Source of the DNA: an uncultured Synergistaceae bacterium
GTDB taxonomy: Bacteria; Synergistota; Synergistia; Synergistales; 79-D21
Length of the DNA: 64,000 nt
NCBI GenBank assembly: GCA_964425765.1
Contig: CAYRNZ010000009.1
Span: 4,675 to 68,674, forward strand
Direction: 5' to 3'
Shown here: positions 1 to 64,000 of the stretch, one piece after another
Layout of the letters: each line of letters opens with the position of its first letter
How positions within the stretch are numbered: the first letter of the stretch is position 1
Notes under the pieces: model-generated
Told to the model about the DNA's origin: nothing
Seen by the model: the letters and a program-made list of their open reading frames with translations, nothing else
Database searches by the model: none
Made by a program: the position numbers and the translations under genes

Positions 1-558
1 GGGGAACGAGAGGAAACTGCTCATGCCGCGCCCGTTAACCAGGATGCCGTTCGGGGCATAATCAGCCTGGAAACCGTCATCATGGGATTTCGGCAGGACC
101 TCGGTATAGAGGCGATGGGCAAAAAGGGGCCGCAGTTCCAGCTGGACACGCTCGGGGCTGGCCAAAAGCTCGTACTTCACGACACAGGCATCGCGTCCCT
201 CCGGCATGAAGACCGTTTTTCTGATAAGCAGGCTATGAATGACGTAGAGAATACTGGGCAGGGGGTTGGAATGAAATTCCTGAATATACCGGAAGCCATC
301 GGGGTAAATGACGTCCCTGTAACGGTTCGTGGAGAGTTGGTATTTCTTTCCGCGAGTGAAGAGGGTTTCCTCCAGCTTGCTTACGAGAACGCGGTGTTGG
401 GCGCAATCCTGGGGCCGGACGACGAGAAGCCCGTGCTGCCTCCTCGTGTTCGCTCCGGCGACCGTCGAGAAACCGTAGCTCCCGCGGCCGTTGGAAACGA
501 GGTATTCCCGTCCGGCCCCCTTTTCGTAGGTGTTGACATCAACTTTCCCTAGGTACAT
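1..558 (-). CDS. glycogen debranching enzyme family protein, N-terminal part (3' end lies beyond the left edge)
   Basis: Not in the ORF track because it runs off the window. Hand translation from ATG at 558-556 gives MYLGKVDVNTYEKGAGREYLVSNGRGSYGFSTVAGANTRRQHGLLVVRP..., open to position 1. The E(W/Y)LxxNGxGxYxxxTxxGxNTRRxHGLL block is the N-terminal signature of archaeal-type glycogen debranching enzymes. Confidence 0.65.
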   Translation of the reverse strand, partial: MYLGKVDVNTYEKGAGREYLVSNGRGSYGFSTVAGANTRRQHGLLVVRPQDCAQHRVLVSKLEETLFTRGKKYQLSTNRYRDVIYPDGFRYIQEFHSNPLPSILYVIHSLLIRKTVFMPEGRDACVVKYELLASPERVQLELRPLFAHRLYTEVLPKSHDDGFQADYAPNGILVNGRGMSSFLSFP

Positions 559-1462
559 GGCAACCATCCCCCTTCATGGCGATCTCAGCGAGTCTCCCCA
601 AACGGTTCCACCTATATTCTACTGTACTTTTCGTTACGGGTCTGGAAAGAAGCTGTCCCAGTTCCCTCAGGGAAATGCTGGGGTTCTCCAGCCTCACGAG
701 AACCAGCTCCCTGAAAGAGGGCGGCAGTCTGTCAAGAACTCCCTCGTAACGCAGGCATTCTGCGAGTTCCAGCTGCTTTTCCGCCGCATCCAGGCTCTTG
801 CGGATATTCGCCGAGTCGCAATTCACGAGTTTGTTCGCCCTGTTCCTCATCGACCGCATGAGCGATTTTTCTTCCATGAGAAGTCCGGCTTGAAAAAGGT
901 TAAGCCCGGCCAGGAAATTGACGATCTGTCCCTGGTCCCGGATCAGGATGTCCAGGTGGGAAATGCGGCTTCGTTCCTTGAAGCAGACTCTCGCTTTCCT
1001 CAACAGGGTCCCCGTATTCTCTCGAAGAACGGCTTTCTCGCCGTCAATACGGATAACCAGGTAATACCCGGTCTGCGGGAGATAAAGGGAGCCTACTCCT
1101 CCCCATACGCCCCTTAGCCAGGCCCATCTTTCGCCAGCATTCCTGCCGGAAACCCCATCGCTCAACTCGATCGCTTTCTCGATCAGCGAAACCGGGACCG
1201 AAAGCGAAGGGCGCCCTTTCAAATCCGGCGGCAGTCTCAGGAGTGAGCCGAGGTCCCCCATACTTTTCCAGGTCCCCGCATCCCAGAGTTTGTGTAGGCG
1301 CCTGAAAACGAAAAAACGCTTTGAGCGGAGAGAAGAGAGGTTATTTGTCGCTCGCTCTTTCATCGAAAGAAGCAAAGCGGCAGCCTCGAGGTCAGCCTCT
1401 CCGGGGCCGGAAAAGGGTACAGCCAACCATTCGTCCCAAAGAACTTCACTTATCGACCGCAT
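539..1462 (-). CDS. whiA: DNA-binding protein WhiA
   Basis: 307 aa with ATG start. The C-terminal HTH region (LENPSISLRELGQLLSRPVTKSTVEYRWNRL) and the LAGLIDADG-like middle are typical of WhiA. It follows yvcK and rapZ in the conserved rapZ-yvcK-whiA order. Confidence 0.85.
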   Translation of the reverse strand: MRSISEVLWDEWLAVPFSGPGEADLEAAALLLSMKERATNNLSSLRSKRFFVFRRLHKLWDAGTWKSMGDLGSLLRLPPDLKGRPSLSVPVSLIEKAIELSDGVSGRNAGERWAWLRGVWGGVGSLYLPQTGYYLVIRIDGEKAVLRENTGTLLRKARVCFKERSRISHLDILIRDQGQIVNFLAGLNLFQAGLLMEEKSLMRSMRNRANKLVNCDSANIRKSLDAAEKQLELAECLRYEGVLDRLPPSFRELVLVRLENPSISLRELGQLLSRPVTKSTVEYRWNRLGRLAEIAMKGDGCHVPRES

Positions 1463-1472
1463 ACGGCTTCGG

Positions 1473-2564
1473 CTACTTCCTGTCCCGGGACACCTTCATG
1501 ATCGCCTCGGAAACGCGCTGCGTCTGATGTCGCACCAATCCTCCGGGAGTGATCTCGAGGAAGTCCCCGCGTATGACCTGGACCTTTTCCCTTGCGAGGT
1601 GCGCTTCCTCTCTCTCCTTGAGGAGGACCGGTTCGGATCCGGTTTCACGGTATTTTTCCAAGATCTCTCCCGGAACTTTGGTTTCATTCACGAGAACAAC
1701 ATCCGGGTATTGCCCCAGCACGTCCTTGATCCACCGAACGTGGTCGTAAACCGAGAAGCCTTCGGTTTCCCCGGGTTGGGTCATCACGTTGGCGACGTAG
1801 ATACGGGGCGCGTCCGCCTCCCGTACGGCTTCTGCCACGCCATTAACAAGAAGGTTGGGCAGGATGCTCGTGAAAAGGCTGCCGGGGCCCAGGACGATGG
1901 CTTCCGCATCGAGTATGGCATCTACAACCTCTTTGAGGGGTTTGGCATCCTCCGGCTCGAGGTGGACTTTCTTGAGTTCCCTCCCGTGGCACGCCACTTC
2001 CAGCTCCCCCCGGAAACGGTTCCCTTTCGCATCAGTCCCGACGATCGTCACCGCTTCGGTTGTCACCGGCAAAACCCTGCCCCTTATCGCCAGGAGCTTG
2101 TTCATCTCCTCCACCGCAAGGCGAAAATCCCCAGCCAGTTCCGTGACCGCTAGCAGCACCAGGTTCCCTAGGCTGTGGCCCGCCAGCTCTCCCTTGTCAA
2201 AACGGAAATTCAGGATCCTGTTCAGGGCGCTGTCGTTCTCCGCGAGGGCCACGATACAGTTCCGGACATCCCCGGGCGGCAGTACTCCCCATTCCGTCCT
2301 CAGCCGCCCGGAACTCCCGCCTTCGTCAGTCACCGTTACGATGGCGGTAATGTTTCTCGTATAGCCCTTAAGTCCCTTCAGAAGCGTCGAAAGGCCCGTC
2401 CCTCCGCCGAGAGCCGCCACACGAGGCCCTGTCGCAAGGCGCAACCCTATCGCGCTGGACATGATCTCGCCCAACCCACGGCGTTTTCGTACGACGCGTT
2501 CCACCCATATCATCGCAGCTATTCCGATCAGAAGCCCGGAGGAAAACGGGACCAGCCATTCCAT
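1473..2564 (-). CDS. yvcK: gluconeogenesis factor YvcK / CofD-like (UPF0052) protein
   Basis: Carries the motif VAALGGGTGLSTLLKGLK...ITAIVTVTDEGGSSGRLR. ATG at 2564 lies 2 nt after the rapZ stop and has an AGGTG SD; GTG codons at 2573 and 2570 are alternatives. The predicted N-terminal hydrophobic helix is unusual. Confidence 0.85.
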   Translation of the reverse strand: MEWLVPFSSGLLIGIAAMIWVERVVRKRRGLGEIMSSAIGLRLATGPRVAALGGGTGLSTLLKGLKGYTRNITAIVTVTDEGGSSGRLRTEWGVLPPGDVRNCIVALAENDSALNRILNFRFDKGELAGHSLGNLVLLAVTELAGDFRLAVEEMNKLLAIRGRVLPVTTEAVTIVGTDAKGNRFRGELEVACHGRELKKVHLEPEDAKPLKEVVDAILDAEAIVLGPGSLFTSILPNLLVNGVAEAVREADAPRIYVANVMTQPGETEGFSVYDHVRWIKDVLGQYPDVVLVNETKVPGEILEKYRETGSEPVLLKEREEAHLAREKVQVIRGDFLEITPGGLVRHQTQRVSEAIMKVSRDRK

Positions 2565-2566
2565 GT

Positions 2567-3460
2567 TCACCACACCTGTTCCCTGTCTATATCACGGTGC
2601 CGTACGACACAGGAATGGCCGCCCTTCTCGAGGGCCCTGGCGAACCATTCCGTCACGGCAACCGACCGATGCCTTCCACCAGTACAACCGACGGCGATGT
2701 GTACCTGGGATTTGCCCGTCCCTTCGTAGAGAGGGATCATGAATTCGAAAAGAGCCTGCTGCCTCCTGAGGAATTCCTTCGCTACAGGTGAAGCCCTCAA
2801 AATGAAGTCGACGACTTTTTCGTCTTTTCCGCTTCCGGCCCTCAGTTCCGGTTCATAAAATGGATTTGCCAAAAACCTGACATCCACCAGGTAATCGCAA
2901 TCCTGCGGGATACCATGCTTGTAGCCAAAGGACGTCAGGAAGACGGTCAGGCAGCCTGCAGGAGTGCCGAGGCTTTCGAGCACTCTGCCCCTCAGTTCGG
3001 GGAGATTCAGCCCTGTGGTATCCAGCACGACGTCTGCAGCCTCCTTCAGGGGAGCTAGGCTTTCCCTTTCACGCTGGATCCCCTGCAGTGTCGAAAGGCT
3101 CGGACCCAGGGGATGGCGCCTTCGAGTGCTTTCGAAACGCCTGATCAAGGCTGCGTCCGAAGCGTCCATGAAGAGGAGGGTGACGTTTTCAAGACGTCTC
3201 TTGAGCATCCCCACCACCGTCTCGAGGTCGGCCAAAAGGTCGGCCCCCCTGATGTCCACGACAGCCACAACCCCATGGTCCACTGCAGCCCGGTGCCGGC
3301 CCAGCACCTCTACCAACTGCGGCAAAAGCGAGGGGGGGATATTGTCGATCGCGAAAAAGCCCTGGTCTTCCAGGATATGGAGGGCCGTCGATTTTCCTCC
3401 CCCGGACATCCCTGTGATGATGATGACATTGTCTACTCCCGGAACCGGGGAGTCGGTCAT
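2567..3460 (-). CDS. rapZ: RNase adapter protein RapZ (YvcJ)
   Basis: Walker A motif IIITGMSGGGKSTAL, and a C-terminal AVGCTGGRHRSV motif. Start taken at ATG 3460 (MTDSPV...), preceded by AGGAGGG. The longer ORF-track start would overlap the upstream gene. Confidence 0.9.
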   Translation of the reverse strand: MTDSPVPGVDNVIIITGMSGGGKSTALHILEDQGFFAIDNIPPSLLPQLVEVLGRHRAAVDHGVVAVVDIRGADLLADLETVVGMLKRRLENVTLLFMDASDAALIRRFESTRRRHPLGPSLSTLQGIQRERESLAPLKEAADVVLDTTGLNLPELRGRVLESLGTPAGCLTVFLTSFGYKHGIPQDCDYLVDVRFLANPFYEPELRAGSGKDEKVVDFILRASPVAKEFLRRQQALFEFMIPLYEGTGKSQVHIAVGCTGGRHRSVAVTEWFARALEKGGHSCVVRHRDIDREQVW

Positions 3461-3471
3461 TCTAAACCCTC

Positions 3472-4311
3472 CTAACCGTGGGAATGCCCGTGCCTCCCGT
3501 GGGTAGCGCACTCCCCTTCCCAACCGTTCAGGATTTCGACCGCATGCCGTATGACCGGGGCAACGGCTTCGAAACACTGCCTAGCGCCTCTTTCGCTTCC
3601 CGGAAAGGCGATGACGAGGGATTTCCCCCTTGTGACCGCCACTCCTCTGCTGAGGATGGAGCGGTCCAGAAGTGGTTCCGTCTTTCTGCGCATCGCTTCC
3701 CCGATACCCGGGACGATTTTTTCCGAAATGTCCGACAGGGCCTCGGGAGTCACGTCGCGGCTCGAAAGGCCTGTTCCTCCTGTCACGAGGATCAGCTGCA
3801 TCCCCTCCTGATCCACCCAGTCCTTCAAAACCGATGCGATTTCAAGACGATCGTCGGGAACGATCTTTCGTAGACAGACCACCGCCCCCAGGGGACTGGC
3901 CAGCTCTGCGAGGGCGGGCCCGGCGGTATCTTTTCTTTCACCCCGGCTTCCCTTGTCGCTGACGGTCAGGACGCCGGTCATGATCGGCTTGAGCAATGCC
4001 GCCTCTTGTGACAATGACAGGAACCCTCCCCTGGCAGGGTCAAGGACGAAGCGTGTTCCTTCCCTCGCGCCGATTCGAAAGACGGGACCTTCCCCCCCTG
4101 TGGAGATGAAAGCCCCCTCTTCCATGAGACCATCCAGCGAAAAGACGACCTGCCACTGGCCTGCCGAAAGGTTTTCGCTTTCCCCGGGTCCCGCCCCGAA
4201 GATCTTGGCGGGCTTCCCGTTTATAAGACAACTACCGTTTTTCCCGGTATGAAGGTAGAACATGGGAACGCTATTCGCGTTTGAACCGTCAACGATACGG
4301 ATGATCCTCAT
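3472..4311 (-). CDS. MogA/MoaB-type molybdopterin-binding domain protein with an unrecognised ~110-aa N-terminal domain
   Basis: The C-terminal half (VLTVSDKGSRGERKDTAGPAL...LILVTGGTGLSSRDVTPEA...) is a MoCF-biosynthesis (MogA/MoaB) domain. Start taken at ATG 4311, which forms an ATGA overlap with the moaC stop. I do not recognise the N-terminal MRIIRIVDGSNANSV... domain. Confidence 0.75.
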   Translation of the reverse strand: MRIIRIVDGSNANSVPMFYLHTGKNGSCLINGKPAKIFGAGPGESENLSAGQWQVVFSLDGLMEEGAFISTGGEGPVFRIGAREGTRFVLDPARGGFLSLSQEAALLKPIMTGVLTVSDKGSRGERKDTAGPALAELASPLGAVVCLRKIVPDDRLEIASVLKDWVDQEGMQLILVTGGTGLSSRDVTPEALSDISEKIVPGIGEAMRRKTEPLLDRSILSRGVAVTRGKSLVIAFPGSERGARQCFEAVAPVIRHAVEILNGWEGECATHGRHGHSHG

Positions 4312-4802
4312 TCCGTTTCTCCTTTTCCGGCCCGGCGATACTCCCCGCTTTTTCCGCCTTTTTTCATCAAAAGTTGGATTCCCCTGATTTCCATGCCCTT
4401 GTCCAACCCCTTGCACATATCGTAGACCGTTAGTGCTGCGACGGATACACCGGTCAGGGCTTCCATTTCCACCCCGGTAACCTCGTTCGCTTTCACGGCG
4501 CACTCTATTCGAACCGCCATCCTTTCGGGGACGAGGTCGCACCGCACAGAGGCCTTGTCCAGCCTGATCCCATGGCAAAGGGGAATAAGGCTGGGCGTAT
4601 GCTTCGCACCCTGTATACCCGCAAGTTCGGCTATACGGAGCACGTCGCCTTTCTTCACCGCATTGTCACGGATGGCCTCGAATACCCCTGGGGGAAGGGA
4701 GACCCACCCCTCTGCAACAGCTTCCCTTTCCGTTTCCTTCTTGCCTGAAACATCGACCATGATTGGGCGGCCATCTTCGTCAAGGTGCGTAAAACCGGAC
4801 AT
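4308..4802 (-). CDS. moaC: cyclic pyranopterin monophosphate synthase MoaC
   Basis: 164 aa. MVDVSGK...KGDVL..A..AGI.GAK.T..LIPLCH and the TGVEMEALT motif are typical MoaC. Confidence 0.9.
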   Translation of the reverse strand: MSGFTHLDEDGRPIMVDVSGKKETEREAVAEGWVSLPPGVFEAIRDNAVKKGDVLRIAELAGIQGAKHTPSLIPLCHGIRLDKASVRCDLVPERMAVRIECAVKANEVTGVEMEALTGVSVAALTVYDMCKGLDKGMEIRGIQLLMKKGGKSGEYRRAGKGETE

Positions 4803-4805
4803 CGC

Positions 4806-5798
4806 TCATCCCCCTATTTGGGACATATGCTGGGAACACGCAGCCGCATCGGCCCAGCATCTCGGTTTTTTCCAGACTTCGGCCAGGATGAGTTCGCGCA
4901 CCCTGTTTTCATTGCCCTCCCGCAGTGGCTGTCTTACCGAGACACCCTGTGTGCTGAACAGGCAACTCCTGATTTCCCCAGAAGCGGTCACCCGAAGCCG
5001 ATTGCAGGTTTCGCAGAAATGACGGGACACCGCGGCGATAATGCCGAGCCTCTGGCCGGTAACGGAATGCACAAGGTATCGGGCGGGTCCTTCCGGTACT
5101 CCGTGGTTCGGATCCCTTCCTAACGATTTGTCAGGCAGCCATTTCTCCCTGTCCGGCAACCTTGCGAGGATTTCCTCGGCAGAGATGAAGCGATCCCTGC
5201 TCCATACCGATTCGTCCAACGGCATGAATTCGATCAGCCGTAGAACTGCCCCGCATTCCTTAGCAAAAGCCAGAAGGGCGGGAACCTCGTTGTCGTTGAA
5301 TCCTTTGATCAGGACCGTGTTGATCTTGATGGGTATGCCGGAAACAGACCTGAAGGCACGAATCCCTCCAAGGACTCCTTCCAGAGAGCCCGTCCTTGTC
5401 AAGGCACGGAATTTTTCGGGATCCATCGAATCGAGACTGACGTTTAGGCCTGAAAGCGGGATGCCGGACAGGCGCTCGGCCTCAGCTCCCAGGCACGAGC
5501 CGTTCGTGGTGAGGGCAACATGGAGTTCGGGGAGTTCCTTCGTGAATTTTTCCAGGAAATCAAGGAAACCCTTCCTGACCATGGGTTCTCCGCCGGTAAA
5601 GCGGACTTTTCTCACGCCCAGGTCCAACAGGACCCTGCAAAGACGCAGGATTTCCTCGTATGTGAGGATTTCGTCATGCTCGAGGCAGGATACCCCTTCC
5701 GGAGGCATGCAATAGCGGCAACGGTAATTGCAGCGATCGGTAACGGAGATCCTGGCGTAGTCGATCTTCCTGCGGAAAGACCCTGTCAATCCGGCCAT
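4806..5798 (-). CDS. moaA: GTP 3',8-cyclase MoaA (radical SAM)
   Basis: YARISVTDRCNYRCRYCMP carries the CX3CX2C cluster motif, and the C-terminal auxiliary-cluster cysteines (CETCNRLRVTASG) are present. ATG 5798 is preferred because its N-terminus matches MoaA; 5834 is possible. Confidence 0.9.
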   Translation of the reverse strand: MAGLTGSFRRKIDYARISVTDRCNYRCRYCMPPEGVSCLEHDEILTYEEILRLCRVLLDLGVRKVRFTGGEPMVRKGFLDFLEKFTKELPELHVALTTNGSCLGAEAERLSGIPLSGLNVSLDSMDPEKFRALTRTGSLEGVLGGIRAFRSVSGIPIKINTVLIKGFNDNEVPALLAFAKECGAVLRLIEFMPLDESVWSRDRFISAEEILARLPDREKWLPDKSLGRDPNHGVPEGPARYLVHSVTGQRLGIIAAVSRHFCETCNRLRVTASGEIRSCLFSTQGVSVRQPLREGNENRVRELILAEVWKKPRCWADAAACSQHMSQIGG

Positions 5799-7711
5799 CT
5801 GTATCCACCCATTCTCTCGACCTCGCTCCTCCATCCCGAATCACGGATGGCTTCCATAACACCCATCACCCCCGGGTGGGAAAGGTTCTTGGCCGGGAGG
5901 ACGAGTTCGAAGGGTTCCCATGCCACCGGGACAAAATCAAGTCCGAAGGCATCGGCAGCAGCCCTTATGCCGAGGGCGGCGTCGGCCACCCCGGAAGCCA
6001 CTCGGCTGGCTGCGTCCAGGTGGGTCATTGCCTGCGCCGAATATCCCGCGATACCGGAACTGTCGATTCCCGCCTCCTCGAGGAGCCAGTCGAGCAGCAC
6101 ACGCGTTCCGGCACCCGGCTGGCGGTTGACGATCCGGATTCCTTCCCCGGCAAGGTCGGCCAGGCCGGAAAAACCTTTCGGGTTACCTTTTTCTACAAGA
6201 AAACCCTGTTCCCGGTAAAAAAGCAGGATCCTTGCCCATTCCTGCCCGCCAGAAAACTCTTCGATAAACGAATCATTGTAACGGCCGGTTTTCCCATCAA
6301 GAAGATGGCAGGCCGCCAGGTGCGCTTCCCCACGGGAAAGCGCAGCCAGCCCCCCAAGACTTCCTACGGCTCTTATCGAAAGATCGGCTCCCCTTTCGCG
6401 CACGGGGGTCACGATCCTGGAGAATGCGGGGTCATCCGAACCCTGGAAAAGCGCCCTTCTCTCCCAATTTATCTCCCGGGTGAACCAGGCGAAAGCCTTC
6501 GTTCCCTTTGGGCACTCGACCCTGGACGGGGGCAGGATCATGAAACCGTCTGCCTCATGCATCGCCCACATCGTCGAAGCCCCTGAAGAAAGCGACCAAG
6601 AGACCCGTTTCCCGTCGATCTCGGCGGCCTTGACCCGCAGCCACTCCTCCACGCCCGGGGGGGATGAGTGCGGGAGAAGCATTTCGCATTCGAGGCTTTT
6701 CGAAGCACCCAGGGCTTTGCCGGCCAAACTTGCATCGCCTGGATCGAAGCCTCTCCCCGATAAGGCCAGCACAGCCGGGAAAGCCAGGCTCCACGCCACA
6801 ACAGCAGTAGACATGGGAAACCCAGGCATGCCGATAACCATGGCGCCGTTCACTTTCGCCAACATGGCAGGGCGACCCGGCTTCATCCTGACCCACCTGA
6901 AGAGGATCTCACCTTCGGCGGCGAGGACTTCCGCAGTGTGATCCCTTTTGCCTTTCGCCGTACCAGCACCTACCAGGACGAAATCGTATTCCCGGGAGGC
7001 CTTTTGGAGAGCCTCCCGGATCGATTCGGCAGAATCCTGAAGGATTGAATGGACCTCCAGGTCCAAGCCCCACTCACTGAATATCCCCTTCATGAGCGAA
7101 GAGTTGCTTTCCGGTACCTTGCCGGCCATCTCCCGGTCGTCTTCGATCCATTCCTTCATTGGGCAGATCTCGTCCCCCGTCGGGATGAACAGGCACCTTG
7201 GCTTCTTGAAGGCAAGAACCGTTCCCACTCCTGCACTCAACAAAAGAGCGACAAGAGCCGGACCGATTCTTTCCCCCTTGCGGGCCAACACCTGCCCCCG
7301 CATGACATCTTCCCCGACCGGCCTTATGTTCGCTCCGGGCGGAAGGGATCGGGAAACGGCCAGGCACCCGTTGTCCGCGATAAACGTGTCTTCCACCATG
7401 ACCACCGCATCGCACCAGTCAGGAACGGGGCCGCCCGTGTTGATCCAAAGGAAGGCCTGCTGTTCCAGCAAAACTGGCGTCGAGGGAGTCGCACGGCCCG
7501 TCGCAGCCGCGATTAATGCGTATCCGTCAACGGCCGACGCAACATAGTGCGGTACATTCCTCCTTGAAAGAACGTCTTCCGCGAGAATGAGGGCAAGCCC
7601 CTCCTCTACGGGTACCCTTCCGGTTTTCGGGTACCCTAGGTCCCGTGCCGCGTCCAGGATCAGCTGCCTGGCTTCGGCCAAGGAAACATGTTCTTTGAAA
7701 ACACTCACCAT
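5786..7711 (-). CDS. moeA: MoeA-type molybdopterin molybdenumtransferase fused to a C-terminal periplasmic-binding-protein-like (molybdate-binding-type) domain
   Basis: 641 aa. The N-terminal ~400 aa has the MoeA layout (DGYA..., GDE..., GGVS-like G.AKGKRD). The C-terminal ~230 aa resembles PBP/LysR-substrate-type domains that are often fused to MoeA. Confidence 0.8.
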   Translation of the reverse strand: MVSVFKEHVSLAEARQLILDAARDLGYPKTGRVPVEEGLALILAEDVLSRRNVPHYVASAVDGYALIAAATGRATPSTPVLLEQQAFLWINTGGPVPDWCDAVVMVEDTFIADNGCLAVSRSLPPGANIRPVGEDVMRGQVLARKGERIGPALVALLLSAGVGTVLAFKKPRCLFIPTGDEICPMKEWIEDDREMAGKVPESNSSLMKGIFSEWGLDLEVHSILQDSAESIREALQKASREYDFVLVGAGTAKGKRDHTAEVLAAEGEILFRWVRMKPGRPAMLAKVNGAMVIGMPGFPMSTAVVAWSLAFPAVLALSGRGFDPGDASLAGKALGASKSLECEMLLPHSSPPGVEEWLRVKAAEIDGKRVSWSLSSGASTMWAMHEADGFMILPPSRVECPKGTKAFAWFTREINWERRALFQGSDDPAFSRIVTPVRERGADLSIRAVGSLGGLAALSRGEAHLAACHLLDGKTGRYNDSFIEEFSGGQEWARILLFYREQGFLVEKGNPKGFSGLADLAGEGIRIVNRQPGAGTRVLLDWLLEEAGIDSSGIAGYSAQAMTHLDAASRVASGVADAALGIRAAADAFGLDFVPVAWEPFELVLPAKNLSHPGVMGVMEAIRDSGWRSEVERMGGYRWPD

Positions 7712-8934
7712 TCTAGGACCTCCACGGTATCCCCGGACCGACGGGTTTCTTCCGTCTCAGGAAGCCTGATCAATCCATGGGCTTCCCTGAGAACCCCGAC
7801 ATAACCCGATTTTCCCGGTACCGGCCGGGCCTTGCCGGCTACCATCAAAGCCGGTATGAATTCTTCGATACCCGCTTTCCCGATGACATCCGAGGACAAG
7901 CTGGCAAGGGAACTTTTCAAGGGAACCGCCCTGCTTCCGATAAGCCGGTGCAGGAGAGGCAAGAGAACGGTTATGGCGACGATCGAGCATGATAGCGGGT
8001 GTCCGGGAAGTCCCAGCACCAAACGCTTCCGGGCTAGGGAGCCCGCGATCAGGAGGGGTTTCCCCGGGCTCATGTTGACGCCCCTGACCAAAAGCCCCGG
8101 CTCAGGGAGGTTTTCCAGGATCTCCGAACAATGATCCCGCGTGCTGACGGAAGATCCCCCGCTGACCAGAAGCACGTCGTTTTCCTCCAAAGCTTCAAGC
8201 ACAGTCTCTGCAAGGGCTTCCTTCCGGTCGGGCACGATACCCAGGCGCCTGGCCGGGAAACCATGGCGTACAAGCAGGAATTCCAAAAACCACGCGTTGG
8301 CGTCCCTTACCTTGCCTGCAGGGAGGTCTAACGTGTCAGCTGGAACGATCTCGTCCCCTGTAGAGAGGATCCCGATCTTGAGCTCAAGGGCATCGAAGAA
8401 GGAAAAACCTAGCGTCGCCAGGACGCCGACGTTGCGGTAATCCAGCATCTCGCCGACCGCTAGGATCTCGGATCCGAAAGCCATCTCTTCTCCCTTGAAG
8501 ATCACATTTTCTCCGGATTGCAAGCTTTTCCTGACCTCAAGCCAGTTCCCGGTTCTTACGGTGTCTTCCAGCATGACCACGGTGTCCGCGCCCCGCGGTA
8601 TCATGCCGCCGGTATGGACAGCTACGCATTCGCCTCCCGCCAGCGAGAGATGCACCTCGGCACCCATAGGGATTTCGCCCCCGACACGGAGGAAAACCGG
8701 GGAACTGTCCGATGCTCCCGCGACGTCACCGGACCTTAAAGCATAACCGTCACGGGTGCTCCGCGAAAAGGGAGGATAGTCGACCCTCGACACGAGGGAC
8801 GTACCACATCTTCGGCCAAAACCCTTTCCCATGGGCAGCGGTTCCGTTCTAACCGGCCAGGGGAACCTCAATTCCCGGGCGGTATACTCGATCGCCTCCG
8901 TGCGCGGAAAAAGCTCCTTCACAAAACCCGACAT
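7705..8934 (-). CDS. moeA: molybdopterin molybdenumtransferase MoeA (second paralog)
   Basis: 409 aa with motifs SRSTRDGYALRS, IPMGADTVVM, STGDEI and LLVSGGSSVSTRD. It overlaps the downstream moeA fusion by 7 nt. Confidence 0.85.
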   Translation of the reverse strand: MSGFVKELFPRTEAIEYTARELRFPWPVRTEPLPMGKGFGRRCGTSLVSRVDYPPFSRSTRDGYALRSGDVAGASDSSPVFLRVGGEIPMGAEVHLSLAGGECVAVHTGGMIPRGADTVVMLEDTVRTGNWLEVRKSLQSGENVIFKGEEMAFGSEILAVGEMLDYRNVGVLATLGFSFFDALELKIGILSTGDEIVPADTLDLPAGKVRDANAWFLEFLLVRHGFPARRLGIVPDRKEALAETVLEALEENDVLLVSGGSSVSTRDHCSEILENLPEPGLLVRGVNMSPGKPLLIAGSLARKRLVLGLPGHPLSCSIVAITVLLPLLHRLIGSRAVPLKSSLASLSSDVIGKAGIEEFIPALMVAGKARPVPGKSGYVGVLREAHGLIRLPETEETRRSGDTVEVLEW

Positions 8935-8952
8935 CCCGTTTCCCTTTTCCCG

Positions 8953-9699
8953 TCAGTCCAGCTTGAGGACAAGCACCGGGTATCCTTTCTCCTGAAGTGT
9001 CTTGGACAGCTTGTCGGCATCGAGCCGTAGCTCTCCCGCCAGGACAACAACCTTTGTCAGGGCATTCTCTCCCGATTTCATCTCTGAAAGTATCGCAACG
9101 AAACCTTCCTCTTTCAATTTTTTTACAAGTTTTTCAGCGTTTGTTTTTTCTTTGAAGGCACCTACCTGTACACCCCACTTCACGCCTTTTGAAGAGGGGT
9201 CCGGCGATTTTGCCTGGCTCACGGGACTTTTCGGCACAGTCGGCGTCCCGCTTTCCGCAGTGGGTTGCGATGAAGCCGTTTTTCGGGTCTCGGGCTTCGT
9301 CTCCGTTTTTTCCGGAACTGTTTTTTTCGGCGGTTCCGGTTCTTTCTTCACAGGAACATTTCCTTCAGGTACCGCGATGATTTCCTCGCCCTCGTTGCCG
9401 GTTGTCACTACATTTCCTTCCTGGACTCCTGGCTGGACTGCCACGGCGGGCTCTTCTGCGGGTTTCACGATTTCCTCCCGGGAGGAAGGAAAGAAGAACA
9501 GCCGCACCCCGAGAACGAGTATCCCCACTGCCACGAGACCGACAATCGGCAGCATGAAATGGCCGAACCCGAAGCCCGTCTTGCGGGCGCGGTTCCGGCG
9601 ACTCCTGCGCGTGGGCAGCCGCCGCTGCGGGCGAGGATGATCTTCCGGGGAATTCGGAGCCTCTTCTTCCAATTCCCATTCGTCAGCTTCAGATCGCAT
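8953..9699 (-). CDS. SPOR domain-containing bitopic membrane protein (FtsN/DedD-like)
   Basis: Start taken at ATG 9699 (GGAGG SD). The layout is a charged N-terminus, one TM helix (FMLPIVGLVAVGILVLGV), a Pro/Glu/Lys-rich linker, and a C-terminal SPOR-like domain (WGVQVGAFKEKTNAEKLVKKLKEEGF...). Confidence 0.75.
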   Translation of the reverse strand: MRSEADEWELEEEAPNSPEDHPRPQRRLPTRRSRRNRARKTGFGFGHFMLPIVGLVAVGILVLGVRLFFFPSSREEIVKPAEEPAVAVQPGVQEGNVVTTGNEGEEIIAVPEGNVPVKKEPEPPKKTVPEKTETKPETRKTASSQPTAESGTPTVPKSPVSQAKSPDPSSKGVKWGVQVGAFKEKTNAEKLVKKLKEEGFVAILSEMKSGENALTKVVVLAGELRLDADKLSKTLQEKGYPVLVLKLD

Positions 9700-11191
9700 T
9701 ACTTTTCCTCCCCTCCCTCTTGGCGACAAGGGATTCCATCCAATCCAAATCCCCGGGCCCGGCCCACGAAAGGCGGTATTCAAGGTCCGCTTCTTTGGGA
9801 CTCGAAAACCGGGCTTCAATCCCCTTTCCGAGACCTTGGGAAAGCGCATCCTTGAGGAGCCTGAACTTTTCCTCCGCACCCCGTATCCCCGAGAACGTCT
9901 CGAACCCCCAGGGTGTCCCAGGTTTCGGCACAAAGGTGTTCACCGAAAGGGACACTCCCATTTTCAGGTCTTTCTTGATCTTACCCGAAAGCTCGGCAAT
10001 AGCCAGGAGGTCTTCCTCGCGTTCCCCCGGAAGCCCCACCATGAAATAAAGCTTGACCTTCTTCACCCCTTCTTCCCTGGCCATCTGGAGTTTTTCGAGG
10101 ATCTGCCCGTTGGTGAAGGTTTTACCGCAAAGGAAGCGCAACCGGTCCGAACCGGTTTCAGGCGCGACAGTCAGGCTTTCCCTCCCTGACTTCTTCAGGG
10201 ACCTGAGCATTCGGCGCGTTAGGTTGTCTATCCTGAGGGAGGCGAAAGACACACCCTTATCCAGCCTATCGAGATGGTCCAGGACTTCTTCCAGCCCGGG
10301 GTAATCCCCCGCTTCCGGCGTTACCAGCCCCACTTGTTCGAAGGGAACACGGGAAGCACAACTTTCCAGGTTCTCAAGGACCCTCTCCAGAGGTCTCTGC
10401 CTTGCCGGGGAGAAACAGGCTGGAAGTACACAATAAGGACACCCCCTGAAACAGCCTCTCTGAAGCTCAAGAAGCAGGGTCTTTCCGAATGTCGACCTGG
10501 GCGTTATCCATACTCCGTGTCCGACGGATTCACCACGAGGGGTTACCGAGGGGCGTTTCAGCCCCTTTTGCAGAGATGCGAGTGTTTTTTCTTCACCCAA
10601 GCCGGGGACAAGGATTGCCGGGTTATCGTCAAGCGCTTCCAGGAATCGTTCCCGGCTACCCCCGCGGGAGTAATCCCTGGCACAGTCCGCCAGAAGAGGA
10701 AGGATCGGCTCCCCATCACCCATCATAACGAAATCGGCCACGGAAAGAAGCATTTTCGGGTTGATGGAGGTTGAAGCCCCGGCAACTCCGATCAGGGGAT
10801 ACCCCCCGTCTTTCCTTTTTTCCCTGTCTGCGGGGATTCCGGCCTGGATCAGTTGCTGGATGAAATTCAGGGCATCTGGTTCATACGCGATGCTGGCCGT
10901 AATAACGGGAAAATCCTGCAGAGGCCGCCCATTCTCGACAGAAACACTGGGGATTGGCGAGTGGAAGAAACGTTCTACGCCGACCCCCAGTGTCTTAAGC
11001 TGGTAATAGACATAATGAAGTCCCAGATTCGACATCCCGGTTCCGTAGTCTGAGGGAAAGACCAGCGCCCAGGACAGAAAACCTCCCCGTTGCATCGGAA
11101 GGACTTCCACCTCCAGGCCCGTGATGGATTCCCACTCTCTACCGTGCCGATGACGCACTGGGGCGTTGGAGGCCGACCTTCTTCCCCTCAA
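9689..11191 (-). CDS. uncharacterised radical SAM protein (TIGR03960-like, B12-binding-like N-domain)
   Basis: CX3CX2C motif in LELQRGCFRGCPYCVL. The N-terminal LVFPSDYGTGMSNLGLHYVYYQL block is typical of this uncharacterised rSAM family. A TTG start at 11191 is preceded by GGGAGG; ATG 11095 is an alternative. Confidence 0.7.
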   Translation of the reverse strand: MRGRRSASNAPVRHRHGREWESITGLEVEVLPMQRGGFLSWALVFPSDYGTGMSNLGLHYVYYQLKTLGVGVERFFHSPIPSVSVENGRPLQDFPVITASIAYEPDALNFIQQLIQAGIPADREKRKDGGYPLIGVAGASTSINPKMLLSVADFVMMGDGEPILPLLADCARDYSRGGSRERFLEALDDNPAILVPGLGEEKTLASLQKGLKRPSVTPRGESVGHGVWITPRSTFGKTLLLELQRGCFRGCPYCVLPACFSPARQRPLERVLENLESCASRVPFEQVGLVTPEAGDYPGLEEVLDHLDRLDKGVSFASLRIDNLTRRMLRSLKKSGRESLTVAPETGSDRLRFLCGKTFTNGQILEKLQMAREEGVKKVKLYFMVGLPGEREEDLLAIAELSGKIKKDLKMGVSLSVNTFVPKPGTPWGFETFSGIRGAEEKFRLLKDALSQGLGKGIEARFSSPKEADLEYRLSWAGPGDLDWMESLVAKREGRKSNAI

Positions 11192-11217
11192 GAAAACGAC
11201 GCCTCCCGGCCGTTCGC

Positions 11218-12420
11218 TCAGTCGCCCGACTTCCGCCGACGAATGACCGAGGGGATGTCAAGATGATTGGTTGGTACTCCACTTATCTTGAAAAGGTCCT
11301 CTTCCTGGGAAGATGAGCGGACTTCCGCTTCCTCGAGGTCTATCCTGCTCTTCCGGACCCGAGGTGCTTGCGGAATCGGCTGCGAAGGCTGCGAAACCGC
11401 GGCAGGCCTGCGAACTGCATCGACTTTCCTCATCTGGACAGGCGCCGGTACGGGTTGTTCGGAAAATCCCGTCGCGATGACCGTGATCTGTATCTTCTCC
11501 CCCATCGACGGATCGACGACGTTCCCCCAAATGATCGTCGCATCCTCGTCGGCAGCCTCCGTTATGACGTTGGCCGCTTCGTTGATCTCATGAATGCCGA
11601 GGCTGGGGCCGCCCGTCACATTGAAAAGAACTCCCTTGGCACCGGCCATCTGTGTTTCCATCAGAGGGCTGTTGATCGCCGCACGCGCGGCAACCTCGGC
11701 GCGTCCTTCTCCTTCGGCCTCTCCGATGCCCATGATGGCCGAACCCGCATTGCTCATGACGGTCCGCACGTCCGCGAAATCAACGTTGACCAGGCCAGGC
11801 CTGAAGATAAGGTCGGTCACTCCCTGGACCGCCTGGCGCAGGACGTCGTCGGCAAGCCGGAAAGCATCGCAAAGCGCTGTCTTGCAGTCCGAGATCTCCA
11901 GCAGTTTGTCGTTCGGGATGACGATGAGCGCGTCGACCTTGTCCTTGAGGTTCTCGATCCCGGACTTGGCCTGCATTAGCCGCTTCCTGCCCTCGAAGGA
12001 AAAAGGCCGTGTGACGACAGCCACAACAAGCACGCCCATTTCCTTGGCGACTTCCGCTATGACGGGAGTCGAACCCGTGCCTGTCCCTCCACCCATCCCG
12101 GCGGTCAGGAAGACCATGTCTGCACCATCCAGGAGTTGGCGTATCTCCTCCCGGGATTCTTTGGCCGCTTTCATCCCGACATCGGGATCGGCCCCTGCTC
12201 CCAGGCCTCGGGTCAGTTCCTTCCCCAGAACGACGCGAACGTCTGCTTCGGAAGTCTGGAGATGCGCCATATCCGTGTTGGCCCCCACAAACTCCACTCC
12301 GACAAGGCCGCTTCGGGCTATATGGTTAAGGGCGTTGTTACCGCCGCCACCGATTCCCATGACCTTGATGACTTCCCTGAATGGACGGCTCGCTTTCTCG
12401 ATTTCAAAAATATCGGCCAC
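11218..12420 (-). CDS. ftsZ: cell division protein FtsZ
   Basis: Tubulin signature GGGTGTGSTPVIAEVAKE, the N-terminal IKVMGIGGGGNNA motif, and a conserved C-terminal peptide. Confidence 0.97.
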   Translation of the reverse strand: MADIFEIEKASRPFREVIKVMGIGGGGNNALNHIARSGLVGVEFVGANTDMAHLQTSEADVRVVLGKELTRGLGAGADPDVGMKAAKESREEIRQLLDGADMVFLTAGMGGGTGTGSTPVIAEVAKEMGVLVVAVVTRPFSFEGRKRLMQAKSGIENLKDKVDALIVIPNDKLLEISDCKTALCDAFRLADDVLRQAVQGVTDLIFRPGLVNVDFADVRTVMSNAGSAIMGIGEAEGEGRAEVAARAAINSPLMETQMAGAKGVLFNVTGGPSLGIHEINEAANVITEAADEDATIIWGNVVDPSMGEKIQITVIATGFSEQPVPAPVQMRKVDAVRRPAAVSQPSQPIPQAPRVRKSRIDLEEAEVRSSSQEEDLFKISGVPTNHLDIPSVIRRRKSGD

Positions 12421-12450
12421 GCCGTTCGCCTCCTGCAGTTCCCAGAATGG

Positions 12451-13773
12451 TCAAAACAGGTCTTTCACTGATTTCCTGATGTTTTCCATGACGGTCTTGA
12501 GTGCTCCATCACCGGTCTTTTTCCTTCCGTTGAGGCCCGGGGTTCCCGTCTTTCCTCGCCTTTGCCTGGTTCCGGGAGAAGTTCCGTCGGACGGCAGATC
12601 GGACTCCATGTATCGGTAGGGGTTTCTTTCCTTTTCCAGGATGTATCGTATGATACCCGCCCCGCCCGAGTATTCCTCGCTGTTCATCCCCGGAGGCATC
12701 CGGCTTGCATCGACCGGACCGGCTACGCGGACCGGCATGTCGAGAAGCCTCGAAACGTAGGCGTCGAGCCCCCCCAGCCTCGAAACACCGCCGGTGAGGA
12801 CAATGCCGCCGGGCATCATCGGAATGCCGGACTCCTTCAACTCGTTATCGACCAGTGAAGAGAAAAGTTCGTCCAACCGGCAGGCGATCACCTCTACGAC
12901 CTCCCTGGAACTGAAGCTCAAGGTCTTTCCCATGCTTTCGACTTCGATCTTTTCGTTCTGTGCAATGCTGTCAGGGGATAGAGAGACGCTCTTCTTGAGC
13001 GCATCGGCCTTGCTAATCGGAATCCTCAAGACACACGCCAGGTCATTCGTGATGTGGTCTCCGCCGACCGGGATGACGGACAGACGCCTGGGCCTTCCCT
13101 CGGAGAAAACGGCGACACCGGTCGTTCCTCCTCCCAGGTCCACGACTGCGACCCCGGCCATTGCCTCTTCGTTGGACAGGCATCCCAGCGAACTCGCAAG
13201 TGGCTTCATGACAAGCCCCGATACTTCCAGTCCCGCCTTTCCGACACAGTTGACGACGTTCTGGATGACTGCGCTCGGGACTATGATCGACTGGAGTTCA
13301 ACCTCGAGCCTAACTCCGGTCATGTCCAGGGGATCGTCGATACCCGAATGTCCGTCGAGAGTGTACTCCACCGGTATCGTGTGAAGGATGCAGCGATTGA
13401 CGGGAACGGCGATCTCGGATTGGGCGGCCTCAATTATCCGGTCGACATCGTCCAGGGTCACCTGTCTTGCAGACCGTCCCAGGGAGATCATTCCCCTGGT
13501 TCGTACGCTGGTCGCCTCGGCACCGGAAAAAGCGACGGTAACCTCTTCGATCCCGAGCCCAACCATGCTTTCCGCGTCCTCAACGGCCGCCTGGATGGAA
13601 CGGGTAGCCTGGTCGAGGTTAACGATCATCCCTTTCCGAATCCCCATGGAAGGGGCTTCCCCAACCCCGATGATCTGGGCTTCCCCAGAACGTGCATCCA
13701 TCTCCGCCACCACGACCGCTATCTTCGTGGTTCCAAGATCCAAACCGACCAAGAGATCGGGTTCTTCCTTCAC
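12451..13773 (-). CDS. ftsA: cell division protein FtsA
   Basis: Actin-like ATPase motifs (VGLDLGTTKIAVVV, VVDLGGGTTGVAVF) with a C-terminal amphipathic tail. Sits directly upstream of ftsZ. Confidence 0.95.
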   Translation of the reverse strand: MKEEPDLLVGLDLGTTKIAVVVAEMDARSGEAQIIGVGEAPSMGIRKGMIVNLDQATRSIQAAVEDAESMVGLGIEEVTVAFSGAEATSVRTRGMISLGRSARQVTLDDVDRIIEAAQSEIAVPVNRCILHTIPVEYTLDGHSGIDDPLDMTGVRLEVELQSIIVPSAVIQNVVNCVGKAGLEVSGLVMKPLASSLGCLSNEEAMAGVAVVDLGGGTTGVAVFSEGRPRRLSVIPVGGDHITNDLACVLRIPISKADALKKSVSLSPDSIAQNEKIEVESMGKTLSFSSREVVEVIACRLDELFSSLVDNELKESGIPMMPGGIVLTGGVSRLGGLDAYVSRLLDMPVRVAGPVDASRMPPGMNSEEYSGGAGIIRYILEKERNPYRYMESDLPSDGTSPGTRQRRGKTGTPGLNGRKKTGDGALKTVMENIRKSVKDLF

Positions 13774-14621
13774 TTAGATTCGCTCCCTTCCGGCCTTCCA
13801 GGCTTGCCGTCCGCTCCGTGGGGAACAACATTCCTTGCGACGATCTTCCCCTCATAGGTTGCGTCGATAACCACAATTTTCGCCTCGGACCTATCCTGTT
13901 CCCCCAGGATTTGCCTGGCCGCGGAAAAAACCGTTTCCCATCCGTCGGTTTGATCGTCCAGCTCCAATTGTATCCTTTGCTCGTTCCTTTGCGCAACGAT
14001 TTTCAGGAACCGTTCGCCCCCACGGGTCGAAACCACCGCATAGATCGGTCGGCCCAGCCATTTCTGCCGAGTAAGGTTTTCCTGCCATTTGTGAAGGTCC
14101 TCAAGCGGAAGGGCGGATCTTTGTACGACCGCGTCTTTCCTGTTGCTGTCCGAAAAAGGCCCCTGTAGCCCCTTGCCCCATACCCAGAGGGGCAGGGGCG
14201 CTTTTTTCGCCGGATCCCCGGTCTCAGGAATCGACAAGGTTTTAGGCCAGATGTAACCGCTTGAGGAAAGGGTATATTCCTTTCCCTGGTAGGAGATCTC
14301 GATCCATGGGATATGCGGTTTTACCGCGATGGAAATGAGCCCCCAGCCGGAAACGGAAACCGCGATGTCGGCCGGGAAGCGCTCTTCCAGTTCTCTAGCG
14401 ATGGACTCCCTTCTGACCAGGGGAATGAGCCAGAAACGCCTCGAAAAGCTTCCGATCGAACGCCATAGGACCTGGTCGGGCAGGCTTCCGGGGGGTGTTA
14501 TTGTCAGCTCGACGAGTCTAAGGATCTGGTAATGACTCTCGAACCCGCAGAAAACACCGAGAAGAAGGGCCAGCCATAAGAGCTTCCGCCCGTTACGGCC
14601 CCCTTTACTCCCATGGGCCAC
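13770..14621 (-). CDS. ftsQ: cell division protein FtsQ/DivIB
   Basis: An N-terminal TM helix followed by POTRA-like and FtsQ-type domains. Positioned between murB and ftsA as in dcw clusters. Confidence 0.7.
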   Translation of the reverse strand: MAHGSKGGRNGRKLLWLALLLGVFCGFESHYQILRLVELTITPPGSLPDQVLWRSIGSFSRRFWLIPLVRRESIARELEERFPADIAVSVSGWGLISIAVKPHIPWIEISYQGKEYTLSSSGYIWPKTLSIPETGDPAKKAPLPLWVWGKGLQGPFSDSNRKDAVVQRSALPLEDLHKWQENLTRQKWLGRPIYAVVSTRGGERFLKIVAQRNEQRIQLELDDQTDGWETVFSAARQILGEQDRSEAKIVVIDATYEGKIVARNVVPHGADGKPGRPEGSESK

Positions 14622-15528
14622 CGAGGAGGTTCACCTCCATCTCCAGCAAAATCCCGCTCGCCTCGAAAACCCTGCGGCGACAAAGCTGGATGAGTTCCCA
14701 GATATCCCCTGCAGTGGCAGAACCCGTGTTCTCTACGAAATTGGCGTGAAGTGGGGAAACTCTCGCGTCCCGGACAGAAAGGGCTTTGCACCCGGCTCGA
14801 TCCAGCAGCATTCCGGCCGGTTCTAGGCCGGGACCCGGATTTTTGAAAACGCACCCGGCGGTTCTGGCCCCATGTGGCTGACCACGGCGCAGCGACCAGA
14901 AGCGCAGGATATTCCCTCGCACCTGCACCGGGTTGGCTCTCTCCAGGTTCAGGCAACACCTGGTCAAAAGCCGCGTCCCCACTGCGAGGGAACTGGAACG
15001 GTAAGAGAAGCACAATTCCTCCCTTTCCCAGCGTTTTACGGTTCCATCTTCCTCGACCGTCTCCACCCATTCGATCCTATTCCCGATCGATTCCTTGCCT
15101 GCCCCCGCGTTGCACATCAGTGCACCGCCGATACTTCCATGGATGCCGGTGGCAAATTCCAGCCCCGCGTAACCGTTCGAGAGACAAAAATTAAGCAGAC
15201 GCCGGGTAGGACACCCGCCGTCTGCTTCCAGCAAGACTTTCTCACGTGACCCGGGAACAAGGTTGAAACCGTCAACCTTCCCCATCCAGATCGTCAAACC
15301 TTCGAGCCCTTCCGGGTGGATGAGAACATTGCTCCCCCCCCCTATCAACCAGGTGGGAACTCCCTCCCGTCGACAGTTGGCAAAAGCTTCCCGCGCCTCA
15401 CGGGCATTCACTGGCACGAAAAGGTATTCGGCTTTCCCGCCTACCCTCCATGTGCTCAGGGGAGAGAGGCTTGCCCTCTTTTCGAGCGAGATTCCCAGTT
15501 TTTCCTCAAGCGCTGACGGCCATGGCAT
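14605..15528 (-). CDS. murB: UDP-N-acetylenolpyruvoylglucosamine reductase MurB
   Basis: FAD-binding domain (GGGSNVL), plus C-terminal GCVFKNP and SPLHANF motifs. Confidence 0.9.
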   Translation of the reverse strand: MPWPSALEEKLGISLEKRASLSPLSTWRVGGKAEYLFVPVNAREAREAFANCRREGVPTWLIGGGSNVLIHPEGLEGLTIWMGKVDGFNLVPGSREKVLLEADGGCPTRRLLNFCLSNGYAGLEFATGIHGSIGGALMCNAGAGKESIGNRIEWVETVEEDGTVKRWEREELCFSYRSSSLAVGTRLLTRCCLNLERANPVQVRGNILRFWSLRRGQPHGARTAGCVFKNPGPGLEPAGMLLDRAGCKALSVRDARVSPLHANFVENTGSATAGDIWELIQLCRRRVFEASGILLEMEVNLLGGPWE

Positions 15529-16957
15529 CTTTTATGGGCTCTTGCTGCTCGAGGCGGCTCATGAGAAATTCACAAGCCCCGTTCACGTTCCCTGCGCCCA
15601 AGGTGAGAACAAGGTCTTCCCGGCGTGTTTCGCTGCCGATCCGCTCGACAGCTTCCGCAAGATCTTCGCAGAGGGTGACCTGGCGGGCACCGTTTTCCAT
15701 CATCCTGCGGGCGATGAGGTCCGAGCTGACTCCCGGAATAGGTCTTTCGTCTGCTCCGTAGATCGGGACTAGGAAGAGACGGTCGGCCCGGGCCAGGGCT
15801 TCCGCGAACTCCCCGAAAAGGGCCGCGGTCCTCGTGTAACGGTGAGGCTGGAAAAGCGTTACGATCCTCCTGCCCGGGAAAATCGACCGGATAGCGTCAA
15901 GAGTCGCTGCCACTTCCCTGGGATGGTGGCCGTAATCGTCGTAAATATCAACCTCACCGACCGAGCCCATGTACTGCAAGCGGCGTTTGGCCCCCTTGAA
16001 CCCTTTCAAGGCATCGCTCGCGACCTCGAAGGGGACGTTCATGCAGGAAGAAGCCGCACAAGCAGCCAAGGCGTTGAGCACGTTGTGCTCTCCCGAGACT
16101 TTCAGCGAAATAGAGCCTTTTTCCTTGCCATGGTGCAAGACCGTGAAAGTGACTCCGCCTCCGGGAACGTGCGTAACGTCATAAGCGCCCCAATCCCAGC
16201 CCTCTCCCCAACCATACGTTACCAAGGACCCCTTTCCTTCGCCTTCCGCGTTCAAGCTTATAAGTCGGCCGGCTCCAGGGTCTTCCCCGCAAATGACGAC
16301 AGACGATTCCTTCTTCCTCTTCTGGAGGAAGCGCATGAAGGCTTGCTCGACCTCTTGCTGGGTCTTGTAATGGTCCACGTGGTCCCAATCCACGTTCGTC
16401 ACGATTGCGACATTGGTTCGGAACATCTCGAACGAACCGTCACTTTCGTCCAGCTCGGCAACCATCGGCAATCCTGCGCCCAAGCGGGCATTAGCCCCGA
16501 TATCGCAGAGTTCGCCCCCGATCGCCACGGTCGGTTTCAATCCCGCCCGGTCCAGGATCAAAGCGGTCATCGACGACGTCGTCGTTTTTCCGTGTGTCCC
16601 GGCAATCCCTACACCAAATCGCTCGTTGAAGAGGGCGCTGAGGACCTCCGCACGTCTCGCGGTAGAAATCCCCCTTTTCCTCGCCTCCACGAGTTCCTCG
16701 TTGTAGTCTGGAATTGCGCTGCTGTAAACCAGCAAGTCCGGGTTATAACGGTCAAGATGCGCAGGGTCATGTCCAAGAACGCAATCTACCCGCCGGGCGA
16801 TCAATTTTTCCATGTAATACGAGTGAGCCATATCACACCCTGAAACCTCGAAACCAAGCTCGGAAAGAAGGGCAGCAAGCCCACTCATTCCTGAGCCGCC
16901 GATTCCGAGCAGGTGGACGTTCCTGATCCTGTCATGGCTCAGTTTTAGTCCGTCCAA
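15506..16957 (-). CDS. murC: UDP-N-acetylmuramate--L-alanine ligase MurC
   Basis: HLLGIGGSGMSGLA and GIAGTHGKTTTSSM motifs of Mur ligases. Confidence 0.93.
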   Translation of the reverse strand: MDGLKLSHDRIRNVHLLGIGGSGMSGLAALLSELGFEVSGCDMAHSYYMEKLIARRVDCVLGHDPAHLDRYNPDLLVYSSAIPDYNEELVEARKRGISTARRAEVLSALFNERFGVGIAGTHGKTTTSSMTALILDRAGLKPTVAIGGELCDIGANARLGAGLPMVAELDESDGSFEMFRTNVAIVTNVDWDHVDHYKTQQEVEQAFMRFLQKRKKESSVVICGEDPGAGRLISLNAEGEGKGSLVTYGWGEGWDWGAYDVTHVPGGGVTFTVLHHGKEKGSISLKVSGEHNVLNALAACAASSCMNVPFEVASDALKGFKGAKRRLQYMGSVGEVDIYDDYGHHPREVAATLDAIRSIFPGRRIVTLFQPHRYTRTAALFGEFAEALARADRLFLVPIYGADERPIPGVSSDLIARRMMENGARQVTLCEDLAEAVERIGSETRREDLVLTLGAGNVNGACEFLMSRLEQQEPIKDAMAVSA

Positions 16958-18051
16958 TTTACTTCTCCCCCTTCAAGAGTCCTGAGGATTTTTCCCAAGA
17001 AAACCTGGTTGCTGTGCTCTGCGGCGATTCCCGGATCCACGGAACTGGCATCTTCCGCTTCGCTTTTTCTTCCCAGCTGGATCAACCTGGCCACTAGCTC
17101 TCCCACGCTACCGCGCATTTCATCCCAGACAAGGCCGCATCCGCATTCCTCAAAAAGCCGCGCGTTTTCTGCCTGGTGGTCGTCACGGGATTCTGGCCAG
17201 GGAACAACCAGGGCTGGAATCGCCCAGGCCCGCAACTCCGAGAGCGTCGAAGCCCCTCCCCTGGCTACGGCAACATCCGCAAGGGAATAAAGGGGTCCCA
17301 TGTCCCAACGTCGCGGTATCCCCCAGACTCTATCCGACGGGTGATTATCCCCCATTTCCTTCCCCATGACAAGAAACGACCATCCCGTGAATTCCGGAAG
17401 CCCCGATATCTCAGTTACTTTTCCGGCAAGGGCGATGCTTCCAAGGGATCCTCCAAGGACAAGGCATATCCTGCCGTCGGGCAAATCACCCAACCCTAGT
17501 TTATTCCAAGCATCTCGGCGAGGCAAACGCTTCATGGGGCGAACCGGGACGCCAATTTCCTCGAACTGCCCTTTCAAAAAAGGCCTGCAGGCTTTCCAGC
17601 CCGTCAGAGGGACTATCCCCAGGCGTGCCGCCAGGCGGGTGACCTTCCCTGCGACGGCATTCTGCTCGTGGACCAGGGTCCTGACGTGCTTCAGCCTCCC
17701 TGCCACCAACGCCGGGAAAGAGATGTATCCCCCGAAGAGAACACAGGCATCCGGCTTCGTTTCCCCGAAAAAACGCGCCATCTCACGCAGCGACTGCAAA
17801 ACCTGGACCCAACGGGTAACGGCCCGGACGGCCCCCATGCCGAGGGGGGATCCTTCGCAGGGAAGAAAGACCGGTTCGATGCCGGCGTTCCTGTAAATCT
17901 CCAGTTCCAGCGGCCTGTTGCCGGAGACGTAGGAAATCTCGAGATCCGGCATTCTGGAAGAAAGCCATTGCCCCAGGCCGATGGCCGGGAAAATATGCCC
18001 GCCCGTACCTCCTGCGACAAGGACGAGACGCTTCAGGCCTGTCGGTTGCAC
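16945..18051 (-). CDS. murG: undecaprenyldiphospho-muramoylpentapeptide beta-N-acetylglucosaminyltransferase MurG
   Basis: Carries LVLVAGGTGGHIFPAIGL. The ORF-track start at 18978 would overlap all of ftsW in another frame, so I take the in-frame GTG at 18051 (VQPTGLKRLVLVAGG...), which overlaps the ftsW stop by 19 nt. Confidence 0.88.
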   Translation of the reverse strand: MQPTGLKRLVLVAGGTGGHIFPAIGLGQWLSSRMPDLEISYVSGNRPLELEIYRNAGIEPVFLPCEGSPLGMGAVRAVTRWVQVLQSLREMARFFGETKPDACVLFGGYISFPALVAGRLKHVRTLVHEQNAVAGKVTRLAARLGIVPLTGWKACRPFLKGQFEEIGVPVRPMKRLPRRDAWNKLGLGDLPDGRICLVLGGSLGSIALAGKVTEISGLPEFTGWSFLVMGKEMGDNHPSDRVWGIPRRWDMGPLYSLADVAVARGGASTLSELRAWAIPALVVPWPESRDDHQAENARLFEECGCGLVWDEMRGSVGELVARLIQLGRKSEAEDASSVDPGIAAEHSNQVFLGKILRTLEGGEVNWTD

Positions 18052-19175
18052 CGGCTCAGCCTCAGGAGGAGTCCAACCCTCAGCCACATCATGACCAGGG
18101 AACTCCCTCCGTAACTCAGGAAAGGCAATGGCATCCCCGTCAGGGGGATCAGTTTCGTCACGCCCCCCATGTTGATCGCCATTTGGGAGAAGACGTTCAG
18201 GCTCAAGCCCCAAATCAGGCAGGCCTCGAAAGTCCCCTCGATCCTTCGGTAATGGGTAAGCAGCCTGAAAAACCAGAAGGCAAAAAGCAATACTACAGAA
18301 AGAGTGCCCGCTAAACCCAGTTCTTCCCCTATCGCCGCCAGAATGAAATCCGTGTGAGAGGCAGGCAGGTATTTGAGTTTCTGGAGCCCCTGTCCCAACC
18401 CCATTCCCCAGGAGCCTCCGTTCGAGAAGGCAACCAATCCCTGGATAGCCTGGAAACCGCTTCCCAGGGGATCCTGCCAGGGGTCTAAAAAGGCCTTCAG
18501 TCTTCGCAGCCTGTATCCATGGGTGAAAATGAACGGGGAAGCCAGGGCAAAAAGCCCCCCTCCGCAGAAAAGCGGCAACGACCAGCCAAACAGGGGGATG
18601 TAAATACCCATTGCGAGGGCAAAAACAAGGATCGTGCTTCCCATATCCGGCTGGAGAAGCAGGGGAAGAACCGAAATACCAGCGAGAAGGGAGATTTTGA
18701 GAAAAGCGCTTAGGCTCGTTTCCTTTTCTCTTTTCTCGAAGAGCTTCCGACTGGCGTGAAGCGTGAAGGCGAAGAAGAGTACATCTGCAGCCTGCACCGT
18801 GACGAAACCTAGGTTGACCCAACGCCTTGCCCCGCCCGCGGAAACCCCGGTAACCGGGAAAAGAGGGAGAAAACAAAAAAACACTGCCAAAAGCCAGAAA
18901 ATACCGCTGCCCTTCTTCCAAAGGTCGATAGGGATGGAATGCACCGCAAGCATGACCCCGATCCCGATCAATAACCATACGGCCTGCTTGATCCCCAGGG
19001 CATGGGGGGATCCAAACCGCGCAATGGATATCGGGCTGGAGGAGGAACTGATCATGATGATCCCGATTCCGCTCAGAAGCAGCGGAATCAACCAGAGAAG
19101 AGGATCTGCCGTGCCTTCGTCACGAAGGTTCGACTCGTGTGGATCAAGCCGGGGCCTGAGTGTTGCCAACCTCAT
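18033..19175 (-). CDS. ftsW: SEDS-family peptidoglycan glycosyltransferase FtsW
   Basis: A ~10-TM SEDS protein with motifs QPDMGS, LPASHTDFI and PLPFLSYGGSS. Sits between murD and murG. Confidence 0.9.
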   Translation of the reverse strand: MRLATLRPRLDPHESNLRDEGTADPLLWLIPLLLSGIGIIMISSSSSPISIARFGSPHALGIKQAVWLLIGIGVMLAVHSIPIDLWKKGSGIFWLLAVFFCFLPLFPVTGVSAGGARRWVNLGFVTVQAADVLFFAFTLHASRKLFEKREKETSLSAFLKISLLAGISVLPLLLQPDMGSTILVFALAMGIYIPLFGWSLPLFCGGGLFALASPFIFTHGYRLRRLKAFLDPWQDPLGSGFQAIQGLVAFSNGGSWGMGLGQGLQKLKYLPASHTDFILAAIGEELGLAGTLSVVLLFAFWFFRLLTHYRRIEGTFEACLIWGLSLNVFSQMAINMGGVTKLIPLTGMPLPFLSYGGSSLVMMWLRVGLLLRLSRCNRQA

Positions 19176-20535
19176 CCCTCCCCTGTATCGACCGGACTAA
19201 CCGTTGGAAATGCCGGCCCCGCTCCTTGTAATTGGGATATGCGTCCCAGCTCGTGCAGGCTGGGGACAGAAGCACGGTTTCTCCCGGGCGGGCCTCCTGG
19301 AACGCTTGAAGCACGGCTTCTTCCATGTCCCGGGCCGGGAGGATTCGCTCTACCCCGCCCTGTTGCAGGGCTTCGACAATCCTTTCTCGCTCCGTGCCCA
19401 TGACGATCGCCACTCTGGCATGCTTTGTCACGGCTTCGGCAAGCGGTCCGTATTCCTCTCCCTTTCCCTGTCCACCGAGAATGACGACCTTCACTCCGGG
19501 AAGGGATCCCAGGGCGGTAACGCTGGCGGCGACGTTCGTTCCCTTGGAATCGTCGACGTAGTCGACTCCGCCTATGGAAGCGACGGCTTCGCACCTATGC
19601 GGAAGAGCTGGGAAGGACCCCAGGAGGGGTTCGGCTTTTTCTGCGTCGAGTCCGAGCAATTCGACCGCAGCCATCGCCATGGCGGCATTTTCGAGGTTGT
19701 GCCTGCCCAATAGGGGCAACCTGTCGTAATGGAATAGCACTCGACATTCATCTTCTCGCCATAGTAACGCTTCTCGCTCTCCCATTTCGATCCGGTTGCC
19801 TTTTTCATGCCTATCCGCTCCCCACCCAAGGCCGACCAGGTAAGGGGAAGAAAAGTCCTTGAAAAACCCAAGGTCCCTTTCCTGGACAATCGCCCAGCTT
19901 CCAGGATTCTGCATCTTCAGTAGGTTGGCCTTCGCGGCCACGTAGTTCCCGTAGGAGCCGTGCCAATCGAGGTGATCCGGATCCAGGTTCGTGACGATCG
20001 AGACTTCTACAGGCAGTTTTTTAGCCCAATAAAGCTGGAAACTGCTCAGCTCTATCGCCAAAAATTCCAGATCCGATTCCGCATAGTCAGCGACCGGCTT
20101 CCCGATATTGCCGATCGCCACTCCCCTCCTCCCCAATCCCTGGATAAGGTGCCCTGTCAGGGCCGTCGTTGTTGACTTGCCGTTACTGCCCGTCACACCG
20201 ACAAGCCTCCCACTGAGGTACGGGGCAACGAAATCCAGTTCGCCCAAAACAGGGATTCCCATCTCCTGGGCTTTTTTCACTGCCGGGGCGCTGGGCGATA
20301 TCCCCGAACTCAACACGATCATGTCGGACTCCCAGAGGCGGGGACCGTGCCCTTCGAACTCGAAATCTATCCCCTTCGAGGTCATCTCCTCCGCGGCACT
20401 ATCCCTTCGACTCCCGAGGTCCGAGACAAAGACCGCGGCCTTTTTCCGTACGGCGAGGCATGCAAGCGAAAGCCCGCTCAACCCGGCACCGATGATTCCG
20501 ATTTTTACGCCGTCCAGGGATTTCCGGGTTTCCAT
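19144..20535 (-). CDS. murD: UDP-N-acetylmuramoylalanine--D-glutamate ligase MurD
   Basis: VGVTGSNGKSTTTAL and a Rossmann-like N-terminal IGIIGAGLSG. Confidence 0.92.
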   Translation of the reverse strand: METRKSLDGVKIGIIGAGLSGLSLACLAVRKKAAVFVSDLGSRRDSAAEEMTSKGIDFEFEGHGPRLWESDMIVLSSGISPSAPAVKKAQEMGIPVLGELDFVAPYLSGRLVGVTGSNGKSTTTALTGHLIQGLGRRGVAIGNIGKPVADYAESDLEFLAIELSSFQLYWAKKLPVEVSIVTNLDPDHLDWHGSYGNYVAAKANLLKMQNPGSWAIVQERDLGFFKDFSSPYLVGLGWGADRHEKGNRIEMGEREALLWREDECRVLFHYDRLPLLGRHNLENAAMAMAAVELLGLDAEKAEPLLGSFPALPHRCEAVASIGGVDYVDDSKGTNVAASVTALGSLPGVKVVILGGQGKGEEYGPLAEAVTKHARVAIVMGTERERIVEALQQGGVERILPARDMEEAVLQAFQEARPGETVLLSPACTSWDAYPNYKERGRHFQRLVRSIQGRDEVGNTQAPA

Positions 20536-20539
20536 GAAA

Positions 20540-21508
20540 TTACCCCCATATCTCCAAAATCCTGTAGATCACCGGCACCGTGCAGGCCATACCCGCCGCG
20601 TGAAGCAGCCAGAACCGGGCGACGACCTTTGTTTCCGCCCAACCCAGAAGTTCGAAGTGGTGATGAACGGGACTCATCCTGAACACCTTGCGCTTGAAAG
20701 CCCTGATGGCGATGATTTGCACCGCCACGCTCACCAACTCCAGCCCGAAGAGGAAACCGAAAGGCACCATGAAAAGCAGGCCCCCCTTCCAGATACAGAG
20801 GCTGAAAAGAAGGCCTCCCAGGAAGTGGGAACCGCCGTCACCCATGAAGACGCCTGCCGGGTGGCAATTGTACCAGAGGAAGCCCACGCAAATTCCAAGG
20901 CCGAGATTAACAGCCAGGGAAACCCCTGGCGCCCCTCCTGAAGGAAGCAGTGCAAGCCCCAGGAAACTTAAAGCTGAAGCCCCCGCGGCTAGTCCGTCCA
21001 GGCCGTCTGTCACATTCACCGCGTTCATCATGCCGACGGCGAAAAAAGATAGCACCGCGATGGAAAAAACCGACGGAACGGTATCCCCGGGAAGAAGGGA
21101 AAGCCCATCCGCCAGGACGGCATACGTACTCCAGCCCAAAGCAACAACGGACTGTAAAAATAATTTCTCCAGGGATCTCAAGCCTTCGCTGGATTTTTTC
21201 GTGAACTTCAGCCAATCGTCGGCAAAACCGACGGCAAAGGCTCCAAAAGGCAAACCCCAGATCCCCGTGATGGAACCGCGGCCGACAGGGCCTTCCCACA
21301 TGAGGAACCCGATACAGGCCAGCGGGAAGACGACTCCTCCCATTGTCGGGGTCCCGCTCTTACGTTCCACGTGGCTGGGGAGTCCGTAGGATTTCTCGAC
21401 CTGCCTAATTTCGCGTTGCCGGACAAAACGTATCCAGGCGCCCTCCAATAGGGCGGCCAGGGAAGCGGCAAAGAGGGTAATACTCAACCCCGTCCAAGAA
21501 GGCGTCAT
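20540..21508 (-). CDS. mraY: phospho-N-acetylmuramoyl-pentapeptide transferase MraY
   Basis: KSGTPTMGG, NAVNVTDGLDGLA and SPVHHHFEL motifs. Confidence 0.95.
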   Translation of the reverse strand: MTPSWTGLSITLFAASLAALLEGAWIRFVRQREIRQVEKSYGLPSHVERKSGTPTMGGVVFPLACIGFLMWEGPVGRGSITGIWGLPFGAFAVGFADDWLKFTKKSSEGLRSLEKLFLQSVVALGWSTYAVLADGLSLLPGDTVPSVFSIAVLSFFAVGMMNAVNVTDGLDGLAAGASALSFLGLALLPSGGAPGVSLAVNLGLGICVGFLWYNCHPAGVFMGDGGSHFLGGLLFSLCIWKGGLLFMVPFGFLFGLELVSVAVQIIAIRAFKRKVFRMSPVHHHFELLGWAETKVVARFWLLHAAGMACTVPVIYRILEIWG

Positions 21509-22899
21509 GATCCGGCCAACCCTTTCACGACCAATTCAAGCCCATAAAACCTGGAACCTTTCACCAGCAGAGAATCTTCCGGCTCGACCAAGCCGGACAC
21601 GAGATCCAGCGCTTCTTTCGCGTTACCGACGCGCCATGCGGCTCCGCGCCGCTTTTTCTTCGATTCCTCCAGAGGTTCCCATTCCTCCCCCACGAGGACG
21701 AGCCCGTCGAGAAAACCGGTTTTCTCCAGGATAGACCGGTGCAGGGAAACCGAATCCCCGCCGAGTTCCCGCATGCCTCCGAGCACGGCCCATCGCCTTC
21801 CAGGGACATCTATTTTCCTGAAAACATCAAGGGCTGCAAGCACAGAGGTCGGGTTGGCATTATAGGATTCGTCGATAAGGAGGTCGACCTTGGTTCCACG
21901 GATCCATCTTCCTCGACCTCCGAGAGGTGAAACGGATGAAACACCCTGAAGGATTTTTTCTGGAGGTATCTGCAGCGCCAGGCCTACCATGAAGGCAAAA
22001 CCAAGGTTGTGGGCATGGTGGCCTCCTTTGAGGGAGGACTCGCAGACCCAGCTTTGTCCCCCATAGGAAAGACCGATGCGCAGATCGCCCTCCTTGCTTT
22101 CCGACCTTTCGGTCAGGAGGAGTGTACTGCCCTTACCGAAACCGACCCCAGCCGCCCTGAAAGGATACACCCCTTCGTTCATAACCTTGTGCAGTCGTTC
22201 GTCGTCCGAGTTGAAGACGAGTAATTTAAGACCTTCCTTAGGTATAATCTCCATTTTGGCGGCTAAGACCCCTTCAAGATCCCCGAGCCCTTCCAGGTGA
22301 ACGGGCGCAATGCCGGTCACAACCGCTACCGTCGGCGGAAAATGAGCTACCGTCCCGGCGATTTCCCCCGGACGGTTGGTTCCCATTTCCAGGAGGAGAG
22401 CTTCCGTGTCAGGCGGCATCCCCAGGATGGTCAAGGAACAACCTACAAGGGTATTGTGGCTCCGCAAGGCCGAGTGTACCCGCAAGGAGCCTTCCAGTGC
22501 CGAGCGAACCAGTTCTCTTGTCGTCGTCTTGCCGACGCTGCCCGTTATGGCGATTTTTTCCCTTGGGGCGACTTCTGCAAGGTATTCTTCCGCCATCCTC
22601 ACGAGCGATTCCTCAACCCGTTCGACAATGATGCAGGAACCTCCGCTGACTTTCACGCTGTCGAGCCACGGGGCGAGTCCGCCTTCGCTTCCCAGCACCA
22701 GGCGTGCGCCGTTCGACAGGGCGTCGCCGACAAACCGGTGTCCGTCGGAATGCTCTCCCGGGAGGGCGATAAAACCGTCTCCCGGCCCGACATCCCTGCT
22801 GTCGGTCCAAAGCCTGTCAGGCAAGGGCCTCCCCGGGCCCATCAACCGCCCTTCGCACCAGGCTGCAGCCTCCTCCAGGTCCGGTCTCCCCTTACGCAT
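21505..22899 (-). CDS. murF: UDP-N-acetylmuramoyl-tripeptide--D-alanyl-D-alanine ligase MurF
   Basis: ITGSVGKTTTRE and DESYNANP motifs. Start taken at ATG 22899, an 8-nt overlap with the murE stop. Confidence 0.9.
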   Translation of the reverse strand: MRKGRPDLEEAAAWCEGRLMGPGRPLPDRLWTDSRDVGPGDGFIALPGEHSDGHRFVGDALSNGARLVLGSEGGLAPWLDSVKVSGGSCIIVERVEESLVRMAEEYLAEVAPREKIAITGSVGKTTTRELVRSALEGSLRVHSALRSHNTLVGCSLTILGMPPDTEALLLEMGTNRPGEIAGTVAHFPPTVAVVTGIAPVHLEGLGDLEGVLAAKMEIIPKEGLKLLVFNSDDERLHKVMNEGVYPFRAAGVGFGKGSTLLLTERSESKEGDLRIGLSYGGQSWVCESSLKGGHHAHNLGFAFMVGLALQIPPEKILQGVSSVSPLGGRGRWIRGTKVDLLIDESYNANPTSVLAALDVFRKIDVPGRRWAVLGGMRELGGDSVSLHRSILEKTGFLDGLVLVGEEWEPLEESKKKRRGAAWRVGNAKEALDLVSGLVEPEDSLLVKGSRFYGLELVVKGLAGS

Positions 22900-24409
22900 C
22901 GGGCCACTCCACCCCGCGGGCTTCCGCCCAGCCCTTGACTGTTTCCCTGTCACTGTAGGGAAGGTGCTCTTCGCCGATGATGATATAGGGTTCCGGCCCC
23001 TTTCCCGAGACAAGGACGATATCACCAGGCCTGGCGTTATCGAGGGCAAAATGGATCGCCTCGCGCCGGTCAAGAATGACCCTGTGGTTTTCCAGCCTTA
23101 AGCCCTTCAGTAGTCCTTCCTCAATCTGTCCGGCTATCAGGGCGGGATCCTCGAGTCTGGGGTTGTCCATCGTAATTACCAATTCGTCCGCGAGTTCGGA
23201 AGCAACTTTGCCCATCAGGGGACGGTTCGGGGCGTAGCGGTTCCCGCCCATACCGAAGACGGACCATATTCTGCCCGTGGCTAGCTCACCAAGTGTTTTC
23301 AAGACGTTCCGAAGGGCATCCGGGCTATGGGCGTAATCGATGATGCAGCAAGTCCCGTTCCCGAAAAGATAGCGCTCTAGGCGCCCCGGCACTTGCGGGG
23401 CTTTTTCGAGGCCTTGGCAGATGTCCTCTTCAGTAAGTCCCAGGCCAAAGCCCATCGTCGCGGAAAGCAGGATATTGTAAATGTTGTACTTGCCGGTCAA
23501 AGGAACGTTCAGGTCGCGCCAGCTTTTTCCTCCGGGGAAATGGAGGCGTAACCTGATCCCTTCCAGCGTCATTGAAAGGAGAGTTCCGTGAACGCTGTCC
23601 GCACCCTCGCAGGCGAGGCCGTAGGGAATCACGTTCGGCCGGAATTCTTCGACAAGGCGCCTTCCATAGGGATCGTCCGCGTTTGCCGCCCCGGTCCAGG
23701 GCCCGCGCGTAAATTCGGAGAAAAGTCTTCTTTTTGCGGCGAAATAGCTTTCCATGTCCCCGTGGAAATCCAGATGTTCGGGAGTAAGGTTGGTAAAACC
23801 GACGGCATCGAAAAGGCAACTCGAAAGGCGCGCAAGCTCGAGCCCGTGCGACGAGGCCTCCATGACACAAGCCTTGCAGCCGTTTTTGGCCATTTTGGAC
23901 AACCATTCCTGCACTTCGTCGCTTTCGGGAGTCGTCCGGTCTGCAAGCACCTCGCCCATTCCGTCATGGTAGACAATCGTTCCGAGCAGCCCTGCGGGCA
24001 AACCCGCGGCCGCCAGGATAGAGCGCGTCAGGTAGGTTGTCGTGCTCTTTCCATTTGTTCCCGTGACGGCGATCATTTTCAGGCTCTTTGCGGGGAAATC
24101 GTGAATGAATGCGGCCAGGGCAGCCATCGCCTGTCTGGAATCCCTGACGATGAGTTGCGGGTTTTCCAACCCCAGAGACCTTTCGCACAATAACGCCGCC
24201 GCCCCTTTCCGACAGGCCTCCGCAGCAAAGTCATGCCCATCGTGGCGGGTTCCGGGCAGGCAGCAGAAAATAGATCCCTTTACAACCTTCGAAGTGTGAT
24301 GGGTTATTCCGAGGACCCAAATGGCAGCAGGGTTCGCCGACTGATCCCACGTAGCGGAACAGAGCAAACCGAGCTTATCCAGGTGGGCTACGCAATCTTG
24401 GAAATTCAT
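22892..24409 (-). CDS. murE: UDP-N-acetylmuramoyl-L-alanyl-D-glutamate--2,6-diaminopimelate ligase MurE
   Basis: VTGTNGKSTTTYL, DYAHSPDAL and a DNPR motif (MDNPRLEDP). Start taken at ATG 24409 (MNFQDC...). Confidence 0.9.
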   Translation of the reverse strand: MNFQDCVAHLDKLGLLCSATWDQSANPAAIWVLGITHHTSKVVKGSIFCCLPGTRHDGHDFAAEACRKGAAALLCERSLGLENPQLIVRDSRQAMAALAAFIHDFPAKSLKMIAVTGTNGKSTTTYLTRSILAAAGLPAGLLGTIVYHDGMGEVLADRTTPESDEVQEWLSKMAKNGCKACVMEASSHGLELARLSSCLFDAVGFTNLTPEHLDFHGDMESYFAAKRRLFSEFTRGPWTGAANADDPYGRRLVEEFRPNVIPYGLACEGADSVHGTLLSMTLEGIRLRLHFPGGKSWRDLNVPLTGKYNIYNILLSATMGFGLGLTEEDICQGLEKAPQVPGRLERYLFGNGTCCIIDYAHSPDALRNVLKTLGELATGRIWSVFGMGGNRYAPNRPLMGKVASELADELVITMDNPRLEDPALIAGQIEEGLLKGLRLENHRVILDRREAIHFALDNARPGDIVLVSGKGPEPYIIIGEEHLPYSDRETVKGWAEARGVEWPDA

Positions 24410-24437
24410 CCGCCCTCCCCCCTCCTGAACGATCGGC

Positions 24438-26096
24438 CTACTGGTCCAGGACAAGGTAATCCTCCAGCATGGCCCTGAACGCGGGAGCAGCGATGGCTCC
24501 ACCCAGGTGTCCCTTTTGGGAAGGTTCCCCGAGAACTACAAGCAAAATATGATCAGGTTTTTCCACAGGCCAGAAACCCACGAAAGAGGCAACGAAACGT
24601 CCCTTGACGTACTTCCCGTGTTCCGCGACCTGGGCGGTACCAGTCTTTCCGCCGACGGAAACCTTCGGCGAGTTCGCGGCTTTCCCCGTGCCTTCCGTAA
24701 CGACGCGCCTCATCACCGTTCTTACCCAGTCGCTCGTTTTCTTTGAGATGACGACGTTTTTGACAAACTCTCCGCCTCGGTAAACGGTTTTGCCCTCGCC
24801 GTCTTTCGCCTCTTTGACGATGTACGGCCTTACGCAGCGCCCCCCGTTGATCACGGCCGAGAGAGCCGTTGCCAACTGCAGCGGGGTCATTCCTATTCCC
24901 TGTCCGATGGCGATGTTGGCCGGCACGACCCCTCTCCATTGCTCGGGGGTGCTGACCAGCCCCTCTTCCTCTCCGGGCAGTTCTATACCGCTCAGGGAAG
25001 AAAATCCCCACTGCTTCAGGTTGTCATAGGAAAACCTTGGCCTGAAACGGATCCCTATCTGTGCCATGCCCACGTTGCAGCTGTTCACGACAAGGTCTTC
25101 GAGATGCTGCCCCCCATGGGCCTTTATGTCCGTCACGACTCCATCCGCGACCTTGATTCGGCCCCCGCAATGGAAGTATTCGTTTTCCCTTACGAGCCCC
25201 TGTTCCTTGGCGATGGACATGATCACCGGCTTCAATGTGGAACCGGGTTCATATACCCTTCCTATGACGTTGTTCAAGCGGACCGTAGGGTTTTTCAGGG
25301 TTTGCCTTTTGTTCGGGTCAAAAGTTGGCCAGGAGGCAGAAGCTAGCACTGCACCGTCCCGCGGGTCAATGCAAACAGCCGCAGCCCACTTGGGTTTGTA
25401 CTCGTCGGTCGCCTCTTTTAGCCTTTTTTCGACGACCATTTGCAGGATTGGATCGATTGTCAGCACCAGTTCACCCGGTTTCATCGTTTTTGGAGCCCTC
25501 TGCAGAGACATGAGGTCGATTCCTTGCCCGGAAGCATCCCTCGCCAGTATCTTGGCCTGGGGAGGTGAATAGAGAATATCCTGCCATGACTGCTCCAGGC
25601 CAGCCAAGCCTTCATCGTCGATGTCACAGAAACCGAGGACCTGAGCCAGTAGAGCCCCTTGCGGGTAAACCCTTTTCCTTTCTTTCAGGGCATACAGGCC
25701 GTCAAGCTTTTTTGAAAGAAGTCTGGCCGCCAAGTCGGGGGAAAGTTTCCTGGCAACCCAGACAAAACGGCCCTTCATCGGTTTCGAGAATTTCGCGAGA
25801 TCAGAGGCGGAAACAAGGTTTTTCAGGGCGGCTTTCAATTCAGGGGCGTTGGCGGGGTCCCAATACTGAGGATCGATGAAAAGACTGGTCGCCGGTACGG
25901 ACATGGCAAGAGCGGCACCACGGCTATCCCGGATGACCCCTCTGCTCGTGCTGATCGAGACCTGGGTCCAATACTGGCTGCTTGCCTGGCTTACCGTCCT
26001 CGGATCCGGCCAGAGTTGAATCACGGTCAACCTTGCCGCGAGGATCACAATAACGAGGAAGAGCCAGGTCCAGACATTCCTGAAAACCCGAAACAA
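24438..26096 (-). CDS. ftsI: penicillin-binding protein, FtsI/PBP2B-type transpeptidase
   Basis: An N-terminal TM helix, then transpeptidase motifs (SxxK context YEPGSTLKP, SCN (SxN), KTGTAQ). Confidence 0.9.
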   Translation of the reverse strand: MFRVFRNVWTWLFLVIVILAARLTVIQLWPDPRTVSQASSQYWTQVSISTSRGVIRDSRGAALAMSVPATSLFIDPQYWDPANAPELKAALKNLVSASDLAKFSKPMKGRFVWVARKLSPDLAARLLSKKLDGLYALKERKRVYPQGALLAQVLGFCDIDDEGLAGLEQSWQDILYSPPQAKILARDASGQGIDLMSLQRAPKTMKPGELVLTIDPILQMVVEKRLKEATDEYKPKWAAAVCIDPRDGAVLASASWPTFDPNKRQTLKNPTVRLNNVIGRVYEPGSTLKPVIMSIAKEQGLVRENEYFHCGGRIKVADGVVTDIKAHGGQHLEDLVVNSCNVGMAQIGIRFRPRFSYDNLKQWGFSSLSGIELPGEEEGLVSTPEQWRGVVPANIAIGQGIGMTPLQLATALSAVINGGRCVRPYIVKEAKDGEGKTVYRGGEFVKNVVISKKTSDWVRTVMRRVVTEGTGKAANSPKVSVGGKTGTAQVAEHGKYVKGRFVASFVGFWPVEKPDHILLVVLGEPSQKGHLGGAIAAPAFRAMLEDYLVLDQ

Positions 26097-26138
26097 GCTG
26101 ATCCCGCTCTCCCCCTCGCCTAGGCGGCAACACGACCC

Positions 26139-26552
26139 CTAATCTTGCGCATGGGCCTCTTTCCGGAAAATCATGGAGAGGGCCAATTCCCCGAGCCCCT
26201 TCCTTGCCTTGACCGGCAAGGAAGCCATCGAGACCGAGGATTTGGGCACCGCGACCGAAACGACCTTCACGGAAGCCTCGTTTACCATACCCATTTTTGC
26301 ACTCGCCACACTATACACTCTCGCGGGAGATAGTAAAGAAGCCATATTGTTTTTCAAATCCAACTCGATTTCCTGGTAGTTTTCAATCGTCTCGTTAAGA
26401 CGGGTAAGGCGTTGCTCGAGACTCATGTTAAGAAGCCTGAGGCCGGCGAGCCCCATCGTCAGCATTCCGACAAGCACTGCGATCGCCGCGAAAGCCGAGT
26501 GAACCCTGCTTTTCCGGGGCGTTTTTTTCCGGACTCTCGACGTTGCAGACAT
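26139..26552 (-). CDS. ftsL: putative cell division protein FtsL
   Basis: Start taken at ATG 26552 (GGAAGGTGAG SD, 5 nt after the rsmH stop). The protein has a basic N-terminus, one TM helix (AFAAIAVLVGMLTMGLAGL) and a coiled-coil-like segment, and sits between rsmH and ftsI. Confidence 0.55.
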   Translation of the reverse strand: MSATSRVRKKTPRKSRVHSAFAAIAVLVGMLTMGLAGLRLLNMSLEQRLTRLNETIENYQEIELDLKNNMASLLSPARVYSVASAKMGMVNEASVKVVSVAVPKSSVSMASLPVKARKGLGELALSMIFRKEAHAQD

Positions 26553-26557
26553 CGCTC

Positions 26558-27478
26558 TCACCTTCCTCTCCGCGATTCGAACTCCGTCACCCTGAAAATC
26601 CTCAACATGGCGCTTCTCGACTTGTAATTCCTCTCCACTTCCTCTTCGGTAGGCCGGATCGCTTTTCTCGGGAGGCGACGGCCACGCCCGGCAGCTTCCC
26701 ATTCGGTAAAAGCATGTTTGACGATCCTGTCCTCCAGGGAGTGGTAGCTGACCACCGCCACGCAACCGGTTGCCTTCGTCGCTTTGCCTGCCTGCTCCAA
26801 CCCTTCCCGCAGGGCGCCGATTTCATCGTTGACCGCGATCCTGAGCGCCTGGAATACCCTGCGGGCAGGGTGGCGGTTCATTTTCCTCTGCAAAGGGGAC
26901 GGCAGGATATTCCTTATCACGCTGACCAGTTCCTCCGTCGTTTCAATGGGCCCCTTCCGGTTCCGGTAGGCTACGATACCCCGGGCTATAGGCCCCGCGT
27001 GCGGTTCTTCGCCGTAATCCCTGAAGAGCCGCCTCATTTCTTCCTGGGACATAGAGTTTAAAAGCATCCCTGCAGTTTCACCCTCCGTGCCCATCCTCAT
27101 ATCCAACGGACCGGCTTCCTGAAACGAAAACCCCCTCTCGGGGACTGCCAGCTGTAAATTGGAGACTCCGAGGTCGAAGACGACCGAGTCCGGCTTTCCC
27201 CATCCCGCGGACAGGAGGACCTTATCAAGTTCCCGGAAGTCGCTCTCCACGACCTTGAAGCGACCTTTGCCAACCATCTCGCACAGCCTTTGAGAAGCTA
27301 GTTCCAGTGCCATCGGGTCCTTGTCTATACCCAGGACCCTGCAGTCATTCCATCGCTCCAGGAAACGGGCTGCGTATCCGCCAAGCCCGAGAGTGGCATC
27401 GACCACGTATTCCGGTGATCCCCCTTCTTCCAGCAGCTTGACGATTTCTTCCAGCAGAACCGGTATATGGTCGATCAA
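26558..27478 (-). CDS. rsmH: 16S rRNA (cytosine1402-N4)-methyltransferase RsmH (MraW)
   Basis: HIPVLLEE, DATLGLGGY, DLGVSNLQL and SYHSLEDRIVK motifs. Confidence 0.95.
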   Translation of the reverse strand: MIDHIPVLLEEIVKLLEEGGSPEYVVDATLGLGGYAARFLERWNDCRVLGIDKDPMALELASQRLCEMVGKGRFKVVESDFRELDKVLLSAGWGKPDSVVFDLGVSNLQLAVPERGFSFQEAGPLDMRMGTEGETAGMLLNSMSQEEMRRLFRDYGEEPHAGPIARGIVAYRNRKGPIETTEELVSVIRNILPSPLQRKMNRHPARRVFQALRIAVNDEIGALREGLEQAGKATKATGCVAVVSYHSLEDRIVKHAFTEWEAAGRGRRLPRKAIRPTEEEVERNYKSRSAMLRIFRVTEFESRRGR

Positions 27479-27900
27479 AAGCCGTCAACCTCTTCCGCGA
27501 TTTCGGGCAGCGTCTCCATGACACGCGACCGGTAGGTGTTCCATTTGTCGGAATCCCAAACCTCTATATGGTCGAGGACCCCGTTGATGCTGACTTCCTG
27601 CTCGATACCCGCCTGATCCCTCAGGGACTGGGGAAGGAGGATCCGGCCCGCGGGGTCTATCGGTACCTCGTGGGCGGAAGCCAGGAGGACGCGCACGAGG
27701 TCCCGGGTTTTCCCCTTCGAGTAGGGCAGGTTATGGAGCCGTTCGAGAATGCCCCCCCAACTGTTCTGGGAGTAAATGGACACGCAGCGATCTATGCCGA
27801 AGGAAGCGACAACGCTGCTCCCCAGTTCTTCCCTGAACCGGGCAGGGATAACAAGCCTTCCTTTTGCATCCAGCCTGTGATCGAACGTCCCCACCAGCAT
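27475..27900 (-). CDS. mraZ: transcriptional regulator MraZ
   Basis: MLVGTFDHRLDAKGRLVIPARFRE plus a second DPAGRILLP repeat give the duplicated SpoVT-AbrB/MraZ fold. First gene of the dcw cluster. Confidence 0.95.
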   Translation of the reverse strand: MLVGTFDHRLDAKGRLVIPARFREELGSSVVASFGIDRCVSIYSQNSWGGILERLHNLPYSKGKTRDLVRVLLASAHEVPIDPAGRILLPQSLRDQAGIEQEVSINGVLDHIEVWDSDKWNTYRSRVMETLPEIAEEVDGF

Positions 27901-27911
27901 CTGAAAATCCT

Positions 27912-27961
27912 CCCACGTTATACCACTTTATCCCACTTGAACCCACTTTATCACTTCACTT
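27912..27961 (-). promoter_or_regulatory. array of 10-bp-phased direct repeats (A/C)GTGG(G/T), candidate MraZ operator
   Basis: The minus strand reads AGTGAAGTGA TAAAGTGGGT TCAAGTGGGA TAAAGTGGTA TAACGTGGGA GG-attttcag-ATG(mraZ). That gives four clear GTGG(G/T) repeats with exact 10-nt spacing plus one or two degenerate ones. It resembles the published MraZ boxes (TGGGN repeats in E. coli, AAAGTG[G/T] in Mollicutes). Confidence 0.6.
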
Positions 27962-28071
27962 CCGGTGACGCTAGGGCTAGAGTATCAAATAACCACGCTT
28001 AGGCTAAGCCATTAGTCCTATTTTTATTTTCTCTTCATTTTACCGGTTAAAAATACCCAGATACTCAGGGA

Positions 28072-28106
28072 CACAAAAAAAAAAGACCCCTTGTCTTGGG
28101 GTCTTT
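28072..28106 (-). terminator. intrinsic terminator of rnpB
   Basis: The minus strand reads AAAGACCCC-AAGACAA-GGGGTCTTT followed by a run of ~10 T, immediately after the RNase P RNA 3' end. Confidence 0.85.
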
Positions 28107-28460
28107 GCTGTGGGAGCATCCCGTAAGCCGGGTTCTGTCTAGAACGGCCATTTATCTGGACTCGCACTTGCGTACGAGCTCTAGCGACCGTACCCGGGAG
28201 TCAGCGGGCCGCCTCATCCTCCCCTATTCGGTCTTGCTCCGGACGGGGTTTACCTAGCCCGCAGGTCACCCTGCGGCTGGTGGGCTCTTACCCCACCTTT
28301 TCACCCTTGCCGGGACTAGTCCCGGCGGTTTGTTTCTGTGGCACTCGCCTGAGGTTCGCACCTACTGGACGTTATCCAGCGTCCTGCCCTATGGAGCCCG
28401 GACTTTCCTCCGCCGGTCGCCTTTCGGCTTGCGGCAGCGGCCGTTTGTGATACTCCCACG
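28107..28460 (-). ncRNA. rnpB: RNase P RNA (bacterial type A)
   Basis: The minus strand contains the universally conserved GAGGAAAGTCCGGGCTCC (plus-strand 28393-28410) and ACAGAACCCGGCTTA (28122-28136). The 5' GTGGGAGTATC pairs with the 3' GATGCTCCCAC to form P1. Ends are +/- a few nt. Confidence 0.92.
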
Positions 28461-28465
28461 GTTTT

Positions 28466-28494
28466 ATTTTACTACTCCTTGGGGGCGTTGTTTA
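28466..28494 (-). promoter_or_regulatory. candidate rnpB promoter (TAAACA-17 nt-TAAAAT)
   Basis: The -10 TAAAAT (28471-28466) sits directly after the upstream CDS stop codon and ~6 nt before the predicted RNA 5' end. The -35-like TAAACA (28494-28489) is inside the CDS. Confidence 0.45.
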
Positions 28495-29005
28495 CCTGCC
28501 CATTGTGGGCTCTTGCGAGTTCTACATACGCCTGCGCCATGTCCCTTATCTTTTGCCTTTCTTCATCGCGTACTCCCCTGACGACTTTTGCAGGGGTCCC
28601 CATGGCCAAGCTGCCCGGAGGGACAATCCGCCCTTCCGGGACCAGGCTTCCGGCGGCAACGATGGATCCCTCCCCTATCAGGGCCCCATCCAGGATGATG
28701 GCCCCCATCCCGATCAGGCACTCCCTTTCGACGGTACAACCGTGAAGGATCGCGCCATGTCCGACCGTAACGTCTTCGCCTACGTCAACACCCAGTTCCC
28801 GGGTCACGTGAAGGATCGATCCATCCTGGATGTTGCTCCTTTCGCCTATACGGATCCCCTTCAGGTCACCCCGGATAACCGCCCCGTACCATATGCTGGT
28901 GTCCCTGCCGAGGACAACGTCTCCGATTACGGAAGCGGAGCCGGCTACAAAAGCCGCCTCCGCCCCGTCCCGCTTCCCTTCTTCCTTTCCAATCCGGCTT
29001 TCCAT
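28472..29005 (-). CDS. gamma-class carbonic anhydrase family protein (hexapeptide-repeat, YrdA/PaaY-like)
   Basis: 177 aa left-handed beta-helix protein with the motifs IWYGAVIRGD, IGERSNIQDGSILH and VTVGHGAILHGC. Confidence 0.85.
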   Translation of the reverse strand: MESRIGKEEGKRDGAEAAFVAGSASVIGDVVLGRDTSIWYGAVIRGDLKGIRIGERSNIQDGSILHVTRELGVDVGEDVTVGHGAILHGCTVERECLIGMGAIILDGALIGEGSIVAAGSLVPEGRIVPPGSLAMGTPAKVVRGVRDEERQKIRDMAQAYVELARAHNGQVNNAPKE

Positions 29006-29018
29006 TTGCTTTTCATTC

Positions 29019-29645
29019 CTAATGAGAGCGAACTATTTCCTTAATAACCATCAATCGGCTTTGGCTCGAACGTTCCATTTCATCCAACTTCATCGTGATG
29101 TCACGAATCGTCTCCCTGAAGGAAGGTATCATGACGTGTTCCAATGCGTTAACCCGACGACGTGTCCGCTCGATTTCCGAAGCCATGAGCTTCAGGGCTT
29201 TCTCGTCGGCGGCAAGCTGGATAAGCCTCGCGATCAGCCTGGAAAACCTCTCGAGAGCCACATCGAGACTCCCTGGGGAGGTCGCGAGGCCATAGCTCAG
29301 GCTTTCTCCCGTCTGGTTAACGGTGTAAACCGGGACGACAACGCTCATAACGTTTCTATAGGCGACTTCCAGGCTGCACGAGGCGCCGGAAATCATCAGG
29401 GCCTGTTCAAGCATGGCTGGCAAGGTCTGTGCCCTTGCCAGGAGAAAACTACGGTAACAATCCGCAAGCTCGCTCTCGAGACGGTCTCGAAGCGCCTTGA
29501 TCGCTCGGGCCCGGCCCAGGAACTCCTTTATCAGCGCGTCCTGCTTGTCCTTTAGTAGCTTGTGCCCCCTTTTCGCCACCACCAAGCGTTTTTTCAGCTT
29601 GGATAGTTCCATGCGATTCGGGTTCACGTTCAATCGTTTCGCCAT
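29019..29645 (-). CDS. ntpD: V-type ATP synthase subunit D
   Basis: MAKRLNVNPNRMELSKLKKRL... is a coiled-coil V/A-ATPase D subunit. Last gene of the ATPase operon. Confidence 0.93.
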   Translation of the reverse strand: MAKRLNVNPNRMELSKLKKRLVVAKRGHKLLKDKQDALIKEFLGRARAIKALRDRLESELADCYRSFLLARAQTLPAMLEQALMISGASCSLEVAYRNVMSVVVPVYTVNQTGESLSYGLATSPGSLDVALERFSRLIARLIQLAADEKALKLMASEIERTRRRVNALEHVMIPSFRETIRDITMKLDEMERSSQSRLMVIKEIVRSH

Positions 29646-29657
29646 CGTTCGGCCCTC

Positions 29658-31076
29658 CTAGGGCTTGACTGTTTCGGGCTCTTTTACCTCCTGCTGTGCC
29701 AGAAGGGGCTTGAGGTACTTTTCGACATAGGCGTCACGCACGCGCTTCAGTTCCCTTACGGGGATCATCGTCAGCAACTCCCAACCGAGAACCAGGGTTT
29801 CTTCCACTGTGCGATTTTCATATTCACCCTGCCTGACGTAGCGATCCTCGAAAGCATCCGAAAAACGGGCAAATGCCTTGTCTTCCTCAGTCAAGGCCCC
29901 TTCCCCGAGGATAATCGCCAGTTCCTTGGCTTCCTTTCCCCGGGCATAGGCGGCGAAAAGCTGGTTCATCAGATCCGCGTGGTCTTCACGGGTCTTGCCC
30001 TTTCCAATCCCCTTGTCCTTCAACCTGGACAGGGAGGGCATCACGTCCACCGGCGGATATATCCCCTTGCGATGGAGGCCGCGGCTCAGGATTATCTGAC
30101 CTTCGGTGATATAGCCTGTAAGGTCGGGGATCGGGTGGGTCTTGTCGTCCTCGGGCATCGTCAGGATGGGGAACTGGGTGATGGAACCTTTCCGCCCCCG
30201 GAGTCTTCCTGCTCGCTCGTACATGGTCGCAAGGTCGGTATAAAGGTAACCGGGATAGCCGCGCCGGCCCGGAACTTCCTTTCTGGCCGCGGAAATCTCT
30301 CGAAGAGCTTCGCAGTAGTTGGTAAGGTCTGTCAGGATGACCAAAACGTGCATGTCGCACTCGAATGCCAGGTATTCCGCGGCGGTGAGTGCCAACCGGG
30401 GCGTCGTGATACGCTCGATGGCGGGGTCGTCCGCGAGGTTGACGAACATGACGGTCCGTTCGATCGCCCCGGTCTTCCGGAAATCTTCCATGAAGAACGA
30501 TGCCTCTTCGAAAGTGATCCCCATGGCCGCGAAAACGACGGCAAAGGCTTCGTGCCCACTTTTGACCGCGGCTTGGCGGGCGATTTGCGCAGCCATTCGG
30601 TTGTGCGGAAGGCCGCTGGCGGAGAAAATGGGCAACTTCTGTCCCCTGACAAGGGGGTTCATGCCGTCGATGGTGGAAATCCCGGTCTGGATGAACTCTG
30701 ACGGGAAGTCCCGGGAATAGGGATTGATCGGGTTGCCGTTGATGTCCAGAAGGGCATCCGGGATGACCCCGGTCCCCCCGTCGAGAGGCTCTCCCCTTCC
30801 ATTGAAGATCCTTCCAAGCATGGTCCGGCTCACCGGCAACGTGAGAACCTTGCCGAGGAAACGGACCTTGGTGGATTCGATGTCGATACCGGTCGTACCT
30901 TCAAAAACCTGCACAAGGGCCCTGTCCGTCGTGATTTCCAGAACGCGCCCCCTTCTTCTTTCACCGGAGGCCAGCTCGATCTCGACCAGCTCGTCGTAGC
31001 GAACCTCGTTCACCTTATCGACGACCATCAGCGGACCCGATAGGTTGGTGATGGTTCGATACTCCTTAGGCAACAT
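29658..31076 (-). CDS. ntpB: V-type ATP synthase subunit B
   Basis: [20 protein letters not shown]... and [15 protein letters not shown] are typical. ATG 31076 is preferred; the ORF-track GTG 31085 is also possible. Confidence 0.95.
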
Positions 31077-32874
31077 GGACCTCACCCCCTGCCGGCATCA
31101 GCTTGCCGATTTCCTTCTTGATGTCCTCTTCCAGCGTATCGAGGGAACCCAGCTCCTTTTCATCGATGTAACGCATGCGGGTGATCCTTTCCCGTATTTC
31201 CATCTCCGTGACATCCTTGAGGGTCGCGCCTCGCTTCAATGCCTCCATGGCCAGGTGGTGGAAGGTCAGGATGTTCCGGAGCATCTTGAACTGCTTATCC
31301 ATGGACGCATAGGTATCGATCTCATGGAAGGCGTTTTGGTGGAGGAAATCTTCCCTCAACGACTTCGTCGTTTCCATGATCATCCTTTCGTCCTTCGAAA
31401 GGGAGTCGATACCGACCAGCCTTACGATTTCCTTCAACCTCTCCTCGTCCTCAAGAAGGGACATGGCCTCGATTCGACTCTTCGCCCATTCCCCGTCATA
31501 CACGCCGTCCCAATACTCACCGAGCTTCTCTGCATACAGGGAGTAACTGCTCAGCCAGTTGATCGCGGGGAAGTGGCGCTGGTATGCCAGGCTTGCGTCG
31601 AGCCCCCAGAAGACCTTTGTCACTCGCAGGGTATTCTGGGTAACCGGCTCGGAAAGGTCCCCACCAGGAGGTGAAACGGCCCCGATAACGCTCACCGCTC
31701 CCTCGGCCTGGCCTTTTCCTAGACAGATCGCCCTGCCTGCGCGTTCATAGAAGGAGGCAAGCCGGGTCCCAAGGTAAGCGGGGTAACCTTCTTCCCCGGG
31801 CATCTCTTCGAGTCGACCGGAGATCTCCCTGAGGGCTTCGGCCCAGCGGCTCGTGGAGTCCGCCATGAGGGCGACGGAATATCCCATGTCACGGTAGTAT
31901 TCCGCGATGGTGATACCCGTATAGATAGACGCTTCTCGTGCAGCCACCGGCATGTTCGATGTGTTCGCGATGAGTACCGTCCGCTTCATCAAGGGTTGCC
32001 CCGATCGAGGGTCTTCCAGTTCCGGGAACTCGAGAAGGACGTCGGTCATCTCGTTTCCGCGCTCGCCGCAACCGATATAAACAACGATCTCCGCGTCCGC
32101 CCACTTGGCTAGCTGGTGCTGGATGACGGTTTTGCCCGATCCGAAGGGACCCGGAACACAGGCTGTCCCTCCCCTGGCAATCATGAAGAACATGTCAACG
32201 ACACGTTGGCCGGTAGTAAGGGGGACAACCGGGGGCAATCGCTTTGCCACCGGCCTTGGGTAGCGGACCGGCCACCTTTGCAACATGGAGATTTCACGCC
32301 TGTTTTCCCCGTCGACGAGGACGGCAACCGTTTCCTCTACAGCGAAATCGCCCTCTCGGATTTCTTCGACCGTGCCCTTCAATCCGGGCGGAACCATGAT
32401 GCGGTGTTCGACGAGGATCGTCTCCTGCACCGTGCCAAGGACATCCCCTTGGCCGACCGTGTCCCCTTTTCTCACTTTCGGCACGAAGGTCCACTTTCTC
32501 GACCTGTCGATAGCCGGCACGTTGATCCCGCGCGAAATAAAAGGACTTTTCGCCTTGTCTTCGATCGCGTTCAGGGGACGCTGGACTCCGTCGTAGAATT
32601 GCTCGATCATCCCTGGCCCCAGTTCGACGCTGAGAGGGGCTCCGGTGCTGACGACCGGCTCGCCGGGCATCAGGCCTGAGGTTTCCTCGTAGACCTGCAC
32701 TGAAGCGAGGTCGCCCTTCAGTTCGATGATCTCCCCGACTAGGCCCATATGCCCCACGCGGACCACGTCGTACATCCCCGATCCCGTCATGCCGCTCGCC
32801 ACAACGAGCGGACCGGAAATCTTGCTTATTTTTCCCTTTACCGACTTACCTACGGCCACATGGATCGCCTCCAA
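31066..32874 (-). CDS. ntpA: V-type ATP synthase catalytic subunit A
   Basis: Walker [10 protein letters not shown], and the non-homologous insert typical of A subunits; [10 protein letters not shown]. No intein. Confidence 0.95.
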
Positions 32875-32907
32875 CCTTTCGCATCGTGTTCCGTCCGACC
32901 GGGAGTG

Positions 32908-33222
32908 TTATCTAACGGAAAAGATGTCCATCCCAACCGCACGTTCGACACTCGACTTGATCGATTTGAAGCCCAGCCCTTTCGATCCCTTGAGCCCGGG
33001 GATCGGGACAATGCTTGTCTCTTCCTTTTCGTTGATTTCCTCGATGGTCTCCCCCAAGCGTTCGTACCAGTCCTCAACGATGAAGACAACCGCATATTTG
33101 CGCTGCACGAGCTGGGCGAGAGTTTCCTTTGCCTCTCGCTCCGAACCTTCTTCCAGGATCTTGGGCTCGATGCCGACAGCCTGGAAAGGTAAAACGCTTT
33201 CATAATCCCCGAGCGCTGCCAT
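32908..33222 (-). CDS. V-type ATP synthase subunit F
   Basis: MAALGDYESVLPFQAVGIEP... matches the subunit F N-terminus. ATG 33222 is preferred; ATG 33249 (ORF track) would overlap subunit C by 14 nt. Confidence 0.8.
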   Translation of the reverse strand: MAALGDYESVLPFQAVGIEPKILEEGSEREAKETLAQLVQRKYAVVFIVEDWYERLGETIEEINEKEETSIVPIPGLKGSKGLGFKSIKSSVERAVGMDIFSVR

Positions 33223-33235
33223 TGCCCTGTTCCGG

Positions 33236-34252
33236 CTAGACGTTGACATGTCGGAGCAACCCCCTCACCACGTCCCGGTCGGCACCATTGGCCTTGCCTA
33301 CCAGGATGATTCTGACGTTTTTCGCTTCCATCTCCTTCGACCAGAGGTAAAAAAGGACATTTTCCGGGGCCGTGGAGCTGAAACGCGAGTCCTCGACCAG
33401 TTTGAGGACATAATCGTCAAGGGCTTTTTCCACCTCGACGATAAGGGTGTCGAAATCGGTCACTTCCTGAAGGCCGGAAAGGGCACCGGTCAGGTCCGTG
33501 TAGGCAAGCAGCCTCCCCCAGCTTTCCAGGGGTTCCCCGACGAGTGTGAGCAGCCTTTCAACCGAAATGACGCCACCTTGATGAAGAAACCCGGCAATCT
33601 TCGAAGCATCGGTTTGCGTCCGCCGCAATCTGAGAAGATTCCGGACGTTTTCCGCGTCGATTTTCCCCCTAACCCAGTTCGAGGCACCCTTATGATCCAG
33701 CTTGGAGGCCAGAGCCGTCATTTGCATAAAGAGGAGGTCGTCGAGCTGGCGCTCGATCTCGAGGATATCGTGTGCCTGGTCCCACTGGGCCAAGTAATGC
33801 GGTATCGCGGATCTCAGCCCGAAGGGCAAAAGTCGGTAATCCTCCGATTCCAACGCCTCAATGAGGGATTCCGGGCTGGCGTTTCCAAGCTGCGTCAGCA
33901 GATCCCATCGCCTGTTGCCTCCGGCTTTCTGGAGGAAGGTGCTTTTCAGCAATACCTTGATGTTGTGGAAATCATAGGGCATCTTGCACAGGGTCACCAA
34001 ATCCTTGTCCGGGACGAATTGTTCCACTTCCCGGTAGACGAAGCGCAATTCCGCTTCTATCGCTTCGTCAAAAGCCGTTTCGGCCTTCATTTCAACTAGC
34101 CATGAAGAGTAACAGGTCTCGTTCAGTATTTTCAAGGCACCCTGCAGATCTTCCGCGTCGAGCATTCTCTGGAGGACAGCCGAATCCAGGAGGCGATGCC
34201 CCATCGCCCTCAGGCGTGCAACCGCATAGCCGTAATTTTCCGCCTGGGCCAT
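33236..34252 (-). CDS. ntpC: V-type ATP synthase subunit C (d-type)
   Basis: 338 aa all-helical protein starting YGYAVARLRAM.... Position in the operon is between E and F. Confidence 0.85.
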   Translation of the reverse strand: MAQAENYGYAVARLRAMGHRLLDSAVLQRMLDAEDLQGALKILNETCYSSWLVEMKAETAFDEAIEAELRFVYREVEQFVPDKDLVTLCKMPYDFHNIKVLLKSTFLQKAGGNRRWDLLTQLGNASPESLIEALESEDYRLLPFGLRSAIPHYLAQWDQAHDILEIERQLDDLLFMQMTALASKLDHKGASNWVRGKIDAENVRNLLRLRRTQTDASKIAGFLHQGGVISVERLLTLVGEPLESWGRLLAYTDLTGALSGLQEVTDFDTLIVEVEKALDDYVLKLVEDSRFSSTAPENVLFYLWSKEMEAKNVRIILVGKANGADRDVVRGLLRHVNV

Positions 34253-34266
34253 TCCCTCACCTCCCG

Positions 34267-34857
34267 TCAGTTGGAGAAAAGCTTCTTGACCGTTTCCGCC
34301 TCAAGCTCTTCCCGGGCTGTCCTGATCAGCATCTCCCAGGAACAGTTCACGTCAACCAGTCCCCTGCGAAGGATGAATCCTCCAATGATAGGGGCCCTTT
34401 CCTCCGCCATTTGCAGCCCTGTTCCATGTTTTTCGTTGTATCCGTCGAGCCAGTTCCTATCCAGCGCCTTCTCTCCCCTGCCGAGGATGAGCGTTTCGTC
34501 GCCTGTTTCAACAGCCTCGGCGAGAAGGACCTCCGCGAATCGGCGGGCTTTCTCGGTTTCCATACCCGCCATCCGGGACTTTGCCGCTTCAAAAGCCTCA
34601 TCGATCAGGGCCCTGCGGGCGAGGAGATCGTCCCTGCTTACATCGAGCTTAGCGACGATTTCCCTTCTCCGGAGGATCTCTGAGCTTTCCTTCTCGAGAC
34701 GGGATTTTTGGAGATCCTCCATACGTCGGGTTTCCGTCTCAATCCCGCGCAGGATCTCACCGACCTGGAGCCGGGCACCGTTCAGGATTTCATCGGCTTC
34801 CGCCCGGGCATCCGCCTCGATTTTCGCCTTGATATCCGACAGTGACATGCCAGCCAC
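34267..34857 (-). CDS. ntpE: V-type ATP synthase subunit E
   Basis: 196 aa with an N-terminal long charged helix (IKAKIEADARAEADEIL...), the peripheral-stalk E subunit pattern. Confidence 0.8.
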   Translation of the reverse strand: MAGMSLSDIKAKIEADARAEADEILNGARLQVGEILRGIETETRRMEDLQKSRLEKESSEILRRREIVAKLDVSRDDLLARRALIDEAFEAAKSRMAGMETEKARRFAEVLLAEAVETGDETLILGRGEKALDRNWLDGYNEKHGTGLQMAEERAPIIGGFILRRGLVDVNCSWEMLIRTAREELEAETVKKLFSN

Positions 34858-34863
34858 CCCGGC

Positions 34864-35385
34864 TTACAACTTAATACTGTTCATAAGGATGATGCTCAGC
34901 AGGAGGGCGAGAACCGCGTAGGTTTCAACCATGGCAGGCAGGATGACAGCTTTGCCGATCTCTTCCGGCCGTTTGGAAATCAGAAGGATGGCTCCTGCTG
35001 ACGCCTTCCCTTGGGCAATGGCTGAATAGTACTGGGCAATCGCGATGGGCATGAGGGAGCCGAATATGCCAATACCCTGCCAGATGGTGACCTTGACCGC
35101 TGCGCCGCCGAGAAGGCCAACCTTCAGGATGGCGAAAAAAGCCGCGAGAAGGCCGTATATCCCCTGTGTCCCGGGAAGGGCAAGCAGCAGGAGGGCAAGG
35201 CCGAACTTGCCCGGATCCTCGGTCATGATGCCCGCAGCCGCTTCGTCGGCAATCGAAATCCCGATGGCCGATCCGGAACCTGCGAAACCCGCGGCTATTC
35301 CCGCTCCAAGTACTGCAATCATGGCACCCAGTTGTTCCGACATGGTGGTCAAAAGGGTTGTGACTACCTGGTCCATAAAAAACAT
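34864..35385 (-). CDS. ntpK: V-type ATP synthase subunit K (16-kDa duplicated proteolipid)
   Basis: A four-TM proteolipid closely resembling Enterococcus hirae NtpK as I recall it (LPGTQG..., IAQGK..., AMVETYA...). Confidence 0.9.
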   Translation of the reverse strand: MFFMDQVVTTLLTTMSEQLGAMIAVLGAGIAAGFAGSGSAIGISIADEAAAGIMTEDPGKFGLALLLLALPGTQGIYGLLAAFFAILKVGLLGGAAVKVTIWQGIGIFGSLMPIAIAQYYSAIAQGKASAGAILLISKRPEEIGKAVILPAMVETYAVLALLLSIILMNSIKL

Positions 35386-35421
35386 TCCTCCCTTTAGAGA
35401 AATAGGTATGTTCTGTCTGGC

Positions 35422-37452
35422 TCAGCGGGCTTTTTCGGTGTCGCCCGGTTCTGCTATCTTGATAAACTGAGTTTCGTAGGCGAATGGGGCGAACAGGCGC
35501 CCGTTGGCCTCGTAGAACTTGCTGAAGAACTCGACGTACTGGAGCCTCAACGAGTGGACAAAGGCCCCAAGAACGTTGATCGCGAGACTGAATATGTTGC
35601 CCAGCACAAAAAGGATCAAGGCCAGGATCCAGCCTACAAAGGGAACGCCCTCCATGATCATTTTGGCGAGTAGGTTGATGATCAGGCCTATCGCAGCCCC
35701 GGAGAGCCCCAAGGCCAGCAAGCGGCTGTAGCTCAGGGTGTCCCCGAGGTAGGAAGTCACTCCGTAAAGGCTCAGGGCACCGGAAACGGCCTTTCCAAAG
35801 ATCCCCTTCTTGCTGCGCCCCTGGGTGAGGAATAGGATTATCGCCCCGGCTGCCGCGGACGCCTTGGCAACCCATCCCAGGGAGGCAGGGGCTTTACCCA
35901 CCATGACAAGAAAGAGCAGGGCCAGGCCCGTGAGGAAAATTATCCAACCGCCCCGGTCTGCAAAAGCCTCCAGGTAGGAACGTCGGCGAATTGCATCATA
36001 AAAGGCTATACACAGGCCAAAAATCAGCTGAATAAACCCGAGAGCCAGGCAGATCCCGAGGTAGGTCATCGGATCGTTCATCGGATCCCAGACGACCAGC
36101 TTGTTTTTCAAGGGGCGAAGGAACTCGAGGAACCCGAAACTGTCGATCGTGTTCGCCAGCCAGGACCCGGTCAGGGCTCCCATGACGACCGTCGCAAGGC
36201 TGCAGATAAACATGACAATGGCAAACTTCCTCAAGTTCCCGGTTAGGGGAACCTTAAGAAGCACGCCCCCGAGGATGAGCGCCAGGATGATCCCGAAGCC
36301 CGCATCTCCAAGGCACATCCCGAAATAGAGATAGAAAAAGGGAGCCATCATGGCAGTAGGGTCAACCCCGCCGTAAGTGGGTGTCCCGAACATGTTCGTT
36401 AGCGGTTCGCAGGGGGATGCCCAGCCGGGGTTCTTCAACAATGAAGGGGCGACCTCTCCTTCCTCGGGAGCCTTGACGGTCTTTTCGGAGAGAACGCTGT
36501 AAGGGGCGAGCTCTTTTTCTATTGCGGGCAAGGCATCGACTGGGGCCCAAAACCTCAGGAAGTCTATCTGTTCGGTTCTTTCGCTGGATTCTAGAGCCTC
36601 GAAGCGGGTTTTCATCACACCCCAATAATCGGACAGCGCCTGCACGCGATCCAGCCATTCACCCGACAGGACCGCAGCCTCTCCCTGAAGAAGCGACTCC
36701 TTCTCCAGGAGTGCCTTCTTTTTTTCCGCAACCCGGAAAATTTCTTCTGCAGGAGTTCCGGCGAGATCCCTCGGTAGTTCTATGCGGTTGAAGGAGACCT
36801 CCGCGCAAAGGCTGGATACCCGGTCCTCGTGCTCGCGGAGGTATAGGAAAGCAGCCTTGGCATCCTTGTCCTTCCCTGGCTCGGCAAGGTTGACGAATAT
36901 CTCTCCGTCCTTGCCAACCTGGGAGGAAAAGCCCAATTCGGTGCGGCTGATTTCTTCCGAGGGGATCGTTCCAAGTATCCCCCGAACTCTGTCGGTACCG
37001 GTCGTGAAAAAAAGAAGGGGTTGAGGCATGTCTTTAAAGTTTTGCAGGATTGTTTCCAACCCGGCCAATTGGGACATCTCGGTTCGGATCTCGACAAACT
37101 GCCTTTCAAGTCCCCTAAGCTGGGAAACGATTGAGGCGAAGTCTGTCTCTTCCGAGAGAGATGCGAGCTCGGCCATGCCGTGTTGTGGTTTGCCGGAAAG
37201 GATCTTGCCAAGTATCCCGGTTTTTCCCTGCCTGAAGTTTTCCAGGAAGCGAATGGCGAACCGGGCATCTGAAAGCAGGGTTTCGTAACGCTTGAGGTGT
37301 TCCGATACGGGCCCGCTCCTGCTCTCGCCGGAAGAATCGGCTGTGCGGCCGATAATCTCGCAACAGCCCAATCGCTGCAGGGAGGCTGCGACGTTGCCGG
37401 TTATCGACCGGTGCAGGGCAAGCTCGACCTTTTTCATCTCAACTAAGGCCAT
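35422..37452 (-). CDS. ntpI: V-type ATP synthase subunit I (a-type)
   Basis: 676 aa with an N-terminal soluble coiled-coil domain and a C-terminal multi-TM domain containing the conserved LSYSRLLALGLS arginine motif. Confidence 0.9.
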   Translation of the reverse strand: MALVEMKKVELALHRSITGNVAASLQRLGCCEIIGRTADSSGESRSGPVSEHLKRYETLLSDARFAIRFLENFRQGKTGILGKILSGKPQHGMAELASLSEETDFASIVSQLRGLERQFVEIRTEMSQLAGLETILQNFKDMPQPLLFFTTGTDRVRGILGTIPSEEISRTELGFSSQVGKDGEIFVNLAEPGKDKDAKAAFLYLREHEDRVSSLCAEVSFNRIELPRDLAGTPAEEIFRVAEKKKALLEKESLLQGEAAVLSGEWLDRVQALSDYWGVMKTRFEALESSERTEQIDFLRFWAPVDALPAIEKELAPYSVLSEKTVKAPEEGEVAPSLLKNPGWASPCEPLTNMFGTPTYGGVDPTAMMAPFFYLYFGMCLGDAGFGIILALILGGVLLKVPLTGNLRKFAIVMFICSLATVVMGALTGSWLANTIDSFGFLEFLRPLKNKLVVWDPMNDPMTYLGICLALGFIQLIFGLCIAFYDAIRRRSYLEAFADRGGWIIFLTGLALLFLVMVGKAPASLGWVAKASAAAGAIILFLTQGRSKKGIFGKAVSGALSLYGVTSYLGDTLSYSRLLALGLSGAAIGLIINLLAKMIMEGVPFVGWILALILFVLGNIFSLAINVLGAFVHSLRLQYVEFFSKFYEANGRLFAPFAYETQFIKIAEPGDTEKAR

Positions 37453-37765
37453 ATTTCGCCGTCACCTCTTCCACTATCCAGGAAGCCACGTCGTCGACAC
37501 GTCCCTTGCGAGACTGGACAAAACCTTCCGTTTGTCTTGTGCCTTCCGCCTTTATTTCATCAGCCTTCTTCTCAGCCTCGGCCTCCAGTTTCGAAACTTG
37601 CTGGCGGAGGTTATGGTGCAACTCCTGTCTAGCCTCCTTGATTCGCTTCTCCCCATCTGCCCGGGCTTCGGCCACAAGGCGAGCCGCTTCGACCTTCGCA
37701 TCCTGGATAATCCTTCGCGAATTTTCTTCTGCCTGCCGGATCTCTTCACCAAGGTTCGCTGCCAT
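37439..37765 (-). CDS. V-type ATP synthase subunit G/H-like stalk protein
   Basis: Start taken at ATG 37765 (GGGGGTGA SD). 108 aa, highly charged and helical (EEIRQAEENSRRIIQDAKVEAARLVAEARADGEKRIKEAR...). First gene of the operon, as in G-I-K-E-C-F-A-B-D arrangements. Confidence 0.65.
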   Translation of the reverse strand: MAANLGEEIRQAEENSRRIIQDAKVEAARLVAEARADGEKRIKEARQELHHNLRQQVSKLEAEAEKKADEIKAEGTRQTEGFVQSRKGRVDDVASWIVEEVTAKYGLS

Positions 37766-37833
37766 ACGTATCACCCCCTTGCCTTTCGTTTCGAAAATGC
37801 AATCCACATTACACAAGATTCTTTACCTTGGGT

Positions 37834-37863
37834 ATTCTACGGTGCAACGGAATATTGTGTCAA
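37834..37863 (-). promoter_or_regulatory. candidate sigma-70-type promoter of the V-ATPase operon (TTGACA-18 nt-TAGAAT)
   Basis: On the minus strand, TTGACA lies at 37863-37858 and TAGAAT at 37839-37834, ~70 nt upstream of the first ATPase gene start. Confidence 0.6.
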
Positions 37864-37871
37864 TTGTCACA
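37856..37871. promoter_or_regulatory. CRP/FNR-family-like palindrome TGTGA-CAATTG-ACACA overlapping the -35 element
   Basis: The plus strand reads TGTGTCAATTGTCACA. It differs from a perfect 16-bp palindrome only at one symmetric position pair and matches TGTGA-N6-TCACA in 9 of 10 half-site positions. Confidence 0.4.
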
Positions 37872-37935
37872 ATCCAAGGTATAAATTAGACTCGGGCGTA
37901 AGTCAATCGGCTTTCCCTAAGCCCGGAATAAATAA

Positions 37936-37962
37936 AGGAGGCCCTTTCGGCCTCCTCTTTTT
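37936..37962 (-). terminator. intrinsic terminator after tRNA-Gly (hairpin usable in both directions)
   Basis: GGAGGCC-CTTTC-GGCCTCC is flanked by TTTATTTATT on the minus-strand RNA and CTTTTT on the plus strand. Confidence 0.75.
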
Positions 37963-37967
37963 CCCTT

Positions 37968-38043
37968 TGGAGCGGACAACGGGATTCGAACCCGCGACCC
38001 TCGGCTTGGGAAGCCGATGCTCTACCAGCTGAGCTATGTCCGC
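37968..38043 (-). tRNA. tRNA-Gly (anticodon CCC), CCA encoded
   Basis: The minus strand reads GCGGACATAGCTCAGCTGGTAGAGCATCGGCTTCCCAAGCCGAGGGTCGCGGGTTCGAATCCCGTTGTCCGCTCCA. It folds as a cloverleaf with a 7-bp acceptor stem and anticodon loop TTCCCAA. Confidence 0.93.
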
Positions 38044-38056
38044 ATCTGCGGTGGTT

Positions 38057-38085
38057 ATTATATCGGGGTGCTCGAGCTTTGGCAA
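38057..38085 (-). promoter_or_regulatory. candidate promoter of tRNA-Gly (TTGCCA-17 nt-TATAAT)
   Basis: On the minus strand, TTGCCA lies at 38085-38080 and TATAAT at 38062-38057, 13 nt upstream of the tRNA 5' end. Confidence 0.65.
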
Positions 38086-38268
38086 GGCGATTTTTCGGAC
38101 TTCCACCCCTACTTCTTTTACGGTAATATAGAACCTGTTTCATTTCCGACAAAGAGTTAATAGTTTTAATACAATGGGCGCCAGATCCCCTAGTGCACTT
38201 TTTCGTTCAACTCCAAGATATCTTGCATTCCTTGACGAAAGCATTTACTATATAATAACGTTTTTATA

Positions 38269-38700
38269 TTGGGGGAATCCGGCGTGTGGACTCTGGACGA
38301 AGGCATCACGCGGTTGAAGGAAGCGGGCACAAAGATAACGGCACAAAGGATCGCTATCCTCAAGAAACTGGAAGGACGATTGGATCACCCGTCGGCGGAG
38401 CAGATCTACCAGGAACTGAAACGCGACTTTCCGACGATCTCTTTTGCCACGATATATAGCACTGCTCAGTTGCTTGCCGAGAAAAAACTCATTCAGATCC
38501 TGACTATCGACGACAAACGGGTCAATTACGACCCGAACCCTGGTCCTCATGGGCACTTCAGGTGCACGGCCTGCGGGCATATAGAGGATATTCCCATAAC
38601 GGAATCCATGGTCGAAACGCTGAAGATGGGGCAGGATTCCGTGGTGTCCAGCATACAGCTTTACATGTACGGGCTCTGCCCCAGTTGCAACGTCAGGTAG
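38269..38700 (+). CDS. Fur-family transcriptional regulator, PerR-like
   Basis: Winged-helix N-domain (KITAQRIAILKKL...HPSAEQIY), two CxxC pairs (CTACG, CPSC), and H/D/H/H/D residues at the PerR regulatory-site positions. The ORF-track start is TTG 38269; GTG 38284 with a GGGGGA SD is equally likely. Confidence 0.85.
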   Translation: MGESGVWTLDEGITRLKEAGTKITAQRIAILKKLEGRLDHPSAEQIYQELKRDFPTISFATIYSTAQLLAEKKLIQILTIDDKRVNYDPNPGPHGHFRCTACGHIEDIPITESMVETLKMGQDSVVSSIQLYMYGLCPSCNVR

Positions 38701-38714
38701 GCAAACAGGACGAG

Positions 38715-39020
38715 ATGCTGTTCTTCCTCCCTGCTGGTTTTTGTCTTGTTGCGGCAATTGCCTTGGGTCTATATGCCGGTCGTTCGGCGAACCTGCGGGT
38801 TCGCCGGTTTTTTTGGATCTTCCTGGCCTCGGGGCTTGTTTTCTCTGCTATCGCCCTCGGCTTGGCGGGAAAATGGTGGCTCTCCCTAGGCCCGTTGATC
38901 CCTTTGACGATCCTTTTCCTCCTTCGGCTCCGATTTCCCTTCCTTTTCGGCCATCCCGAAAAAGTCGCCGATCACACCGAGGAAAACCAGGAAGTCAAGG
39001 GTGGGAAAGAACCGCTATAA
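38715..39020 (+). CDS. hypothetical small membrane protein (about 3 TM helices)
   Basis: ATG at 38715 lies just after the regulator stop. It encodes MLFFLPAGFCLVAAIALGLYAG...FFWIFLASGLVFSAIALGLAG...LGPLIPLTILFLLRL..., a clean hydrophobic-helix pattern. The overlapping alternative frame is Pro/Arg/Ser-rich junk. Confidence 0.5.
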   Translation: MLFFLPAGFCLVAAIALGLYAGRSANLRVRRFFWIFLASGLVFSAIALGLAGKWWLSLGPLIPLTILFLLRLRFPFLFGHPEKVADHTEENQEVKGGKEPL

Positions 39021-39028
39021 TCGAGCTC

Positions 39029-40177
39029 ATGGAAAATCCCATTTTTGAAAACCCGAATACCAATTCGAAACCGTACGGCTTCATATGGAGCCGCCGTTTT
39101 TTGAAATCCCTTTTCCTTGCCGGGCTGCTGGGTTGCATTTTCGCCCTGCCCGGTTTCGGGGAACCGGAACAGGATCCCCACCTTTACTCCATTGAAATCC
39201 CGTTCCAGGTGGGAGGCGAAGTGAAGGCAATCCTACCTGACCTTTCCGCACAACCCCTTGGAGCCGTTCTCATGCTCCCCGAAAAATCTAAGTGGCCTGC
39301 CTACACCGCGAGCAAGTGGGGGACTCCAGGGACCGTCGCCGCTTCCGCGGTCAACGCTATCCACCTGCTTGTCGGTATCGACAGGGGGCGGGGGAGGACC
39401 CTGAGCATTCTGCCGGCAGACACGATCGCCCCGGCAGCAGGGCCCGACAGCAGCATCGTGATAGAAGGCAAAGGGGGCCATGGGCTTTTCGGAGGCTGGG
39501 CGCCGCCGGTCGGGGCCCCTGTCACGCTCGTTGGGCCGGACGGGAAAGAAATCCCTTTCACGGGGCCCGACCTCCCGCGCGAAGGAGACGTCCTGAGAAT
39601 CAACGTAACGCGGATGAGCGCGCCTTACATGATCGAGATAGAGAACCGCCCTGGCGGCAGGGTTTTCTCCTGGTCCAGAGCCCCCGGGCAGACGGGAATT
39701 ATCGCCCGTGTCCTGCGCCCCGTCCGAGGTGTAGGCCGCTTCGAGGGAACACTTTACCAGTCGGTCGGCAGGCTCAGGGCCAATCATCCCGGAGTGGTAG
39801 ACATCAGCACTTCGCCCGAAGGGGCCATCGGGGGTTTCCAGATCATCCCCTTCGCCCATTCCAAGTCTTCCGAGATGAGCGGAGCCTGGGCCATGACGCA
39901 ATGGCTCATAGTCGATTCGCCTGACGGGAAGAAATCGCTTGCGGGACAGCCTCCGCTTTTTGGGGGAGCCCTGGTGCCAGGACCCAGCGAAACCGAACGC
40001 CTTTGGGACATCTGGTCGACCTACGGCCGTAAACCCCTCGTGTTGTGCCGGATCGACGGCGGCCCCTGGTCGAGGCTTCCCGAAGCGACGGGCCGCCAGG
40101 ACAGTGCACTGGAGCACATTACCCACTTCAGGATTTATTTCCCCATCGTGGAAGAACCCAACCTGGTTTCCCCCTGA
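39029..40177 (+). CDS. hypothetical exported protein, possible lipoprotein, no family recognised
   Basis: ATG at 39029 lies 8 nt after the previous stop. The N-terminus has a basic stretch, a hydrophobic core and LLGC (lipobox-like). Composition is balanced and Gly/Pro-rich, beta-type. The antisense 315-aa ORF is Arg/Gly/Pro-rich and was rejected. Confidence 0.6.
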   Translation: MENPIFENPNTNSKPYGFIWSRRFLKSLFLAGLLGCIFALPGFGEPEQDPHLYSIEIPFQVGGEVKAILPDLSAQPLGAVLMLPEKSKWPAYTASKWGTPGTVAASAVNAIHLLVGIDRGRGRTLSILPADTIAPAAGPDSSIVIEGKGGHGLFGGWAPPVGAPVTLVGPDGKEIPFTGPDLPREGDVLRINVTRMSAPYMIEIENRPGGRVFSWSRAPGQTGIIARVLRPVRGVGRFEGTLYQSVGRLRANHPGVVDISTSPEGAIGGFQIIPFAHSKSSEMSGAWAMTQWLIVDSPDGKKSLAGQPPLFGGALVPGPSETERLWDIWSTYGRKPLVLCRIDGGPWSRLPEATGRQDSALEHITHFRIYFPIVEEPNLVSP

Positions 40178-40195
40178 CAATGGTTTCGCGCTTTT

Positions 40196-40236
40196 CAGGA
40201 CAAGAAGAGGCCCGCGAAGGGCCTCTTCTTGTCCTG
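40196..40236. terminator. 18-bp perfect GC-rich hairpin between convergent genes (terminator-like, no U-tract)
   Basis: CAGGACAAGAAGAGGCCC-GCGAA-GGGCCTCTTCTTGTCCTG lies between the stop of the plus-strand ORF (40177) and the glmS stop (40252). Confidence 0.55.
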
Positions 40237-40251
40237 AGGAGATGAAGGGCT

Positions 40252-42078
40252 CTATTCAACCGTAACGCTTTTCGCCAGGTTCCTCGGCTGGTCGATCTCG
40301 CAACCCCTGATTCTCGCCATATGGTAGGCGAAGAGCTGGAGCGGGACGACGGTCAGGAAAGGAGTCAGGTCTTCATCGGTCCACGGTACCCTGATGACGG
40401 AAACTGCGTGTTTGGAAATCAGCTCGTCCCCATCCGTGGCCAGTGCAAGAATGGGAGAACGCCTTGCCTTCGCCTCCTGGATGTTCGACAGGGTTTTCTC
40501 GTAAAGCCCGTCCCTGGGGATGATCGTCATCACCGGGACGCCAGGTTCCAGCAACGCGATGGGGCCATGCTTCATTTCGCCTGCAGCGTAGGCTTCCGCA
40601 TGAACATAGGAAATCTCCTTCAGCTTCAGGGCCCCTTCCAGGGCAACAGGGAAGGATATCCCCCTTCCCAGGAAAAGGAAATCCTTCCTGTCCGCGAACT
40701 CGCCTGCCAGTTCCCTGATGCCTTCTTCCCTTTCGAGGGTCACCTCCACCTTGTAAGGAAGGCGAAGCAATTCCTCTAGGAGCCGGTTCTCTTCGGCCGC
40801 CGATAGAGTTTCCCGTATCCTGCCCAGATAAAGCGCCAGAAGGTAGAGGGCCGCCATCTGTCCCATGAAGGTTTTCGTAGCCGCCACGCCTATCTCCGGC
40901 CCCGCCTTCAGGAGGAGCACGTCGTGCACCTCTCGGGCCAGGGTGGAACCCCTTACATTGGTCACAGCGAGGCAATGGGCGCCCTGGGTCCTGGCCAGGC
41001 GCTGGGCCGCCAGGGTATCCGCCGTCTCCCCCGACTGGGAGACGAAAACAGCCAGCGTCTCGGCATCGGCCCTGGAGTGTCGATAACGGTATTCGGAGGC
41101 AATGTCTACCTTCACTTCCAGGTCAGTCCACTTTTCCAGAACTCTTTCGGCCACCAATGCGGCGTAATAGGAAGTGCCGCAAGCCACGATATGCAGTTTC
41201 TTCCACGAGCGCACAAGGCCCGTGTCCCAGCCGAGTTCCGTCGAAAGGTCCACCCTTCCGTTCTCGACTCGCCCTTTGAGGGTCGTTCGCAACACCGCTC
41301 CCTGTTCGTGGATTTCCTTAAGCATGTAGTGAGGATACGCCGCCTTTTCCGTCATGGACACATCCCAGTCGATGACGGAAACCGGTTTTTCGACCGGGGA
41401 ACCCCCGTGGTCCCACACTTGGAGCTTCCCCATGGATACCGCTGCAATTTCTCCTTCTTCCAGGTAGACGACCTGGCGGGTGTACGGCAGGAGAGCAGGA
41501 ACATCCGAAGCGCAGAAGCCCTCCCCTTCCCCGACCCCTAGGACAAGGGGGGATCCCTTTCTGAGGCAGTAGAAAGTATCCTCGATCTCCCGGTTCATGA
41601 TCGCCAGCGCATAGGAGCCCCTCAGTTTTCCCACCATCTTTAAGAGCGCGTCCAGCATGTCTCCCCTGTAGATCCTCGCTAAAAGCTGGACTATGACCTC
41701 CGTATCCGTTTCGGAGCAGAACGTGACTCCGGCAGCTTCCAGTTCCTCCCTGAGATCGACGTAATTCTCGATGATCCCGTTGTGCACGAGGACGAAGTTG
41801 CCGCAATCGTCACAGTGCGGGTGTGCATTGTCGATCGACACGCCCCCATGGGTGGCCCAACGCGTATGCCCGATTCCCTGGCAGCCTCTCAGCCCTTTTT
41901 CCAGGGCAAGGCGTTCCAGGTCCGCGACCTTTCCTACCTCCTTTATCACGACTAGTTTCCCATCGCTTCTTACCGCCATTCCAGCGGAGTCATATCCCCT
42001 GTACTCGAGCCGCTTCAGCCCTTCCAGGAGGACGTCCGGCGCGTTTCTGAATCCCACATAGCCGACGATTCCACACAT
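40252..42078 (-). CDS. glmS: glutamine--fructose-6-phosphate aminotransferase GlmS
   Basis: MCGIVGYVG has the N-terminal nucleophile Cys. Two SIS domains and the C-terminal ...NLAKSVTVE are present. Confidence 0.97.
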   Translation of the reverse strand: MCGIVGYVGFRNAPDVLLEGLKRLEYRGYDSAGMAVRSDGKLVVIKEVGKVADLERLALEKGLRGCQGIGHTRWATHGGVSIDNAHPHCDDCGNFVLVHNGIIENYVDLREELEAAGVTFCSETDTEVIVQLLARIYRGDMLDALLKMVGKLRGSYALAIMNREIEDTFYCLRKGSPLVLGVGEGEGFCASDVPALLPYTRQVVYLEEGEIAAVSMGKLQVWDHGGSPVEKPVSVIDWDVSMTEKAAYPHYMLKEIHEQGAVLRTTLKGRVENGRVDLSTELGWDTGLVRSWKKLHIVACGTSYYAALVAERVLEKWTDLEVKVDIASEYRYRHSRADAETLAVFVSQSGETADTLAAQRLARTQGAHCLAVTNVRGSTLAREVHDVLLLKAGPEIGVAATKTFMGQMAALYLLALYLGRIRETLSAAEENRLLEELLRLPYKVEVTLEREEGIRELAGEFADRKDFLFLGRGISFPVALEGALKLKEISYVHAEAYAAGEMKHGPIALLEPGVPVMTIIPRDGLYEKTLSNIQEAKARRSPILALATDGDELISKHAVSVIRVPWTDEDLTPFLTVVPLQLFAYHMARIRGCEIDQPRNLAKSVTVE

Positions 42079-42104
42079 TTTCGTTCATTCTCCCCTTTGA
42101 CTTT

Positions 42105-42255
42105 GCAACGAGAGACCCGGCTTTTGTCCCGGGAATCGCTCCCCGGATTTGTAGCCGGGCTTTTTCGGGCCACTCTCGTTCCGGCCCCGGGGGTACCCGC
42201 CGAATTTTCGATTGCCCCCGTCCTCGTCGACTGGCTCGCCAGTCCAGGCGCTTGC
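42105..42255 (-). ncRNA. glmS ribozyme (GlcN6P-responsive cis-regulatory RNA) in the glmS leader
   Basis: The minus strand reads A-GCGCC-TGGACTGGCGAGCCAGTC-GACGAGGA-CGGGGGCA-ATCGAA-AA-TTCGGCGG-GTACCCCC.... These are the conserved core blocks of the glmS ribozyme: cleavage-site AGCGCC, GACGAGGA, AUCGAA and UUCGGCGG. A closing helix AACGAGAG...CTCTCGTT follows, then the SD and ATG. Confidence 0.8.
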
Positions 42256-42277
42256 CCCATCCGCTTGGTTTCTTCCC

Positions 42278-43189
42278 TTACCCTCCTATGCACCCCTCCC
42301 TCCGAACGATGTCGAGGACGAATTCCTTTAACTCCGGGTCCCTGAGGGCCATTTTGACCGTTGCCCTAAGCCAGTCGACCTTGGTTCCGCAATCCAGTCG
42401 CTCTCCCTGGTAAAGAAGTCCGAAAACCGGCTCCTCGGCCAAAAGTCCCTTGAGTGCGTCCGTGAGCTGAATTTCGCCGTTTACCCCAGCATCCGCCGAA
42501 TGAAGGTGACGGAATATCGAACTGCTCAGGAGATACCTGCCGATGATCGCCAAGCGGCTGGGGGCTTTCCCCGGCGAGGGCTTTTCAACCAGGTCGGTAA
42601 TCCTGAAAAGACCGTTTCCGAGGTCCTGCCCTTCAACGATGCCATACCTTGAGGTTTCCTCCCAGGAAACCTCCTCGAGCGCGAGGACGGAACCACCACG
42701 TTCCGAATGTACCTCGGCAAGTTGTCCCAGGACCGGTTTCTCCGACAGGATCACGTCGTCAGGAAGAATCAGCCCGAAATGGGAATCGTCCAAGCAGGGT
42801 TCTCCGCAGAGAACCGCGTGTCCGAGACCCAACGGTTCCGATTGCCGCACATAGACAAAATTTGCGATTTCGGAAATCCGGACGAGGTTATCCCTGAGTT
42901 CGCATTGTCCTCTCTGTTCCAACAATTGCTCCAGCTCGATCGAGCGGTCGAAATAGTCCTCGATGGAGCGTTTGCTCCTCCCGGTCACGAATACGATGTC
43001 CCTGCATCCCGACAACACCGCTTCTTCGACACCGTAATGGATAATCGGCCTGTCGATCAGCGGCAGCATCTCCTTCGGTATGTCCTTCGTGGCGGGCAAA
43101 AACCTCGTACCCAGCCCCGCTACCGGGAAAAGGCACTTGTGAAGCGGGCCTTTCCGTATCAGCCCTGCCGCCCCCCCTCCGGAAAACAA
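42278..43189 (-). CDS. galU: UTP--glucose-1-phosphate uridylyltransferase GalU
   Basis: Carries FPVAGLGTRFLPATKDIPKEMLPLIDRPIIHYGVEEA. The start at 43189 is TTG and overlaps the glmM end, so it is uncertain. Confidence 0.88.
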   Translation of the reverse strand: MFSGGGAAGLIRKGPLHKCLFPVAGLGTRFLPATKDIPKEMLPLIDRPIIHYGVEEAVLSGCRDIVFVTGRSKRSIEDYFDRSIELEQLLEQRGQCELRDNLVRISEIANFVYVRQSEPLGLGHAVLCGEPCLDDSHFGLILPDDVILSEKPVLGQLAEVHSERGGSVLALEEVSWEETSRYGIVEGQDLGNGLFRITDLVEKPSPGKAPSRLAIIGRYLLSSSIFRHLHSADAGVNGEIQLTDALKGLLAEEPVFGLLYQGERLDCGTKVDWLRATVKMALRDPELKEFVLDIVRREGCIGG

Positions 43190-44553
43190 CCTGCACCGAC
43201 AGCCTTGATCGTGTCCAGGATCTGTTCGGAAACCTCGAAAAGGGCAGATTCGTCCCGGGCTTCAACGAGAACCCTCACGAGAGGCTCGGTTCCCGACATC
43301 CTCACGAAAACCCTCCCCTGGAGTCCCAGCCGCTCCTCCCCGTCCTTGATGGCCTTTTTGACGGTCTCATTCTCGAGGAGTCCTGCTTTCGTCTCCACCC
43401 GCAAGTTCTTGAGCACCTGAGGGAACCTGCCGAAACGGTCTACCAGGGTGTCCAGGTCTTCACCAAGCTCTTCGCAGCCCTTGAGGAAGTTCAACGCCGT
43501 GCAGAGCCCGTCGCCCGTGTGGACATGCTGGTGAAGGATGATGTGTCCGGATTGTTCCCCTCCCAGCCTTGAATTGCTTTTCTTCATGCCGTCCAGAACG
43601 TAACGGTCCCCGACGGGACAGCGGGTCAGAGTAATGTCGCATTCGCGGAGTCTTTCCTCCAGGGCCAGGTTACTCATCACGGTTGAAACGACGCACGATC
43701 CGAGAGTCCCTTTTTCCTGCAGCCAGCGTGCTAGGACCCAAAGCATGATGTCCCCGTCCAGGACCCTTCCTTTCGAGTCCGCAAGGAGGACGCGGTCCGC
43801 ATCGCCGTCAAGGGCAATCCCGAACCGGGCTTCGTTTGACGTGATCGCCGATGCCAGGTGAGGCATGTGCATGACCCCGACGCCTTCGTTGATGTTAAGG
43901 CCGTCGGGGCAATTCCCTATAGACCGGACATCCAGTCCCGATTCGGAGAAGATCTCGCCGGCGATCGAGCTGGCTGCTCCGTGAGCACTGTCTACAACGG
44001 CTACGCTCCCGGGAAAGAGGGTTCTCCCGAAAAGCCCTTTCAGCCACTCGGAATACTGTTTCAGGGCTTCGCCTGATTGCCGGACGACCCCGATGGAAGC
44101 CCCTGACGGGCGCCATTCGTCCATCAGGGGATCCCCCAGATATTCTTCGATCGTCGCTTCGTCATCATCGCTCAGCTTATAGCCTTTGGAATCAAGGAAT
44201 TTGATCCCGTTGTATTCCGCGGGGTTGTGTGACGCGCTGATCACGGCTCCCCCATGAATCCCGGCCTGCCGTACCGTAAAACTGACCCCCGGCGTAGGGA
44301 TCACTCCGAGCGAAAGCACGTCTGCTCCCGCCGAAGTCAACCCGGCGGACAGCGCCGACTCGAGCATATGTCCGGAACGGCGGGTATCCCGGCCAACGGC
44401 GACAGTCGGGCGGGGAATTCCTCTTTCCGTCATGAAAAGCACGAATGCCCTCCCCAGGCTCAAGGCCATCTCGGGTGTCATCAAGCCGCGGTTCGCGACG
44501 TCCCTCACTCCGTCCGTTCCGAAAAGGCAGCGAATCTTGCTTGTCTCGGCCAT
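43159..44553 (-). CDS. glmM: phosphoglucosamine mutase GlmM
   Basis: Active-site ISASHNPAEYNGIK, FGTDGVRD and GEQSGH motifs. Confidence 0.95.
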   Translation of the reverse strand: MAETSKIRCLFGTDGVRDVANRGLMTPEMALSLGRAFVLFMTERGIPRPTVAVGRDTRRSGHMLESALSAGLTSAGADVLSLGVIPTPGVSFTVRQAGIHGGAVISASHNPAEYNGIKFLDSKGYKLSDDDEATIEEYLGDPLMDEWRPSGASIGVVRQSGEALKQYSEWLKGLFGRTLFPGSVAVVDSAHGAASSIAGEIFSESGLDVRSIGNCPDGLNINEGVGVMHMPHLASAITSNEARFGIALDGDADRVLLADSKGRVLDGDIMLWVLARWLQEKGTLGSCVVSTVMSNLALEERLRECDITLTRCPVGDRYVLDGMKKSNSRLGGEQSGHIILHQHVHTGDGLCTALNFLKGCEELGEDLDTLVDRFGRFPQVLKNLRVETKAGLLENETVKKAIKDGEERLGLQGRVFVRMSGTEPLVRVLVEARDESALFEVSEQILDTIKAVGAGCFPEGGRQG

Positions 44554-44579
44554 TTCCCTTCACCTCGTCCTCTTCTCTC

Positions 44580-45812
44580 CTAGGGATTCATCGCGTGCAA
44601 GGTCACCCTCTCGGGTTCCACTTTGAGGATGCGGATTTCCTTCGAGTTTACCCGAATTTGAACGGGAACCGAGATTTTCTTCGAAACAAGGTTCGTCACG
44701 TCGACAAAGATTTCGACAGGGATGTCCTCGAGCTCGGGGAGGATTTCTCCGCCCGCCGCAGGTACCACCTGGACGCTGACCGTCGAAGGAACCGACTTCC
44801 AGGAAGGATAGACGCTTTTGCCTTCGACCTTGACCGGAAGCTTTAGCCGCATAACCCCGGTCCCGTTGTCGACGGGACGGACCACGAGAGAGACTTTCAC
44901 TTTTCCGGAGCCGACTTGTCTCACCTGCCCCAGGGGAAGGATCGGTTCCACCTCGAACGTTTTGTCCTCCGCCAGTCCGGAAACGTCAATCGGGGGTATC
45001 TCAAGGTTGTCTAGTGCATCCAGGATCGATTTTGCCCCCAATAGCTCAACAGCCGGGGGAATGACGACCGTCTCTTCTATCCGGTACCCGAACTCGGGAG
45101 CACCCGAGAGGGACACGACGACGGGGACGGTCTTCCGTGTCACGTCCTTGACCATGGATGCCTGCAGCTTTATTTCCTTGGGGTAAAAGTCGACCCCGGA
45201 CGGCGAACCAGCCCCTTTACCGGTCTTCAGCCTGACCTCCACGGAAACTTCCCCGCCTTCGAGGACCTGTCCCGGAACAACACTGACCACGGCTTCCGTG
45301 ATGTCCTGGAGCACATTTTCCGGCCCCCTGACTGTGACTTCGGAAGGCGTCAGGACGAGTTTATCCACCAGCGTCCCCTCCGGGAATTCCCCTGTCCAGG
45401 CAATTCGTACAGGCAGGACTTTCTCGATAAGGCGAACGAGCTCAACCGTGACGATGTCGGGGACAACCGCGACCAGCCTGACCCCGGGGGGAAGCAGCAC
45501 CCGTAACGGGAGACGGTATTTACCGCTTTCCAAACCCTTCAGGTCCACTTCGCAGGCAAGTTTCCCGAGTTCCAGCCCCTCGAACAGCCTCCTGCTGGCC
45601 GAAACCCGCACCAGCGCGTCACTGGCGCTATGGCTTACGGAAAAACCAGGAGAAACATTGCGATAATCGACCTTCACCCGCAGGCTCTTGCCGACTTCGA
45701 TGCCCTGGTCTCCCGCAACATAGAACCAAACCAGCAAGGCAATACCAAGCGCAACGACCCGTAGAAGGAGCCTCGAGGAAAGAAGGGTGTCCAGGCGTTT
45801 AAATGCCATCAT
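44580..45812 (-). CDS. cdaR: YbbR-domain protein CdaR (regulator of diadenylate cyclase CdaA)
   Basis: An N-terminal TM helix followed by repeated YbbR-like beta domains. It lies between cdaA and glmM as in the conserved cdaA-cdaR-glmM operon. Confidence 0.8.
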   Translation of the reverse strand: MMAFKRLDTLLSSRLLLRVVALGIALLVWFYVAGDQGIEVGKSLRVKVDYRNVSPGFSVSHSASDALVRVSASRRLFEGLELGKLACEVDLKGLESGKYRLPLRVLLPPGVRLVAVVPDIVTVELVRLIEKVLPVRIAWTGEFPEGTLVDKLVLTPSEVTVRGPENVLQDITEAVVSVVPGQVLEGGEVSVEVRLKTGKGAGSPSGVDFYPKEIKLQASMVKDVTRKTVPVVVSLSGAPEFGYRIEETVVIPPAVELLGAKSILDALDNLEIPPIDVSGLAEDKTFEVEPILPLGQVRQVGSGKVKVSLVVRPVDNGTGVMRLKLPVKVEGKSVYPSWKSVPSTVSVQVVPAAGGEILPELEDIPVEIFVDVTNLVSKKISVPVQIRVNSKEIRILKVEPERVTLHAMNP

Positions 45813-46626
45813 GCCCCTCCTCCCTCCACATCGACTTGATCTCCTCCCTCAACTGGTCCCACAATCCTTTGGGACCTTCTTTGGCCATAAAGTAATGGTA
45901 GACAAGCCGCCGCACCTGGTCTTCCTTCAACCCTCTCGAAAGGTGCCCGTTGGTGGCGAGCGCAACCTCTCCCCGTTCCTCCGAAACGACGAGGGCGATC
46001 GCATCGGACACTTCCGTTACACCTAGCGCCGCCCGGTGGCGTGTTCCATACCACCGGGAGAGGTCCGTATTGGAGGTGAGCGGTAAGTAGCAGGCTGCCG
46101 CTACGATCAGGCTCCTGTCTATTATCGCCGCCCCATCGTGAAGCGGGTTGTTCGGCCAGAAGATGGATACGATCAACTCCTGGGTAATTTCCGCGTTTAA
46201 CCTGACGGCTGAACGCCAGACGTCCGCCAGCCCCGTCTCTCTCTGGAAGACCAGGATTGCGCCCAGTCGCTGTCCCTGAAGGTAGGTAATTGCCCTGGTT
46301 ACATCGTCGGCCATCTGCTCGGCGTGCTCGATGGCCTGCCTTCTCTTCCAGATTCGCCCTCTTCCAAGTTCTTCGAGCATCCGTCTGAGTTCGGGCTGGA
46401 AAACGATCGGGATGGCAATGAAAATCGCCCCTAGAGCCCTTTCCAGGAGCCAGGAAAGAGCCTTCAGGTCAAAGTATTTCGATGCGGCGGCAGTGGCGCC
46501 GATGACAATGATGCCCTTGACGAGCTGCATGGCCCGTGTATCGACCATGAGCAGCAAAACCCGGTAAAGAAGAAAGGCCACGATGAAAATATCAAGGAGG
46601 TCTTGCCATCGGAAATTTTCAAGCAT
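45799..46626 (-). CDS. cdaA: diadenylate cyclase CdaA
   Basis: Three N-terminal TM helices plus a DAC domain with motifs DGAIII-type (HDGAAIID) and GTRHRAALG. Confidence 0.92.
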   Translation of the reverse strand: MLENFRWQDLLDIFIVAFLLYRVLLLMVDTRAMQLVKGIIVIGATAAASKYFDLKALSWLLERALGAIFIAIPIVFQPELRRMLEELGRGRIWKRRQAIEHAEQMADDVTRAITYLQGQRLGAILVFQRETGLADVWRSAVRLNAEITQELIVSIFWPNNPLHDGAAIIDRSLIVAAACYLPLTSNTDLSRWYGTRHRAALGVTEVSDAIALVVSEERGEVALATNGHLSRGLKEDQVRRLVYHYFMAKEGPKGLWDQLREEIKSMWREEGHDGI

Positions 46627-46728
46627 TCCTGTCCTCCGGGAACACGGCCAATTTAGGGAAAAGGTGTCTCGACGGGCGCAGGGGGATCGACAAATCCTAG
46701 TTTATCCCATATCGGAACAAAAAAAGGG

Positions 46729-47571
46729 TTAATGCCCCCTCAATTTCCTGAGCAGTGTCATGTTGCCGTCGTCGCCCAGGCCCTCTTTCGGTGTTTCGAG
46801 AATGAGGGGTACGCCCTCCCATCCGTCGTCGCTAAGCAGCATTGAAAAAAACCTGAGGCCAAGTTCTCCTTCGCCAATGTGCTGGTGGCGGTCTCGGTGA
46901 CTACCTTTGCCGGCCTTGGAATCGTTAATGTGCCAGCAGCCGATCCGCTCCAGCCCGAAATTGTTCTCCAGGTTCCTCACGAAACGGCCGTACGCTGCCT
47001 TCTCCCTGAATTCGTAGCCGGCCGCAAAAAGGTGGCACGTGTCCAGGCAAAGGCCAAGCCTCCCATCCCAGTGGAATTCCTTGAACAGTTCCCGGAAGAG
47101 GTCCAGGTCGGCCCCGAGCGCAGTCCCCTGCCCAGCCATGGTTTCAAGAAGGATTCGCACGCGGCTTTCTTCGGTGACCGCCAGGACGTTGCGCAACGCC
47201 TCCTTGAGTTTGCACAGCCCTTTCTCGATGCCTTGTCCCATATGTGCCCCAGGATGAAGAACCAGATCGTCGATTCCCAACTGGTCGCATCTCCCTATCT
47301 CATCGATAAGGGCCTGGACGCTTCTTTCCCAGTGCAAGCCACCTCCGGCAAGATTGATCAGGTACGATGCGTGGGCAACAACCCGCTGGATTCCGCTATC
47401 CCGAAGAGCTTTCAGGAAACAGATCCCCTGGGAAGGAGAAACCGGGGGGGCTTTCCACTGCAATTGGTTCTTGGTGAAAATCTGCATCGCTTCACACCCT
47501 TGCGCTTCCCCCCGCTCCACCGCTTTCAGTAAGCCGCCGGAAATGGAAACGTGCAATCCTATCAGGCCCAT
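46729..47571 (-). CDS. nfo: deoxyribonuclease IV (endonuclease IV) Nfo
   Basis: MGLIGLHVSISGGL..., AHASYLINLA, ETMAGQG and HINDSK motifs. Start taken at ATG 47571, a 10-nt overlap with the Nudix gene stop. Confidence 0.9.
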   Translation of the reverse strand: MGLIGLHVSISGGLLKAVERGEAQGCEAMQIFTKNQLQWKAPPVSPSQGICFLKALRDSGIQRVVAHASYLINLAGGGLHWERSVQALIDEIGRCDQLGIDDLVLHPGAHMGQGIEKGLCKLKEALRNVLAVTEESRVRILLETMAGQGTALGADLDLFRELFKEFHWDGRLGLCLDTCHLFAAGYEFREKAAYGRFVRNLENNFGLERIGCWHINDSKAGKGSHRDRHQHIGEGELGLRFFSMLLSDDGWEGVPLILETPKEGLGDDGNMTLLRKLRGH

Positions 47572-48173
47572 GAACTTTCCCCAAAAGCCGGCTTTAGGAT
47601 CCTCCCCAGCTGCCAGAGAATCCTGGCAGTCGCACCCCAAACCCTGTAACCGGCCTTCACTTCAAAGACCGGGAAAAGGACCTCGATCCTTCCATGATTC
47701 CCCCACTCGAGCCTGGTGGGCTTCGCAAACTCGGCCACACTGGGCGTCAGGACTTGTTCGACTTCGTTGCGATCGACACACGGAAAAGGGTTTTCCCCCG
47801 GATCCAGAGTGGCGAGGACGGGGTGGATCTCGAAATCACTGGAATAGGCATACTCTTTTTCCAGCAAGCGGCAGGGCCTGACTTTGCAGGGATCGAGTCC
47901 AAGTTCCTCCGCCGCCTCCCTCAAGGCGGTCTCTACGGGTCCCCTGTCGCCCGGCTCCCGTTTTCCCCCTGGGAAAGCGATTTCCCCTCCATGCCGCTTC
48001 ATATGTAACGGCCTGCGGATCAGCAAAACTCTCGTCTCGTCGACATCTTCGAAAAGGACGGCGAGGACCGCGCTCTGGCGCGCGCCCCTGTCGGGCATCT
48101 CCTCCCAGGCCGGAGTGCTCCCGGACGAACCCGGACACCCGATCCTTTCACGAAGCATGAATCCTCCTTGCAT
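47562..48173 (-). CDS. Nudix hydrolase (CoA pyrophosphatase-like)
   Basis: Nudix box GGKREPGDRGPVETALREAAEELGL. Confidence 0.8.
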   Translation of the reverse strand: MQGGFMLRERIGCPGSSGSTPAWEEMPDRGARQSAVLAVLFEDVDETRVLLIRRPLHMKRHGGEIAFPGGKREPGDRGPVETALREAAEELGLDPCKVRPCRLLEKEYAYSSDFEIHPVLATLDPGENPFPCVDRNEVEQVLTPSVAEFAKPTRLEWGNHGRIEVLFPVFEVKAGYRVWGATARILWQLGRILKPAFGESSWA

Positions 48174-48178
48174 GAACT

Positions 48179-49936
48179 CTACTTGACCCTGACCTTCCCC
48201 TGGTAAACGAGCCCCCGGGATCCGTCAACGGTGACAAGCATTCCATCCTCCAACAGGCTCAAGGCATCCTTCGCAGACACGACACAGGGAATCCCCATCT
48301 CCAGGGCAAGGATCGCCGCATGGCTGGTCAGTCCGCCCTCCTCGCAGATGATCGCCGAGGCCTGACGTATCGCGTCGACATAATCGCGATCCGTCTGCCG
48401 GGCGACAAGCACCGCTCCCTTCTGCATCTTCCTGGCGGCCTCCGCGGGCGTGGCGCCTTTGACGACCGGGCCGAAAGCCTCCTTGCGCACCAGCGATATC
48501 CCCTTGACGACGATGCGGCCCACCGTATGGACCTTGACCATGTCGGTCGTGCCGGCTATCCCGGTGGGGATCCCAGAAGTGACGACCACGATGTCTCCTT
48601 CGGAAACCAAGCCTTCGGCAAGCGTTGCCATGAGCCCGGATTCGACCATTTCCCTCTCGTCCTCGTGGGTCTTTCCCGTAAGGATAGGGAAGACGCCCCA
48701 GATGAGCGCAAGTTCCCTCCATGTCTTCGGGTCGGCCGTCACCCCGGTTATAGGGCATGAGGGCCTGTACTTGCTGACCATCCTAGCCGTGCTCCCGCTT
48801 TTCGTCAGTGACAGGATGACCTTGGCCTGCATCTGGTCGGCGATCGTCACGGCCGCGTGGCTGACGGCGTCCGGGACGGTCTGGGAGGCGACGGGAGGTA
48901 GCGAGGAAGGCCTTTGCCAGACACGGATCTCCTTTTCCGTCCTAAAGATGATCCGTGCCATGGTCTCGACCGCCTGCACCGGGTAGACTCCCTTGGCGGT
49001 CTCACCGGAGAGCATCACCGCATCGGCACCGTCCAGCACCGCGTTGGCGACGTCATTGACCTCCGCCCTGGTGGGACGAGGGTTCCTGATCATCGAATCC
49101 AGCATCTGGGTCGCCACGATGACCGGCTTGCCCTGTGAGCGCCCCAGATCGACCATCCTCTTCTGGATGAGAGGAACCTCCTCCGCAGGCAGTTCCACAC
49201 CAAGATCGCCTCTTGCGACCATCAACCCGTCCACGACCTCCACGATCTCCTGCAGGGACGCCGCGGCTTCGCTCGTTTCAATTTTTGCGATGATTTTCAT
49301 CGAACCGCCAAGTTCCTCCATCACGCGGCGCACTTCCATGATGTCGTCCCTGGAACGGACGAAGGAGACGGCTATGTAGTCTACCCCGTTGTCCAGTCCC
49401 CATCTGATGTCTCTTCTGTCCTTGTCCGTGAGTGTCGGGATCTTGAGGTTCGCCCCGGGGACGCTGACTCCCTTGTGTTCCCCAAGTTCTCCGCCCACGA
49501 GGACATCCATCAGCAGACTGTTTCCCCGCGCTTCCAGGACCCTCAGCTGAAGGGTTCCGTCATCGATGAAGACGTCCTGCCCCGTCTTCAGTTCAGAGCA
49601 GATTTCAGGGTAGCTGATGGTGACCTTCGTGGCGTCGCCTTCTATTTCTTCGGGTATGAAGGAAAAAGTCCCCCCCTGTACGAGATGGACCGGATGGCCG
49701 TCTTTCAAGCTGCCCGTACGGATTTCGGGCCCTTTCGTGTCTAGCATCGTGGCCAGGGGGATCCTCAGGTTCCGCTCGACAGTCCTGATGTTCTCAAGAT
49801 TCCTGCCATGGCTCTCGTAAGATCCATGGCTAAAGTTCAAGCGGGCGACATTCATCCCGGCCCTGACCATGGCACCCAGCGTCTCTACCGACTCACAGGC
49901 GGGGCCTAGAGTACAGACGATCTTAACCTTTCTCAT
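48179..49936 (-). CDS. pyk: pyruvate kinase with C-terminal PEP-utilising-enzyme mobile domain
   Basis: MRKVKIVCTLGPACES..., the MVARGDLGVE motif, and a C-terminal swivelling domain (GGLTSHAAILALEMGIPCVV) as in Bacillus/Geobacillus PK. The second of two ATGs (49936) has better spacing to the GGGAGGG SD. Confidence 0.95.
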   Translation of the reverse strand: MRKVKIVCTLGPACESVETLGAMVRAGMNVARLNFSHGSYESHGRNLENIRTVERNLRIPLATMLDTKGPEIRTGSLKDGHPVHLVQGGTFSFIPEEIEGDATKVTISYPEICSELKTGQDVFIDDGTLQLRVLEARGNSLLMDVLVGGELGEHKGVSVPGANLKIPTLTDKDRRDIRWGLDNGVDYIAVSFVRSRDDIMEVRRVMEELGGSMKIIAKIETSEAAASLQEIVEVVDGLMVARGDLGVELPAEEVPLIQKRMVDLGRSQGKPVIVATQMLDSMIRNPRPTRAEVNDVANAVLDGADAVMLSGETAKGVYPVQAVETMARIIFRTEKEIRVWQRPSSLPPVASQTVPDAVSHAAVTIADQMQAKVILSLTKSGSTARMVSKYRPSCPITGVTADPKTWRELALIWGVFPILTGKTHEDEREMVESGLMATLAEGLVSEGDIVVVTSGIPTGIAGTTDMVKVHTVGRIVVKGISLVRKEAFGPVVKGATPAEAARKMQKGAVLVARQTDRDYVDAIRQASAIICEEGGLTSHAAILALEMGIPCVVSAKDALSLLEDGMLVTVDGSRGLVYQGKVRVK

Positions 49937-50189
49937 CATGTGCCCTCCCGCACGGTATCTTTCCGTGCTTCGTGTAGACTTCCGCCGTGCCTCTTATCTT
50001 GATGGCCGACGTGTGTTCCGTGAACTGCGAAATCCACAACTCGCCCGCATCGAGCTTCTCCGTATGGCTGAACTTCGTCTCCTGCCCGCGGGTAAGGCCG
50101 ATGACGGTCACTCCGTTTTCGAGTGCCCTGATCACTATGTAGTCGCTCAGGACGGATTTGGCCTCTCCAGAATCCTCTCGCACGCTCAT
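49923..50189 (-). CDS. mtrB: trp RNA-binding attenuation protein (TRAP, MtrB) homolog
   Basis: [64 protein letters not shown] aligns gap-free with B. subtilis MtrB as I recall it; about two thirds of positions are identical by eye. ATG 50189 abuts the SD, so GTG 50183 may be the true start. Confidence 0.85.
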   Translation of the reverse strand: [88 protein letters not shown]

Positions 50190-50207
50190 CCCTCCCTGTT
50201 CCTGGGA

Positions 50208-53200
50208 TCAAATGATCACTTCGATGCAACCCCCGGACAACTCGGCCAGGCGCTCTGACAGGGATGGTTCCGGTTTCACCTTGATTTCCCTGAGACGGAC
50301 GAGCGCGGTGGAGCCTCCGTCCAAATACTCCACAAGTACGGGACATGTCCCCGGATGCCCCTTCAATTCCCTGCAAACGGCCTTCAGGCAGATCTCTTTA
50401 ACCTTGGCACGCACACGGATCTTTACGAAAGGATCCTGGCTGGATTCAACCTCCGACAGGGGCAGGATCTCCTCCGCCACGATGGTTATTCCGCCCCGGT
50501 CCTGGACCTTCCCTCGGGCAAGAAAGACCTTTCCAGGATCCAGCGTGGCCTTGACCGCCGGCCAGGCTTTCGGGAAGCAGACGATTTCTATCCTGGATTC
50601 GGTGTCTTCGAATTCGAGGATACCCATGAGATCCCCTTTTTTTGTCGACTTTTCGCGAAAACCCACGAGGAGTCCCCCCACGGTGGCAGTGGATTCGGCA
50701 GCCTTCCAGAAGGCGAGATCGGAGATCCTGCAGGTCGTGAAACGCGACAGCCTCTGTTCCTCGCGTTCAAGAGGGTGGCCGGAGATAAACAGGCCCAGCA
50801 CTTGTTTTTCCAGGTCCAGTTTTTCGACGAGGGAATAATCCTCGCACTCGCCAAGTACCGGTTCCTCCTGGGGCAATTCCTCCACCAGGGCCAAAAGGGA
50901 TCTTTGCGCCCCGTCGTTCTGCTTTTTCTGGACTCTCTCGACCAGCATCGGAAGGTTTTCCAGAAGTTGACGGCGGTTTGGATGAAGGCTGTTGAAAGAC
51001 CCCGACTTGATAAGGTTTTCGATAACCCCGCGGTTCACGGCCCGCAAGTCGACCTTGTTCAGGAAATCCCATAGGGACTTGAAGGCCCCCTTGCTCTCCC
51101 GAGCCTTGATCATGGACTCTACGGCGGATTCTCCCGCCTTGGCAACCGCCTTCAGCCCAAACCTGATAACATTCCCCACTGCGGAGAAACTTGCCCCCGA
51201 TTCGTTCACGTCCGGAGGCAGAACTTGTGTTCCCGAATTCTTGACCTCGCGGACGTATCGAGCCAGGACATCCATCCGGGATCCTATCTGGCTGGACAGA
51301 AACGCCGCGAAGAACTCGGCCTTGTAGTGTGCCTTCAGATAGGCGGTCTGGTAGCTGATGAGGGCGTAGGCCGCGCTGTGAGACTTGTTGAAACCGTAAC
51401 CGGCAAACTTCTGTATTAGGTCAAAAAGCGGTTCGGCTGTCGAGCTTTCGACTCCTTTGCGGAGGCAGCCGTCCACGAATTTTTTTCTCTGTTGTTCCAT
51501 GACTTCCAACTTCTTCTTTCCCATCGCCCGCCGGAGAAGATCCGCTTCTCCCAGGGAGAACCCGCCCAACGTGGCGGCTATCTGCATGACCTGTTCCTGG
51601 TAGAGAATGACACCGTAGGTTTCCCGCAGGACGGGTTCAAGCAGGGGATGGGGATAAACAACCTGGGAACGCCCATGTTTGCAGTTGATGAACTGGTCCA
51701 CCATGCCGCTCTCGAGGGGACCCGGGCGGTATAGGGCCAGGATCGCGACGAGGTCCTCGAAAGAATCCGGGACGATCCTTTTCAGGAGTTGCCTCATGCC
51801 TGTGGATTCAAGCTGGAAAACCCCAAGAGTATCGGCAGCCTGCAGCAGGGAATAGGCCGCAGGGTCGTCGAGGGGCAGTGCGTTGACGTCGGGAACTTCT
51901 TTACCGTTCACCCGGATGTTCTCAAGGGTGTCTTCGATCATGGACAGAGTCCTCAGGCCCAGGAAGTCCATCTTTACTAGCCCAAGTTTTTCGATGGCCT
52001 CCATCCCGAACTGTGTGACGACTTGTCCGTCTCCGATCTTTCTTACCGGCACGAGTTCCGTGACCTGCACGGGCGAGATAACCACTCCGGCTGCATGCTG
52101 CGAACAGTGCCGGGCCAGGCCTTCGATGCTCCCGGCTACTTCGAGGAGGTTATTGATGGCCGGTTCCTTCCTTTGGAAAGCGGCAAGGTCTGGGGAAGCC
52201 TCGATTGCCTCCGCTATGCTCGAAGCGCCGTCAGGGATGCTCTTGGCCACCCTGTTCACGTCGGCCAGCGGAATCCCCAAGGCCCTCCCGACATCCCGGA
52301 CGGCACCTTTGCTTTTCATCCGATCGAAAGTGATGATCTGTGCAACATGATCCCGGCCGTATTTTTCGACGACGTACTCGAGGACCTCATCCCGGCGCTT
52401 GTCGGAAATGTCCGTATCGATATCGGGCATGCTGATCCGTTCCGGGTTGAGGAACCTTTCGAAAAGCAGGTGATAACGGATGGGATCCAATTCCGTGATT
52501 CGAAGAGCCCAAGCGGCAAGTGAACCTGCCGCAGACCCTCGCCCCGGTCCTACCGGAATCCCCCGCGACTTCGCCGCCCTGATGAAATCCGAGACCACCA
52601 GGAAATACCCGGAAAAACCCATGCTCCGGATAACTCCAAGTTCGTAGGCCATCCTATCCCTGTATTCACTGGGCGGCGACTCCCCCATTCTCTCCCTGAG
52701 GCCTTCCCACGCCAGCTTTTCCAGGTAACTTTCCAGGTTGTCCCCTTCCGGGACTTCGTATCGGGGAAGACGGTAGACGTTGAAGTCCAGCCTGACATCG
52801 CACATCTGGGCAACTTCCAGCGTATTCGTCAATGATTCCGGGAGTTCCTTCCCGAAGAGTTCCCACATCTCCTCTGGGGAGCGCAGGAAAAAATCAGGCG
52901 CACCGAACCGGTAACGGTTTGGCGCGTCAACGGTTGCGTTCGTCTGGACGCAGAGGAGGACGTCATGCCACGATGCGTCGCCTGCGTTCAGGTAATGTGC
53001 GTCATTTGTGGCCACGAGAGGGATTCCCGTACTTCGGGAGATCCTCACGATCGCCTTGTTGACCAATGCCTGTTCGGGCAATGCATTGTGCATGATTTCG
53101 AGGTAGAAGTTGCCCTTGCCCAGGATATCCTGGTAAAGAAGGGCTTTCTCTGCAGCCCCCTTCTCGTTCCCTTCCAGGATCAGCGAGGGAATTTCCCCCG

Positions 53201-53615
53201 CAAGGCAGGCCGAGGAACCCAAGAGCCCTTTGGAATGGCGCGCGAGCAAGTCGTGGTCGATTCGGGGTTTGTAGTAGAAACCATCCGTGTTCGCGATGGA
53301 AACGAGCCTGACCAGGTTGTGGTATCCCTCCAGGTCCTTCGCGATCAGGACCAGGTGGTTGTTCCCCCCCTTGCGGTCCCGGCAGGTGTGCCCCAAAGGA
53401 TCGATATAGGCCTCGCAGCCTAACAGGGGTTTAATGCCTGAGGAGAGACATTTCTCATAAAATTCCACGATCCCGTACATCGCCCCATGGTCCGTCAGTG
53501 CAACGGCGGGGCATCCCCATCCGGCCGTTTTCGCGGCGAGATCCGAGCAGCGTATCGCGCCGTCCAGCAAGCTGTATTCGCTGTGGACATGAAGGTGGAC
53601 AAAGGACTCCGTCAA
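50208..53615 (-). CDS. dnaE: DNA polymerase III subunit alpha DnaE
   Basis: 1135 aa with an N-terminal PHP domain (FVHLHVHSEYSLLDG), the polymerase core (PDIDTD) and an OB fold. Confidence 0.97.
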   Translation of the reverse strand: MTESFVHLHVHSEYSLLDGAIRCSDLAAKTAGWGCPAVALTDHGAMYGIVEFYEKCLSSGIKPLLGCEAYIDPLGHTCRDRKGGNNHLVLIAKDLEGYHNLVRLVSIANTDGFYYKPRIDHDLLARHSKGLLGSSACLAGEIPSLILEGNEKGAAEKALLYQDILGKGNFYLEIMHNALPEQALVNKAIVRISRSTGIPLVATNDAHYLNAGDASWHDVLLCVQTNATVDAPNRYRFGAPDFFLRSPEEMWELFGKELPESLTNTLEVAQMCDVRLDFNVYRLPRYEVPEGDNLESYLEKLAWEGLRERMGESPPSEYRDRMAYELGVIRSMGFSGYFLVVSDFIRAAKSRGIPVGPGRGSAAGSLAAWALRITELDPIRYHLLFERFLNPERISMPDIDTDISDKRRDEVLEYVVEKYGRDHVAQIITFDRMKSKGAVRDVGRALGIPLADVNRVAKSIPDGASSIAEAIEASPDLAAFQRKEPAINNLLEVAGSIEGLARHCSQHAAGVVISPVQVTELVPVRKIGDGQVVTQFGMEAIEKLGLVKMDFLGLRTLSMIEDTLENIRVNGKEVPDVNALPLDDPAAYSLLQAADTLGVFQLESTGMRQLLKRIVPDSFEDLVAILALYRPGPLESGMVDQFINCKHGRSQVVYPHPLLEPVLRETYGVILYQEQVMQIAATLGGFSLGEADLLRRAMGKKKLEVMEQQRKKFVDGCLRKGVESSTAEPLFDLIQKFAGYGFNKSHSAAYALISYQTAYLKAHYKAEFFAAFLSSQIGSRMDVLARYVREVKNSGTQVLPPDVNESGASFSAVGNVIRFGLKAVAKAGESAVESMIKARESKGAFKSLWDFLNKVDLRAVNRGVIENLIKSGSFNSLHPNRRQLLENLPMLVERVQKKQNDGAQRSLLALVEELPQEEPVLGECEDYSLVEKLDLEKQVLGLFISGHPLEREEQRLSRFTTCRISDLAFWKAAESTATVGGLLVGFREKSTKKGDLMGILEFEDTESRIEIVCFPKAWPAVKATLDPGKVFLARGKVQDRGGITIVAEEILPLSEVESSQDPFVKIRVRAKVKEICLKAVCRELKGHPGTCPVLVEYLDGGSTALVRLREIKVKPEPSLSERLAELSGGCIEVII

Positions 53616-55432
53616 TCCGCCACACCTCCATCCTCAAAATCCCCGGCGGGATTTACATCCCCTTCCTCGCGAACGAGAAGGACTTCCCCGCCGAACCACC
53701 CCATCATTTCCTCCAGGGGCGACCGGGTAGCCCCTCCCCCAGCGGGGGCGCCCTCGTCACCGGAGACTTGGTCCTGTTTTCCGTTTCCGCCTTTTTCCAA
53801 GGCCGACTTCCGCTTTTCCCAGGGCGGCACGTTCGGCATCCCTGGAATCGGAATGGCGTCGGGGATCGCCGCCCCTTCAGCGCTGACACATTCGGCACCG
53901 CAACAGAAAGTGACAGGAAGCGGGCCCAGGTCCCTTTCTTTCAGGGATGTAAATCTTCTCAAGTTCTTCTCCAGTCGCACCAGTTCAAATCCAAGCCGGT
54001 CCCTTTCCTCGAAACGTACGGTAATCCCGTTGCCCGCTGAAAGAACACTGGCGCTCGACAGGGCCGCGGCCGCCAGTCGGTCTTCAGGATCACCGCTGTC
54101 AAGAAGACGGGCCCAAAAAGACCGCACCCTGTCAGGTTCTATGCTTTCTGCCGCATGGGTTTCCGGCTTTCGCTGCTCCGGCTTATGCCCCGTAAAAATT
54201 CCCGCCGCGGCTTGGCCGCCGGCGGAAGGAACGGTTAACTGGACCTGGGCCTCAAGGGTGGGAGAAAACTGCTTTAAAGACGGCATTCTGCCGGGATCCT
54301 TCCCATGCAGAGGGTTGGCGGGCGAGAGACCCTGAAGCAGTAAACCGGCAAGGACATCCGTCCTGATACCGTAGCGCAGCCTCCCGAGCATTTTCGCCTG
54401 GTTTTCAAGGCAAAAACGAAGGCTTTCGACAGGCCAGTACTTCGACTCTTCGAGGAGGAAATCTTTCTCCTCTTTGGAGAGCTCAAGCGATTCAAGCGTC
54501 TTTTCACCCCAGGTCCCTATTATCCATAGGTCTCGGAAAATGACAAAAAGGCTTTCCAGGAGCCTCTCCATGGAGGCTCCTTTATGAAGGGAATCCATCA
54601 GTTTTCCGATCGCACCTTCCGGGTTGGACCGATAGGTGGACACGAACGCCTCCATTTCCGCGCGACTGCCCCCTCCGACCAGAGCCTGGACAGTTTCCGT
54701 CGTAACAGAGCCGCCTCCTATGGGAACCGCCTGTTCGAGCAGGGAAAGGGCGTCCCTCATCGCCCCATCGGCCTGCCTCGCCAATTCCCAGAGAGCGTTG
54801 TCCTCGGACGGGATATTCTCTCTAGAGCAGACCTCGGCAAGCCGATGCGCGATTTCCCGGCCGGGAATCCTCCGGAAAGGGATGTGTTGGCATCGGGAAC
54901 GGATTGTTACCGGGACCTTTTGCGGTTCCGTAGTCGCAAGGATGAAAACCGCGTGGGAAGGAGGTTCTTCTAGCGTTTTCAGCAAGGCGTTGAACGCCGG
55001 CTCTGTTAGCATGTGCACTTCATCCACGATGTAAACTTTTTTTCTCGAAGAGAAAGGGGCCAGTGAAACATGGGCCTTGAGTTCCCTTATTTCATCGATG
55101 CCCCGGTTCGAAGCGCCGTCGATCTCCACGACATCGAGGCTCGCCGACGTAGTGATGGCAACGCAGCTGGGGCATTCCCCGCAGGGTTCGGCCCCGGGTC
55201 GTATGTCCGTGCAATTGAGAGCCTTGGCGAGGATCCTCGCCAGGGAGGTCTTTCCGCAACCCCTGGGTCCCGAAAAAAGGTAGGCGTGGACAGTCTTGCC
55301 TCCCTCGAGAGCGTGCCGCAGGACCGAGATCGCTGCGTCCTGGCCTATGACCTCCCCAAACTGTAACGGCCTGTAACGCCTGTATAGGGAGACGTACTTG
55401 TCCTGAGGAGAAAAAACCCCGTTCCCCGTCAT
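53612..55432 (-). CDS. dnaX: DNA polymerase III subunits gamma/tau DnaX
   Basis: RYRPLQFGEVIGQ, Walker A GPRGCGKTS, zinc module CGECPSC, DEVHML, and SRC motif in TIRSRCQ. Its stop forms an ATGA overlap with the dnaE start. Confidence 0.93.
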   Translation of the reverse strand: MTGNGVFSPQDKYVSLYRRYRPLQFGEVIGQDAAISVLRHALEGGKTVHAYLFSGPRGCGKTSLARILAKALNCTDIRPGAEPCGECPSCVAITTSASLDVVEIDGASNRGIDEIRELKAHVSLAPFSSRKKVYIVDEVHMLTEPAFNALLKTLEEPPSHAVFILATTEPQKVPVTIRSRCQHIPFRRIPGREIAHRLAEVCSRENIPSEDNALWELARQADGAMRDALSLLEQAVPIGGGSVTTETVQALVGGGSRAEMEAFVSTYRSNPEGAIGKLMDSLHKGASMERLLESLFVIFRDLWIIGTWGEKTLESLELSKEEKDFLLEESKYWPVESLRFCLENQAKMLGRLRYGIRTDVLAGLLLQGLSPANPLHGKDPGRMPSLKQFSPTLEAQVQLTVPSAGGQAAAGIFTGHKPEQRKPETHAAESIEPDRVRSFWARLLDSGDPEDRLAAAALSSASVLSAGNGITVRFEERDRLGFELVRLEKNLRRFTSLKERDLGPLPVTFCCGAECVSAEGAAIPDAIPIPGMPNVPPWEKRKSALEKGGNGKQDQVSGDEGAPAGGGATRSPLEEMMGWFGGEVLLVREEGDVNPAGDFEDGGVAD

Positions 55433-55449
55433 CGAGGTTGGCTCCTTTC

Positions 55450-56604
55450 CTAGAGGAGGTAATGCCCCATCGGGTGGGTTCGCTGGGCTTCAACTAAAGC
55501 CTTGCGCAAGGCTTCCGCGAAAGATTCCAGGGATCCCATTCCAGGAGCGAGGTCCTTTTCACGCACGACAAGCCCTGGACCTACGCGCAGGGAAGAACCC
55601 CCGTGATCCTTTCGTACCGCTATGTCGTTCGGCAGGAGTTCCATCTGCAAATAACGGTCCAGCACTCTGCCCGCACCTTCCAGGCATGACCTTGTCGCAG
55701 GCGCTGCAGGTCCTCCCCAGGCTGGTTTCCCATCCACCGCGAGTGAAAGCCGATTCCCGTCCTGGACGATGGCGACCTTCAACAGGTGTAGCGGTTCCTT
55801 GCGATGAAGAGGCCAGCCCGCTTCCCGGATCGCCTTGGTCATGTAATCGAGACGCTCGGGAATGTCCGGGTGATCCATGAACACTCCCGGATCGAAATAA
55901 GGATGCTTCAATCTCTCTTCGGAAAGCCGCTCCATCACAGTAATCGCCGAAGAGACCGGGTACTCTGCGGAGTTTAGCATTTTCAAGGCTTCGAGGTCCG
56001 CCTCTCTTTCAAGGTCCCTGCTATAGCTGTTCAGGATGGCGACCTGCGCAATATTGGCCATGATGACCGCGGCGGCTTCACCTCTGCTTGCAATCGCCAC
56101 TGCCAGGGCCAGCAATGAAAGGCGCTCGTTCCGGGCAGATTGGATCATGCCGTGTTTTTTGTCCGCGTGGACCATCTCGTGTGCCATTATGGATGCCAGT
56201 TCGGAATCGCTTTTCGCGAAATCCAGCATGCCGGATGTGAAATACACGAAACCGCCAGGAAGAGAAAATGCGTTTGGCCGATCCTCGCTGATCACCCTCA
56301 CCTCGTAAGGGAGCGGCCTTTCAACCAGGGGAATGAGTTTCTGCTGGATCGTTTCCAATCTGGCGACGGGAATCGGATCGGTGACCCGAACCCACCTTTT
56401 CTCCACTTGCTCGCAGACTTTTCTGCCCAGGGCCTCTTCTTTCTTATCCACGCCTGATTCCGTAGCGGCAGGGGCCCATGTGGGGCATGAGAGGAAAAGC
56501 GACTGGAATAGGAAGACGAGGAGGATTCTGGTTAAAAAGGCCTTCTTTTGCAACGGGTCACCTCTTCCCTGGGATTCGGGCGCCCCGAAACCCCGAAACG
56601 GCAT
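55450..56604 (-). CDS. M48-family zinc metalloprotease (exported or membrane-associated)
   Basis: An N-terminal signal-like hydrophobic segment and the HEXXH motif in IMAHEMVHADKKH. Confidence 0.8.
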   Translation of the reverse strand: MPFRGFGAPESQGRGDPLQKKAFLTRILLVFLFQSLFLSCPTWAPAATESGVDKKEEALGRKVCEQVEKRWVRVTDPIPVARLETIQQKLIPLVERPLPYEVRVISEDRPNAFSLPGGFVYFTSGMLDFAKSDSELASIMAHEMVHADKKHGMIQSARNERLSLLALAVAIASRGEAAAVIMANIAQVAILNSYSRDLEREADLEALKMLNSAEYPVSSAITVMERLSEERLKHPYFDPGVFMDHPDIPERLDYMTKAIREAGWPLHRKEPLHLLKVAIVQDGNRLSLAVDGKPAWGGPAAPATRSCLEGAGRVLDRYLQMELLPNDIAVRKDHGGSSLRVGPGLVVREKDLAPGMGSLESFAEALRKALVEAQRTHPMGHYLL

Positions 56605-56683
56605 GAACGCCGAGTCTCTTTCATTTTACCTCAGCACGGGGTCCTTAGGCGCAGGCAGGTATTTCCGGTGTCCCTGGGTACAG

Positions 56684-57136
56684 TCAGTCCGAGATGTAGT
56701 CCAGGAGCCTGTAACACCAGTCGAAGAGGAGGTCACGCACGATCCTGTAGGTGTCCAGGCCGAAACCGTAAGGATCCGGAATATCCGGTAGAGGGAATGC
56801 CCTTATTCGGCAAGTCTGTTCGGGATATTGCGAAAGAAGGGTTTCAACATGATTTCCGTTAATTCCCAAAACATGAGTGGCTTCCATCAGGATCTGGACG
56901 TTGACCCTTCTCGCCCTGTGGCTTGAAAGGTCTATCCCTCGCTCGGCCATCGCCTCGATCGCCATGGGTGAAGCCGGAGAACCGTCCACGGCAAATAGTC
57001 CTGCCGAGGACACTTGCGCAGGGATACCTCTCGCATCAAGGAGGATCTTTAGGATCCCGGCGCCCATCGGGCTTCGGCAGGTGTTCCCCGTACAGACCAG
57101 GAGAACGTGGCCAAGCGGTTCCTTTCGAAGGGTCAG
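56684..57136 (-). CDS. low-molecular-weight protein-tyrosine/arginine phosphatase (start codon non-canonical or uncertain)
   Basis: The ORF track starts at M (57067), but hand translation of the same frame upstream gives LTLRKEPLGHVLLVCTGNTCRSPM-GAGIL.... This is the catalytic CX5R(S) P-loop of LMW-PTPs. The only start-like codon after the in-frame stop is a CTG at 57136, which overlaps the upstream TGA as CTGA. Confidence 0.72.
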   Translation of the reverse strand: MTLRKEPLGHVLLVCTGNTCRSPMGAGILKILLDARGIPAQVSSAGLFAVDGSPASPMAIEAMAERGIDLSSHRARRVNVQILMEATHVLGINGNHVETLLSQYPEQTCRIRAFPLPDIPDPYGFGLDTYRIVRDLLFDWCYRLLDYISD

Positions 57137-57591
57137 GCAGGTGATGGGGACTCCTCCTCCATCATGATCCTTTCTAGCAGGTCTGCGCGGTTCACAACAC
57201 CGACCAGAACCCCGTTTTTAGTAACGGGTGCCCGTTTCAGGTGGTTGCGGATAAGCGTGATGGCAACGTAGAAATCGCTGTCTTCCTCAGAGAAGCTGAC
57301 GACGTCTTTTGCCATGACCTTGCTGACGGGATCGAGGCCGATCTTCTTCAGCCGTTTCTGGAACTGCCCGTAGTCGGGGATGAATGAAGGGTCCTGCAGG
57401 TAGTCGAAATACCCCGGCAAGGCGGCCTTGACGATATCCTTCTCGCTGACGAACCCCAGGACTTTCCCGGAAGGATCGACGACGGGAATCCCTGAAACCC
57501 TGTGACGGGAAAGGACCTCAATGGCCTCGGAGAGGGGAGTGTCCGGGGAAAGTGCCGTCAGGTCCCTGTCCATGACTTCGCAGATTCTCAT
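57133..57591 (-). CDS. CBS domain pair protein
   Basis: 152 aa with two CBS motifs (VMDRDLTALSPDTPL...GIPVVD; VMAKDVVSFSE...APVTKNGVLVGVV). Confidence 0.8.
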   Translation of the reverse strand: MRICEVMDRDLTALSPDTPLSEAIEVLSRHRVSGIPVVDPSGKVLGFVSEKDIVKAALPGYFDYLQDPSFIPDYGQFQKRLKKIGLDPVSKVMAKDVVSFSEEDSDFYVAITLIRNHLKRAPVTKNGVLVGVVNRADLLERIMMEEESPSPA

Positions 57592-57604
57592 GGTTTTCTC
57601 CCCC

Positions 57605-58537
57605 CTAGGATAGTTTCTCGAAACGGATGCGAGAGATCAATTTCTCCACCGAAGAACGGTTCCTGACGCCTTTTTCCACATGAAGGGCGTTCTCCAGCGC
57701 GGCAGCCATCCCGAAGAGAATCCTCTCCTTCGTTCCCATCCCTTCCCGCCCTGAAAGCAGCAAACCCGCCACCAAAGACTCCCCGGAACCAAAGAGGGAA
57801 ACAATCCCCTTCCTGTCGAACTCGGCCAGGAAGATCCCTTCAGGGGTGAAAAACACGTTCCCGTAGGTCCGGTAGGAAGCTATGACCCATTCTACGCCAA
57901 GGGAATGGACCCTTGTCACTGCCTCGATCAGGTTGTCCAGGCTGTTTAGGGCAACGCCCTCGTAGGCGGCCATGAAACGTTGGTCCACCTTCGCGTAAGT
58001 CGGTCCTTCGTCGAGAGCCGCGAGCAGGGGGGCGCCTGCGGCGTCGAGGAAGGTGGGGATATCCCGCTGCCTGGCGATCCTGATCAGTTCGCAATAGAAA
58101 TCCTGGGGAATGCCGGGGGGAAGGGACCCCCCCAGCACGACCAGACTCGTCCTCTTCAGTATCCGCTCGTAGTTCGACAAGAACCTTGCGATTTCTTCTT
58201 CACCTATGTACGGCCCCGGCTCCGCAAGCCCCGTTTCGACCTTCCCGACTTCGTCGACGATGTAGACGTTGGTCCTCGTTTCTCCCCTTACATGAAGAAA
58301 ATTCGTCGTTATCTGCGCCCTTCGCAGGAAATCACGGATATACTCGCCGCTGAAACCGGCCAGGAACCCCATTGCGGCCGTTTCCAATCCGAGCTGTTTC
58401 AAGACTAGCGACACGTTGATCCCTTTGCCTCCCGGGGACCTCTGGACCTTGGTCGCACGGAACCATCCCCCCGGACGGAATTCAGGGACGACGTATTCTT
58501 CGTCTACTGCAGGGTTCAAGGTAACTGTGACGATCAA
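57605..58537 (-). CDS. 1-phosphofructokinase-family (PfkB) sugar kinase
   Basis: LIVTVTLNPAVDE..., PGGKGINV, and a C-terminal GSGESLVAG-type anion hole. Start taken at TTG 58537, preceded by GGAAGGGGGG; the ORF-track start would overlap trxB. Confidence 0.8.
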   Translation of the reverse strand: MIVTVTLNPAVDEEYVVPEFRPGGWFRATKVQRSPGGKGINVSLVLKQLGLETAAMGFLAGFSGEYIRDFLRRAQITTNFLHVRGETRTNVYIVDEVGKVETGLAEPGPYIGEEEIARFLSNYERILKRTSLVVLGGSLPPGIPQDFYCELIRIARQRDIPTFLDAAGAPLLAALDEGPTYAKVDQRFMAAYEGVALNSLDNLIEAVTRVHSLGVEWVIASYRTYGNVFFTPEGIFLAEFDRKGIVSLFGSGESLVAGLLLSGREGMGTKERILFGMAAALENALHVEKGVRNRSSVEKLISRIRFEKLS

Positions 58538-58560
58538 GTAGGTCCCCCCTTCCGTCGCCG

Positions 58561-59751
58561 CTACAAATCCCCGAGACCCGAAACGGAGGTGACCGGCAGT
58601 TTCTTGACTACCGCTCCCTTCCTGATTTTCAAGGCACAGGGTAAGGACTGGATCTGCAGCTTCTCCGCCATCCTGGAATTCTTGTACCCGTCGACCAGTA
58701 CGACACCCTTCCATTCGGGAGCAGCTTCGATTTCTCCTGCCAAACGGGCCTGTTCCTGGTCTACGCTTGAATAGAACACGACCTTCACCTCATCCGGCTC
58801 CATGAGTTTGCCTTCCAGGTGGACCTGTTCGGAGATGTAGGCGTAGGCAGCCATGGCGGCAGTCGCTCCATCTCCCGCCGCCGTGACGACCTGTCTCAGG
58901 TATTTCTCGATCAGGTCCCCCGCGGCGAAGATCCCCTCTATGGAAGTCTCCATGCGCTCGTTTACCTTGATCCAGTTTCCCCTCGCCGTCTTCAAGGCAC
59001 CCGCTTCGATGAGGGGCTTAAGGAAGCCCACGTTCGGTTCGTTTCCAATAAACACGAACACTCCAGCAACCGGAAGTTCCGATACCTCTCCCGTCTTGAC
59101 GTTTTTCAGGGCAAGGCTTTCAACCATGTCCGAGCCCCGGATCTCCTCCACCACCGTGTCCCAGATGGCCTGGACCTTGGGATTCTCAAGTGCCCTTTCC
59201 ACCGCTACCCTGTCTGCCCTGAACGAATCCCGCCGATGGATGATGTAGACTTTCGAGGCGAACTGGGTCAGGTAAACCCCCTCTTCGACGGCAGTGTTTC
59301 CCCCGCCGATGACGGCGACTTCTTGCTCCTCGAAGAAAGCCCCGTCACAAACGGCACAATAGCTGACTCCGCGCCCCGTGTATTCGGCTTCCCCGGGGCA
59401 CCCCTGCTTCTTGAAGCTCGCCCCCGTAGCCAGGAGGATCGCCGAGGCTTCGATCTCGCCTTTGTCGGTTACGACGATTTTCTTGCCGTCCTTCAGTTCG
59501 ATGCCTGAGACTTCCGCTTCGCGGAATTCGGGCTTGAACTTTTCCGCGTGTTCCCTGAACATGTCACCCAATTCAGGCCCGCTAGCATGCTGGACGCCGG
59601 GCCAGTTTTCGATCTCGTCCGTCGTGTTGATCTGCCCTCCCGGAAGCCCTTTTTCCAGAATCAGGACATCAAGCCCGGAACGTTTCCCGTAAATCGCCGC
59701 AGTCAGGCCCGCAGGGCCCGCGCCGATGATGACAAGCTCCCTTTTCTCCAT
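58561..59751 (-). CDS. trxB: thioredoxin-disulfide reductase TrxB with C-terminal thioredoxin-fold-like extension lacking CXXC
   Basis: Motifs VIIGAGPAG, the redox-active CAVCDG, and GGGNTAVEE for the NADPH site. An additional ~85 aa (KVVFYSSVDQEQ...LQIQSLPCALKIRKGAVV) follows. ATG 59751 (MEKREL...) is preferred over TTG 59787. Confidence 0.85.
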   Translation of the reverse strand: MEKRELVIIGAGPAGLTAAIYGKRSGLDVLILEKGLPGGQINTTDEIENWPGVQHASGPELGDMFREHAEKFKPEFREAEVSGIELKDGKKIVVTDKGEIEASAILLATGASFKKQGCPGEAEYTGRGVSYCAVCDGAFFEEQEVAVIGGGNTAVEEGVYLTQFASKVYIIHRRDSFRADRVAVERALENPKVQAIWDTVVEEIRGSDMVESLALKNVKTGEVSELPVAGVFVFIGNEPNVGFLKPLIEAGALKTARGNWIKVNERMETSIEGIFAAGDLIEKYLRQVVTAAGDGATAAMAAYAYISEQVHLEGKLMEPDEVKVVFYSSVDQEQARLAGEIEAAPEWKGVVLVDGYKNSRMAEKLQIQSLPCALKIRKGAVVKKLPVTSVSGLGDL

Positions 59752-59816
59752 TTCCCTTTCGCCTCCCTCGAGAATCCGGCCGGTCAAGGCCCTGTTTGTT
59801 CTATTCTAAGCAAATC

Positions 59817-60659
59817 CTAACGATGGCGCCATACGACGACGCGATCCTTCCCGGCAAAATCTTTTATTACCTCTACGGGCTCGAGGTTGCCAACTTGCGT
59901 GTTCGAAAGGATTCCAGCCTGGCGGGAACTTCCTATTTCCAGCAGCAGCCAGCCTCCCCTAGCCAATACTGCATCCGCGTCCGCGAGAATGTCCCTGATG
60001 TCCACCAGTCCGTCGGGTCCGCCGTCCAAGGCATTTGGTGGCTCGTATAGGCGAACGTCGGGCATGAGGGTCTCCATCTCTGCCGAGGGAATATAGGGCG
60101 GGTTTCCCACAATCAGGTCGAAGGGCTTCCATGAAGAAGGGATTGAACCGAGGGAGGATCCATGCCATAAGAGAGCTCGGTCGGAAAACGGGGACCGGGA
60201 AAGGTTTCGCCATGCCCACCTGAGAGCGGCCGGGCTTTTCTCGAGCAAGAGGCCCCTGGCGGCAGGTCTTTCACTCAAAATGGCAAGAGCGATACATCCG
60301 CTTCCGGTGCCCCAGTCCGCAAACCTCCCTCCCGGGAACAGATCGAGGGCCCTTTCAACAAGGCTTTCGGTTTCAGGCCGGGGAATAAGGCAACCCGGCC
60401 CCACCTGGATTTCCGTCCTCCAAAAAGAAGCCGTACCCTTGAGGTATGCTACCGGCTCCCGCAGTAGGCGCGCATTCAGGATCGAAAAGAGGGCTTCCTC
60501 CTGAGATGGAGTCGCCGCTTCTTCGAGGTGGGCGAGAAGAGATTCCCGGGTACAGCCAAAGGCTTTGGAACACAGTATATCCGCCTCAAGAACGGGGCTT
60601 TCGAACCCGTTTCCCCGGAGTCTCTCGATGGCAAGCCGCCGGGCGTTTCCCTTGTTCAT
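59817..60659 (-). CDS. prmC: peptide chain release factor N5-glutamine methyltransferase PrmC
   Basis: ADWGTGSGCIAL for the SAM site, and the catalytic IVGNPPYIP. Confidence 0.9.
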   Translation of the reverse strand: MNKGNARRLAIERLRGNGFESPVLEADILCSKAFGCTRESLLAHLEEAATPSQEEALFSILNARLLREPVAYLKGTASFWRTEIQVGPGCLIPRPETESLVERALDLFPGGRFADWGTGSGCIALAILSERPAARGLLLEKSPAALRWAWRNLSRSPFSDRALLWHGSSLGSIPSSWKPFDLIVGNPPYIPSAEMETLMPDVRLYEPPNALDGGPDGLVDIRDILADADAVLARGGWLLLEIGSSRQAGILSNTQVGNLEPVEVIKDFAGKDRVVVWRHR

Positions 60660-60674
60660 CCTGGTTACGGCTGG

Positions 60675-61748
60675 CTATCTTTCCAGATTTTTGAGCTTCT
60701 CCGCCTGGTCAGCGAGGTTGAGGGCCTCGATCAGTTCCTGGAGATCCCCGTCCATGATCTGGTCAAGCTTGTAGAGCGTCAGGCCGATCCTGTGGTCAGT
60801 CAAACGGTTCTGGGGGAAATTGTAGGTTCTGATCCGCTCCGAACGGTCGGCCGTCCCGATCTGGCCTCGCCTTTCCGAAGCGAGGGCATCCTGTTGTTTC
60901 TGAAGTTCACTGTCGTAAAGCTTGGCGCGGAGCATGGCCATTGCCTTGACCCTGTTCTTCAGCTGGGACCTTTCGTCCTGGCACGAGACGACTACGCCAC
61001 TGGGAAGGTGGGTTATCCTCACGGCGGAATCGGTCATGTTGACGTACTGCCCCCCAGCCCCGCTTGCCCTGAAAGTGTCGATCTTGAGATCTTCCGTGTT
61101 GATCTTGACGTCCACTTCATCCGCCTCCGGAAGGACGGCCACCGTCGCCGTCGACGTGTGTATCCTCCCGCTCGCTTCCGTTACGGGCACGCGCTGGACA
61201 CGGTGCACGCCGCTCTCGTACTTGAGTTTGCTGTAGGCGCCTTCGTTCGGGATCCGGAAAGCGACTTCCTTGAACCCCCCGATCCCGGTTTCGTTGAAGG
61301 TCATCAGCTCGGTGCTCCACCCGTTGCGCTCAGCGAACCTCGTATACATCCGATAGAGATTCGCCGCGAACAGGGCCGCTTCTTCTCCCCCTGCTCCCCC
61401 CCTGATCTCGATGATGACGCTGCGGTCATCGTTCGGGTCCTTGGGTATCAGCAGGATGCCGATCCGCTCCTCGAGCTCTCCCAGCATCGTTTCGAGCTTC
61501 GCGATCTCTTCCCTCGCCATTTCCTTCATGTCGGTGTCGTCCGTGTCGAAGAGCTCGCGGGCTCCCTCCATGTCCGACCTGGCGTGCTGGTAAAGTCGGT
61601 AGGTTTCCACGATCGGTGAAAGGTCGGAGTGCCGCTTCGCGATTTTCTGCAACTCGTGAGGGTCACTCACCACTTCTTGGAGCGTCAGCAGCCTTTCGAG
61701 CTCCAGGTAGGTTCTTTCCACCTCTTCCAGCTTCTTGCCAAAATCCAT
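60675..61748 (-). CDS. prfA: peptide chain release factor 1
   Basis: PxT-type tripeptide region, GGQ motif (SGAGGQYVN), and RF-1 length and N-terminus. Confidence 0.97.
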
Positions 61749-61751
61749 CGA

Positions 61752-62672
61752 TTACCCCTCCACCACAACGGGTGCGGATTCATTTTCTACCGGTTCAGCC
61801 AGGGCAAGCCCGAGAGCGCTCAAGGCCACCTGGATCTGTTTCTCGTCGGGTTCCCTTGTCGTCAGGTATTGAAGCCACAAAGTGGGACACATCACCCATT
61901 TTCCAGCCACCGGGAACCGCGAGGCGGTCTTGATGATCTCGTAGGAGATGCCGATGACCAGTGGAAGGAGGAGAATACGGCTGCCGACCCGCCAAAGGAT
62001 CGTCCCGTTGCCAGCCAGGGCGAACACGACTATGCTGACTCCTACGACCACCAGGAGAAATGACGTCCCGCAACGGGTGTGGAAACGGGAACATTTCTTC
62101 ACCGCTTCCAGGTCGTTCGTGTCGAACCCGGCTTCATAGGCATTTATCGTCTTGTGTTCCGCCCCATGGTATTCGAAAACCCGCCTCATGTCCTTCCATA
62201 AACCGATAAAAGCCACGTAGGCGACGAAAACGGCCGCCCTGGCCAGCCCTTCAAGAGAACGGCCTCCCCAGGTCGACCCCCAATCCCTTCCATAAAGGCG
62301 GTCCGTGATCCATACGGGAAAAGCCACGAAAAGGCCCGCCACCAGTGCCAGGGCAATGCAGACCGTGAGGGCCATTTCCCACGGGGACACCTTTTCTTCC
62401 TCCCCGAGCGCCACTTCGGCCGAAAGGCTGAGCGCCTTGAATCCCACGGTCATCATCTCGGCCATGGTGGCTAGCCCACGGAAAACCGGCAATCTCCAGA
62501 CCCCCGTAGAAGCCCAGGGAAGGTTAGGCCAGACTTTTTCATAAAGCCTGCCGGTTTCTTCCCTGACGGCCAGCGCCCATCTGTCCCTGCCGCGCATCAG
62601 GACGCCCTCGATAACGGCCTGGCCCCCGACGGGTAGCCGTTCGGGCCTGGCAAGGAATGCCGCCGCAAGCAT
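61752..62672 (-). CDS. DUF1385-family membrane protein
   Basis: VGGQAVIEGVLMRG and YHGAEHKTINAYE motifs with several TM helices. ATG 62672 is preferred, with GTG 62699 as an alternative; the ORF-track start overlaps thyX. Confidence 0.8.
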   Translation of the reverse strand: MLAAAFLARPERLPVGGQAVIEGVLMRGRDRWALAVREETGRLYEKVWPNLPWASTGVWRLPVFRGLATMAEMMTVGFKALSLSAEVALGEEEKVSPWEMALTVCIALALVAGLFVAFPVWITDRLYGRDWGSTWGGRSLEGLARAAVFVAYVAFIGLWKDMRRVFEYHGAEHKTINAYEAGFDTNDLEAVKKCSRFHTRCGTSFLLVVVGVSIVVFALAGNGTILWRVGSRILLLPLVIGISYEIIKTASRFPVAGKWVMCPTLWLQYLTTREPDEKQIQVALSALGLALAEPVENESAPVVVEG

Positions 62673-62706
62673 CGATACAACCCGGATTGACCTGGTCACG
62701 ACAAGA

Positions 62707-63402
62707 CTAATGTTCCGCAAGCAGATCCTCCTTGCCCGAATAGGGATGTCCGCAAGAACGAGACTCCCTGCATTTCCCCTCGATAACGCATGACGGGCCG
62801 GCATCCTCGAAGAGGAAGGGGGCCTTGTCTCTTCCCAGGATAAGCATTTGCCTTGCAAGTTCCCTGATTTCCCACTGGGCCCGCTTGCATAGCCTTAGCT
62901 CGAAAAAGTGAAGAAGTTCCCTGGCGTTCATCGTGACCACCAGATTGGTTTTGCAGGCATTCGGCAGAACATACCTCGCGTCCTCCTCCGGGATGCCCTG
63001 GGCCAGGAGGTCTCCATAGGCCTTGTAAGCGCCACTCATCGATTCCAGGAAAGCCAGTTTCGCGATAGGAGAACCTGTAACCGTAGGGGGAACCACGAAT
63101 TCCGGTTTCTCTGCGCGGACATACCGCTGGCTTTGCTGGCTGAAGCTGGCGATCCGATGCCTGACCAGCTGATGCGAGCAAGCGCGGCTGATGCCGTCTA
63201 CGGCGAAAACGAAAGAGGCGTGCTCGAAGGGGGAAAGATGCCCGCTCCGCCTCAGGTGTTTCAACAACCTGGCCGCTTCCTCCAAGGTGAACTCTCTGGC
63301 CAGGTCGCTGGCGGAAACCGGGCTGTAGCATAAACGGGCCGCGGCCGCCACAACCCTGTCCGGTTCCGGCGTCGAGGTGATCAGGCTTACCAGCGCTGGC
63401 AT
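62707..63402 (-). CDS. thyX: FAD-dependent thymidylate synthase ThyX
   Basis: ThyX signature RHRIASFSQQSQRY (RHRxxSxxxxSxR). Confidence 0.92.
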   Translation of the reverse strand: MPALVSLITSTPEPDRVVAAAARLCYSPVSASDLAREFTLEEAARLLKHLRRSGHLSPFEHASFVFAVDGISRACSHQLVRHRIASFSQQSQRYVRAEKPEFVVPPTVTGSPIAKLAFLESMSGAYKAYGDLLAQGIPEEDARYVLPNACKTNLVVTMNARELLHFFELRLCKRAQWEIRELARQMLILGRDKAPFLFEDAGPSCVIEGKCRESRSCGHPYSGKEDLLAEH

Positions 63403-63426
63403 GGTTTCCCTCCTTGGACTCCTTAT

Positions 63427-63449
63427 AAAAAAAGGGAGCTTGCGCTCCC
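63427..63449 (-). terminator. intrinsic terminator after rpmE
   Basis: The minus strand reads GGGAGC-GCAA-GCTCCC followed by TTTTTTT. Confidence 0.8.
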
Positions 63450-63451
63450 CG

Positions 63452-63688
63452 CTAGTTCTCCTCCGTTTCCTTCCTCTGGCCGTAATCCATTCCGGCGTAT
63501 TTCTTCTGGAACTTTTCCAGCCTCCCGGCTTCCGAAACGAATCGGCCCTTCTTCCCCGTATAGAACGGATGGCAGGCGTTGCAGACGACGACCTTCAATT
63601 CCTTGCTTGTCGACTTTGTTTCAAAGGTGTTCCCGCAAGCGCAAACGACCTTGCAGTCTTCGTAACGGGGATGGATTTCCTTTTTCAT
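63452..63688 (-). CDS. rpmE: 50S ribosomal protein L31 (Cys-containing, Zn-ribbon type)
   Basis: [27 protein letters not shown]...[15 protein letters not shown] 63688 has a GGAGGTG SD. Confidence 0.93.
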
Positions 63689-63736
63689 GATGGTGCACCT
63701 CCGTGGGTTCTTTTCTTGGACTACACGCAGAAGCAA

Positions 63737-63765
63737 ACTTTAGCACAGACCAACCATGATGGCAA
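63737..63765 (-). promoter_or_regulatory. candidate rpmE promoter (TTGCCA-17 nt-TAAAGT)
   Basis: On the minus strand, TTGCCA lies at 63765-63760 and TAAAGT at 63742-63737, ~50 nt upstream of the rpmE ATG. Confidence 0.55.
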
Positions 63766-63772
63766 GGGAGTT

Positions 63773-64000
63773 TCAGATATGCATGACCCCCAACCCGCAC
63801 CGTTCGTGGTGGGCAACCGCATGATAGGCCGTATCACCTACCATCGACACGGCGATCCAGTTCGCATTCCGGACGATGGCCAGTTTCGCCCCGATACTCG
63901 CCTCCAAGGTGCCGAGTGCAATGAACCCGTTGATTGCCTCAAGAGCCGCGTGCATCAGCGCATGCATCTCCCTGGGCTTCTTGTCCACGACGCCCGCGTT
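63773..64000 (-). CDS. hutP: HutP-family RNA-binding protein, C-terminal half (5' end beyond the right edge)
   Basis: The frame is open to the window edge. ...REMHALMHAALEAINGF...NWIAVSMVGDTAYHAVAHHERCGLGVMHI* parallels the B. subtilis HutP C-terminal half as I recall it (RESHALYHATMEALHG...DWIAVSLYGTIG...LEHETFGVGINHI*). Confidence 0.6.
   Translation of the reverse strand, partial: NAGVVDKKPREMHALMHAALEAINGFIALGTLEASIGAKLAIVRNANWIAVSMVGDTAYHAVAHHERCGLGVMHI

Follow-up and report, generated by a model that had tools for sequence, protein, structure and literature searches.

The stretch of DNA analyzed here (the window, 64 kb) comes from a Synergistota bacterium and carries a dnaX-dnaE-mtrB-pyk cluster, in which the short open reading frame between dnaE and pyk is a genuine TRAP (MtrB) ortholog under selection. 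TRAP, a ring-forming RNA-binding protein that senses tryptophan, is the textbook example of attenuation by a protein, and almost all work on it has been done in Bacillus. The features of the locus are the following:

48179..49936, minus strand: pyk, 585 aa, pyruvate kinase carrying a PEP-utilizer domain at its C-terminus (PK, PK_C and PEP-utilizers domains; 585-aa database calls)
49923..49936, minus strand: overlap of mtrB and pyk, 14 nt, read from the sequence with pyk at its most likely start
49943..49949, minus strand: Shine-Dalgarno GGGAGGG of pyk, inside mtrB codons Gly81-Arg82-Ala83
49923..50183, minus strand: mtrB (TRAP) coding sequence, most likely 86 aa from a GTG (database gene calls and Shine-Dalgarno spacing)
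50190..50196, minus strand: Shine-Dalgarno GGGAGGG of mtrB, read from the sequence
50208..53615, minus strand: dnaE, DNA polymerase III alpha, 1135 aa (PHP, DNA_pol3_alpha, finger, HHH_6 and OB domains), a conserved upstream neighbor
53612..55432, minus strand: dnaX, clamp-loader tau/gamma (domain search; conserved in relatives)

Gene boundaries and the mtrB/pyk junction

An 88-aa frame with the sequence quoted in the initial annotation occupies 49923..50189 on the minus strand; it is the maximal frame in the ORF listing and opens with an ATG at 50189, which stands, as described there, 18 nt after the dnaE stop (TGA at 50210-50208). The true start is most likely the GTG at 50183, 24 nt after the same stop, with a product of 86 aa, since the GGGAGGG of mtrB is separated by 6 nt from this codon and by 0 nt from the ATG, and since 86 aa is the length in all database gene calls. 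Further upstream, the last 4 nt of dnaX overlap the start of dnaE. Between the genes of the cluster nothing resembling a promoter or a terminator was found, and dnaX is the probable first gene of a dnaX-dnaE-mtrB-pyk transcription unit.

At the other end of mtrB, two earlier observations hold: a second GGGAGGG lies within the last codons of the gene (49949-49943), and the mtrB TAA (49925-49923) falls within the pyk start region. The motif is placed 6 nt before the second pyk ATG (49936), most likely the pyk start, hence the 14-nt overlap with mtrB. The C-terminal tail of the mtrB product, which had been reported as different, is indeed so, 5 residues longer and overlapping pyk, but it is not an oddity, since its D-E-K-G-stop is the alternate frame of the pyk N-terminus (M-R-K-V-K within MMRKVK). 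The same geometry (-13/-14 nt) is found in 7/15 Synergistota loci, the rest ranging from -21 to +35 nt, and the overlap is thus not universal in the clade. The geometry alone suggests co-transcription of the two genes, and translational coupling through the overlap.

Family membership and fold

The product matches the Pfam profile PF02081 (TrpBP) with E=1.3e-37 and 128 bits, against a cutoff of 21.3, over profile positions 3-66 of 69, so that the check proposed with the initial annotation gives a significant result. It also scores 130 bits against the NCBIfam MtrB equivalog NF009724, above the curated cutoff of 117, and a sequence search retrieves TRAP from the PDB with E=6.5e-25. Identity to solved TRAPs is 62-67%, gap-free, over a core of 64-66 residues. 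The count of about 43 of 64 identities that had been made by eye is reproduced exactly by BLASTP (43/64, 0 gaps); the reference used for it, labeled as B. subtilis TRAP, fits that of Geobacillus stearothermophilus (PDB 1c9s, 130.6 bits) better than that of B. subtilis (1wap, 111.5 bits).

The AF2 monomer model contains seven strands, with a pLDDT of 77.6 and core blocks at 75-95. When this predicted model was compared with the PDB by Foldseek, the best 41 matches were all TRAP, with RMSD values of 1.0-1.2 Å over 64-67 residues and TM(target) of 0.87-0.94; the agreement with the G. stearothermophilus and B. subtilis subunits is about 1.1 Å over 66 residues. The subunit is therefore predicted to adopt the small all-beta, seven-strand sandwich of solved TRAP, a fold shared with the natural 12-mer of Alkalihalobacillus (Bacillus) halodurans (PDB 3zzl), together with the RNA- and tryptophan-binding residues.

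Contact residues, ring size and clade-specific substitutions

Residue conservation was assessed in an alignment of 25 TRAPs, including 19 Synergistota-type sequences. The motifs GLTRG, QFTEHTS, EKLD, AIK and IRG are present here and invariant throughout, in agreement with what had been reported for the tryptophan-pocket segments (the first two) and for the Lys/Lys/Arg RNA contacts in the other three (K45, K64 and R66). From the 1wap structure, we take G23-L-T25-R-G27, H34, Q47 and S53 to make up the pocket together with three further threonines, namely T30, a pocket residue according to PMC1474065, and T49/T52, so designated in the title of PDB entry 9be8. The equivalents in our protein, G31-L-T-R-G35, T38, H42, Q55, T57 and T60, are invariant, and S61 is at least 90% conserved; the stretch Q55-F-T-E58 is also conserved. 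The RNA-contact residues F32, E36, K37, D39, K56 and R58 (B. subtilis numbering; PMC3184956, Table 3) correspond to F40, E44, K45, D47, K64 and R66, of which F40 is at least 90% conserved and the remaining five are invariant. The protein thus has the same RNA-contact residues (F, E, K, D, K, R) and pocket motifs as the G. stearothermophilus and B. subtilis structures (1c9s, 1qaw, 1wap).

Lys15, Asp71 and Thr72, the 12-mer determinants of B. halodurans TRAP (PMC3184956), are absent here, their equivalents being Leu23, Pro79 and Cys80 (Ser in most Synergistota). By these residues the clade resembles the 11-mer class more closely, an assignment that the longer tail makes uncertain. The N-terminal extension of about 10 residues relative to Geobacillus/Bacillus TRAP, also pointed out before, is present but not peculiar: it is variable, predicted to be disordered, and found in Bacillota TRAPs too. 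More characteristic of the clade is a Trp at position 52, invariant in Synergistota, where Leu, Met or Tyr is found elsewhere. With Q36 and S/A41 it forms a set of substitutions; in our protein W52, Q36 and S41 replace the L/I, A/T and H of Bacillus/Geobacillus TRAP.

Distribution, gene neighborhood and inheritance

The initial annotation followed the classical view of TRAP as a protein of Bacillus and a few relatives, which is outdated, as the homolog search yielded 2444 clusters and the search of genome contigs located TRAP in at least 593 species-level genomes from many Bacillota classes and from Synergistota. The description of mtrB as inserted in an atypical context has to be revised as well. 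The gene lies directly downstream of dnaE in 44/54 judged non-Synergistota loci (81%) and in 12/12 judged Synergistota loci, and pyk follows in 55% of the judged non-Synergistota loci. The folE(mtrA)-mtrB operon, in contrast to the arrangement seen here, is a trait specific to genomes of the Bacillus type, not one that defines the family. Domain and profile searches gave no trp or folE gene in the 64-kb window, consistent with the earlier statement that folE/mtrA and trp genes are missing nearby. Extensions of 10 kb on each side, reached through the edge proteins, contain glycolysis, ribosomal, thyX and hutP genes, and neither they nor 15 mtrB loci from Synergistota yielded a trp gene.

A close parallel is offered by the dnaE-linked TRAPs of Clostridia and other Bacillota, such as those of Carboxydothermus islandicus (L036), Thermincola (L024) and Desulfoscipio geothermicus (L080), which are 60-78% identical and likewise stand between an adjoining dnaE and pyk, with a variable N-terminal extension and no local NAG array. 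They differ in having Met, Leu or Tyr at position 52, and in retaining accD-accA-pfkA, or pfkA alone, before pyk. The Bacillota order is dnaE-mtrB-(accD-accA)-pfkA-pyk, and Synergistota lack the middle genes; among the Synergistota loci that could be judged, which come from several families, dnaX-dnaE-mtrB-pyk was seen in 12/12 and 10/10. The window therefore has the common dnaE...pyk arrangement minus accD/accA/pfkA, and it is the absence of these intervening genes that makes mtrB abut and overlap pyk in this phylum.

At least 15 Synergistota species have an intact mtrB frame. Close relatives with public genomes are the Synergistales MAG DFE_SYN (JADLKH01), whose TRAP is 91% identical, Bacterium M3-1 (CP159918.1, complete), Aminomonas paucivorans (CM001022.1), which can be cultivated, and Aminiphilus circumscriptus. 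Median dN/dS is 0.11, with a maximum of 0.22 and saturated synonymous sites; between the window mtrB and that of locus L008, dN is 0.025 and pS 0.85. Synergistota TRAPs are monophyletic on the full data, with a weak bootstrap (20/60). Taken with the private W52 and the synteny shared by several families, this argues for an old, vertical inheritance within the phylum and against a recent horizontal insertion, which we rejected on the same grounds.

Search for an RNA target

Arrays of (G/U)AG triplets were sought with two scanners, one for contiguous NAG chains and one allowing gaps, the latter made since the arrays of loci L014 and L018 are split by hairpins; they recover the arrays in all the trp-linked control loci. 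In the window the best chain scored below 5.0, shuffled sequences reaching maxima of 4.4±0.45 (contiguous) and 5.05±0.65 (gapped), which bears out the earlier claim that no leader here carries such an array. Neither scanner gave a credible array in the window or its edge extensions (about 15 kb), and the 15 Synergistota loci, about 270 kb in total, yielded none either. A single gapped match of 7.5, at L051, falls on the Glu-rich beginning of mtrB and does not rise above noise, as a negative control (L214) scored 7.75.

Arrays of 8-12 triplets were instead found almost exclusively ahead of trp operons (L013, L033, L045, L062 and L063), and the split arrays of L014 and L018 also precede trp operons. 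In the leaders that were read (L013 and L213), a terminator follows the array. The trp operon of Capillibacterium comes with an array of 10 triplets besides a promoter and a terminator, but there is no mtrB within 10 kb of it, and action in trans is thus normal for TRAP. The absence of a local array is accordingly expected rather than odd, since arrays were seen only before trp operons and can be unlinked to mtrB.

Two wider searches were made. With a TrpE profile built from seven trp-linked TRAP loci, no Synergistota TrpE appeared among the best 120 matches listed, which were Bacillota-type or without organism name, mostly DAHPS-TrpE fusions. A metagenome scan for seven (G/U)AG triplets with 2-nt spacers gave at least 120 matches; among those listed, mostly pentanucleotide tandem repeats, none came from JGI samples holding this species. 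The open-access literature was searched for reports of TRAP from Synergistetes or Clostridia and of tryptophan auxotrophy in Synergistota; nothing relevant was returned.

Discussion

Our results make it likely that the window encodes a functional TRAP that acts in trans on unlinked (G/U)AG-containing RNA, most probably a trp leader. In the model that we propose, mtrB would most likely be made constitutively from the dnaX-dnaE-mtrB-pyk transcript, and ribosomes ending mtrB would reinitiate on pyk. With tryptophan bound between subunits, a ring of 11 or 12 subunits, whose assembly and Trp dependence we infer, would wrap RNA with about 9-11 (G/U)AG triplets elsewhere in the genome. This RNA would most probably be a leader in front of a trp biosynthesis operon, with termination as the outcome; alternatively, the ring might cover the ribosome-binding region of a gene for tryptophan transport or biosynthesis and block its translation.

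The target could also be of a different kind. The cultured relatives ferment amino acids and require yeast extract, and for this reason the regulon may serve uptake or catabolism instead of biosynthesis. The ring would then still be a canonical one, activated by Trp and binding NAG triplets, and would control tryptophan uptake, export or catabolism, for instance by blocking the translation of a transporter mRNA. The lack of trp genes in the 64 kb, the extensions and the 15 Synergistota loci points in this direction, as does, weakly, that of a Synergistota TrpE among the best 120 profile matches listed. B. subtilis TRAP also controls transport genes, according to PMC1474065. However, nothing speaks positively for such a shift, and wherever the target is visible in a lineage it is a trp operon leader; we regard it as unlikely. 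There is likewise a rather slim chance that Synergistota, perhaps without tryptophan synthesis, have kept TRAP for a regulon outside biosynthesis (tryptophan or indole uptake, export or degradation), or that Trp52 alters ligand specificity or ring stoichiometry. Either, if true, would make this the first TRAP regulon to lie beyond both Bacillota and biosynthesis.

Two further readings appear very improbable. That TRAP regulates pyk, or the dnaE-pyk transcript, and so ties tryptophan status to PEP consumption, might be thought from the conserved mtrB-pyk adjacency, the 14-nt overlap and the pyk Shine-Dalgarno inside mtrB, and from the fact that aromatic amino acids are made from PEP as a precursor. 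The adjacency is, however, explained by gene loss, given the accD-accA-pfkA genes between mtrB and pyk in the Bacillota block, and a third of Synergistota loci have a 25-35 nt gap with no overlap; moreover, no NAG array lies in or around dnaE, mtrB and pyk in 16 Synergistota sequences. We rejected this reading on synteny and on the absence of arrays. Nor does it seem credible that the protein is a relic, a decaying or neofunctionalized TRAP fold with tryptophan or RNA binding lost, as one could suspect from the failure to find a local target and from the clade's own W52, Q36 and S/A41. Across the clade, the pocket motifs are conserved and so are all six RNA contacts known from the literature, the frame is intact in at least 15 Synergistota species, the score exceeds the NF009724 equivalog cutoff, and the dN/dS of about 0.11, with dS saturated, led us to discard it.

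With a trans-acting TRAP as the preferred reading, the mtrB of the window is a recognizable ortholog, more reassuring than surprising, as public pipelines already say MtrB (NCBI and JGI both give this name to close homologs). Its interest lies in the comparison: the TRAP family reaches a second phylum, Synergistota; the usual chromosomal home of mtrB is the dnaE...pyk block and not the folE-mtrB operon; and action on unlinked trp leaders is the normal mode, which corrects a Bacillus-centered picture. These results offer a simple comparative rule for finding TRAP regulons.

At its right edge the window contains a gene of the HutP family. HutP is a small, histidine-activated multimer that binds spaced NAG-type triplets in leader RNA. 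It belongs to an unrelated fold and family (PF09021), is a hexamer, and antiterminates where TRAP terminates; it has no kinship with the mtrB ORF.

Family membership, fold and constraint

On the minus strand of the window, an 88-codon ORF (49923..50189) reads exactly as quoted in the initial annotation, and its sequence makes it almost certainly a functional ortholog of TRAP (MtrB), the tryptophan-sensing RNA-binding ring protein. A profile search bears out the family assignment: the product matches Pfam TrpBP (PF02081) with E=1.3e-37, covering positions 3-66 of the 69 in the profile, and scores 130 bits with the NCBI MtrB equivalog model, above its curated cutoff of 117. All solved TRAPs align with it gap-free. 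BLASTP returned precisely the 43/64 gap-free identities counted earlier by eye; the reference used there was labelled B. subtilis, but it is closer to the G. stearothermophilus TRAP (1c9s) than to that of B. subtilis (1wap), and against the B. subtilis sequence the identity is 41/66. An AlphaFold model computed from 19 Synergistota-type sequences has seven strands and a high-confidence core, with low confidence only at residues 1-14 and 86-88, and the 41 PDB entries that Foldseek ranked highest for it are TRAP chains without exception, superposing at ~1.1 A across 64-67 residues.

The RNA-contact residues F32, E36, K37, D39, K56 and R58 tabulated in PMC3184956 become F40, E44, K45, D47, K64 and R66 in the window TRAP, the numbering being shifted by +8 throughout. 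When the 19 Synergistota-type TRAPs were aligned with four Bacillota TRAPs and the G. stearothermophilus protein, these residues and the pocket motifs (GLTRG, T38, H42, QFTE, T60, S61) were either fully invariant or conserved to 90% or more, in agreement with the retention first noticed in the single sequence. Across nine Synergistota species, the 70-codon core gives a median dN/dS of 0.11 and a maximum of 0.22, with synonymous sites saturated; comparison with a 91%-identical locus (L008) gives dN 0.025 and pS 0.85. The window TRAP is accordingly a functional protein that selection constrains strongly, rather than a relic. A feature worth keeping is W52 (codon at 50036-50034, minus strand), which every member of the Synergistota clade carries and which, outside that clade, occurs in 1 of 68 TRAP loci (L026, Acididesulfobacillus); the rest have Met, Leu, Tyr, Ile or Val. 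Because the position-15 equivalent is Leu rather than Lys and the position-72 equivalent Cys/Ser rather than Thr, we lean towards ring assembly of the 11-mer class, following the ring-size determinants in PMC3184956.

Gene start and junctions

The mtrB region is organized as follows, signals having been read directly and neighbours identified by Pfam domains.

50208..53615: neighbouring dnaE, DNA polymerase III alpha, 1135 aa
50210-50208, minus strand: dnaE stop TGA, 18 nt ahead of the mtrB ATG
50196-50190, minus strand: mtrB Shine-Dalgarno
49923..50189, minus strand: mtrB maximal ORF, 88 codons
49949-49943, minus strand: pyk Shine-Dalgarno GGGAGGG, within the final mtrB codons
49925-49923, minus strand: mtrB stop TAA, within the pyk start region
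48179..49939: neighbouring pyruvate kinase (pyk) ORF, 586 aa

The 18-nt spacing, the position of GGGAGGG and that of the TAA are thus as initially described, the first being measured from the ATG. The real mtrB product is, however, likely to be the 86-aa protein starting at the in-frame GTG at 50183, since the Shine-Dalgarno lies 6 nt from this codon versus 0 nt from the ATG; all database gene calls give 86 aa. For pyk, the second ATG (49936; 585 aa, as in database calls) is the most likely start, which would give a 14-nt mtrB/pyk overlap. The overlap is -13/-14 nt in 7/15 Synergistota loci; elsewhere the spacing falls between -21 and 0 nt, or 25-35 nt separate the two genes. The C-terminal tail does differ, as had been pointed out, and its origin is plain: the DNA encoding the conserved pyk N-terminus, M-M-R-K-V-K, reads D-E-K-G-stop in the mtrB frame. 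The N-terminal extension is variable in sequence, predicted to be disordered, and shared with Bacillota TRAPs such as that of Ammonifex. A consensus scan detected no promoter-like or terminator-like site between dnaX, dnaE, mtrB and pyk, which fits a single transcript.

Chromosomal context and distribution

The initial annotation regarded mtrB as inserted between dnaE and pyk, in an atypical context. Every judged Synergistota locus shows the same order, dnaX-dnaE-mtrB-pyk and then nudix/nfo/cdaA/ybbR/glmM. Among non-Synergistota TRAP loci with sufficient flanking sequence, dnaE lies directly upstream on the same strand in 44/54, pyk follows within a few kb in 29/53, and trpE is downstream in only 7. 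Between mtrB and pyk, Carboxydothermus islandicus and Thermincola carry accD-accA-pfkA, and Desulfoscipio geothermicus pfkA alone; the TRAP locus L062 runs from dnaE through malic enzyme and a TrkA_C protein to mtrB, after which come an array and the trp operon. The shared arrangement is the dnaE-(malic enzyme)-accD-accA-pfkA-pyk block of B. subtilis. An insertion is rejected on this shared synteny and the frequency of upstream dnaE: by gene order, mtrB is an old resident of the dnaE...pyk block, and the Synergistota arrangement is that block minus accDA and pfkA. The Bacillus-centred view is thereby corrected, the folE-mtrB operon of Bacillus being the exception and dnaE linkage the arrangement of Synergistota and most other TRAP loci.

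Nor is TRAP limited to Bacillus and a few relatives, as classically described. Its homologs form 2444 clusters at 90% identity, and a profile scan of one genome per species confirmed at least 593 loci, spanning Synergistota and many Bacillota classes (Desulfotomaculia, Thermincolia, Moorellia, Limnochordia, Halanaerobiales, Alicyclobacillus, Paenibacillus). The nearest homologs are from Synergistota (Synergistaceae/Synergistales MAGs, Aminomonas paucivorans, Aminiphilus circumscriptus, Thermovirga), and many close ones are already named 'trp RNA-binding attenuation protein MtrB' by NCBI and JGI. Synergistota TRAPs form one clade by neighbour-joining on the full data, with weak bootstrap (20/60), unsurprising for 63 columns. 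An open-access literature search found no discussion of TRAP beyond Bacillaceae; comparative papers of the mid-2000s reportedly noted it in some clostridia. The finding is genuine, if of an ordinary type: the family is known, databases already label it in this phylum, and the gene occupies its usual chromosomal position.

Two entries labelled Bacteroidota, contig L068 (JBLNCE010000111.1, 'Bacteroidota bacterium'), with TRAP and pyk, and protein P0132, a DAHPS-TrpE fusion, look Bacillota-like in sequence, and the contigs are probably mis-binned.

Search for an RNA target

Arrays of (G/U)AG-type triplets were sought with a chain scanner (GAG and TAG, 1; AAG, 0.5; CAG, 0.25; 2-3 nt spacers free, others penalised). 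It placed 8-12-triplet arrays precisely in the interval separating mtrB from the first biosynthetic gene of L013, L045, L062 and L063, that of L013 being followed by a GC hairpin and T-run, and another at the contig end in L033; elsewhere in 1.35 Mb of loci it gave only two weak matches (L046, L084). The trp-linked L014 and L018 did not score. Their leaders (L014 10270-10497; L018 2536-2766) hold TRAP-type arrays that small GC-rich hairpins interrupt, leaving short runs of triplets, ahead of a terminator. As contiguous-chain scanners miss such arrays, the real but split array of L014 led us to add a gapped scanner tolerating 10-40 nt inserts, which scored L014 at 7.5, L018 at 7.75, L029 at 10.25, the contig-truncated L033 at 7.5 and the remaining controls at 12.75-18.75.

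The window itself has no such array, as the first reading had indicated: its best chain is below 5.0 with either scanner, with dinucleotide shuffle maxima of 4.4+-0.45 and 5.05+-0.65. Neither scanner found a credible array in 15 Synergistota loci or in 10-kb and 5-kb extensions past the window edges. A score of 7.5 in L051 was discarded, as it falls over the Glu-rich mtrB start and is no better than noise, judging by the negative control L214. Rfam detected no T-box in the window, only the following RNAs.

28109-28456, minus strand: RNase P RNA, bacterial class A (287.6 bits)
37971-38043, minus strand: single tRNA gene
42105-42263, minus strand: glmS ribozyme (RF00234, 89.7 bits), directly upstream of glmS (40252-42078)

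An array close to mtrB is not to be expected: in Capillibacterium thermochitinicola the trp operon comprises a consensus promoter, a 10-triplet array, a terminator and trpE, in that order, and the 10 kb to its left and right are free of mtrB. Beyond these loci, a TrpE profile search gave only Bacillota-type sequences among the best 120 matches listed, and scanning metagenome contigs for a strict pattern of seven triplets gave mostly tandem repeats among the matches listed.

Proposed mechanism

The gene thus specifies a conserved TRAP subunit that is under selection and has all known contact residues, and it belongs to a housekeeping cluster with no target nearby. We propose that a dnaX-dnaE-mtrB-pyk transcript would supply TRAP constitutively, that in genomes where mtrB and pyk overlap the translation of pyk would depend on termination at the mtrB stop, and that the subunits would assemble into a ring that binds tryptophan and then an array elsewhere in the genome. 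This scheme of a Trp-activated ring is, in our judgement, quite probable, and there is a good chance that its target is a Trp-related array bound in trans. The most probable site would be the trp operon leader, a Trp transporter or other Trp-related mRNA being less so. That the TRAP regulon has moved to uptake or catabolism is unlikely, though which genes TRAP controls in amino-acid fermenters is a question worth keeping. The adjacency of pyk might suggest that TRAP regulates this gene, which both the synteny and the absence of arrays contradict, and we hold it highly improbable; the same very low probability applies to a relic TRAP, at odds with the dN/dS values. TRAP acting on an array elsewhere is the reading we favour.

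Other features

A 677-aa ORF at 16945-18978 (minus strand) shows MurG glycosyltransferase domains between residues 319 and 641 only, and its N-terminal ~300 residues have no Pfam match at E<=1e-5; this could reflect fusion of FtsW to MurG, or else the ORF, which overlaps 18033-19175, may be over-extended. HutP is another ligand-activated RNA-binding antiterminator, and a HutP-family gene (PF09021) adjoins ribosomal protein L31 and thyX in the same Synergistota genome.

~63773-64000, minus strand: HutP-family gene, running past the right end of the window; full gene in L211, 2926-3471

In several TRAP loci, the first gene after the array is a single ~775-aa ORF in which a class I-beta DAHP synthase is fused to anthranilate synthase component I (TrpE).

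L013, 10420-12753: DAHPS-TrpE fusion ORF
L014, 10449-12803: DAHPS-TrpE fusion ORF
L018, 2664-5084: DAHPS-TrpE fusion ORF
L062, 10447-12777: DAHPS-TrpE fusion ORF

L063 has the same N-terminal peptide without the DAHPS domain, and dozens of proteins of 766-833 aa with PF00793, PF04715 and PF00425 are among the matches listed (e.g., Hydrogenispora ethanolica). The fusion would join the enzyme that opens the common aromatic pathway to the one that opens the Trp branch, under TRAP control.
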